Shown here: piece after piece, positions 1-64,000 of the stretch
Layout: every line of letters begins with the position of its first letter
How positions within the stretch are numbered: position 1 is the first letter of the stretch
NCBI RefSeq assembly: GCF_009914755.1
Contig: NC_060936.1
Origin: the human T2T-CHM13v2.0 reference genome, Homo sapiens
Length of the DNA: 64,000 bases
Direction: 5' to 3' (one strand)
The notes under the pieces: generated by a model
Databases searched by the model: none
The model's input: only the letters and a program-made list of their open reading frames with translations
Told to the model about the DNA's origin: nothing
Position numbers and translations under genes: made by a program

Positions 1-1109
<1,109 letters not shown>

Positions 1110-1559
1110 GAAAGTATAAACATTTCACATTCCAGGAAGCCCAAGATAGTCATAGTATTTCTGCCCTTGAAGAAACAGAAGCTTGTTCCAAGGTGGACAT
1201 GTTCTTAGGAACTATGCAGTGCCTCAGTTTAGCTGGGTGGTAATTATTTTAGCTTGGCTGCATTTTCATATCCACTCTCCCCCTTTAGCTGCAAGACCTT
1301 TCAAGTCCTCTCTGTTATTACTAACTACCATTCATGGATGAAAGCAAGTGCCTAAATTCCCTACAACTCTGCCTCTGTTAGGGGTGTCCTTCTCTCCATC
1401 CTCCATCAGTCCCTGTGCCAGATTTTCTTAAGCTCTGTCTTCAGGCTCTTTAAGGTCTGCTCTTACTTACATTTAATCTGTTAGACTTTTCTGTGCCAGT
1501 GACTTAAACATCAGCTCTAAAGTCAGAGTTGATCTTTCAGGTTATTAGAGCTGGCTTAT

Positions 1560-1770
1560 AATAATGATGAAGGTGAATATAGTAACAGCAACAGCTAACA
1601 CACGTACTGCCTACTGTGTACCAGACACTGTTCCAAACACTTTACATATATTTATTTCAGTCATACAACCTTATGAGGTAGGTACTACTTTCTCCTAAAT
1701 GTAAGGGAAGAACCTGAGACACAGAGAATTAAGCAGTTTGCCTGTGGTCACACAGTACAGTAACTGATAG
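1560..1770. mobile_element. Degenerate MIR/L2 fragment
   Basis: MIR-like phrases (acaaccttatgaggtaggtact...gaacctgagacacagagaattaag...cctgtggtcacacag); boundaries approximate. Confidence 0.6.
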
Positions 1771-3599
1771 AGAAGAGACTATGTTATTTTTAGACCTTGA
1801 GTTTTCCACAAGACCTATGTCTTATTTATCTCTGTATCCCCAGTTCAAAGCATAGTAGTGTTCCATCCATGTTGGAATTAGTGCAAAGTGCCAGGCCATC
1901 AAGTTAACATAGGGGATAGTGTCATTTTGGTTAAGAAAAAAAGACTGAATCAAAATCTCCAATTGCGAGTACAGTGTGGTGTATTAGGAGTATCTGGGGC
2001 CTGTTTTATTATGAGTCCTCATAGAACATTTAAAAATAAAATTAAAAGATCTGTTCTGACTTCTGAAATGTTAGTAACCAGCAGTAGGGATCTGACATTG
2101 AATAATAGTCCTCTTCCAGAAACAAAAGCAGTATTAACATTTGTCCTTTTTTCTTTTTCAATTAAAGCTGGTGCTGCTGGAGTTGCTGGTCTTTGATGCT
2201 GAGGGATTACGTTTCTGATAGTTACCGAAAGGATAATAACAAAACTTTTATTGTGCTCTAATTTAGACATTAGTTCAAATGAAACAAAATTAAACATGCC
2301 CCTATCTAGTGGATGTATACCTTCTAAATGGCACATAGTGGCTTTTATACATGCCTTCTATAAACAGTATGACCAGGAAAGCATTGACTTTATCAGGCAT
2401 TCCCTCACAATTGTTAGGGCCATCAGACCTTCCTCATTCCAGGGGATGAGTTTTTGTCATCCCTGGAAATCATCCAATATCTGACTATTTGTTTTTGACT
2501 TAAAAAGGGGTAATGAAATGGAAAGAAACTGAAATGGGAGTCAGAAGCTAACAAGTTCTGTGATCCTGGGCAGGAACCTTCATGCAAATTGTATCTTTAC
2601 GGGCCTAACTTTGTTGACCCATGCCTCAATTTCATCACCTGCAAAATTAGGGTTTTGAACCAGATTATCTCTGAAGTTTCAACTCTCAAACTGCATGTTT
2701 TCCTTTGAGCTAAAGCCAATATTCTATTTGGAATTTTCACTTTATCATAAATAATTATAGCTATAGTGTATTACATATTTAACCTGTGCTAAACATTTCA
2801 TATATATTATTGCATTTTAATGCTAGCATAACTTGAAAGGTAGTTTTTTTTTAATCACCATCTTTCAGATGAGGAAACTGAGGTAGAGAGTGGTTAGATA
2901 ATTTTTGAAGGTCATACAGCTATGTACTTTGTTTATTCTTCCCTTAAGATAATTACTGTATTTTTGCCTTATTTGTGTACTTCTCAAGTCACCTGCCAGT
3001 TTATACAAATATTTATTCTGTGCTTTATATTGGCTGCTTCATAAGGGTTCATCTCATCTTCAGCTACTTAAGAATAAAGATTGTGTCTTATAGTTTATAT
3101 CTCTTATAGGGACATGAAACTTTGTATATTTCCAAAATGGAAGGTCTTTTAAAAATAAAATAAAAAAAACAAGCAAATGACTCCTTTCCTCCCTCAATCT
3201 TTCTAAGCTTACACTTTCTGAAATTTGTTATGATTATTATATCACTCTCCCCAGCCTCATTATTACTGAAATTCCTGATCTTTGTTTGATGTTATCAACA
3301 CAGTTTTTTTTCTTTCACCTTTCTCCCTAGATGTTGATGTCTTATGAATTTACCTTTTTTTTTTTAAGAGGGAGAGGTCTCACTGTGTCGCTCAGGCTGG
3401 AGTACAGAAGCTATTTGCAGGCACGATCATAGCTTGCTGTAGCCTTGAACTCTTAGGCTTTATTTCTCCTGATTGTTAAGATAATACAACCTCCATATTT
3501 GCAAACATCTGGATTCTGCTAAGCTTAAGTTTTGTTTTAGTTTCTTCTCCTTTAGCCTTTCACTGTCAAGTGCATTGCTGTTAAAATTACAGGTCCTTG

Positions 3600-3700
3600 A
3601 TCTTTTTGTAGTTCATAAACATGATGATTGGGCTTTCACACTTGTTTGAGGTGTGTCTTCCTCAAACCTTATAGTGTCAGCACATTGCCTGTCTGATGTG
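3600..3700 (+). pseudogene. U13 snoRNA (SNORD13) retro-pseudogene with A tail and target-site duplication
   Basis: atctttttgtagttcataaacatgatgattggg...cacattgcctgtctga resembles U13 (recalled ATCCTTTTGTAGTTCATGAGCGTGATGATTGGG...CACATTACCCGTCTGA); A-run at 3703-3711; TSD aaaattacaggt(c/t)cttg at 3583-3599 and 3708-3724. Confidence 0.9.
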
Positions 3701-4559
3701 GGAAAAAAAAATTACAGGTTCTTGTTTCCTGTGATTTGCTTTTCCATTTTTTCCCTATCTCATTTGGTTACCTATCCCTTACTCACTCTGTGACCAAGGC
3801 ATCTCCTCTGGGCCTCAGTTTCCTCATCTGTGTAATGAAGGAGTTCACTTAACTGATTTTCTTTTATTTTGGCAAGGTCCAGCTCTGACATCCTTGAAAT
3901 CTAAGATGGTACCAGATCTGCCTTCTCTGTTTCATCCCCAGTACCTAGGATAAATCTAGCCACACAGAAAGGCTTATTAAACTTTTGTTGACATTTTTTT
4001 TTAATTTGGGGTCTGTGTGTCTACTCTAGTTTCTTGGAGATTTTTTTCTTATTTTCATTCTGTAGTTACCTACTGTACCTTTAAACTTTTATTTCTCAAG
4101 GACAGTTTGTTTCAGCCTTGAAAGATCCTTCATTCAGTTCAGTTCAGGCATTTCTTGGCCAGGTACTGGACTAGCTACTGGGAATGCAAAAATGAATTAG
4201 ATGCTGTCACTGTCCTTAAAAAGCTTCAAATGAGGTGAAGGACTCATAAGAAGATAACTCATAAAATGTAATATGTCCTCTGCTAGAGTTTGTGCCTGGG
4301 GTGCTCTGAGAACGCAAAGGAGGGTCCCTCTGGAATGCCAAGGAGCACAGAAAGCTTCTGGGAAGAGATGATGCTATAGCTAAGTCTAGAAAGACAGAGT
4401 TAGTCCTGTGAAAAATAGGGAAGAAGCATGCCTAGGGAAAGAACAAGGATAAAGGGGACAGAGTTACAGGAGATAGAAGGTTGGCAGGTGACTGGCCTTG
4501 GAAGGCTTTTTGTGCCTGTTTGTAATAGGGAAGTACTAAAAGATTTCAGCAAGAAAATG

Positions 4560-9040
<4,481 letters not shown>

Positions 9041-9060
9041 GTGTATATAAAAAACTGTAA

Positions 9061-9577
<517 letters not shown>

Positions 9578-9765
9578 TGACACAGTAAGCTTGTCCAGTC
9601 TACTTCTACTCAGGTAAGTTTTTCTACCACTACGCCAGTGACATGTCTTCATCAATGCATTATAATTGCAAAATATGGGGAAATCCCACGTGCCTAATAA
9701 TAAGGGAATGGTAAAGGAAATACTTGATGGAATATTACAGTCATATAAAATGAGGATTAATAATA

Positions 9766-10062
<297 letters not shown>

Positions 10063-11607
10063 ACGTAGGAATGCTATTGATACAATGCTAAGTAAAAAAT
10101 TATAACAGTAGGATTGTAAGTAATTGTACACACACATATATGTAGAAAGATTGGGGAAAAAATAAAATGCTAGCAGCATTTTTAAAATACCCATATTCTG
10201 CAGTGGGATTTTGTTACATTTAAATTTTAAAATAAATGTCGTCATCCTCATTGTCACTGTCACTGCCACCCCAAAAGGTGCCCATTATCCATCATGCCCT
10301 GGCAAAAGAAAGTTTGAGAATTTCTCTCTTAAGGTAAAACTCAATTATTCAGGCAAAATATTAAAATAGTAGATCTTTCCTATGATAATTTCTAAGTTTA
10401 TTAGTTCATTTGTTTTCTTTCAACAAATAAGTAAACTGGATACTCGTATAAATAATGCAATTTCCTTCCCTCCATTTAACAAGAAAGTGTGTAGTGAACA
10501 GTTCTGCTTTGGCAAGTTTAAACAAGCTTAATCTAAAGGTTCTAGTTTGGGGGAATGTTCATATGTTATTAATCATGTCCACAAGCAAAGTAATGATGAA
10601 ACAGCTTTGTTCAGTGGGGAGGAAGTAATCTGTCCTAGATGGTACTCTGACCAACAGGAAAAGGAACACACTGTTACTTTGTTTTGCCAACTTGAGGATT
10701 CATTAAATAATAGTAACCCAAGCAAATTATAAAAAGAGTTTATTTCAGATAGTTTTGGGAGTGTGCATTAAAATTTTTAGCATTCTGTAACAGAACTAGA
10801 GATATTTTTCAAATGTTTTTTGCTTCATCATGCAATCTGTATTCAGTGAAAGTAAAAGAGACTTAAGTTTTGAAGATATTAGAAATAAGTATCTACAAAC
10901 AAACAAAAAATAAGTATCTAAAGATTAAAACATTGCATAATACCCAGTGGTGGCAGAGTATTGAGAAACAGGCATCAGGTGTATTTGTACTGTTGATAGG
11001 GATATAAATTGATGCAACCTTTTTAGAGGACTGTTTTGCAATACCTTGTTCAGAGTGAATGTGCGTATTCTTTTACCCAGTGATTCCACTTATGGAAAAT
11101 TACCCACAAGCACAAAGATGGGTGAACAAAGATATTTTTTGGAGCAATGTTCATAATAGCAAAAAAAATTGGAACACTCGAAATGCTCATCAGTAGGGAC
11201 TAGTTAAATTAGAATAAGGTAGATCTACATAGATACATACATATGAATAGAAAATTTCTAAAAGGACTCCCAAGAAAGATCTAATAGTGATTACCTGTGG
11301 TGGGTGGCACTAATACTAGGAGTAAGTAGAGATTTTAACTTTCATTTTAATTCTTCAGTTTTCTTTACTTTTTTTTACTCTGAACAGTTGTAACTTTTAT
11401 CATAGAAAGAAACCTGAGTTTAAAATGGGAAGAAAAATGCTTTAACTAAAGTCTTGCCATCTATTTTATATTCACCTATGATTTCAAATGTTTTTTGCCA
11501 CAAGTAATTACTGGCTGCTTAGTTAGGCATGGTAGCCAAAACTCATCATTTTGATAAGTAAACTATAAGACTTGTGTCTGCCATTTTCTGCTATAAGAAT
11601 GAATTGA

Positions 11608-11899
<292 letters not shown>

Positions 11900-11924
11900 G
11901 TGAAAGAGAAAGAGTGAAAGAAAG

Positions 11925-12360
11925 ATTTGGGCAGAGGGTCCTAGATGGATGTGGAGACCTGGCAGGAGAGTGGCTGCAGCTGGGGAACCTGAGGCCAGGC
12001 CTCGAGCATGAGCACTGACCCTGCTGGGCAGTGAGTGAGCAGTCTGTGGCCTGGTCAGCAATGCCTCCTCCCAGCCGACCGCCTGCCCTTGATGCAGGTT
12101 AGGACTCTACAGAGCAGAGGGGAGGCTGGGCCCTGTGCCAAGCCCTGGGTTGGATAGGAGCCCAGTGGTCCTCTCGCCCACGCAGGTGGGAATGGTAACA
12201 GCAATGGATGCCTTAGAGGAAGAGAGCTTCAGGCTGTCCTCCTCCACCTCTGATGCAGAATTTGATGCTGTGGTTGTATATTTAGAGGACATTATCATGG
12301 ATGACAGGTTCCCAATTATTACAGAGAAATTACATGGACAAGTACTACTAGGACTTGTAA
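11925..12360 (+). pseudogene. ARL2BP (BART) processed pseudogene fragment: putative 5' UTR plus first ~50 codons
   Basis: From ATG 12204: MDALEEESFRLSSSTSDAEFDAVVVYLEDIIMDDRF, then a 1-nt frameshift to QLLQRNYMDKYY*; matches the recalled ARL2BP N-terminus MDALEGESFALSFSSASDAEFDAVVGYLEDIIMDDEFQLLQRNFMDKYY; no introns; upstream GC-richer segment taken as decayed 5' UTR (left boundary approximate). Confidence 0.9.
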
Positions 12361-15180
<2,820 letters not shown>

Positions 15181-15468
15181 CCAAAGTTTTTACCATCCTG
15201 ATTCTGTCACTGAGATGCTGGGCAAGTTCCTTCAGTTTCCTGAGCCGATTTCCGTGTTAATTGGGGGTAACAATCAAGATAATGCATTGGAAAGCAATTA
15301 GCACAGTTCTTGACACATAGTATGTACTCAGTAAATATTACTAATGTGATTCTTAGGCAAAAGTGAATGACTAATGTGTTTTTAAGTGATTGAGAAGTCT
15401 AAAACAGCCTAGTGGGTATCTGAAATTAAATTTAGAATACGAAGGAGAAATAATATAGGGAAAATATT

Positions 15469-15762
15469 CCCAGGAATGTTTATTGCCAGAATTGTTCACA
15501 GGTTTCAGGGTGTGTAGGGTGGGGTGAGGGAGTTGGCAGCCTAATGCTGATTCCTTGCATCATAAAGCCAAGCTATGAAATTGTTCATTTCCAATAAGTT
15601 ACTTCATGTAGCTCTGAACTTCTAAGTTTTTTAAGGAGTCAGTTGTATATCAGAATCTTACTAGCTCATTACTTCACTGACTGAAACTTGGGAAACAAAG
15701 ATGATTCATAGGAAGGAAAATTTAAAGGTTAGAGGGTATTTAAATGAAAATCAACTAGAGTA
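15469..15762 (+). repeat. Copy 1 of a ~300-bp local direct repeat
   Basis: cccaggaatgtttattgccag...tttaaatgaaaatcaactagagta recurs colinearly at 18094-18404. Confidence 0.95.
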
Positions 15763-16874
15763 TGGTTTGATTTTATTTTGTTTTGTGTTTTGTAATTGTT
15801 TTTAAAATAGCACTGTAGGTTGAGAATCTTCTGTGGCTCTGTAGTCCAGTGAGGTAACATTTGTTGAATATGTGGAACCAAAAATAAAAAAGATGGACAA
15901 TTGATTATATAGTACTTGAAGATAAAAAGAACTACTGAACATGTAACCATTACTGTGAGAGCCTCATTGAACAGCTAGCCTACCACTTCAACATTATCAC
16001 CATCCCACCTCCTCGGAAAGCCTTTCCTGGCCGTTCCAGCACACGGTGATCTCTCCCGAGAGAACCCATAAAGCTTACTGACCCCATTTGGCCTCAAAAA
16101 AGCATTGAGGCAGTTACTTAATTTGTCCCGTGGCTCTCCTCTCCACAGGACAGTGGGCAGGGCTCCCTCAGTAGGGTCTGGGCTGGGACCCTCAGGAGGA
16201 GGGCTGGAGTTTGTGTTACCAAGTGAGCCTCCTGCAACACCAGATGGTATTTGGTGTTTGCTGTATTTTAGCATTAGATCATAAATGGATTGAGGTGGGA
16301 AACAGGCACCTCTGCTGGCACTCCCCAAAGAATTAAAAGTTGCAAAAATGTCCTTGAGGAATGAGTGGCAAAAAATCTTAACAGGTATGACAAGAAATTT
16401 CAAATAGTGTCCATGTTAAGTAGAGGAGAGAAATGCAGATGCACGTGATTTGACTGAGCCCACTTGAGGAAATTGATGGGAGAAGTAAAGGAATTTCTAA
16501 GGCAGTAGGTATAACCATCTTATTCTTTTATGTAAAATATTCAGACTTTCAATTTATTAGATATTTGCTGAGTTTCTGCTATATGTAGAGTAATAATGAT
16601 AACTAACATTTGAGAGCATACTATTTCCTAGGGCTGTTTCCTTTGATCAGTAGAGTGGTCTTGCACCTATTCAGGGTCATTAATGGTAGAGGTGGGGGTG
16701 GGAGTTTGTCCTGTTTTGGACTAGAGAACAAATGGATGGGAAACCAGCATCTCATCTAGTGCTCCTTAAAGAATAGAAAGTGCAAAGAGATGCTTGATAA
16801 ATGAAAGGCAGAAACCTTAACAGAGTTCCTTTGCATAACCTCCGAATCAGCTCTGCAGGTCTCCTCTGTTTCAG

Positions 16875-16991
16875 GCATCAGAAGTTGAGAGACAACTCTC
16901 CATGCAGGTCCACGCCCTCAGAGAAGACTTTCGGGAGAAAAACTCATCAACCAACCAGCACATTATCCGGCTGGAGAGCCTTCAGGCCGAG
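16875..16991 (+). CDS. BICDL1: BICDL1 coding exon (117 nt, phase 0-0): ASEVERQLSMQVHALREDFREKNSSTNQHIIRLESLQAE
   Basis: ctctgtttcag| acceptor, GAG|gtgagc donor; 39 open codons, coiled-coil; in frame with next exon. Confidence 0.95.
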
Positions 16992-18093
16992 GTGAGCCTC
17001 CCGACACAGCAGTGCTGGAAGGTGGAGTGCTTTTCTCACTGGGAGACAAAAAACTGCTCTATGTAAAAGGGCCTAAAATCTCTACAGAAAGACATTTCTG
17101 TGCGAAACTAAATGGGAAACATTTGATCTGTTTCTCTGGGTAGCCTGTTGTCTGGAAAAATGAAGTTGCTCAGAGTTACTGCCGGGTGTGTTGAAATCAC
17201 GAATGACCTACATTTTACTGAATATGTTGATCTCTCCAAAAATATCCTTGCCAATCCCAAACAGGAGGTGGGAAAGGGCATCTCGCCTTTCTCTATTCCA
17301 TTTAGGCCCAGTTCAGTCCAACTTAGTAAGGTCTACTATCATTCTCACCTGCAAAATGAGAGAAATAGAAGTTTCTACTTCACAGGTTTTTGCAAGGATA
17401 TTATGGGTTAATGCATACAAGGCACTTTATATGATACCTGGAACACAGTGATGTTATTGGAACCATAGGAGAGGCCAGAATGTGAGGGCCAGGATGAGGG
17501 GAAAAAGAAAGTATCGGCAGGGGAACAATACTCTGAGAACCTGGTTGTGGAAGGTGAAGAGAGGGTAAGGATCTTATCACCAGCCCAAACCAGGCCTCCC
17601 CCTAGGGGAGGCTTCCACCTGGTCTGCTTTTGAGGACCCTTTAGCCAAGTATCTGGCTAAAGGGGCCAAGTAGCAGCCCCTTTGCTAAGTCAGAGTTTGA
17701 AGGACAGTCTAGAGCCAGGTTGAACAAGTAACCTTCCACTGTGACGAAGCGATCTGCCATCATGGTCAGGCCAGAGAAACCCAGATAGCCTGTTCCCCTG
17801 CTCGGTAAATGACCTGAGGATGTTTTTCCTAAAGTCTGTCAATATCTTCTCTTTTCTCCTGCCTCCTATTCCCTTCCTTCCCCCTTTCCCTTGGAATGCC
17901 TACTGGTATTGAGCAGCAGGTCCTTGAAGTAAGTAGAGTTTGTTCCAGTGGGGTTTGGCATGCCTGTGTGTGACCATTTGTGTGCATGACTTGCCATTCA
18001 CCTGCCTCTGCCAGCCTCTGACTCCTTCACGTTTCCTGTCTTCCTCTTTCCTCACCCGTTCATTTTTTCTAGACCCTCATGAACCGGGTCGTC

Positions 18094-18404
18094 CCCAGGA
18101 ATGTTTATTGCCAGATTTTTTCACAAGTTTCAGGGTGTATAGCGCTGGGTGAGGGAGTTGGTGGCCTAACACTGATTCCCTGCTTTGTCCATGAACACTG
18201 CTACCTTTAAAAGGCAAGCTATGAAATTGTTTGTTTCAAGTAAGTTACTTTGTGTAGCTCCGAACTAAGTTTTTTTAGGGTCAGTTGTGTATCAGAATCT
18301 TATTACCCCATCACTTCACTGACTGAAAGTTGGGAAACAAAGATGATTCATGGGAAGGAAAATTTAAAGGTCAGAGGGTATTTAAATGAAAATCAACTAG
18401 AGTA
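18094..18404 (+). repeat. Copy 2 of the ~300-bp local direct repeat
   Basis: Colinear match to 15469-15762 with substitutions and one ~20-nt indel. Confidence 0.95.
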
Positions 18405-19898
18405 AGAATTGTCTTCACATGGGTAACTTTGCTTCAGTGTAGGAAATAGTGGACCCATTCACAAAAGGGGCTTGCTCCTTTTGGTCCCCTACCCAGATGC
18501 ACACTTGAGAGACAATATTTCTTTGTTTGGCCAGATATCTGATCTCTCTGGACAAAGGCCACATACTTTGTTTCCCCAGGACAACATCCTATCTGATTGA
18601 ATTGGTGGCCAGAGAAGATCTGTGCCCTGTGAGCAGAATTCTAGTTCAGAGAATGAGAACAGATAAAAAGTAAAGGGAAAAGTGTATCTCGTAGGACTTG
18701 AAACAAGCTAGACATTCATTTCAGGATTTCCCCTGGAAAAGTTCTAAGGTTGGTCCCCAAAACTTGCACAAGTAAAAGCCTTAAGGAATTGTTATCAAAG
18801 CTGGACTAGAGAGCTTGGAGAATATTTTAACCATGTCAAGAAAATATTTACAAGCAAGAAACTGGTTAAGAATCAGTCCAGCAGGGCACTGCTAAATAAA
18901 TGGGAGGATCCACGAGGACCTCCAGGATTCCAGAAGGTCCCCTAGGAGTCAGATCCAATTGGCAGGGCTTTCTGGACCCCCTGAGCCAGGGTGGTGATCT
19001 TTTGAGTGAAGCATCCCTGGCCTTGGGGAGCACTGGCTCAGCTTCTCACCCTTCAAACCTTGAGGCCAGAGGAGACTTGGCATCTCTTCCCTCTTTGCCT
19101 CTGTTTTCTCACTGACACTGAAGAGATTAGACAGACCTTCCTAAAAGAAGATTTACTTATGTGGAGACTGACTAGGTATTCAGTGTATACGAACATATCA
19201 ACCTGTTTCATAAAAAGAATTTGCGCCTCTTCACGAATGACTCGCTCAGGTAAAAGTTACTCTGAGTAAAGTCAGCATTCACTTGTATCTGTGTCCTGCT
19301 CCATCCCAGGACACAGGCTGATGCAGGCACTACTTTGTTTTCTGTACCCTGGGAGCTCTTCCCTTAACTCAAGGCACTGGATCTGAGCTGTGACCTCTAG
19401 TGCCAGAGGGGCCAGGAGCGGGGAAAGGAAGACGGAGGGGAATCCCGGGGTGTGAAAACACGGCGCTCCAGAGGATTTCCTGGGCATTTTCTTGTGCTCA
19501 TGACTTGAGGAGGAGAAGTAGTGCAGCAGGTTAGGTTCCACTCCTCCTGCCAGTTGTAAGGATGGGGTAAAGTTGAGGGCAGGCAAGGTGGAGCCCTTTT
19601 TTTTTTTATCTTATCTCTGGAATTTCCAGAGCACTAGCCTTCCCTTCCTCTGCCTGGCATCCCACATTCCAGCTTCCCCAGAGCTCAACTCCTACTCCTT
19701 CCCAGACAGGTTTCTAGAGGGGAGGGGTTTTCTCTTCAGCTTAGGGTTTCATAGCTATTCTCTCAGAGATGGGGGTACCGTGACATTGGGCAGAATACTG
19801 AAAGATACTTGCCTTCATGTTTTGGGGCTAGTCCCTAGTTCCTACTTGTCAGCCCGGGTGTAACTCCACACCACCCCTGTGGCTCTCCACCCTTTCAG

Positions 19899-20045
19899 AT
19901 CAAGATGCTGTCAGATCGGAAACGGGAGCTGGAGCATCGTCTCAGCGCTACTTTAGAGGAAAATGACCTGCTCCAAGGGACCGTGGAGGAGCTACAGGAC
20001 CGGGTGCTAATCCTGGAGAGGCAGGGCCATGACAAGGACCTACAG
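19899..20045 (+). CDS. BICDL1: BICDL1 coding exon (147 nt, phase 0-0): IKMLSDRKRELEHRL...RQGHDKDLQ
   Basis: ccctttcag| acceptor, CAG|gtactg donor; 49 open codons with heptad pattern. Confidence 0.95.
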
Positions 20046-23000
20046 GTACTGGGGTAGAGAAGCTGTCCTGCAGGACTAGAGCCAGATGAAAGGAGCACTT
20101 AGCCAAAAAGAAAAGGCTGGGAGGCCAGCATCACTGCTGGGGTAAGCTGGGAGTGGATGATGCTGAGGTCTCGCTGTGGGGCCTGGGGCATTCACTAACT
20201 TGGCTCTTCCGACTCTGCCTAAAGGAAGTGCACTGCTACCCACAGATCATTTCTACAATGTGTTCTGAGCCACTGGCCCACGGAGCAGTTTCACAGAGTT
20301 CTCTCTGGGTTCTTAACATGGCTGGAACACCAGGAGTGCTATTCTGGCCTCCTAGCATTTGCGAAATCTGCTAGAAGGTTTCAGAGGGAGCCTGTGACTC
20401 TCTAACTCAGCTCATAATGCTCTCTGCTGCTGTCTTCCCAAGCTCATGGATTTAGTTGGCTGGCATGGAGCAGAAACCTGAAGCTGCCCACTGAACACAG
20501 CAAGATTTATATGCTGCTTCTGCCAGTTGCCAGAAAAGGCATAGACTGACCCCTTTGTGAGCCTCATCAGTCTCTTTTTTTCTTTCTGAAGGAAATTGCT
20601 TCATGGCCATATTTGTTCTTATTTGGGAACTGCTACCGGGCCTCAGCTGAATCCCCAAGCTCACACTTGACAGGAAACAACTCCCAAAACAAAAAGATAT
20701 CATCACTCCAGTCTTCCCAGAAATAGAGTACAGCATCTGCTACCAAGATGCTTTGCTGGGCTGGCCTAGGAGGACTTGGGGTCAGAAACTAGGAGTGCAT
20801 TGCTTCCCTTTGGCATTCTCTGTGCATGCCAGGGAGTGCACTGGATTGCAACAGTGATGTTTGTGCAGAGGTGGTCAGCCAGGTGTACTCAAGCACCAGG
20901 TGGATCTCTGCCCGAAGGCTAGGCCACAGAAGGTCCCACTGGGCTCATAGGTAGGCTGTTTGAAAGCCTTGGGGTATGGGATAAGGAAATATAATGTCTT
21001 GGACTAAGATTACTTGTCCCTGGCACCATCAGCTAAGCTGACACCTGAGTGATTAACCGCTTTGAGGGAAAATGAATGGCTTTTATCTCTGCATGTTTTT
21101 AGTACCTTCAGCTAGTAACTTTCCATATATTAATAGTAGTACCTCAGTCAATGTTGAGTAGAAAATGGTGCTGGCTAAAGCCTTACAGCAGTTTTCAAGA
21201 TGGAAAAGAATTTGCTCATTTTTCAAGGTTGATGATAATAATAGCAGTGAACATTTGTGTGCCTCTTTGGCATACAGGGTGCTTTTAGCATACATCATAA
21301 AGCTGAAATTGAGAAAAACTGAATCGTTTATCCAAAGTCATGTAGTGAGTCTTTGGTAGAATCGAGACTGGAACCCTCTCACCTGCTTTACCTGTAGCTC
21401 AGTGATAACTTCTTGGTATCACTTGCCTCCAAAAATCAGTTCCTGACCAGCATTTATTACCCTATCAAGCTGCTCTCCTGAGGGTTGCTGACATACAGTA
21501 TGGGAGGAGAAGGAAAATAAGTATGGAGAAAGAGAAAAATGGCCCTTGCCTAAAAGAAACTTTCAGTTCAGCATGAATTTATAGTGAAAAGTCCTTATTT
21601 CAAATCAAGAACTGTGGACCTGGGTTGGGGGAAAGAGGCAGGACTAGTATGCCTTCAGGGGCCTGACCAGCACTGTGGGCTGTACATTCTTTAGCAGCGA
21701 GAATCCCGTCATGCCACATGCACTTGCTCACCATGTGCACATCCACTGTCTTTCTGTTGAACTTCAAGACTGAGAAGGTGTCATTCACCTAAGGACCTGC
21801 AGCAAGTCAGGCAGTACTCAACTGATTTGGAAAATCTGCATTTATAGGCTGAATTCTCATCTTCTCTAACAATTTATCATTATAGTCCTTCAGTTCATGT
21901 GAAACTCTCCAGTTGCCACTAATTACCAGTGTCCTCCAGAAAGTCCTTTCTGTTGCTAAAATGGCCCGTACTGATACAGAAATAAAAAATCCAGCTTACT
22001 CAGGTAGCAGCTGAATGATCCTAAACCATATTTGTAAAATGTAAAGCTAGTGGCCTTGGAATGTACTTAATCCTTTGATTTTAAATCCTCAGACAAGGGT
22101 GAGGGATGGCTGAGCAGGCAAGGCAACAGGCCTGTCACAACCAGGGGAGCCCCCTTTTGATCTCTGTCACTATATAATTGGGGTCCTGCTGTCAAAAACA
22201 GATTTTCAAACAACTGATCAAATCCAACTCTGAATTTTTTCAGACCTGAGAATAAGCATAAAAATTATTATTCATTGAACACCCAGTATATATCAAGTAT
22301 TTTGCCAAACTCTTACTATCCAGTAAAGGAAATCTATTTGTCCCTCTAAGGGCCACTTAACTGCCCTGTCTCATACTCAGCTGGGCATCTTACAGATGTC
22401 TGCAGGGCCTAGTCCCAGCGACTGGGTGGATTCCATCAGCAGAGCACAGGCCCTGCTCACTGTGGGGCAACCCAGGAAGCAGGTGACCTGGAGCCTAGAC
22501 CTTGCTCTAATGCTGATTGTGTACCATTAGGCAAATCACGTAACATCACACCATCCCAGTTCCCTTAGATGAGCGTAAATGTAGTGTACTGTACAAACAC
22601 AAAGCACTTGGTGTCATTCTTATTCATACATATAAGTATACTTAGTGTCATCTTTGTCATATAAAGGATGATGTTTCTTATTTTAAAGGGCTCTTAAATG
22701 TAATAGACTCTTCTCTTGTTTGGTTTGGTTTTTCTGCCTGTGTCTGTCCAGTTGGTGAATCAATTGTTGACTGGAGAGTGCAGACCTCTCCTGGTCTTTT
22801 GTTCCCTTGCTGTTATCATTAATTAAGCACCTTTGAGTGTGCATGAGTAATTGAACTAATTTTGTCCAGTACATAAGAACTTGTACTTGTCTGTGCCAAA
22901 CTTCCTCCTGCTGAGATGTGTGTGGAGTTGTCTAAAAAATAATTGTGAAGCATTTTGCCAGTTTAATATGCCATTTGTAATTGTGCCAAATGCTTCCTAG

Positions 23001-23699
23001 GAATGTCTGTTTTTTCCTGTAACCCTGATGTTTTTCTTTCTGAGTCTCCTCAAAACTGGGGTTGGAGAAGTTCCCACTGGACCAGCAGGTATTGCTGATC
23101 CACCAGAACTACGCAGAGCAGGCTTGCCAATCCTTTCTTCATTCTCTGGGCAGCCAGGCTCCAAACCTTTCCTCTTTAGGGCTATTCCAGATCACTGGTG
23201 CCATTAGCCAATCATTTCGAAGTACTGACGGTGAAGGTGAGGCTCCCAGGTCCCCTAAGGCTCTGCAAGGCAGCTTTCTCCCTTCATGAGAACTATAGAG
23301 CTCCAAGTGGCTGCCAGCCACCCCAGTCTGCATTTCTGCAGGAGCCACAAGCCAACTCAGCCACAGGTCTGAAAAAGACCAGTGCAGTGTCTACTTTCTT
23401 TTTAATGGAACAGAGGTGACCCCAGAAATGCTGTTTTATAAAAGAATAAATTAGCTTAATTTAAATCCCAAGAAGTTCTCCCCCACACCACCACTTCCTG
23501 AAAGTCTTCTAAGGACCTGGAGTGGGGAGTTGCAGTCCACAGATAGGAAGAGTAGGAAGCATTGCTTCTGGGCAGATGTGGCATGTGGCATGTGGTCGTG
23601 TGTCTAGCTTCTAGCAAACTGATGACAATTCTGCAACTAGGGTCTGCTGTATTAAAAGCAAGTTAGTGATGGAGTGCACAGATAAGAAGATAGCATTTA

Positions 23700-23979
<280 letters not shown>

Positions 23980-24849
23980 TAGCATTTAGCAGCTGTGGTT
24001 GGGTCATCCCCTTATATTCAGCAGTAGTAACCTCCCCAGAGAGTTGTACCCTATTGTGAACTGCACACAGAAGGGGCCATGGAGAATGCAGTGGGGTAGA
24101 GGGGGTGAAGTAGCAGCATGGAGAGAGAAGGAAAGAGCACTGCCCACAATTCCTGACCCCTGCGCTGCTGTCTCCTCTCTACCACTGGCGTCATTCCCCT
24201 TTTCTAAGCTTCAGTTTTATCCTGACATAGTTGGACTCATTGATCTCTGTGGCTGTGCTAGCTCTAAAAATGTAGGCTTATGTGAAAATCTCTGAGATCA
24301 TTTAAAAATCAAGAGAGAGAGGCTGGGAAAAGTCTAAAGGGCATATAATATATATATTTGGCTTGCAGAATAGAGCAATTTGGAAAGCTATTGAAAAGGA
24401 ATGTCTCCAAGTAATTAGCTCTTTTCAAGTCTTCAGAAAAGGACTGAGAGAGAACAAACAGGTGAACGTGCAGGATGAAGGACTGATGTTAGACATGGCA
24501 AAACTGTGGACATTTCTGCCCGTGAGAGTTAGAACTGAAGCTGTGGGACTTCCTCCCTCAAAGATCTTCAAAATAAGTTACTATGTCATCTGTCAATATC
24601 TCTCTGGGACAAATGAGGTATGTGGAAACTGGAAAGAACCCTGGACTGGGAGTCATGAGTCCAGTTCTGCTTCACAAGGGTTTTCGGAAAGTCACTTTTC
24701 ACCTGTGACTCAACTACCTGATGTGGAAGTGAGGGGCCAGCCTAGGGCCTTGCCTCTAATGGTTGGGTGGGGGTAGAAACTCTTGGTATTGCTATCCAGA
24801 TGCTACTCCCGTTTCCACCTCCGGCTCCTTTCCAAGCTACTCTTTTTCC

Positions 24850-26700
<1,851 letters not shown>

Positions 26701-26787
26701 GGATCCAGAAGCATGATCAGGTTGAGGGTCAGTTTGTCTTGGTTTTTGTGTTTGGTAAACCTCAACCATTTGCTCTTTCTTTGAAAG

Positions 26788-26967
26788 CTGCACCAAAGCC
26801 AGCTGGAGCTTCAGGAGGTGCGTCTCTCCTGCCGACAGCTGCAGGTGAAGGTGGAAGAACTCACTGAGGAGAGGAGTCTGCAGAGCTCTGCCGCCACCAG
26901 CACATCCCTCCTGTCAGAGATCGAGCAGAGCATGGAGGCTGAGGAGCTGGAGCAGGAGCGAGAGCAG
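26788..26967 (+). CDS. BICDL1: BICDL1 coding exon (180 nt, phase 0-0): LHQSQLELQEVRLSC...TSLLSEIEQSMEAEELEQEREQ; contains Spindly-motif-like SLLSEI
   Basis: ctttctttgaaag| acceptor, CAG|gtgctg donor; 60 open codons; LxxE-phi resembles the dynactin pointed-end-binding Spindly motif. Confidence 0.95.
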
Positions 26968-27676
26968 GTGCTGACCTGCCTGTCACCCCACAGGCGAGGC
27001 TACCTGGGGTTGCTTAGGTCTCATCCTCCTCCCTAGTGCTCAGCTGCCATCCTGGCAAGGCTGTGCCCCTGTGCCTGTGTCAGCCCCTTGGCCTGCTGGC
27101 TAGAGTGTCATGAAGCAGGCCCTGATGGAGCATGTCCCTGGCCCTCCATTTTCCACCCACTTTATCCATTAAGGCATTGAGCAGAATTGCTAGAGGACAG
27201 AGTATCATAGGCACAGCCAATTCCCACTCATTGTCACCCCAGTTCCTCTTAGGAAATGCTTGTGCCATCAGCTCCATACCTGTTATACTGACAGAGTTCC
27301 AGAGCAGTCATGATCCATCTTCTCCATCTAACTGGTTTCTTTTCACACTTTTCATAATACAGAACCATTCATTCCCCTGATTGTTTTCTGACTCCCACCA
27401 AAATAACTGATTATATAAAGAAGTGCTTTATATTGTGAATGGAAGAAGCTAGAGAACAGGGAGAATAAGAATTTGGAATCTGTATAAATGTACTTGGTTC
27501 AGAATAAGTATTATTTCTTGGGACAAATGAGTTAAAAAAAAAACACAGAACAAAAAACCCTTTCTTCTAGAACTGGTGTCTTGGGTATCAGTATTTTGGG
27601 TTCAGAGCTAGAAAAAGATGGCCAGGTAGCAGTCTTCTCTAGAGTCTGAAATGAATAGTAATTCTCTGTGGAACAG

Positions 27677-27895
27677 CTGAGACTGCAGCTCTGGGAAGCC
27701 TACTGCCAGGTTCGCTATCTGTGCTCACACCTTCGAGGCAATGACAGTGCTGACTCAGCCGTCTCCACGGACTCCTCCATGGACGAGTCTTCAGAAACCT
27801 CGTCCGCCAAGGATGTGCCAGCCGGCAGCTTGCGCACTGCCCTCAATGAGCTCAAGAGACTGATACAGAGCATTGTGGATGGCATGGAGCCCACG
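27677..27895 (+). CDS. BICDL1: BICDL1 coding exon (219 nt, phase 0-0): LRLQLWEAYCQVRYLCSHLRG...LIQSIVDGMEPT
   Basis: gaacag| acceptor, ACG|gtaaga donor; 73 open codons. Confidence 0.96.
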
Positions 27896-28034
27896 GTAAG
27901 AGGCCAGTCTGAGATGGTCCTTACCCCACAGGAGCTGGCTGGTGGGAGGTTAGAACCCAGTGCATAGGGTGAGGTCAGCCATGGAACTGGAACCCTATAA
28001 AATATCTGCAAGAATTCTTCTGAGCCCTTATTGG

Positions 28035-29376
<1,342 letters not shown>

Positions 29377-29608
29377 ACAATCTCTCTTCTTGACCCCTTC
29401 TTCCTTCCACCTTTTGTCTCTTCCCTCCTCCTTTTCTCCTTCCCTTCATCTTCCCTACTATCTTTCCCCACTATCTTTCCCCACATCATTCCTCCACTCT
29501 CCCCCATTTCTCCTCTCCTTCTCTCCCCGACTAACCATCTCTCTCCCCCTTCCCTATCTCTCCTGTACCCTTACCATATCTGTCTGGCTGTCTTTCTTTT
29601 ACTGTCAG

Positions 29609-29752
29609 GGCTCCCGGAGACTTGATGATGACTCCTTAGAAGAACAGATAAGGCAGACCAGTGAGGACTCGAGAGCCCTAAGGGAGCTCATGGAGGGAGA
29701 GAGGGGTAAACTGAGGCAAAGCCTAGAAGAGCTGCAGCGACTCCACAGTCAG
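29609..29752 (+). CDS. BICDL1: BICDL1 144-nt in-frame (probably cassette) exon: GSRRLDDDSLEEQIRQTSEDSRALRELMEGERGKLRQSLEELQRLHSQ
   Basis: tcttttactgtcag| acceptor, CAG|gtgagc donor; 48 open codons, phase 0-0; the recalled 573-aa protein joins MEPT directly to VTLLSV, implying this exon can be skipped. Confidence 0.9.
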
Positions 29753-30551
29753 GTGAGCACCCCAACCTTCAGTTCAGTGCAGGGCATGTGCACCTGCCCC
29801 TGGCTCTCTTGGGACCCTTTTGAGTTTCTCTCTCCCATTTCTGTGTGAGAAGTGGCTCTCCTTCATCAGATCATCAAGGAATGGTGACCTGAAGTTGAGG
29901 TAAACTGAATGTCTTCAAGAGAAGAACCCAGTCCTTTAGCCCAAAGTAAAATTGGCAGGGATGAGAATGGCTGGTCCTCCATTTCCTCCAGTGACACTCT
30001 GCCTTATACAGAGCCAAAGTTAATCTGACTGGTAGATGCTGACAGCCCTCGGGCTACTTATGGGTGCTTTTCCAGCAGTTGCTGGGCAGGGAAGTTTGCA
30101 AACCAAGGAACAATTGATCTTTACAGCACAGTTCCCTTTTGTAAGTGCCATCACTTCTCTCAGCCTGTTCTTCTGCTTTAGAAGAACTTACTGCTACCCT
30201 TGCTGTTCCTTTCTCATTTGATCACGATTTCATCTCTCTAGAGAACGCTGAAGGAAGACATTTATATTCTCATCTGAGAAACTTTAAAGGACTTATAGGC
30301 AGCCCCACCCAAAAAGGAGCTTCTAAAACCTATCCTAGGAGATAGATAAAGGCTCTTCCTGTTGACTGTGGTCATGTGTAGAGGTTCTGTGCTGCTTGGG
30401 AGTAGGGGCTGGGGTAGCACCAAGCAAGCAGCATCTAAACCTTGCTCCTGCCCCTGTCCTTTCCTGGCTCAAAGCTGTTCACGCCTTGCTGCTGCATGAG
30501 GTTTCTTTGAGATGGAATTTAAGCCTGCCTTTCACTTCAGTCAGTATTTCC

Positions 30552-31329
<778 letters not shown>

Positions 31330-34300
31330 GTTGTAGCTTGCTCACAGCCGAACGCTAGAGACTTGGGTTAGGCAGCCACAGACATTCACCCGCCTGAAAC
31401 CTAAGTTCTTCAGCGGGTAATTTGGCCAGAGAGTGATTCAGACTCAGAGACAGATCTTCTAAACTGGAAAAATAAAATGCAGGAGAAAGTTGAATCTGTA
31501 AGGTCTTTGGATTAATAAAAGTTTTGCTTATTTTAAAGCCTATTTAAATTTCCATAGGGTGCTTCTGTTCATGAGTTCTTTAATATTAACTGGTTTTGTT
31601 GTTTTGTTTCTCAGAATTATAAAACTAGAACTCCACAGTGGATGCGGGGGGCATTGTTTTATTCAGAAACATAAGCAAATTGTAGGTTGCCAAGATTCTA
31701 CTGTAGAATATTTAGGAACCCATTTCCACCTCGAAATTTTTCTTAGAAGTTCAGCTGATAATGGTTTAGGCCAGTTGCTGTGGATTCTCTTTCAAATGGT
31801 TCACCAAGTGGAAGGTTGTACTCATGTCCCACGCGGGGTATAGAATTGGACTTCTGTAGGCCATCTCTTCCCAGATGCTCAGTCAAAGCAGAAAACCTCT
31901 CAGCCACACCGCACGTAGCAAAGCCACCTCATGGGGAGTAACACTGGCCTCCCAAGGCAGGGGTAGGGTGCAGATTGAGTCCCAGAATGACTGCAGAAAT
32001 TGCAGCCATCACAGCAGGCATGGCGTTCTGCATGCAAGGTTGGTTCAACATCCACTGACACCCACTGCGTGCCTGGTGCTGCACTAGGCCCTGAGAGGCA
32101 CCAGATGGATGTGCAGGGCCCCTGCTCTCTAGGACCCCACAGTGCCAAGAGGACAGTCAGAGCCATCTCTGAGCCCTTTTGGGGGCAAGGCCCAGACATG
32201 GTTAGGTGGGACTGAGGTTCTAGCACACAGCTCCTGGACTGGGCTCAAACCTCATCTGATGGCTGACCCAGCCTCTGAGCCTGTCACCTGAGAGTGTTCT
32301 TTTCTCTCTTGAAAACTAGGCCAGAGGTCAAAGGTGTGGGGGCTGGAAGCCTATCCAAACTTTAAAATAAAGGAAAGCGTAGGTTTAATTTGACCGGTAA
32401 TTATTTTTTAGAAGCAAAATCCATACCCAGACCCGAAGACTTGCTGGCACCTGTTATTGTGCTTAAGGAACAAAGTCCTTCCTGTGGTGGTGTGCCCCCT
32501 CCTACCCCACTCCCATCAGTGGCAAGGAACTGCCTCCTCCTCTGTTCCCCAAGTGGCCCACCCCTCACCTCTGGTGTGTGTGGAGCAGCTGCTAGGATGC
32601 AGGGGGGTCTTCTGCGATTAGTCTGTAGAATATGAACACGTTATCGGTGAGGCCCTCAGCCAGTTCTCAGGCCTGTCACCCAGGTGGCAGGAGGCTCAGT
32701 TAGAAGCATCCCATTTCTGTTGTTTGGATCCTTCATGCTTGACTCGAGTGCACACTTGTTACTCCAGAAGGGGCATGAACATGCAGAGAGTGCTGGGAGC
32801 CTGTGGGCTTCACTCGCCAAATCTGGGTGCCTCTCCTCTGAAATCTCAGCATGGCCATCTCCTCCATCCTCCGTCCTCCTAGCTCCTGCCCTATTTCAAG
32901 ACCTGCATCCTTTCACACCCTGGCTATGGTCACCACTTCCCAATTTATCTGCCTTCCCCCAGCCCGCCCACCCTCACACGCTTTGGATTGATCTTCCTGA
33001 AGCGTGACTTGAAAGTGGGACGCCCCTTACAAGTTCTGGGTGGGTTCCCATTATCAAATAGCAGGAAGCCTTGAGCTGTTGTGGCTGTGCAGTCTGGCTG
33101 CATTCCAGCCGCACAGCCTGCGTCCCTCTGGTTTACCTCTTGCCCCCTTTGCTTTAGCAGAACTGAACATAGGATACAAAGGGCAGTGGCACATGCACCC
33201 CATGCTACCCACACCTGGGCCTTCTCCCCAGCTTTCTCTGTGCCCAGAAGGCCTTCTCTCTCACCTGCTCATATCTCCATGCTATTCAGCCTTCAAGTTC
33301 CCAATCTAGCATCACTTCCTCCTGAAACCCTCTTGATTCCTTTCCTCATGGAGCACCCCTGTCTCTGTCTTGTCACAGTTACCCTGCTCACATCTCATCT
33401 TCTCAGTCAAACCCTAGACCCCATGAGGATGAGCTCAAGGTCTGATCTAGCTGTGTCCTCTCCTAAAGCAGCTAGTACAGTGCCTTGCTGAGAATAAGCA
33501 CTCAAATGTTGTTGAACAAAAGAGCAAATTAAGCCTTCAATATCTGACTTTTGAATGTTTTCTTTGCTATTTAATTGCGGGGACACCCACCTTATTTGGG
33601 AAAAGTGGATTTAGGGGTGGATGTAACCTAAGTCTTTGTATAAACAAGCCAGATCAGTTATCATGACAGCAGTGATTAGGTCCCACCTTGCAGGAGGGAG
33701 GAGAGAGTAGAGCTTACAACCACATGCATTGAGCCCTTGATATCATTTATCTCGTAATCCTCAACGACAACTTAGTGGTGAGAAATAGTTATTTTTATTT
33801 CCGCTTATTATAAAAAGTATGTATAGCTCAAAGAGGGCAAGTGCCTTGTCACCTCTCCTAAGGCACATGTCTGGTAGGCTGTAACTCGACCAGGTTTTTT
33901 AGGCCAAAGCAAAAAGTTCTTCTGAAGTTTCATCTGGAGCATATTAAATGTTGGCTTTTCCTGCCTAGCATATAGTTTTACCTGTCCCTTACTCTGCTGG
34001 CAGAATGTCCGACTGGCCCACAGCTGGTCCAAGGCCATGGCAGGGCTCATTTGGCCTAAGAGGAGGTCTGGCTGTCTCTTCCAGGTGCTTTGTAGGTCTT
34101 GAGTCCTGGCCTACCAGGCTGCAGAGTCTGCTGCTAAATAGGGGGAGGCTGGGCTCTGCCCTGGTGCCTTGTCTGCCTCGGGGCTAGATGCATGTGTGTG
34201 CTGGGTAGCTGCAGGTGCTCCAGCCTGTTCTTCCCCGAGGCTTCCGCCCTCCTCACCCAGCTGTCCCTACCGGAAAAGCTGCTGCTTTGGGCTGTTCTCA

Positions 34301-34809
34301 GTACAGAGCACCCGGCCCTGATGTTTCCTGCTAGACTCTGCAGAGTATAAAACCCATTGCTTATGGTGGCAACAGATTGTCCTTCTGTCCCTCTTCACTG
34401 TTGGGTGTCCTCTGAATTCCTCCAGAGTGGCTGCTACCCCAGGGGCTGGCAGCTCTGCCGTCTCGTTCTGGAGAATGTCTGAAATGTATTGATTTTCAGA
34501 CACTTCAAGATCAAGGGAAGCTTGATCTTCAGCCTTACACCTGGGGCCTTTGCTCAGTTTCATTCTAGCTGAAGAGGATTAGACCTGGGACTTGAAGAAC
34601 AGAGGAGTATGCTGAAAGGTGGCATTTGTCCCGTTGTGGGAGGGAGGCAGACCTGTATGGATGGATCCTCCCTTGGAAAAATGTCAAAGTATGTGTAATA
34701 TTTAACATGAAGGCAGGGCTAGGCATCCTGACTCACGTCTGATCTTATCAACTGAGAAGAAGGGGCTCCCACCCTTTCATTATTCAATAAATATTTATTG
34801 AAAGCTCTA

Positions 34810-35220
34810 CCAGGCAGGGTTTCTGGTTGCAAACAGCAAAACATGTACTCTGCTTAATGTAAGCAGAAAGAGAATGTATGAGACCTGAAAGCTTACAGAA
34901 TCAACAGGAAAGTGGGAGAACCCGGTTCCAAAACAAGAAAGGGCCATGGGAAAAGGGACAACAAACAAACTGCCGCCCTTGTCACTAATTCCTCCCTCGC
35001 CTGGGGCTTTGCTGTGCTCAGAGCTGCAGTCCCTGGAAGGGGTTGTAACTGGCAAGTTTGGTCACAGGCCCACGCCCAGACTGCCTGGGAAAGGAAATGT
35101 CTATTCCCTGTTGGCTTCTTTAGTTGGAGGTCAAGCCTTGTGTCACACCAAGTCTCACACAACCAGGAGTGCCCCCAAAATGGGAAGAGATTTCGGATGA
35201 TGACTAGCCAAAAAATGACA
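34810..35220. mobile_element. Probable degenerate MaLR (MLT1-type) LTR
   Basis: cagggtttctggttgcaaacagcaaaac...ctctgcttaatgtaagcagaaagagaat resembles an MLT1 LTR end; boundaries approximate. Confidence 0.5.
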
Positions 35221-36052
35221 ATTGTCTACTGCTTTGGGATTAAGCACCCTACACAGCCAGGCTCTGGGATGCACAGATGGATGTGACATGCTTCCTGCCA
35301 TCACACAGATCATGGTGTACACAGGGTTACCATACTGTGGGGCAGGGTAAGCTGTGGTCCCTGACGGAGCCACTGGAGGGGTGCCTCACTGCCAAAGGTT
35401 GACTCCCAGCTGGGGCACAAGGACCTGAGAAGGTGGTGGTGCCCTTTGCTGAAGCATGGGCCACAGAAAAGGTAACAGGTTTGAGGTGGAAGATGATAAT
35501 GTCACTTAGGTGTCTAAGTTCCCTGTGGCTTTCACCTGGGGAGCTGAATGAGGAACTAAAGCGAGCTGGGCTGTGCCAAGGGCTGTCACGGGGGAGCAGG
35601 GACTCCAGCTTTGGAATCATCCAGGGCTCTGTTGATAGCAGCATCCATGTTGAGTGGGAGATGGTGGGAAAGGGAACGGGATTCCCTACCCTAAAAACTG
35701 TGTGTCATGATGACTTATGGTCTTCATTCACTTGTTACCTGGAGTGCCTGGAGATGGAGGAGGTAGTATGCCGTGCTGAGTGCAAAGGGAAGATCTGGCC
35801 TACGGCTGCAGGTCCAGAGCTAAATTCCCCCCAGCTCCCTTGCTGCCGAGCTCAAGCCTAGCATGTGATGTGGTACCCTTTCTTCAAGAGAGACAGGCCC
35901 TCTCTTGAAGCAGGATGGCAGTGGAATGCTACCAGCTTGCACCCCCACACATGTACCCTGGTCCTGCCTGGGGTCTCTTTGTTCCTTTTTCCCTCTTGGA
36001 GGGAAAACCACCCAGGACAGCAGCAGTGATACCATATTCATTCTCCTGTTAG

Positions 36053-36183
36053 GTGACACTGCTGAGTGTGGAGATGACTGCCCTAAAAGAGGAGAGAGAC
36101 CGACTCAGAGTCACTTCTGAGGACAAGGAGCCAAAGGAGCAGCTTCAGAAGGCCATCAGGGACCGCGACGAGGCCATTGCAAA
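36053..36183 (+). CDS. BICDL1: BICDL1 coding exon (131 nt, phase 0-2): VTLLSVEMTALKEERDRLRVTSEDKEPKEQLQKAIRDRDEAIA(K)
   Basis: ttctcctgttag| acceptor, AA|gtgagt donor; completes codon AAG with the next exon. Confidence 0.96.
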
Positions 36184-36467
36184 GTGAGTAGGGATGGCTT
36201 CACTTTATTCTTAAGATAAAGTTGAGTATATAGAATTGAGCATATGCTCAATTTTTTAAATTAAATCATACAAAAGAATACAAAGGTAAAAGTTAGTTTC
36301 CCCGCTACCCACCCCCACCCCCACCCCCACCCCCATTCCCATTCTCCTCCCCAGACACATGCTGGTATTGAAAGTTAGCTGTGCATTTTTTGCAGCTCTT
36401 TTTCTTATGCATATGTAGGTGTGTAGGCAATGTAGTTATTATGTGTTTTTAGACATCAATAGGATGA

Positions 36468-41042
<4,575 letters not shown>

Positions 41043-41544
41043 TTAAGATCATATTCTGTCATCAGCATGGAAGGTGGGATGGAAGGTGGGGGATACAAAC
41101 AGAGAAAGTGTCAGGGTGCAGGAGAGAAGAAGCAAGTTGTCCAGTCTTTCTCCCTTTAAAAAAAAAAAAAAAAAAAGTAAAACCTAGCTCTGCCACCTGG
41201 GTGAGCAAATCTACATGAAACCTTGTAATGCATGCTCTTGCCTGCTTTCAAAGGAGGCCCAGTTACTATCCAGGAGTCTGATTAGACTTGCAAATTCTCC
41301 CCTCTGGAAGGATGCCCCCAGTAGGGAGAACTCTGGAGCAAGGGTCCTGTCCTTCCTGGACTCCTATAGAACAGGGCTGGCTGGGCAGTTAGGTTACTCT
41401 GGGAGGATAGTTCTTTTCCCATACCTTAGAAATGAATTTTTGTTATACAAGAATTGAGACGACAAGCCTAAGGAATCATTTAAAGAGGAAACCACACCCC
41501 CCATTTGTATAGTAACTTAGTTTTACCAGATACTTCTTCCATAT

Positions 41545-41720
41545 ACGTTATCTCTGATTCTCCATCCTGGCCGCACATTACAATCATCTGGGGAGCGCTC
41601 AGACACCAGGAACCTCACCAGAACAATACAGTTGAAATCACGGGGTGGGGTCAGTTGGGTGGGGCCCACTTCTTTCCCCCTTGATTTTAATGTGTAGTCA
41701 GGGGTGAGAATCCCTAAGAA
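41545..41720. mobile_element. MER5A-like hAT DNA transposon remnant
   Basis: tctccatcctggccgcacattacaatcatctggggagc...gattttaatgtgtagtcaggggtgagaatcc, the typical MER5 imperfect inverted structure. Confidence 0.65.
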
Positions 41721-42039
41721 ATATAACTTCCTTCTCGTCACTGGGCTGCAGAAACCTTAAGGTGCACCTTCTCCTATACAATAAATGAGTTTCAGGAAAA
41801 TTAAGTAGCAATTTTTTTATCTCCTTGCAGGTGAAGGGCCTTCACTAAAACCAAAAATAAATCTTGGGCTAGCAATCTGCCTTACAAAAACAAGTCAGTT
41901 ACTAGTGGTTTCATTTGTAAAAAGGAATTATTCGAGCCCTTGGAATATTCCTATTTTTAAAATGTGATTAATGTGTTGATCCTGGTCTGGGGTTTCCCAT
42001 GAATGACGAGCACTTATTCCTTGGTGAGCAAATGTCCCA

Positions 42040-42740
42040 AGGGTGCAGCGCGTGGCCAGGATTGGAGGTCGTCCAGGCAGCCCCTGCCTCAGGGCGTTTT
42101 TTGGCAAGGAAGGGAACCCCACCATGCCCGGCGCTGCGCCGCGGCTGTAGCCCTGGGCCCATCTGTCCCTCGCCGGCAACGTTAGTCAGCACATTCCTGG
42201 GGCTCCCGCTGCTCTCGGCGCCACCTGCCGGGGGACGCCGGAAGCTCAGGAGGCTGTGGCTGTCGTGGGGCACCACGGGTTCTGACGCTACTGGAGGGGT
42301 GTCCATGGCAACCGATGCCGCGTGAGGATTTCCGCTGTTTGCTGCCAGCCAATAGCAGTGGGTGTGACGGAGGCAGCCTTCGGCATCTGAGCCCTCAGCA
42401 TCCATTAGACGGGCTCGGGTCCCGTCGCTGCCGCAGTGGGCGGGGCTGACGCGGTGGCTGAGCTGTCTGGAGCGGTTTCTCTAGGGAAGGCAGGCGGGCC
42501 GGCGGGCGGGGCGCACTTGCGGTGTCGGCACAGGTGACTAATTGCTCGGTAGACCTGAAGCCAAAGAAGAAGTGCTGGTCGCAGCAGTGGCCTGAGCACT
42601 TTGCAAGTGGGATCCACCTGTTCCTTTTTCTGGCCGCACTTCGGTTAGTGCGGTCGGTGTTGTGAAGCTCGAGCTAGGCGGCCTCTGCAGGCGGATCCTC
42701 TAGCTGCCCTTGAGCCCTGCACATTAGTCGCTGGCCCTGT
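42040..42740. promoter_or_regulatory. Intronic CpG island / candidate internal promoter with RFX X-box, CCAAT box and GC boxes
   Basis: Sharp CpG enrichment against a CpG-poor intron; GTGTCCATGGCAAC 42299-42312; AGCCAATAG (CCAAT 42349-42353); GGGCGGGG at 42438-42445 and 42504-42511; several TGACG half-sites. Confidence 0.8.
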
Positions 42741-43087
42741 ACAAGGAGCATGCTTTTGTTAGCTTTGCTGTTTTGAGTGCTTAAGGGAGCGATTAATGAA
42801 GGCAAGGGCTAAATAATACACGTTTCTGCAGTTGGGCAACCAGGGCTGCCTCTGCAGAGGTCCTTCCACCTTTATTCCCGTTCCCCTGCCCTCGAAAAAA
42901 ATTAATTTTCTTTTGCATTGAACAGCCGTGATTTAGGAATGTTGGGAAAGGTGAACAAAGTAATACGTGAAACACAAATGTGAAAATAAAAAAATGCAAA
43001 ATAATGTCGGAGGAGTTACCCATCAGTAATCATCACCCAGAGATAACCAACTAGACATTTTTGTGCATATCCTTGAACACACAGGCA

Positions 43088-44843
<1,756 letters not shown>

Positions 44844-45112
44844 TCAACTTCTGTTTCTTTATCCGTGAGGTGGGGATGACAAATATTCCTTTCACCTACA
44901 GGTTGGTTATGAAAACTGGGAGAATATATGTGAAAACATGTTGCAAACTAACCCTCCGCAGGCAACATCATAGTTATTGTTGCAGCTGCTATTTGTTGTG
45001 AGTTCAGGGTCAGAGCCTGTTTCCTCATCCTGGGACTCCAGGTGCCCCAAGTAAAGACCAAGATGCCTCTGGCACAAGGTGTCCATGTTCACCCTGGCTT
45101 GTCTGTTCTCAG

Positions 45113-45233
45113 GAAGAATGCTGTGGAGCTGGAACTTGCCAAGTGCAGGATGGATATGATGTCTCTGAACAGCCAGTTGCTGGATGCCATTCAGCAGAAA
45201 CTGAACCTCTCGCAGCAGCTGGAAGCTTGGCAG
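45113..45233 (+). CDS. BICDL1: BICDL1 coding exon (121 nt, phase 2-0): KNAVELELAKCRMDMMSLNSQLLDAIQQKLNLSQQLEAWQ; BicD-type Rab-binding C-terminal coil
   Basis: tgttctcag| acceptor, CAG|gtaaac donor; AIQQKL matches the BicD/BICD2 cargo-binding motif (MAIQQKLALTQRLE). Confidence 0.97.
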
Positions 45234-46071
45234 GTAAACTGGAGCCTGAGATCCAGGGCGAGAGGAGACTCCAGGAGGAATCTCTGAACCCAGGCAGAGT
45301 GTAAGGAGAGTTTGCCACTGGAGGGTTCCATGTGACTGGGTGAACAGCACATCCCAGTCTTCACCTGGCAAGATCCAGAGCTCATGTCCCCTAGTCCTTG
45401 GGGAAGAATGCTTAAGGATGCTTTTGAGCGACAGTGCCCAGGCTGCTGCTGTCTGGAGATGTAGTGATCTCCAGACTTGGAATGGGGCCCCCTTTCAGCT
45501 GGTTGTCTGGGCTTTAAGCTGGAAAGAAACAACTGGTTAACATGGAGGCCCAGGAAGCTCAGTATAATTGCATGAAAATTCACAGCGGGATGCGGCTCAG
45601 CAACCCTCCTGCAGCCAGCAGCTGCTACCCTTCCCCTTCTCAAGGGCCAGCCTCCATTTTCCAAAGAGCACTGTGCTGGCACAGGCCCTGGGGAAGAGGA
45701 GTCAGTGGGTCCCTCTCTAGACCCACTGTTTTCAGGGTCCAGCATGGCTCCCCACTGGACTGGGCTGTGGCTGGCTGGGTTTTGTTCGTGAGGTTGAGGT
45801 AGCACAGTTTTAGGATATGGGTATAAACATTAATATTTCTCCCCAAGAATTCTCATCCAGACAGATGAAAAGCCGTCTGTGGCTTTACAAGGTAAGCCCC
45901 CCGTGGAGGGCAGGTTGTTGGTGACCATTCCTCCCAGGGCCCCATGGGGCTGGCAGCCAGAACACTGGCCCCACCGCAGGGTGCCCGTCCCTGGCTCCTT
46001 GGCTCCTGCATGGCAGCCAGCTGGCCGCGCCCTGGCTGACCGCTGCTCTCTCTCTTCTCTCCCGGCTACAG

Positions 46072-46180
46072 TTTGCTTCCTCAGGGCTTTTTACTATCTG
46101 GCTCCTTTGGTTTCTGATCTAGTGGCCTTTCTCAGTTCCCGTATCAACAGCTTTAGTTGTACACCCCTCCTGCCTTTGAG
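46072..46180 (+). other. BICDL1: Candidate alternative BICDL1 exon (109 nt) with in-frame stop: FASSGLFTIWLLWFLI* (TAG 46120-46122)
   Basis: Branch ggctgAc (A 46039), pyrimidine tract ctctctctcttctctccc, tacag| acceptor, GAG|gtgagc donor; no transcript evidence available here. Confidence 0.6.
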
Positions 46181-48160
46181 GTGAGCCTGAGCCCTACATC
46201 CCATCCACCGTCTCGCCCTGCCATTGCTGTGCTGCCCCGCCGCCTCCCCTCATGGCCCACTGTGTTCTGTGTGCTGGAGCCTGGCGTCATCTCTGTGCAG
46301 TGTGACATGCCCTCAAGTCCCAGCTCCCTCCTCCATCACAGTCGCGTCCAGTGAGCTCTTCAGCAGTGTGTGGCCCAGTGCTAACGGCTGGTGCCGTCTT
46401 CTCATAGATGGCTGTTCCATCCACTGAGGGACCAGCAGGCCTGGAATGATGAGCAGCGTGTGTCTGGGAAACTCTAAAGGGCGACCTGGACAGACCTGAT
46501 TGCTTAAAGTTAAAAAAATGAAGTTTTCAGTGTGCCAAACAAAACATTGGCAGCTTTGAAAGGTTGGTTTTTGAAAGACCCTTTAGCATTCCTACATTGG
46601 ATTTAGCGTAGATTTTACTGAGCACGTCGTAAGTGCAGGGCACTGTGCCAAGGATCATACACTGGACCCTTATAAGGAGGGACCGTGTGTTGGCAAATAC
46701 CTGGCACAGTGCCAGCTCTGAGGGGCAAGTGGAAAAGGGGATGGAAGAGAAGGGAAGAAGACAAGGGCAAGGAGAAGACCAGGAATGAGCTGAGTCTGAA
46801 AGACAGGGTTGAGAGAATAGGGAGGCTGGAGAGCAGGCCCTGAGCCAGAGCGCGTGAGGGGTCCACACTCACTGCTACCCCACGATGACTCAGGAAGGCC
46901 CCTTTGTTTCATGCTGAAACCTGCAGAGATATTAGAATGACACCCATGGGTGGGAGGGAGGAGGAGTGGACAAGCTGCTCAGATGGAGGGGCCCAGCCAG
47001 CCCAACTTCATGCCCTCATCTCATCAGTGGCTGCTCGGAACCAAAGAGGTCATCTGCCCTGGCCACAGGGAGCCTGCCCTGAACACAGGCCTCACCTGTC
47101 CTGTGCTCGGACACCACAGGCTGACTCACTCAGGGGTTTAGCCAGAAAAGCTTGGGGTCTTACCAGGATGCCGCAGAGCCTGCCAGGTTCAAGTCATGAA
47201 GGAATCGAGCAGACACATGTTACATTTACTGATGATGCTAATTACACAGGCTGCTCATATTTCTAAAGCAGGAGTTTTCAAACTTTGTTAGTGGCAGAAC
47301 TTTTGTCAAATGGAGTCTTACCCAGAGTCAGAATCTAGCCACCAAAATGGGAAGGGAGTGGAGCTGCCCTGTCCACAGGCTTCTCTATGGGAAAGGCTGC
47401 TGTTCTGTAAAACATGGTGGGGCGGGCTGTGGGGAGGAAGGCATTTTCTGGACCACATGAACGAATTCGAGTTGGGGGACGGTCCTACCCCAGTGAGGAA
47501 GCTGAAAGAAATGGGCCTGATTTGGTGCAGGACAGCCCCTGAAGACCGTGAGGCCCCTGGCCTCTGCCGCAGATGGGAGCCTCAGCAGCAGGGTCTAGGG
47601 CAGCACCCAGGGCATCCTTGCCACGTGAGGCTGCCGTTGGTGCCTGGGCATCAGTAGCTCAGGCTGGAATAATTGGAAAGGAAAAGGCAGGAGGAGCCCC
47701 TGAGGCCAGGCCATTGGGCTGGGGAGCTGTTAAGCTGAGGTGGCCCTAGGGCCTGCCGGGGCTGGGGGTGGCAAGCCAAACCGGAGGCACCAGCCAGGCC
47801 CACAGGACACAGGAGGCAGAGCCGTGAGGCCTGGTCAGAGCAGGTGGAGTGCTAGTGTGGAGACTGCAGGGAGAGACCACCCGAGCCATCAGCTGAGGAC
47901 TGTGGCGGCCCAGCAGGAGTAACACTGTTGAGGAGAACCCAGCCCAAGCCTGAGGAGGCTGGAGGTGCCATACGGCTCCTGCGTGCGCCTGGTGTCTTGC
48001 CCACGCTCACCGCTTTCTTGGTCAGGGCAGTCCCGGCTGCAGCCTCTCACTCATCACATTCTCATCTCTCATCTGTCTGATGTTCCCACCTCCCTGTCCA
48101 GCCCCAGGGTTAGGTGAGAGCAGCTACTCAGTCCTGGCCACTGTCCCCTCCCCTCTGCAG

Positions 48161-48322
48161 GATGACATGCACAGGGTCATTGACCGGCAGCTGATGGACA
48201 CGCACCTGAAAGAACGGAGCCAGCCGGCTGCTGCCCTCTGCAGGGGCCACAGCGCTGGGCGGGGGGATGAGCCCAGCATCGCTGAAGGCAAACGACTCTT
48301 CTCATTCTTCAGGAAAATTTAA
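48161..48322 (+). CDS. BICDL1: BICDL1 last coding exon: DDMHRVIDRQLMDTHLKERSQPAAALCRGHSAGRGDEPSIAEGKRLFSFFRKI*
   Basis: cccctctgcag| acceptor, phase 0; TAA at 48320-48322; matches the recalled BICDL1 C-terminus. Confidence 0.97.
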   Translation, partial: DDMHRVIDRQLMDTHLKERSQPAAALCRGHSAGRGDEPSIAEGKRLFSFFRKI

Positions 48323-49660
48323 GTTGGGAGGAGTCAGGCCACCAAAGATGGGTGGACTGGAGGCAGCTGGAAAGGCGGTGCAGGCAAGGCCTCCCCTGCA
48401 GCTTGCACCTCAGCAGCTGCCCTGCCCCTCATGCTAGGGCCCCATGGGTCCGGGAGGGCCTGCTCCCTTTCGTCGGTGGGGATGGAGACCTAGAGGTGGG
48501 GGCCTGCCTTGGCCACTGAAGGCTTCCCTTGGCCCACCGCCTGGCCAAGCCCACGCCTGGGCTTCTCCAGGACCACGTGCTTGAGCAGGGTTAGGCCACC
48601 TCCCAGAGGGGCCCCTTGGTGTTGGGCTTTGCAGCTCACACCCAGCAGATCGCAGCCCACCCCCAGGCACTGCTGCCTCCTTGATTTTAGCAAATGGGGA
48701 ACAGAAGGAATGGAGGCCCTTCTCTGCATGCCTCAGGAGGCCTGAGCCCCAGGGGCCTAGACCTGTGGGGGCAGCGGGCCAGGCCTGAGCCTCCATTCCT
48801 TCCCCAGCCCCTGGCCCAGGGTCAAAGGAGAGATGGCAGCCCCTCCCCCGCATGCATGCACCTCAGCTGGCAGGAGGCCAAGCCTCTGGCCGCAGGGTCT
48901 AAGAGCCGGGGCTTACCCAAGCTCAGCTGAGGCCACCCGAGCCCCAGGGAGGAAGAAGGCCCTGTCCCCCTGTCGCCACTGCTCTCCCTCCCAGCCTTCA
49001 GTCTCTGCCCCTTAGCAGGGCCTGGCCAGGCAGAGTGTTATCACCAGTCATCTGCAGGCTTTAGCCATCCAGCCCTTTCCCCTGCTCAGGGCTGGGGTTG
49101 GACGGGGTCTCCTCCTCCCACAGCTCCCTCCTCCACCCCTCACATACATACATAATTTCTTGGCCTAGCCAAACAAGTCCAGGCCACTGAATGGCACCAG
49201 AGGGGTCTGTGGTCAGCCACCCCACCTTGAGGGCAGCACAGGCACCACGGGGTGGAGGGGAGGGGGAGGCTGCCGGAAGCCTCCAGATGCTGCCTGCCTG
49301 CCTGCAGAAGCCTGCAGTGGCTGCTGCTCCTGCCTCTGCAGCCGCCCCTCCTCCTCCACCCAGGCCCCAACTCAGAGGCTCCGCGGCCCGGCCAGCCCTC
49401 AGCTGCTCACAACCGATTCAGTCTCCCTCCCTCCCTCACGTGGGGAAAGCACAGCAGGGATGCGCGGCAAGAATGTACCTGTAGATGTGTACATACCACA
49501 GTGCTGTAATTTTGTATGTAGCAATCATGTAAATACATGTATGGATTTTATAATATACATATATAAAAATCTATAAAGGCATATTTTTAGAAAAACAGCA
49601 CACCACTGCTTCTTTTGAAAATAGTCTGAATAAGAATAAAATGAATTTCTACAGAGCTTC
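48323..49660 (+). other. BICDL1: BICDL1 3' UTR (end approximate)
   Basis: Follows the stop codon; ends in an AU-rich block with a UGUA cluster and AATAAA. Confidence 0.85.
49635..49640 (+). terminator. BICDL1: BICDL1 polyadenylation signal AATAAA
   Basis: Canonical hexamer after an AU-rich region with eight UGUA motifs; G/U-rich sequence downstream (ctctgggtatttgc...gggtttggtct). Confidence 0.85.
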
Positions 49661-50275
49661 CTGCCTCAGTCTCTGGGTATTTGCGGGGGGCGGGTTTGGT
49701 CTGAATGCAGCTGACATGTCAGACTCACCACTGGCTGCTGCTGGAGAGGTAGCAATAGTGGTTCCCCTGCACCCGGGCCACCTCAGATGCTGGTACTTAC
49801 TTAACCAAGGGATTTGGCCAGGAAGGGCATCCTCCCCTGCCCCTCCCGCCTGGCACTGCCCCCTGCCAGTGCTGCAGCGTGCCATCCGCAAGGCAGGCCT
49901 GCCAACGCTGCTTCCCAGGCCAGCAGGGCCCTAAAGCTTGGCAGAAACTTCAAGCCAGAAAGAAACCACGCCAGGCAAAGGCTTCCACTGCATCCTTCCA
50001 GGCATGTGGAGGATAAACACGGAGCTTCCCCTGGCATCTTACCACATGTGCTCCCAGTCCAACTAGGGGGAGACTCAACCCTGGCCCACCTGTTCATGGA
50101 GAAAATGGACCTGGCTTCTGGAAGTGTCCCAAGGGCCTCGACAGGCTCCTGTGCAAGACTTAGGCCAAGAACAGGGAAGAGCAGGACACGGTGGGTGGGA
50201 AGAAGCCACGGCCACTCAGCACATCTCTGGAGGGAGAGCAAACAGACCCTGGAAGAAAATTTGGCAGCTTGAACC

Positions 50276-50281
50276 TTTATT
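50276..50281 (-). terminator. RAB35: RAB35 distal polyadenylation signal (AATAAA on - strand)
   Basis: tttatt on + strand at the end of an AU-rich block. Confidence 0.85.
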
Positions 50282-50921
50282 TTTAGTATTTTTTTAAAAA
50301 GCATAATTAGAAACTTTCAATACAGAAATACTCCTAGCAAACCATTGAAAAGTGGTGTTTGTTTGACAGGAATTTCACATCAGGTCCACTAGGACGTCGG
50401 TCCAGCCCTGAGTCCCCACCCCCACCCCATAACCCCCATTCATGCGTGTAACAGTGGGACAGGCACACTGTCATGACCAAAATCACCCCAATACCTGGGG
50501 CTGATGTCCAGCTGCCAGAAGCCATGGGGGCTTCTAGCCTGGGCTGGAAGCCCCCAGGAACCCCCCTCTTATTGCTTGAATTTGCAAGCACACCCTCGCT
50601 GGCCTCGCCTGATCGCTCAGAGGCCAGCATGCCCCCCGCCCACCGGCACAGGAGCCCCAGGCACCGTGCATCCTCAGGGCCCGTGGCCAACCAGGACAGT
50701 CCCAAGGACGGAGACCCCGCTTCTGCTCCTGCCGCCCCCGCCCCCGACCAGATGAGGCTGCCTGCTGGTCAGCCCTGCAGCCCCCTCCACAGCACCCTCC
50801 TTCCCAGGCCCATGGGGCTCCCCCACCCCATCCCGTGGCTCCAAAGTGAAGGCCTGTCCCAGAATCACCAGCTTTTGGCAGTTTGGGCAAGTGGAGAGTC
50901 GGTGAGAAGAAACCCCCAGTT

Positions 50922-50927
50922 TTTATT
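50922..50927 (-). terminator. RAB35: Candidate proximal RAB35 polyadenylation signal
   Basis: tttatt on + strand (AATAAA on -), followed on - by gggggtttcttct. Confidence 0.55.
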
Positions 50928-52405
50928 GATTAAAAACCCATCCACAGTGCTAACATGGAAACTGCAGTGTGATCTGTGATGTGATTGTCCAATCAGGGCT
51001 CTCCCTGGAAATCGCCTAGGAAAGGAAATCTAAGGAAACACATCCTGGTGTTGAACTCGGTTCTTCCCAGGTCACTTGATCCCTGTAGTGGGAGGGGAAT
51101 GAGGTGTCCGGGCTGGGGGTCGGGGAGCAGTCATCAAGTGCAGATGACCCTGGTTGTTCTCCAGGGCACTGGGGCGTGTCAAAACTGGCCGCCCCAGCCA
51201 TTCCTTCCCACCCGCCAGGAAATCCTCTTGCTACCTTTGTCCTGACAAAGGTTAGGACAGTGACCAGGGCCTGTCCATGGTCCCCACCCAGAGGCCCCAG
51301 GCATGCACTCCCCACAGTGCCTGAGGCTGCAGTGTAGACTCCTGACCTCCAGTGGGAGGCAACTCGGACAAGGGTGGGAGGCCCCTTCTCCGCTCCCACC
51401 AAGAAAGCCCAAGAGTCCAGCCCCACAATGGCAGGAAGCCATTCATTTTTTTCTAAAAACAGTGGACACAAGTGGGGTGGCCTCAACTTTTGCTGCTGTG
51501 CCAATCAAACCTCAGGGAAAGAAAATAATTGTGAGGAATTTAATTCACTTGATTTGGCTTCATTTTCTTGATCTGTTAAAATAATCCTCCCATAGCCCCC
51601 CTGCCAGCCCCATCTCTGCACGAACCTACCCCGACCTTTCTGTTGGAACTGAAACCTGTTGGTGTAAATGAGAAGCCATGGCTGCCCTGGGTTTGGAGCT
51701 CAGAGGCATCTAGAAGGCAGGACAAGAAATCTGTTGGCCAAAGGGCAAGACCTGCCACCTCTGTGGAACTGCAGGGCCTGCCTTGAGACCAGGTTCCCCA
51801 GCTCCCAGAATGGCTGTGGGGACAGGACAACGGGGAGGGAAGGGAGCTGGCACAGGCCCTGGAGAAGGGGCAAGACCCTGTGCAGCGGGGACAGAGGCTG
51901 ACAACCTGTCGGAGAGAATGAGCAACGCGGAGCCCACTCCACTGGCACGGGCTGGCCGCAGACGCAGCTAGAACGTGCCGCTGTCTCCTCAGGACGCTGC
52001 TTGCAGTAAGATGGGCTGGGGAGGGGCGCGGGGAGGGTCTGTTGCAGCAGGCTGGCATCAAGAAGGCAAAAGCCAGAGCAGGACGTGGTGTGCGGCCGGG
52101 TAGAGCAATATACACTATGTACAGACTCTGCGAATCAGTCCGCTCGGCGGGCAGCGTCCTCGCCAGGTCCAGGCGCCTTGGCCGGGGAGGAGGGGGCACC
52201 AGTAGGGAAGGGCGGGCTGGTCCAACACCTTCTTGGCACTCGAGGAGGGCGGGGGAGGAAGTGCCGATGGCACCTCCCGATACAAAAACATGGAGAGAAT
52301 TCTTTAAATAACGGCACGAAACTGAGACTGTCCCCCGAGGAACCTCCGTGGGCCTCGGGCTGGGGGAGGGACCGCAGTGCAGTCTCTGCAGTGGACTGGG
52401 TGCCA

Positions 52406-52534
52406 TTAGCAGCAGCGTTTCTTTCGTTTACTGTTCTTCGTGAGCTTCACCACATCGTTCTGTTGTTGCTGCTGCTGTTTTGCCAGGTTGTCTTTCTTTG
52501 CTCGGAGGACCAGCTCCGTGATGCAGTTGAACAT
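52406..52534 (-). CDS. RAB35: RAB35 exon 6 CDS: MFNCITELVLRAKKDNLAKQQQQQQNDVVKLTKNSKRKKRCC*
   Basis: ctctccacag| acceptor; polybasic tail plus CC prenylation motif; TAA at 52408-52406. Confidence 0.98.
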   Translation of the reverse strand: MFNCITELVLRAKKDNLAKQQQQQQNDVVKLTKNSKRKKRCC

Positions 52535-52729
52535 CTGTGGAGAGGAAAGAGGAAGGGCCCGCCTCAGACCTGGCCAGGAGGCCCCTGCTGGCCTGCACGG
52601 CTGCCTCCCCGCCTTCCGGGGCCCAGCTCTTTCTACCTGTGCATTTTTGGTATGTATGTCTTCAAAGCCTATTCTAGAAGGAGGTGGTGAATTATTTTAT
52701 TTAAAGGTCAAAAAGGAACAACATTGCTA

Positions 52730-53346
<617 letters not shown>

Positions 53347-53971
53347 GCTGGAATCTTATGACATGACAGATGAAAGTGCCCCTGCTGTTCACGGACATAG
53401 GTGACCCGGGGTCTGCCTGCTCCACGCCACTTCATGGCATGTGGGTCCCAGAGAGGTGAAGTCACCGCCCAAGGTCATACCAGCCTTGCCCACAGGCCCA
53501 GGTGGATGGGCCAGCATCAGGACACCAGCCTGACTTACAAAGGAGCCTGTGCCCGCTGCTGTGTGGCCCCTGTGCCCTGAAGCAGTGGGATCCTCGACTT
53601 CCACAGGCCTCTGGGCTCCACACAGCACAAGGCGGCCAATGAGGCAGAGGACTGGAGTGGAAACTGTGCTTGGCTTTGGTGTGGGACAGAGGTTTACTCA
53701 GTCTCTTACTAGCCAGGTGGTGGTCCTTGAGTTACTTCAACACTTGGAGCCTCAGTTTCCCTATTTGAAATGTGGGTATAATTGTACCTACCTCAGAGGA
53801 CTGTTGAACTATGAACTAAGATCGTTAAAGGGCCTGGCACATAGTAGGCACTCAATAAATGGCAGTTACTATGACATTTTCTGTTGGTCATTTAGATGCC
53901 TCAAGCAGGCCAGCAGCATGGAGAAGGCGGCCACGGGTGTGTGGCAGAGCCACAGTGGCCCAGGGCCTCAC

Positions 53972-54096
53972 CTCTTCCACGTTGACATTCTCCTTGGCGC
54001 TGGTCTCGAACAACTGGATGCCCATCTGCCCGGCGAATTTGTAGGCATCTTCCGTCTCCACCACCTTCCGCTCAGGGTCGTCATTCTTATTACCCA
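53972..54096 (-). CDS. RAB35: RAB35 exon 5 (125 nt): (V)GNKNDDPERKVVETEDAYKFAGQMGIQLFETSAKENVNVEE
   Basis: G4 (NKxD) and G5 (SAK) motifs; gaag| acceptor, GAG|gtgagg donor. Confidence 0.98.
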
Positions 54097-54190
54097 CTTC
54101 AAACGAAGGCAGAGTCAGCGCAGCCCTGAGGGGCGCAGCCGGCTGCCTCTCTCCCACCCAACCCCGACCCGGCCCTGAGTGCAGCCTCAC

Positions 54191-54315
54191 CTAATATTCG
54201 GCACACATCATCACAGTTCTGGTTGATTTCGTGAAGCCACCGCTTGACGTTGACAAAGGACTCGGCACTGGTGACGTCGTAAACCACAATGACCCCGTGG
54301 GTCCCCCGATAATAC
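54191..54315 (-). CDS. RAB35: RAB35 exon 4 (125 nt): [41 protein letters not shown]
   Basis: RabF motifs YYRG and VYDVT; tgcag| acceptor, TAG|gtgagg donor; frame continuous. Confidence 0.98.
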
Positions 54316-57300
54316 CTGCAGGGCCAGAGTGTGCGGCAGCATGTCAACCCCGACAGGAGTCACCCCCTTGCCGGGACCCACCTGCCCACGTCAGGACAGT
54401 GACCCGGAAAAGGTGAGGGTGGCCCTGGAGCCTGGGCTCTCACTCAGCCTCGGCAGATGCCCCCGAGCCACAACAGGCCAGCAGGAGAGGCTACTGCGGC
54501 AGCACTGACTCCCCCTGCCCGCCCGGGGCACCAACAGGGCGGGAGGGCCAGCCCCTGGGCAGCAGAGCAGGTCTGAGGAGTCACCTCCTGCTGTTCAGAG
54601 TCTGCTGCAGGCTTGAAACATCTTTGAAGGTCTTGCTTTATTTTGGGAAATCAGGCAGTTTTTGTATTTGACATCATGTTATCACTGTCTTTGAACATTC
54701 AAAAAAATATTTGCTCCTCAAACCTGTTTTAGAGAACCTTTCCAAGAAGCCACACCATCATGACGCCCTGGCAAAGTCTGTGCCCCTCCCCTGGGGCAGG
54801 TAGGCACCTCCCTTCCTGCTACTCTTGGCTCATCTGTGCAGGTGGCAGGAAAAGCATGGAAGCCACACAAGCATCCAGGGATGGCTGGGGAGAGGGCGCC
54901 CAGCAAAGCCATCACCCCAAACATGCAGAGCCCAGGGCCAGCCAGGAAGGCCAGAAGGAAGGGGAGGCCCAACTCTCCTCTCCAGACCCCATGTCCCCAT
55001 TCATCCCAGTGGCACAGGACGACATCAATCCCCGGAGGAGGAGGGGGACCACAGCCTCCGCTTCCCCGAGAGCTGTCGAAGAGCCGGAGGCCAGGCGGCA
55101 GCCCCGCCCCACACTGTGCAATCAGCCAGAGCTGTCCCTCTGTCCCCTCTCCCCAAAGCCGCAGGGACCTCCACCCCAGGGCTCCTCAGGACAGCACACA
55201 GACAAACCATGAGTGGACAGGCCGCTTCCTCCCGGCTTTCTGGCTGCCACCTGCCCCAGCCCTAATTACCTCCACCCCCATGAGGTTCATGGGGACAGCC
55301 CAAGCCCCAGTTCAGGAACAGCCCAAGTCAGCGCAGGCTGAGCAAGAATGGGGCAGCCAGGCTGACTTGTGGCTGCAGCTCCATTCCTGTCCACCTGCCC
55401 ATCAGCTCTCTGGCCAATGCTTCACATCTGAGGCCCGATCTAAGGACAAAGACCAACCCTGGCTCCATCTCTGAAAGGCTGGCCCTTGGGAAGGTGCCTG
55501 CATTCACCCTGCCACACCTTGCAGCTTCAACAGTTATAGCACACAGGTGGCTAGTCCTTAACTGGGGTGGTCATGAGGAAGAAAGGAGCTAAGCATTACC
55601 CCAAGGCGGGGGAGCAGTAAACAGTCAGTATGCGTTCTTCAGCATCATCAATGTGCCTTCAAGGACAATCTGTGGTCCCAGACAGAGGTGGTGGAAGGAA
55701 ACCAACAGGCAGCTTAGGGGCAGCCCTGAGCATCTTCCCTGATGCTGCAGAGCCAGAGCTCCTGCCCAGCCCTGGGACAAAGCCCAACCTGCCCCTGCCA
55801 CCGCCCCTGCCCCATCCTTGCTCCATCCTCAACACGACCGCTGGGATCTCTTCCCAGGGCTTCATTCTGCCCACAGCTTTGCTTCCAGGGCAGCGTCGCT
55901 CCTTGGCTTCGGGGTAGCTGTGACGATCAAGCTCTCTTGGCACTGGGCCCAAGAACTAGCTCTGGCCTTGGCAGCTGCTGCTGAGAGCGCCGGGTCAGCA
56001 CATGGCACGGTGTGTCAGACGCCTTCCAGAGCGAGGGCGCGCCGGAGCCACAGGAACAGGCGACTGTCCCCTGCCAGCAGAGGAAGCCCAAGGAGCGGAT
56101 GGCTCTGCAGACTCTCCTTTGCTGAAGATGATCAGAGATGCCAAGAAACGCCTGCAGCCATGGCCCCGGCGCACAGCCCCCGCGGCTCCCTGGGCGCCTC
56201 TGCCTCATCCGGGGCCCAGGAAAGGGGCTTTATCTGAGAGCAGAGAATTTGTCTGGGGATGAAGTCAGGGGCTCAGAGCTCTGGCTAGGAGGAACCGGAG
56301 CACCGACGCTTCCCATGGCCACCAGGAATCACCTTCACTCACAGGGACTCTGCTCTAGGCCAGGCACAGAGCTGGGGGCTTGGTATCCATTACCTTATTA
56401 ATGTCTGCAGCCACCTGATCCAGCAGACCTCAGGATGGCCATGTGACCAGCAAGGACGTGAGGCTGAGTGCAGCGGCCAGCTGGAAGTCCTGGCGCCCAG
56501 GGCTGACTCCCAGGCCCAACGCCAGGGCCTTGCCTTCCTTGTCACTTCTCCCCTCACCTCCATCCCACCCGCACCTCTCAGGGCCGGCAAACCTCAGCTT
56601 CTGAGAGCAAGAACCCGAGAAGGGGTGACCACAAGGCTTTTTCTCGCCAGGCTAACAGGATGCGGTTTCAGTTTCTCTCTGAACGCCCTGCATCGGAAAA
56701 AAGTCACGCTACTGCATCCTGACTGCCCTATTCCTGAAAACTCCTCACCTCCCCAAAACTCCTTCTTTCTTTGCCAGTGACCATCAAAGGGCGTCGAGAC
56801 TTCCAGTGGCCCCTCAGGGCGCCCTGCTGGGCCTCCTGCCTCATGAGGGCCAGAGCGGGACTCTAAGATGGAGCCACCTGTCTGCTTCCCCAGACACGTG
56901 GGACGGCAGCAGGGGCCCAGCCGCTGCCCACAGGCCGCCCCTTCCCAAGCCCCTGGGGAAAAACCCATGTTGCTCCCAGGAAGCTGAGTGACTCCTCCCC
57001 GCCTCCCCACGGAATGGAGGAACCAGTTCACCTTCTTCCCGCTCTGCCCAGCCCAGAAAGCAGCTGACTGCATGATGGCAGGGAGGGGCTGTGGCTCCTC
57101 CTGCTGAAAGAGCCTCGGACCCCCCAGGCCCCACTGCCCTGCCCAGGAGTTCATTCCTCATGGCCACGGGCCTCTGAACCTCTGCCACCCTGAACCTCCG
57201 CCTGGTTTTAAGGCACAGGACGGGGCAGGAAGGCAGGGGCGCCACCTGCCCAGTCGATGCAGGGCCTCGGCAGACTCAGGGCCAACCCTGAGTGCCCCCA

Positions 57301-58985
57301 ACCTCTGCCCCACTGAGTTAGGAGGCTTCATCCTCCCTGGGCCTGTTTTCCTGTCCATAAAATGGAGATAGTCACAGGTCTCTCTACCGGGATTAACCAA
57401 AATAAAGCAGCTGAAATCCTAGCGACAGGACCAACCCAGAGCAAGGATTCATGAGGTCAGCGCCCAGACCAGCCAACGGCATGAGGGCTTGCCTCGCCTG
57501 GGCCTGCAGCCCCAGGCTGCCCAAAGCACTGATGCCAGCCCTGCCCCAGTGTCCTCCGCAGATTCTCACTGGCAGCTGCCAAGACATGCAGGCCACAGAG
57601 CCCTCGCTCACAGGGCTCATCAACGGTCACCACACAGCACCACACCCGGGCGACCCCGGGACTGGGAGCTCCCAGGGATTCCGGGCATCACGGGCCACAG
57701 CACAAATGTGCTCAGCATAGGGTGAACCCAGTGACAAGCCCTCCGCCTTGGCTCCAGCCCCAGGAGCTGCTCGCCCAGCACACCTGTCCCTCTCCAGCAG
57801 CCCTGCTCTCCCCCATACTCCCAGCCATCCATGGGGGCGCTGCACCCCACACTTCCCACCCTCGGGAGATGCCGAGGGGCCCGGGGGCGGGGGCAGCCAG
57901 CCTGGGGAGTGCCGGGCTTTCATGCTGTGGGAAGGAAGGGGGCCGCTGGCTGGGACTTCCTCATTCGCCTTCCTGAGGTCACTTCCAGAGGAGCTGCTCG
58001 AGAGAGCCAAGGAGGTGCCCGTGGAGCCAGACAGCCGCCCCTCACTCTGCACAGGCCACTGTGTGGAGCACAGGCTTGGCCGCTGGGAGGGACCCCTCCA
58101 GGGCGCCCTCTGTCAAATGGGATGACAGCAGCACCAAGCACACAGAGCTGCCAGACACCACACCCCGGCACGCACGTTGACGCCTGCAGCAGAGCACCTG
58201 GCACCCTCCACATGGAAGCCAATCCCAGAGGCAGGCCCTCCAGGAAACGAGCGCAGAGAGCTTCGGCAACTTGCCTAAGGACACACAGCCCAACAGCTCC
58301 AAATCGGCCCCTTCAGACCCTGCTCTTTCCTAAAACCTGCTCCACTAACAACCCAATAACCAGGAGCCGCTCTGAAGGACACTGCCCATCTGCGCAGGAG
58401 CCCAGCTTCCCCCCGGCCTGCAGCTCAGCCACAAAGGTGGGCAACCGGTGGGCGGCCGGATTTCCCAGGAACAGCTTTAAGGGTAGGGAAGGGCCTGCTG
58501 ACATGCACCGTGTTCGTCTCTAGACAGCGTCACTTCCAAGGCATCAGTGCAGGTGACGGGAGCCTGCACAGGCCAACTCCAGCTGCCATAACTGACACCT
58601 ACCAAGAGGAATTGTCAGCGACTAAGTCCTGGGTGGGCAAGGCACTTCGAAACCCCCTAGCGAGGCAAATGCTATTCTGCTCTCTCTGTAAGGTGACGGC
58701 ACAGTGGGCCGGAGGGTCGGCTGACTCTCCAAGGAGATAGAACATGGCCACTGTCCGGCCAGACTCCAGCCAGGGTGCTCAGCGACTCCCCCACAGCACC
58801 CCCCTCACATCTTCAGGACCAGGAAGGGTGCAGCCAAACGCCACCTACTACAGCCAACAACAGGCTCACTTCCCGACAGCCTCAGGGACCCACCAGTGAC
58901 ATTTCCACCATGACCAGGCACCGGTCGCTCAACTGTGTCCACAGGTCAGTGGCGCGGGTTGGGTGGGAGTGGGCGTGTGGACTCA

Positions 58986-59270
<285 letters not shown>

Positions 59271-59804
59271 TCACAAGGCCCCTCCACACACAAGTGAAGG
59301 AGGGAGACAGGATGCAAGCAAACAAACAAAGAGGACAATTTCCGAGAGTGAAAAGTGACACATAGGAAATAACACGGGATGGGACTGGCGGGAGTGGGAC
59401 AGGCTCCTTTAGAGTGGCTAGATGGGGACACACCAGCTATGTCTGAGAATGGTAGACCTACGGGCACTCTGGGTTTTTCTTTTCTATTCAAGTCAAAAAA
59501 AATTTAGGGCCCTCAAAATTCACTTCCAAACACACAAATAGGTCATGAGCTGCAGTCTGAAAGCCACTGCTCCAGGCAGGGGAGACAGTAGCAAAAACAG
59601 CCGTGAGTGGGGGCGGTCACATGAGGTCAAGCCTGCCGCCCAAGGCAGGCAGAAAGTGGCGAGGCCAGATCTTGGACCTGTGTGCCACTTCCAAGAACGT
59701 GGACTTTCTCTCGTGTGTGCTGGGGAGGCACCAAAGGGTTTTAATCAGTGGCATGAGCTGCTGCATTTTAAATAGCTCTCTTGCAGCATCTGTGGGAAAA
59801 ATGG

Positions 59805-60094
59805 ATTTTTTTTGGTGGGGGGGGGACAGCGTCTCATTCTGTCTCCCAGGCTGGAGTGAAGTGGGATTGCACCCTTGACCTTCCCCCAGGGTCTGATAAT
59901 CCTCCCACCTCAGCCTCCTGAGTAGCTGGGATTACAGGCACGCGCCACCACGCCCGGCTAATTTTTGTGTTTTTAGTACAGACGGGGTTTCACCATGTTG
60001 CCCAGGCTGGTCTCAAACTCCTGACCTCAAGTGATCCGCCTGCCTCAGCCTCCCAAAGTGCTGGGATTACAGGCACAAGCCACCGTGCCCGGCC
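59805..60094 (-). mobile_element. Alu on - strand
   Basis: Alu reverse-complement consensus. Confidence 0.9.
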
Positions 60095-60621
60095 TGAAAG
60101 ATGGATTTGAGGAGAATTTCTAGCCGGTGTAATTGCCCAGTCCAGCTTTCCAAAGCCTGACACTAGGAAGAGCACAGCTTCTCACTCCATTTGGGGCTTA
60201 TGCTATAACAGTGCAGGAGACACCACACACACACACAATTATGTGAAATGTGGCAAGGGCGTAGGAAAGGTCAAATTCCAAGGTGGGGTGGGGAACAAGG
60301 CAGGCTTCAGGGAGGACGTCACATCTGGGCCTAGCTTGAAAGAACAGGTAAGACTTCAAAGGTTGAGATTAGGTAGGGGAACGACATCCCACTCAAAAGC
60401 AAATAGCTGAGGATGATACGCAACCAGAACACATTCAGAAAAGCGGCCAGCACCCGGGGTCTTCCAGCCAGGGGAACGCCAAGGAGTGCAGCCCACTGCC
60501 TAGCACAGTTAGGCTCCCCAGAAACAGCTGGTGGCTAACGAACCAAGCAAGCCAAAGAACAAAAGAATGACCAGGGGGTAGGAGGAAGCCAGAAAGGCGA
60601 ACTGAAAACAGACTACGAGCG

Positions 60622-61149
<528 letters not shown>

Positions 61150-61744
61150 TAAACTCTGTGCAGGTGAGAGGGGCCACTGAGGTTTTTAAACAGAGAAAAG
61201 ACCCTACCAGACACACACATGAGCGGTTCAGGGTGGGTAGGGGTTGCCGTAATGCTTCCAGGTAGAACCAACAGTAAACTGAGATGCTGGTCGTAGAAAT
61301 GGAAAGGTGGGAAGAGATTGCAACAACAAGCCCTCCAAGCACTGAACACAGATTGGGATGGGGAGGGAGGAGGCCATTAAGGAGGAAGAGGAACATTTTT
61401 TAGCATAATTAGAGGCTGTTAATCAGCTATCATTCTTAAACAGAAGGTTAACAGCCAGTCGCAACAAATAGCTGGTATTTATTGAGCAATTACTTAGTCC
61501 CAGGCACTGCAACCTGCACTATCTCAGGTCATCCTATAACAACCCCATGGGGAAAGGACCATTATGATTTCTACTTTACACATGAACTGAGGCTTCTATT
61601 TTACAAATGAACTGGCTAAGGTCACACAGAGCAGCCATCTCTTTCTAACACCACACCACTAGTGAGATTGCAGGGACAGTGTCAAGGAAACAAAGGGGGC
61701 AAAACCCACTTCTCCACCAAGAGACATCAGCTATGGAATCACTT

Positions 61745-63130
<1,386 letters not shown>

Positions 63131-63575
63131 TCAGTGCACCATGTGGTGCCTTCAAGCACAGAAAGCCCACCGCACTCAGATGAACCACAAAGGCCTGCAT
63201 GTGGAGCGCAGAAAGAAATCAGAAAGACACACGCTGACCACAGGCTGCCAGGGAGGCATAGGGGGCAGGAGCAGGGACTGTGTCCCGGGTGGCACCATAG
63301 ACGCTGTTATGGGAACCTTCCTGTTTGGACCATGGGTGGGAAAATGATGGGCCAGCCAAAGGGTTTTCGTGAGCAGGTGCATTAGACAGACCACAGAGGC
63401 TTCTGACAGAAGCGCCACAAGGTCCTAAGCCCCACTCCATCTTCTTCCCTCCTCTGGCAACCAGAATGAGACAGTTCCCAACATCAGGCAGAGGCAACTC
63501 TGTTTGGTGCCAGGGAGGGGATGTCAACAAACAAACAAAAACGACACCCCAGCAGCACTGCAGGGGAGGACTCAC

Positions 63576-63626
63576 CTGAGAAAGTGTTGTCTGCAAAACG
63601 CAACAGTAAACTGCTCTTGCCCACAC
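63576..63626 (-). CDS. RAB35: RAB35 exon 2 (51 nt): (G)VGKSSLLLRFADNTFS(G)
   Basis: P-loop remainder GVGKSS; ctctcttgcag| acceptor, CAG|gtgagt donor; phase 1-1. Confidence 0.98.
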
Positions 63627-64000
63627 CTGCAAGAGAGAAAGCACTGCGATGAGGGGGGCAGGTGGGTCCCCTCCCCGCAGCCCCAGCCCTTCTTCCGGGA
63701 GAGGATGCCTCAGTCCCAACTCTTAAGAAGCTCGGTGGGACCCAGCTCACTTCTCAATGCTCTTTCCACCTCCCTGAGCGGCCACACACCAAGAACATCT
63801 CTTCCACTCGATCCCTGACCTTTTCCTTCGTCCTTGTGTAAGACAAGCTGCTCCCAAATCCCCTGGGGGAGAGATGAGAAAGGGACTGGTGCCCAGGCCC
63901 TAGGCTGAGGGCTGGCCCAAAGGGAGATGCCAGACGACAAAGCAGAATGAAGGTCAACCACACGAAACGGCCCCCAAGTGCGTCTACAACATGGTCCCTA

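What the first reader, a model, noticed from the sequence alone, without database searches (positions are those of the whole stretch)
42040..42740. Orphan intronic CpG island with RFX/NF-Y/Sp motifs upstream of the Rab-binding exon: candidate internal promoter for a cargo-domain-only mini-protein or an antisense RNA
Seen: CpG-dense island with an X-box (GTGTCCATGGCAAC), CCAAT, two GC boxes and a possible donor CAG|gtgact at 42533. The next exon (45113) has in-frame ATGs (M-D-M-M) just before LNSQLLDAIQQKL. Established: RFX X-boxes drive ciliary and testis genes; isolated BICD C-terminal fragments bind Rab6 but not dynein and act as dominant negatives. Inference: a transcript from here could encode an ~80-aa Rab-binding fragment that uncouples vesicles from dynein. 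The direction of transcription cannot be determined from sequence.
Basis: partly seen in the sequence, partly recalled or inferred. Interest (0 to 1): 0.7.

Follow-up and report, generated by a model that had tools for sequence, protein, structure and literature searches.

The report
Unannotated CpG island inside BICDL1 intron
A real, single-copy CpG island sits in the BICDL1 intron just before the exon that carries the Rab6-binding lysine; it is most likely an ordinary orphan regulatory island, and the proposed 81-residue mini-protein is possible on paper but poorly supported.

Summary
Window 42040-42740 is a 701-bp CpG island: GC 65%, 53 CpG, CpG o/e 0.72 against 0.29 for the window. It has one match in its own genome and no Rfam family.

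The motifs and the candidate donor are where stated. Against 1000 shuffles, only the X-box core is rare (2 of 1000). CCAAT and the GC boxes are at chance level.

Exon 45113-45233 carries the counterpart of mouse BICDR-1 K512, the Rab6-binding lysine.

Four weak asymmetries favour sense-strand initiation near 42.32-42.53 kb: GC skew, ATG depletion, the best donor, and the order of donor and poly(A) signals.

The mini-protein idea has several handicaps:
- No RefSeq transcript starts in the island.
- An out-of-frame ATG at 45118 comes before the in-frame ATGs.
- The 81-aa product would keep only about the last third of the solved BICD cargo coil. The fragment shown to bind Rab6 was 196 aa.

Best reading: an ordinary orphan intragenic CpG island acting as a promoter-like or enhancer-like element. 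No expression, methylation or cross-species data could be reached.

The parts
42040..42740 (.). CpG island (701 bp, GC 65%, 53 CpG, o/e 0.72), single copy
42299..42312 (+). X-box-like near-palindrome GTGTCCATGGCAAC. The right half is perfect; the left half has one mismatch to the strict consensus (recalled).
   Evidence: The core 10-mer is reached by 2 of 1000 shuffles.
42349..42353 (+). CCAAT pentamer
   Evidence: with the inverted copy at 42061-42065, 2 observed vs 0.79 expected (190 of 1000 shuffles)
42437..42446 (+). GC box TGGGCGGGGC, followed directly by TGACG at 42447-42451
   Evidence: 82 of 1000 shuffles for the 10-mer
42504..42509 (+). Second GGGCGG core, in a G-rich run
   Evidence: the GGGCGG count is at chance level (386 of 1000)
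42238..42244 (+). ETS-like CCGGAAG
   Evidence: 116 of 1000 shuffles
42218..42231 (-). CTCF-like CCGGCAGGTGGCGC, one mismatch to CCASYAGRKGGCRS (consensus recalled)
   Evidence: It is one of 4 one-mismatch matches among 28 matches with up to 2 mismatches in the window (19.8 expected).
42483..42562 (.). RefSeq functional element of class 'enhancer', inside the island
   Evidence: the hub's annotation table; the underlying experiment is not given
42531..42539 (+). Candidate splice donor CAG|GTGACT; the exon would end at 42533
   Evidence: 7.5 of 9, the best on the + strand of the island
42316..42740 (+). ATG-free stretch on the + strand. G exceeds C in 42316-42533 (skew +0.19).
   Evidence: an ATG-free run of 426 nt is reached by 42 of 1000 shuffles; skew binomial p 0.026
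45113..45233 (+). BICDL1 coding exon holding the counterpart of mouse K512 (Rab6 binding)
45118..45159 (+). Out-of-frame ATG with a 13-codon frame ending in TGA. It would be the first ATG of an island-to-45113 transcript.
45150..45161 (+). In-frame ATGs (M-D-M-M). The first has A at -3 and G at +4.

Best explanation
This is an ordinary orphan (intragenic) CpG island. It is a short stretch of unique DNA in the intron between BICDL1 exons 36053-36183 and 45113-45233 that has kept its CpGs. By established knowledge that means it is spared from methylation in the germ line. The simplest cause is that it is bound by factors and works as a regulatory element with promoter-like and/or enhancer-like activity.

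If it starts transcripts, the sequence weakly favours the sense (+) strand. Initiation would lie somewhere in 42316-42533, giving a short ATG-free first exon that ends at the 42533 donor, or else an unspliced RNA of about 0.5 kb ending at the AATAAA at 42985. I expect the output to be low-level or restricted to some tissues, and mainly non-coding or regulatory.

Shown here: the island, its uniqueness, the motifs and the donor. Inferred: hypomethylation, factor binding, initiation and direction.
For: - Island statistics and sharp borders.
- One match in the own genome by DNA search. The long open frame on the minus strand has no second match.
- No Rfam family in the island. There were 4 matches at E up to 1 in 41500-43300. 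Three lie in the Alu at 43103-43255, and the one inside the island scores 19.8 bits against a gathering score of 50.
- No Pfam family for the two longest open frames of the island.
- RefSeq lists an 'enhancer' feature at 42483-42562, inside the island (hub table).
- Base rate: 42% of 13,217 human orphan islands showed evidence of initiation, and 60% if H3K4me3 is counted (Illingworth 2010, section read).
- Sense hint 1: GC skew on the + strand rises from about 0 to +0.23 across the island and is +0.19 in 42316-42533 (binomial p 0.026). Among skewed CpG-island promoters, co-oriented skew outnumbers reverse skew 8332 to 2099 (Ginno 2013, passages).
- Sense hint 2: 3 ATGs on the + strand against 6.3 expected, and none from 42316 to 42740. 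The - strand has 8 against 6.3.
- Sense hint 3: all three TGACG and both GGGCGG lie on the + strand.
- Sense hint 4: on the + strand the best donor (42533) comes before the first poly(A) hexamer (42985). On the - strand, left of the X-box, only a weak donor-like site (41903, 6 of 9) comes before the hexamer at 41686.
Against: - No RefSeq transcript (16 models) starts in the island (hub table).
- CCAAT and GC-box counts are at chance level for this composition.
- Each directional hint is weak (p or shuffle fractions of about 0.03-0.06), and they were looked for after the fact.
- CpA o/e is 1.40 and TpG o/e 1.18 inside the island, which suggests some CpG decay, so it may be methylated in part of the germ line or in tissues.
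- No paper in the held library mentions this island.
- Methylation, chromatin state, transcription starts and cross-species conservation could not be examined with the tools at hand.
Confidence: 0.55

Rival explanations
1. The island is an internal promoter whose sense transcript splices from 42533 to 45113 and is translated from the M-D-M-M methionines. The product is an 81-residue C-terminal fragment (28 residues from this exon and 53 from the last) that binds Rab6 without dynein and acts as a decoy.
For: - The donor at 42533 is the best in the island, and the 45113 acceptor is a used, pyrimidine-rich site.
- There is no ATG in 42316-42533.
- The ATG at 45150 has A at -3 and G at +4.
- The exon holds the counterpart of K512.
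- BICDR-1 residues 382-577 bind Rab6 directly, and their overexpression reduces neurite outgrowth.
Against: - No annotated transcript has this start (hub table).
- The first ATG of such an mRNA would be the out-of-frame one at 45118, with A at -3. Its 13-codon frame covers the ATGs at 45150 and 45156 and stops 74 nt before the last junction. By the recalled 50-55 nt rule, that invites nonsense-mediated decay.
- The product would start at about position 63 of the 94-residue BICD2 cargo-coil chain, so it keeps about the last third of the solved coil. Only a 196-aa fragment has been shown to bind Rab6.
- BICD1 and BICD2 have no island in the matching intron.
Confidence: 0.04
2. The island mainly starts antisense or two-way, short-lived non-coding RNA (promoter-upstream or enhancer-type RNA). 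Its role is as an enhancer for BICDL1, RAB35 or other neighbours rather than as a promoter of a stable product.
For: - RefSeq classes the overlapping feature as an enhancer (hub table).
- An antisense RNA from the island would meet a poly(A) hexamer at 41686 with only weak donor-like sites before it. By the recalled U1/poly(A) rule, that is the pattern of unstable upstream RNAs.
- Orphan islands with enhancer activity are described (search listing only, PMC4989897).
Against: GC skew, ATG depletion and motif strand all lean to the + strand, and the - strand shows no ATG depletion (8 against 6.3 expected). None of this excludes two-way initiation.
Confidence: 0.15
3. The island is a silent architectural or Polycomb-type island. 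It would be kept unmethylated by CTCF or CXXC/Polycomb binding, with little initiation, and might influence splicing or termination of the host transcript.
For: - A CTCF-like site lies at 42218-42231 (-), with one mismatch.
- Two CACCTG boxes lie on the + strand and one on the - strand (3 observed against 0.79 expected, 41 of 1000 shuffles).
- Activity of intragenic islands correlates with early termination of host transcripts upstream of them (Amante 2020, abstract only).
- Read-through from exon 36183 gives one lysine and then TGA, and seven poly(A) hexamers lie between 36260 and 41856.
Against: The CTCF match misses a conserved A (consensus recalled). Matches with up to two mismatches are only mildly above chance in the window: 28 against 19.8, with 5 of 100 shuffles reaching 28. 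No RefSeq model ends in this intron (hub table).
Confidence: 0.12
4. The island has no function. It is a by-product of GC-biased gene conversion, or a decaying relic of a former regulatory element.
For: CpA o/e of 1.40 points to some CpG loss. Most motif counts are at chance level. No annotation or literature covers it (hub table).
Against: The edges are sharp and CpG o/e is 0.72 over 700 bp in an intron whose overall o/e is 0.36. A RefSeq functional element lies inside it. The X-box core is rare by chance.
Confidence: 0.12

Closest known systems
Orphan / intragenic CpG islands (Illingworth et al. 2010, PMC2944787)
   Same: It meets the sequence criteria for a CpG island, lies inside a gene body away from any annotated start, and has a CpG density of 7.6 per 100 bp. 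It is the kind of element that often marks an unannotated, tissue-restricted start site.
   Different: Nothing is known here about its methylation, H3K4me3 or initiation. Membership in the experimentally defined (CAP-seq) set could not be checked because supplementary lists were closed.
CpG-island promoters with co-oriented GC skew (class I of Ginno et al. 2013, PMC3787257)
   Same: G exceeds C on the sense strand in the downstream half of the island.
   Different: The skew is modest (+0.1 to +0.23 in 200-bp windows) and was not scored with SkewR, and no start site is known. It may equally belong to the no-skew class.
RFX-driven X-box promoters of ciliary and testis genes
   Same: A 14-base near-palindrome with a perfect right half-site, inside a CpG island.
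   Different: The left half departs from the strict consensus. BICDL1 is not shown here to be an RFX target; 6 papers hold both CCDC64 and RFX words, one of which was opened and showed only a gene list, and the other five were judged from the listing.
BICDR-1C, the experimental C-terminal fragment (residues 382-577) of Schlager et al. 2010
   Same: It contains the same lysine (K512 in mouse) and the same C-terminal tail.
   Different: The hypothetical natural product would be 81 aa, not 196. It would lack about two thirds of the cargo-binding coil and has never been observed.

Membership tests
CpG island (sequence definition; Gardiner-Garden/Frommer and Takai/Jones thresholds, recalled) | Length at least 500 bp, GC at least 55%, CpG o/e at least 0.65 | tested here: met
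   701 bp, GC 65.0%, o/e 0.72
Orphan CpG island (Illingworth 2010) | Not associated with an annotated promoter | tested here: met
   No exon of the 16 RefSeq BICDL1 models starts in 42040-42740 (hub table), and 46072 is an acceptor. GENCODE was not available.
Orphan CpG island (Illingworth 2010) | Unmethylated in at least one tissue (captured by CXXC affinity) | not testable with these tools
   Only inferred from CpG retention. Supplementary island lists were closed.
CpG-island promoter | Mapped transcription start (CAGE, PRO-cap) with H3K4me3 | not testable with these tools
CpG-island promoter | Co-oriented GC skew downstream of the start (class I) | tested here: inconclusive
   Skew +0.19 in 42316-42533, p 0.026. 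Not scored with SkewR, and no start site is known.
RFX X-box | Match to GTNRCC(N0-3)RGYAAC (consensus recalled) | tested here: inconclusive
   One mismatch, in the left half. One-mismatch matches number 10 in the window against 6.5 expected. The core CCATGGCAAC is reached by 2 of 1000 shuffles.
RFX X-box | RFX occupancy | not testable with these tools
   No ChIP data
NF-Y / Sp1 proximal promoter boxes | CCAAT and GC boxes more frequent than composition predicts | tested here: not met
   CCAAT 2 vs 0.79 (190 of 1000 shuffles); GGGCGG 2 vs 1.31 (386 of 1000)
BICD-family Rab6-binding domain (for the proposed mini-protein) | Conserved lysine needed for Rab6 binding (mouse K512) | tested here: met
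   The exon equals mouse BICDR1 484-523, so K512 is residue 29 of the exon. The requirement is from Schlager 2010.
BICD-family Rab6-binding domain (for the proposed mini-protein) | Whole C-terminal cargo-binding coiled coil present | tested here: not met
   Exon residues 5-38 align to 55-88 of the 94-residue BICD2 chain 6ofp_A. A start at residue 13 of the exon leaves about the last third.

The most novel reading that the evidence does not exclude
The island is a tissue-restricted (for example RFX-driven) internal promoter that splits BICDL1 into two opposite products. Its own sense transcript would give the 81-residue Rab6-binding tail. Its activity would also end host transcripts early in the upstream intron, where read-through from exon 36183 adds one lysine and then a stop. 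That would give a dynein- and kinesin-binding adaptor with no cargo domain.
Probability: 0.04. Interest if true: 0.55.

Novelty: new member of a known kind. Interest (0 to 1): 0.2.

Why it matters
If the island is only a regulatory orphan island, it is one more of over ten thousand such elements and matters mainly for annotating BICDL1 and RAB35 regulation. It would matter more if it drove a sense transcript into the Rab6-binding exon. A natural cargo-domain-only fragment, or island-linked early termination giving a cargo-less adaptor, would be a built-in switch for dynein-dependent transport of Rab6 vesicles. An engineered C-terminal fragment already alters neurite outgrowth (Schlager 2010). 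The evidence here does not reach that far.

Tried and rejected
- Known RNA gene: rejected. Rfam at E up to 1 gave nothing credible in the island.
- Repeat or duplicated promoter: rejected at the sensitivity of the own-genome search. There was one DNA match, and the 170-aa open frame on the minus strand matched only itself.
- Hidden coding exon or retrocopy: no Pfam family for the 170-aa and 117-aa open frames.
- Alternative start at 46072: rejected. It follows a pyrimidine tract and an AG.
- Family-wide internal island before the Rab-binding exon: not found. The BICD1 intron has no CGI-like block. BICD2's only block overlies the exon and its 3' side. BICDL2 is compact and CpG-rich throughout, and only 1 of 8 BICDL1 exons mapped cleanly, so it is uninformative.
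- Genome-wide count of the exact 14-mer: 39 occurrences (25 + 14) against 2 for the tool's reversed control. The control contains a CpG, and a uniform expectation is about 23 (my arithmetic), so this says little.
- MHC-type S-X-Y module: considered from memory only, because X-box, a CRE-like GCGTGA and CCAAT follow in that order. The CCAAT orientation and the 36-nt gap do not fit what I recall of the DRA promoter. Not tested with any tool.
- Structured RNA downstream of the donor: the 147-nt stretch is unremarkable on both strands (z -0.86 and -0.65).
- Literature: no paper on this island or on a BICDL1 internal promoter. The coordinate searches used my own approximate conversion from recalled hg19/hg38 gene positions. 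The one CCDC64 methylation hit that was read lies in intron 1, far away.
- Earlier findings of this scan were not open.
- Supplementary files: one file of PMC7470969 held no Bicdl1 or Ccdc64.

Full report
**Observation**

Window 42040-42740 is a true CpG island. It is 701 bp long, GC 65.0%, with 53 CpG and CpG o/e 0.72; the whole window has o/e 0.29. In 200-bp windows, GC stays at 0.61-0.70 from 42000 to 42699.

A lenient sliding scan (GC at least 0.5, o/e at least 0.6) found 20 blocks in the window. The block 41951-42840 is the longest (890 bp) and has the highest o/e (0.71). The borders are sharp. The 1-kb left flank has GC 43% and o/e 0.17, and CpG counts per 50 bp rise from 0-2 to 3-7 between 42000 and 42550. 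Inside the island CpA o/e is 1.40 and TpG o/e 1.18, so some CpG loss has occurred.

The hub's repeat list gives only the longest masked stretches, so it cannot show that the island is unmasked. The own-genome DNA search returned one place, the island itself.

**Motifs**

- GTGTCCATGGCAAC at 42299-42312
- CCAAT at 42349-42353
- TGGGCGGGGC at 42437-42446
- GGGCGG at 42504-42509

I also saw an inverted CCAAT at 42061-42065, CCGGAAG at 42238-42244, three TGACG (42283, 42365, 42447; all on the + strand) and three CACCTG.

Against 1000 dinucleotide-preserving shuffles of the island:

| Motif | Observed | Expected | Shuffles reaching observed |
|---|---|---|---|
| CCAAT | 2 | 0.79 | 190 of 1000 |
| GGGCGG | 2 | 1.31 | 386 of 1000 |
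| Sp1 10-mer | 1 | 0.09 | 82 of 1000 |
| TGACG | 3 | 0.92 | 53 of 1000 |
| CCGGAAG | 1 | 0.13 | 116 of 1000 |
| CACCTG | 3 | 0.79 | 41 of 1000 |
| CCATGGCAAC | 1 | ~0 | 2 of 1000 |

Only the X-box core stands out. Even so, it has one mismatch to the classical GTNRCCNNRGYAAC pattern (consensus recalled). Matches with up to one mismatch to that pattern are not enriched in the window: 10 against 6.49 expected, with 15 of 100 shuffles reaching 10. The looser pattern GTNNCCATGGCAAC has this one exact match in the window.

The exact 14-mer occurs 39 times in the genome against 2 for the tool's reversed control. That control contains a CpG, and a uniform expectation is about 23 by my arithmetic, so the count is not informative.

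A CTCF-like site, CCGGCAGGTGGCGC, lies at 42218-42231 on the minus strand with one mismatch to a recalled consensus.

**What it is not**

- Rfam at E up to 1 gave 4 matches in 41500-43300. Three belong to an Alu at 43103-43255. The one inside the island scores 19.8 bits against a gathering score of 50.
- The two longest open frames of the island (170 aa on the minus strand, 117 aa on the plus strand) match no Pfam family.
- The 170-aa frame matches only itself in the genome.
- The alternative exon at 46072 follows a pyrimidine tract and an AG, so it is a cassette exon and not a start site.

**Direction**

Four weak features point to the sense strand.
1. GC skew on the + strand climbs from -0.01 (42000-42199) to +0.23 (42400-42599). 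It is +0.19 in 42316-42533 (88 G, 60 C, binomial p 0.026). Among human CpG-island promoters with a skew peak, co-oriented skew (8332) outnumbers reverse skew (2099) (Ginno 2013, passages). I did not run SkewR, and the skew here is modest.
2. The + strand has 3 ATGs against 6.34 expected (60 of 1000 shuffles have as few). It has none from 42316 to 42740; that 426-nt run is reached by 42 of 1000 shuffles. The minus strand has 8 against 6.27.
3. The best donor-like site of the island is on the + strand: CAG|GTGACT after 42533, scoring 7.5 of 9, with the next best at 6. The annotated BICDL1 donors in the window include comparably imperfect ones such as CAG|GTGCTG and CAG|GTAAAC.
4. On the + strand this donor comes before the first poly(A) hexamer (42985). 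Leftward on the minus strand only a weak site (41903, 6 of 9) comes before the hexamer at 41686. Reading this as a sign of productive versus abortive transcription rests on the recalled U1/poly(A) rule.

Each of these was examined after seeing the sequence, and none is decisive.

**The downstream exon and the mini-protein**

The exon is 39 of 40 identical to mouse BICDR1 residues 484-523 (PDB chain 6f1u_X), so the lysine in A-I-Q-Q-K is the counterpart of mouse K512. It also gives a weak, below-threshold hit to the end of Pfam BicD (profile positions 685-715 of 718, E 0.022).

Schlager et al. 2010 (passages read) show three things. Residues 382-577 bind Rab6A/B directly. K512M abolishes that binding. 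Overexpressing this fragment, but not its K512M form, reduces neurite outgrowth. So 'Rab-binding exon' and 'C-terminal fragments act as competitors' both stand.

Three points weaken the proposed 81-aa product.
- In any transcript joining the island to 45113, the first ATG would be the out-of-frame one at 45118, with A at -3. Its 13-codon frame runs over the in-frame ATGs at 45150 and 45156 and ends at 45159, 74 nt before the last exon junction. By the recalled 50-55 nt rule, that would expose the RNA to nonsense-mediated decay whenever that frame is translated. The ATG at 45150 does have the best context, with A at -3 and G at +4, so leaky scanning remains possible.
- Exon residues 5-38 align to positions 55-88 of the 94-residue BICD2 cargo-coil crystal chain (6ofp_A). 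A protein starting at exon residue 13 keeps only about the last third of that coil. Binding has been shown only for a 196-aa fragment.
- No RefSeq model starts in the island (hub table).

**Paralogues**

Using Pfam BicD on the own genome, I located the matching exons of BICD1 and BICD2 and fetched the introns before them.
- BICD1 has no CGI-like block.
- BICD2 has one block, which overlies the exon and its 3' side rather than the intron.
- BICDL2 lies in a compact, CpG-rich gene. Only 1 of 8 BICDL1 exons mapped cleanly by tblastn, so its two blocks cannot be called intronic.

An island before the Rab-binding exon is therefore not a family trait.

**Best explanation**

The island is an ordinary orphan intragenic CpG island. 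It keeps its CpGs because it is spared from germ-line methylation, most simply as a factor-bound element with promoter-like and/or enhancer-like activity. RefSeq already lists an 'enhancer' feature at 42483-42562 inside it, though the hub table does not name the experiment.

In the one systematic study I read, 42% of 13,217 human orphan islands showed evidence of initiation, and 60% when H3K4me3 was counted. I put about 0.55 on a regulatory island with sense-leaning, low-level or tissue-restricted, mainly non-coding output.

The rivals are:
- an antisense or two-way enhancer-type start (0.15)
- a silent CTCF- or Polycomb-type island (0.12)
- a functionless by-product (0.12)

**A related idea**

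Amante et al. 2020 (abstract only) report that activity of intragenic islands goes with early termination of host transcripts upstream of them. Here, read-through from exon 36183 adds one lysine and then TGA. Seven poly(A) hexamers lie between 36260 and 41856. Such termination would therefore yield a cargo-less BICDL1. No RefSeq model ends there, so this remains speculation.

**Limits**

No expression, methylation, chromatin or cross-species data could be reached. No paper in the held library deals with this island. The papers that name CCDC64 and were opened concern another site or a bare gene list.

Noticed in passing
window 45118-45159 (+): An out-of-frame ATG inside the coding exon opens a 13-codon frame. 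Its TGA shares its last base with the third in-frame ATG (45159). It matters only for transcripts that begin downstream of the normal start codon.
   Followed up: partly
window 36181-36189 (+): Read-through of the donor after exon 36053-36183 gives one lysine and then TGA. Any polyadenylation in this intron (hexamers at 36260, 37092, 37415, 40631, 40816, 41780, 41856) would encode a BICDL1 that lacks the Rab6-binding end with almost no foreign tail.
   Followed up: partly
window 42630-42657 (+): An 11-bp hairpin with a 6-nt loop, about 100 nt downstream of the candidate donor (-19.2 kcal/mol; z -5.07 for the 41-nt cut, which I chose after seeing it). The surrounding 147 nt are unremarkable.
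   Followed up: partly
window 42218-42231 (-): CTCF-like motif with one mismatch to a recalled consensus, containing CpGs, inside the island.
   Followed up: no
window 42355-42374 and 42433-42452 (+): Two 20-nt direct repeats, 75% alike and 78 nt apart, each starting GCAGTGGG and containing TGACG. This may be chance.
   Followed up: no
window 43103-43255 (-): An Alu element (sub-threshold Rfam SRP and miRNA-family hits) just downstream of the island. It is not in the hub's list of longest masked stretches, which shows that the list is incomplete.
   Followed up: no
G000:C2:201327648-201328848 (+): Three adjoining matches to Pfam BicD (profile 308-717) with five in-frame stop codons in all (1, 3 and 1) and no introns between them. 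It looks like a processed BICD pseudogene on chromosome 2.
   Followed up: no
G000:C7:74936628-74936747 (+), locus L003: A 40-residue stretch 43% identical to the Rab-binding exon (E 0.001) in an open frame of 145 aa on chromosome 7. It is probably another coiled-coil gene; I did not identify it.
   Followed up: no

What the first reader, a model, noticed from the sequence alone, without database searches (positions are those of the whole stretch)
46007..46186. Alternative exon that swaps the soluble C-terminus for a hydrophobic tail: tail-anchored dynein adaptor or poison exon
Seen: textbook branch point, pyrimidine tract, acceptor and GAG|gtgagc donor define a 109-nt exon. Spliced after 45233 it reads ...QQLE-AWQFASSGLFTIWLLWFLI*, i.e. 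19 uncharged terminal residues rich in F/W/L/I. The stop is 58 nt upstream of the donor, and TGCATG lies at 46007-46012 upstream of the branch point. Established: a single C-terminal hydrophobic segment defines tail-anchored proteins; KASH5 is a membrane-anchored dynein adaptor; the NMD boundary is ~50-55 nt; RBFOX bound upstream represses inclusion. Inference: either a Rab-independent, membrane-inserted BICDL1 isoform or an RBFOX-controlled NMD switch. It sits at the NMD boundary, so both are possible. It may already be annotated as a minor transcript.
Basis: partly seen in the sequence, partly recalled or inferred. Interest (0 to 1): 0.8.

Follow-up and report, generated by a model that had tools for sequence, protein, structure and literature searches.

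The report
Invariant hydrophobic-tail exon of BICDL1
An annotated but unstudied alternative exon of the dynein-adaptor gene BICDL1 replaces the protein's end with a 16-residue greasy tail that is almost unchanged from fish to humans, which suggests a membrane-bound form of the adaptor and not a mere decay switch.

Summary
Exon 46072-46180 (109 nt) has the stated acceptor and donor. After exon 9 it reads ...EAWQ|FASSGLFTIWLLWFLI*, and the stop lies 58 nt before the donor. The hub table already lists the exon, and a predicted human isoform X6 carries the tail.

The new result is conservation. All 24 database proteins found with the tail end in the identical 16 residues (mammals, a bird, turtles, a frog). 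Eighteen teleost entries differ only by I>V. Eleven read-through ORFs in another frame show the whole exon is nearly invariant in DNA, and likeness stops at both splice sites. The few nucleotide changes I could infer in the tail-coding part are silent or conservative in the tail frame.

The tail is far more conserved than the canonical C-terminus (0.97 against 0.53 identity to human). The isoform keeps the whole CC3 cargo-binding homologue, including the Rab6-essential lysine, so "Rab-independent" is not supported. The TGCATG is at chance density and absent in 6 of 6 other sequences.

Best reading (0.45): a translated, membrane-binding BICDL1 isoform whose cassette mRNA also meets the NMD rule. 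A pure poison exon (0.25) and a degron or interface tail (0.2) remain open. I found no paper on it.

The parts
45113..45233 (+). BICDL1 coding exon before the alternative exon. It encodes the end of the CC3 cargo-binding coiled coil (...QQKLNLSQQLEAWQ). The codon of the Rab6-essential lysine is at 45198-45200.
   Evidence: Searches give the translation and phase. One search aligns mouse BICDR1 chain residue 440 to query residue 1, so K512 is the K of QQKLNL. (Schlager 2010, passages read) shows K512M abolishes Rab6 binding.
46007..46012 (+). TGCATG hexamer, 60-65 nt upstream of the acceptor.
   Evidence: present, but 33 matches in the window against 48.6 expected from shuffles; absent in 6 of 6 read-through ORFs from other animals.
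46036..46040 (+). Candidate branch point CTGAC, with the A at 46039.
   Evidence: The peptide W-L-T, as TGG CTG ACN would give, recurs upstream of the exon in 6 of 17 read-through ORFs (P0001, P0129, P0131, P0134, P0135, P0136). I read this by eye.
46041..46071 (+). Polypyrimidine tract and acceptor AG (46070-46071).
   Evidence: 87% pyrimidine in the 23 nt before the AG. All 6 frame-0 read-through ORFs read L-Q (YTN CAG) directly before the tail.
46072..46180 (+). Alternative 109-nt exon, listed in the hub table under exons of other transcripts.
   Evidence: single copy; 7 of 11 unnamed read-through ORFs are identical to human over all 36 codons of the +2 frame. Likeness ends at the acceptor and at the donor.
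46072..46119 (+). Sixteen codons for the tail FASSGLFTIWLLWFLI.
   Evidence: Identical in 24 of 24 hits, and I>V in 18 teleost entries. In the AlphaFold2 model the tail continues the CC3 helix with pLDDT 90-93.
46120..46122 (+). TAG stop of the tail isoform, 58 nt before the donor. In several teleost gene models its AG serves as an internal acceptor.
   Evidence: Searches show teleost models reading EAWQ|WPFS...ALE|DDMH.
46123..46180 (+). Post-stop part of the exon (58 nt). It is conserved, but less so than the tail part.
   Evidence: 10 differing +2 codons of 220 here, against 2 of 176 in the tail part.
46181..46186 (+). Donor gtgagc.
   Evidence: P0138 reads past the donor and shows no likeness to human beyond it.
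48161..48322 (+). Canonical last coding part (53 aa, DDMHRVIDRQLMD...KRLFSFFRKI, plus stop), which the tail replaces.
   Evidence: mean identity to human is 0.53 over 67 canonical proteins, against 0.97 for the tail over 36.

Best explanation
Exon 46072-46180 is an ancient alternative penultimate exon of BICDL1, at least as old as bony vertebrates. Its first 48 nt are translated.

The product keeps the dynein/dynactin- and KIF1C-binding N-terminal part. It also keeps the whole CC3 cargo-binding coiled coil, including the Rab6-essential lysine. It loses the 53-residue post-CC3 end and instead carries an invariant, uncharged 16-residue helix rich in Trp, Phe and Leu directly after CC3.

I infer that this helix holds the adaptor on a membrane. 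It would do so either as a short tail-anchor (an ER/Golgi type with no basic residues after it) or as a deeply embedded interfacial anchor, one per chain of the dimer.

The cassette mRNA also meets the NMD rule (stop 58 nt before the last junction), so output is probably kept low or regulated.

Shown: exon anatomy, the tail sequence, its conservation, retention of CC3. Inferred: translation in vivo, membrane binding, topology, NMD sensitivity.
For: 1. Invariance. All 24 of 24 proteins found with the tail end in FASSGLFTIWLLWFLI. The named ones are human, chimpanzee, three bats, two cats, rat (two entries), Arvicanthis, a mole, a parrot, two sea turtles and a frog. Eighteen teleost entries end in FASSGLFTVWLLWFLI.

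2. Relative conservation. Tail identity to human averages 0.97 over 36 proteins, against 0.88-0.90 for exon 9 and 0.53 for the canonical C-terminus over 67 proteins.

3. Frame-specific change. I inferred seven nucleotide changes unambiguously from other-frame models and ORFs:
- six are silent in the tail frame, including a double change CTT>TTG that keeps Leu;
- one gives I>V.
Only 35 of 144 possible single changes are silent, so P(>=6 of 7 silent) = 1.1e-3.

4. The tail part varies less than the post-stop part of the same exon: 2 of 176 differing +2 codons against 10 of 220.

5. Conservation stops at both splice sites. The constraint therefore acts on the mature mRNA or the protein, not on an intronic element.

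6. Spliced full-length ORFs with the EAWQ|FASS junction occur in unnamed assembled records (P0004, P0006, P0018, P0032). In some fish the tail form is the only or the X1 model.

7. Hydrophobicity (scales recalled):
- the tail is the only hydrophobic window in P0011 (KD 16-residue mean 1.87, next best 1.11);
- the Wimley-White interfacial sum is -9.4 kcal/mol, with a low amphipathic moment of 0.13;
- it ranks in the top 5 of 2243 phase-0 intronic readings.

8. AlphaFold2 models one continuous helix over residues 2-75, with pLDDT 90-93 across the tail.

9. CC3 is kept. BICD2, BICD1 and fly BicD CC3 crystal constructs align up to 1-2 residues past EAWQ, and K512 lies in exon 9.
Against: 1. DNA conservation exceeds what the peptide needs. 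In 9 of 11 +2-frame ORFs no codon of the tail part differs from human. In 7 of 11 the whole exon, including the 58 nt after the stop, is identical. That points to an RNA-level constraint as well.

2. The stop is 58 nt before the junction in human and, with no indels, in 11 of 11 ORFs. It would be 60-69 nt in four teleost models. The cassette mRNA is therefore a predicted NMD target everywhere.

3. The segment is short for a bilayer span. The 19-residue KD mean is 1.44, below the classical 1.6, and the Hessa sum is -0.71 for 16 residues but +2.06 for 19 (scales and threshold recalled).

4. Simple membrane anchors usually tolerate L/I/V/F swaps, so total invariance is not explained by anchoring alone.

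5. Hydrophobic C-tails are commonly captured by BAG6 for degradation (abstract read).

6. I saw no expression level, ribosome or protein data. I could not establish how the human tail-coding mRNA ends.

7. The silent-site inference rests on three gene models and two ORFs. It assumes single-step changes, and for teleosts it assumes that the tail seen in related species is present.
Confidence: 0.45

Rival explanations
1. Pure regulatory poison exon (AS-NMD). Inclusion places a stop more than 55 nt before the last junction, the mRNA is degraded, and BICDL1 output falls. The peptide has no role, and its conservation is a by-product of nucleotide-level constraint on splicing control.
For: - The stop is 58 nt before the donor, and the distance is unchanged in 11 of 11 ORFs.
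- DNA is near-invariant, including silent sites and the post-stop 58 nt, in 7 of 11 ORFs.
- Very highly conserved poison exons are a known class (search listing and abstract starts only).
- The Mol Vis 2026 paper reports a 75% fall in Bicdl1 transcript in a splice-site (frameshift) mutant and attributes it to NMD (passages).
Against: - Inferred changes are silent or conservative in the tail frame (6 of 7 silent, P about 1e-3; CTT>TTG keeps Leu).
- The tail part is more constrained than the rest of the exon.
- Conservation ends sharply at the splice sites, with no conserved intronic flanks.
- The tail is an extreme hydrophobic outlier, which a poison exon does not need.
- BICDL1 is not a splicing factor with a known autoregulatory loop (my knowledge).
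Confidence: 0.25
2. The tail is translated and selected, but not as a membrane anchor. It acts either as a built-in C-terminal hydrophobic degron (BAG6/proteasome triage) that makes the isoform short-lived, or as a specific protein-protein or autoinhibitory interface packed against a partner.
For: - The Kesner et al. preprint abstract states that hydrophobic C-terminal tails are captured by BAG6 for degradation or membrane targeting.
- Total invariance fits a specific interface better than a generic anchor.
- The segment is short for a bilayer span.
Against: - A degron does not need an invariant sequence.
- The amphipathic moment is low (0.13) and the Wimley-White interfacial sum is -9.4 kcal/mol, which favour lipid over a one-sided protein interface (recalled scales).
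- The same abstract gives membrane targeting as the alternative BAG6 outcome.
Confidence: 0.2
3. RBFOX-controlled switch. RBFOX bound at the upstream TGCATG represses inclusion of the exon.
For: TGCATG at 46007-46012, 60-65 nt upstream of the acceptor.
Against: - It is one copy only.
- The hexamer is not enriched in the window (33 matches against 48.6 +/- 8.2 in shuffles), and about 0.02 are expected in 65 nt.
- It is absent in all three registers from the 40 codons upstream in 6 of 6 read-through ORFs of other animals.
- No paper among the 7 that hold both 'Bicdl1' and 'alternative splicing' concerns this exon, judging by title and abstract start.
Confidence: 0.08
4. Annotation noise: a weak cryptic exon whose hydrophobic reading is only the usual product of T-rich non-coding sequence.
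For: - The coding part is T-rich (23 of 48 nt).
- Non-coding readings often give hydrophobic tails (abstract).
Against: - Identical tail in 24 of 24 tetrapod-type hits and one conservative change in 18 teleost entries.
- Exon-confined DNA conservation.
- Top 5 of 2243 in the null scan.
Confidence: 0.02

Closest known systems
Tail-anchored membrane proteins, including soluble/anchored isoform pairs made by alternative last exons (class recalled, no example checked here)
   Same: A single uncharged hydrophobic helix at the extreme C-terminus of an otherwise hydrophilic cytosolic protein, with no other hydrophobic window. Splicing switches it on and off.
   Different: - It has only 16 strictly hydrophobic or uncharged residues (19 with AWQ), no residues after it, and borderline insertion scores.
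- It is invariant over the whole vertebrate sample, which ordinary anchors are not.
- Membrane insertion is untested.
KASH5, a membrane-anchored dynein activating adaptor
   Same: It would be a coiled-coil dynein adaptor fixed to a membrane by its own C-terminus instead of through a GTPase.
   Different: - I ran no comparison with KASH5.
- BICDL1's tail has no luminal KASH-type peptide.
- It follows directly on an intact Rab6-binding CC3, so anchoring would add to Rab binding, not replace it.
Ultraconserved poison exons of SR-protein and other splicing-factor genes (listing and abstract starts only)
   Same: An alternative exon with an in-frame stop more than 50-55 nt before the next junction. 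It is near-invariant in DNA across amniotes, including silent sites and the non-coding part.
   Different: - The host gene is a motor adaptor, not a splicing regulator.
- Conservation does not spread into the introns.
- Changes respect one reading frame.
- The encoded peptide is an extreme hydrophobic outlier.
BICD1/BICD2/BicD CC3 cargo-binding domain (PDB 4ytd, 6ofp, 4bl6)
   Same: BICDL1 residues up to EAWQ align with the crystallised CC3 constructs, including the ...AIQQKL... lysine motif. Schlager 2010 shows the lysine is needed for Rab6 binding.
   Different: In the tail isoform CC3 is followed at once by a hydrophobic helix instead of the polar DDMHRVIDRQLMD...KRLFSFFRKI end. The matches are weak (E 0.005-0.4).
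BAG6-captured hydrophobic C-tails of non-canonical translation products (Kesner et al. preprint, abstract read)
   Same: A hydrophobic C-terminal tail encoded by T-rich sequence entered through alternative processing. The same triage complex can degrade such products or send them to membranes.
   Different: Those tails are young and unconserved. This one has been fixed since before the fish-tetrapod split.

Membership tests
Tail-anchored membrane protein | Single hydrophobic segment at the extreme C-terminus | tested here: met
   The last 16 residues are uncharged, with a KD mean of 1.87. With AWQ, 19 residues are uncharged (scale recalled).
Tail-anchored membrane protein | Segment long and hydrophobic enough to span a bilayer | tested here: inconclusive
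   Helix length would be 16-19 residues. The KD 19-residue mean is 1.44 (the classical cut-off of 1.6 is recalled). The Hessa sum is -0.71 for 16 residues and +2.06 for 19. AlphaFold2 models a helix with pLDDT 90-93. No dedicated TM predictor was available.
Tail-anchored membrane protein | No other transmembrane segment or signal peptide; the rest of the protein is cytosolic | tested here: met
   KD scan of P0011: the next best 16-residue window scores 1.11 and lies in the Ala-rich N-terminus. No signal-peptide predictor was run.
Tail-anchored membrane protein | Post-translational insertion (GET/TRC40, EMC) and carbonate-resistant membrane integration | not testable with these tools
   Needs cell biology.
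Poison exon (AS-NMD) | Alternative exon that introduces an in-frame stop | tested here: met
   TAG at 46120-46122 in phase 0.
Poison exon (AS-NMD) | Stop more than 50-55 nt upstream of a downstream exon junction | tested here: met
   The distance is 58 nt, just above the boundary. There are no indels in 11 of 11 +2-frame ORFs. It would be 60-69 nt in four teleost models.
Poison exon (AS-NMD) | Inclusion isoform stabilised when NMD is blocked | not testable with these tools
   No expression data are available here.
Poison exon (AS-NMD) | Constraint on the nucleotide sequence without regard to reading frame | tested here: not met
   DNA is highly constrained, but 6 of 7 inferred changes are silent in frame 0 and 1 is conservative (P 1.1e-3). 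The tail part is also more constrained than the post-stop part.
RBFOX-regulated exon | (U)GCAUG close to the exon | tested here: met
   TGCATG at 46007-46012.
RBFOX-regulated exon | Motif conserved or enriched above chance | tested here: not met
   The window has 33 matches against 48.6 +/- 8.2 in shuffles. The motif is absent in 6 of 6 read-through ORFs of other animals within 40 codons upstream.
RBFOX-regulated exon | RBFOX binding (CLIP) and a splicing response to RBFOX loss | not testable with these tools
   No CLIP or knockdown data are available here.
BICD-family Rab6 effector (CC3 cargo-binding coiled coil) | CC3 homologue with the essential lysine present in the isoform | tested here: met
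   6ofp, 4ytd and 4bl6 align up to 1-2 residues past EAWQ, and K512 is the K of QQKLNL in exon 9. K512M abolishes Rab6 binding.
BICD-family Rab6 effector (CC3 cargo-binding coiled coil) | GTP-dependent Rab6 binding by this isoform | not testable with these tools
   The only construct reported as tested was residues 382-577 with the canonical end.
Ultraconserved element in the strict sense (at least 200 bp identical in human, mouse and rat; definition recalled) | Length of the invariant block | tested here: not met
   The conserved block is the 109-nt exon, and likeness ends at both splice sites.

The most novel reading that the evidence does not exclude
Vertebrates have kept, since before the fish-tetrapod split, a second form of the two-dynein adaptor BICDL1. 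This form is itself an integral or deeply embedded membrane protein. An invariant 16-residue helix, placed directly after an intact Rab6-binding coiled coil, fixes the adaptor dimer to ER/Golgi-derived membranes. Motor recruitment there would no longer depend only on Rab6-GTP. The same exon, through its stop 58 nt before the junction, ties the amount of this form to NMD.
Probability: 0.35. Interest if true: 0.8.

Novelty: new member of a known kind. Interest (0 to 1): 0.6.

Why it matters
Activating adaptors are thought to reach cargo through small GTPases or receptor proteins. BICDL1 is the model adaptor that recruits two dyneins, and it also binds KIF1C.

A constitutively membrane-held isoform would be a different way to load motors on secretory carriers. 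Its tail is better conserved than the Rab6-binding site itself. Work with the canonical cDNA would miss it.

If the exon instead acts only through NMD, it would be a deeply conserved poison exon in a gene that is not a splicing factor.

Either way it is a cheap, well-defined target. It is one exon, 16 codons, and clear assays exist for both readings.

Tried and rejected
- Repeat or transposon origin: the 191 nt around the exon match only themselves in the window's own genome.
- Paralogous tail elsewhere in the genome (for example BICDL2 or BICD1/2): a six-frame search found only the locus itself.
- DNA of other vertebrates for a direct codon test: a degenerate back-translated pattern found 0 stretches in genome contigs and 0 in viral contigs. 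I therefore inferred DNA indirectly from proteins read in two frames.
- Known RNA family: nothing near gathering scores. The best hits were mir-596 at 25.7 bits against 80 and TP73-AS1 at 18.2 bits against 75.
- Conserved RNA structure: the exon alone gives z +0.47 and the exon with flanks z +1.46, no better than shuffles.
- Pfam boundaries of the C-terminal domain: the local Pfam copy gave no BICDL1 C-terminal family. I used PDB alignments instead.
- Poly(A) signal that would give an NMD-immune tail mRNA: the only listed hexamer in 46181-46700 is AATGAA at 46517. The annotated ends 46398/46399 are not followed by GT. This stays unresolved.
- Literature: no paper on this exon or tail turned up. 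The tail peptide string occurs in 0 papers. BICDL1/CCDC64 is absent from the held supplements of two poison-exon papers; other supplements and subscription journals were not searchable.
- Earlier findings of this scan were not open to the session.
- The search was badly designed: it was flooded by RBFOX papers and gave nothing usable.
Full report
**Observation.**
- Exon 9 (45113-45233) ends on a complete codon, ...CAG CAG CTG GAA GCT TGG CAG|gtaaac.
- The alternative exon starts after ...ctctcttctctcccggctacag| at 46072 and ends GAG|gtgagc at 46180, a length of 109 nt.
- In phase 0 it reads FASSGLFTIWLLWFLI and then TAG (46120-46122), 58 nt before the donor.
- A CTGAC lies at 46036-46040 and a TGCATG at 46007-46012.
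- The canonical last exon (48161-48322) would instead add 53 residues, DDMHRVIDRQLMD...KRLFSFFRKI.
- The hub table already lists 46072-46180 among exons of other transcripts. A predicted human protein, 'isoform X6' (P0011), carries the tail.

**Chance.** I read every AG in the BICDL1 introns of the window in phase 0. The tail is therefore an outlier even for T-rich intron sequence.

The TGCATG is not an outlier. The window has 33 matches on both strands against 48.6 +/- 8.2 in shuffles, and 17 on the + strand. The exon is single copy in the genome and no similar tail is encoded elsewhere in it.

**Conservation of the peptide.** I searched the large protein collection with the 40 in-frame codons that end at the stop. 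The search returned 24 proteins among 74 candidates, and all 24 end in the identical 16 residues.
- Eighteen carry the spliced EAWQ|FASS junction. The named ones are human, chimpanzee, Rousettus, Pipistrellus, Rhynchonycteris, lynx, tiger, rat (two entries), Arvicanthis, Condylura, the parrot Guaruba, two sea turtles and the frog Rhinophrynus. Three more are unnamed assembled records (P0004, P0006, P0018).
- Six are mechanical read-through ORFs, whose upstream parts diverge right before L-Q, the acceptor.

A second search used the last 48 residues of the frog protein. It gave 847 hits among 848 candidates, of which 120 were listed. All 34 hits at 80 bits or more carry the tail, and 18 teleost entries (icefish, Aplochiton, carps, catfishes, Lates, Acanthochromis and others) end in FASSGLFTVWLLWFLI.

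Of the 128 stored proteins, 24 have the I form, 18 the V form, 66 the canonical EAWQ|DDMH junction and 20 something else. Identity to human is 0.97 for the tail (36 proteins), 0.88-0.90 for exon 9 and 0.53 for the canonical end (67 proteins). The sample is what the search listed, is clustered at 90% identity, and is rich in frogs and fish. Divergence times are not from any call.

**Conservation of the DNA.** No vertebrate DNA could be fetched, so I used proteins that read the same exon in another frame. The +2 frame is open over 45834-46181 in human. A third search with its last 40 codons found 11 unnamed read-through ORFs.
- Seven are identical to human over all 36 codons of the exon.
- Over the tail part, 2 of 176 codons differ. 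Over the post-stop part, 10 of 220 differ.
- Upstream of the acceptor the ORFs diverge within about ten codons.
- P0138 reads past the donor and shows no likeness beyond it.

The exon is therefore close to invariant in DNA in these animals, silent positions included, and the constraint is confined to the exon.

**Frame preference.** One of the two tetrapod differences can only be ATC>ATA, which is silent for Ile. The other is ambiguous.

Three teleost gene models (Channa P0047, Oryzias P0061, Labeo P0052) read the exon in +2. All three are compatible with the teleost tail in frame 0. This fixes 53-59 of the first 63 nt, with 5-6 differences from human.

The unambiguous changes are nt 18 T>G, nt 21 T>C, nt 27 C>G and C>A, nt 34 C>T together with nt 36 T>G (CTT>TTG, still Leu), and nt 25 A>G (I>V). 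Six are silent and one is conservative. Only 35 of 144 possible changes are silent, so P(>=6 of 7 silent) = 1.1e-3.

There are caveats. The models are predictions, single-step changes are assumed, and the teleost tail was seen in related species, not in the same ones.

The first 13 nt after the stop are fixed in both frames from human to teleosts. This shows an RNA-level constraint, or another coding use, in addition to the peptide constraint.

**What the isoform keeps and loses.** Mouse BICDR1 binds Rab6 through residues 382-577, and K512M abolishes binding (passages of Schlager 2010). The PDB alignment places chain residue 440 at VTLLSVEM, so K512 is the K of QQKLNLSQ in exon 9 (window 45198-45200). 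This is 11 residues before the junction.

The crystallised CC3 constructs of BICD2 (6ofp), BICD1 (4ytd) and fly BicD (4bl6) align to BICDL1 up to 1-2 residues past EAWQ, near the ends of those constructs (E 0.005-0.4). The tail isoform thus keeps the whole CC3 homologue and loses only the post-CC3 53 residues. 'Rab-independent' is not supported. Whether Rab6 still binds is untested.

**The tail as a physical object.** It is the only hydrophobic window of P0011 (KD mean 1.87 over 16 residues; next best 1.11). Its Wimley-White interfacial sum is -9.4 kcal/mol and its amphipathic moment is low at 0.13 (recalled scales).

AlphaFold2 with a 25-sequence alignment models residues 2-75 of P0005 as one helix, with pLDDT 90-93 over the tail. 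A long single helix is an easy prediction, so this is weak support.

As a bilayer span it is short: 16 residues, or 19 with AWQ, where the scores become borderline. Strong membrane partitioning therefore looks robust, but transmembrane topology does not.

**RNA-level alternatives.** No Rfam family comes near threshold, and the exon folds no better than shuffles (z +0.47 and +1.46). The stop-to-junction distance of 58 nt meets the 50-55 nt rule (established knowledge) and shows no indel in 11 of 11 ORFs.

I could not tell how the human tail-coding mRNA ends.
- The annotated ends 46398/46399 are not followed by GT.
- Position 46408 follows an AG and 46562 precedes a GT.
- No usual poly(A) hexamer lies nearby.
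- The three table entries may be one longer exon split by an alignment gap. That is my guess.

**RBFOX.** There is one hexamer at chance density. It is absent in all three registers from the 40 codons upstream in 6 of 6 frame-0 read-through ORFs.

**Literature.**
- 25 papers hold both BICDL1 and 'isoform'. The Mol Vis 2026 paper (passages read) only notes that databases list several isoforms.
- 7 papers hold both Bicdl1 and 'alternative splicing'. By title and abstract start, none concerns this exon.
- Among the 25 papers listed (of 843 holding at least two of the six terms), only the Mol Vis 2026 paper contains a BICDL1/CCDC64 term, and it co-occurs there only with 'nonsense-mediated'.
- The peptide string occurs in 0 papers.
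- Two poison-exon papers have no BICDL1 entry in their held supplements.
- Subscription journals and most supplements were not searchable.
- The Kesner et al. preprint (abstract read) states that hydrophobic C-tails are captured by BAG6 for degradation or for membrane targeting.

**Verdict.** The exon is real and annotated, so the bare observation is not new. What this work adds:
- the tail is essentially invariant across the sampled vertebrates;
- the constraint is confined to the exon and respects the tail's reading frame;
- the isoform retains the Rab6-binding coiled coil.

I rate the readings as follows:
- a translated, membrane-binding isoform whose mRNA is also NMD-prone: 0.45;
- a pure poison exon: 0.25;
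- a translated tail acting as a degron or interface: 0.20;
- RBFOX control: 0.08;
- annotation noise: 0.02.

Noticed in passing
window 46120-46180 (internal AG at 46121-46122): Several teleost gene models (P0045, P0046, P0048, P0054, P0057, P0124) read EAWQ|WPFS...PPALE|DDMHRVID. This uses the AG of the tail's TAG stop as an acceptor and adds 20-23 residues in frame. Three of the six are flagged LOW QUALITY. In human the same piece is 58 nt, so it would shift the frame and stop at TGA 46177-46179. The 23 nt before this AG are 74% pyrimidine.
   Followed up: partly
window 46398-46408 and 46562: The table's exon ends 46398/46399 are not followed by GT. Position 46408 follows an AG (tctcatag|A) and 46562 precedes GT. 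No usual poly(A) hexamer lies in 46181-46700 except AATGAA at 46517. The entries 46072-46398/9 and 46408-46562 may be one long exon split by a small alignment gap. In that case the stop would lie about 440 nt before the junction.
   Followed up: partly
window 29609-29752 and 17917-17928: The predicted human tail isoform X6 (P0011) skips the 144-nt exon encoding SRRLDDDSLEEQ...LHSQ and includes the 12-nt microexon (QVLE). Tail isoforms of cats, rodents, turtles and fish include the 144-nt exon. The tail therefore combines with several upstream splice choices.
   Followed up: partly
window 45834-46181, + strand, frame +2: An open frame of 116 codons runs through the exon and its upstream intron. 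The protein collection holds 11 mechanical ORFs of this frame from other animals. Their differences from human are amino-acid changing in this frame, so I see no sign that it is a gene. It served only to recover DNA information.
   Followed up: yes
window 46033-46041: The branch-point region TGGCTGAC appears as the peptide W-L-T in 6 of 17 read-through ORFs of other animals (both frames, read by eye). This suggests the branch point is kept in mammals, while the TGCATG 25 nt further upstream is not.
   Followed up: partly
P0043 (Ameiurus melas), P0052 (Labeo rohita): Some fish models join parts of the tail exon to the canonical end in odd ways (for example EAWQFASSGLFTTLPALEDDILRV...). They look like ab initio artefacts. 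I left them out of the tail counts and placed them in class 'other' (20 of 128).
   Followed up: no
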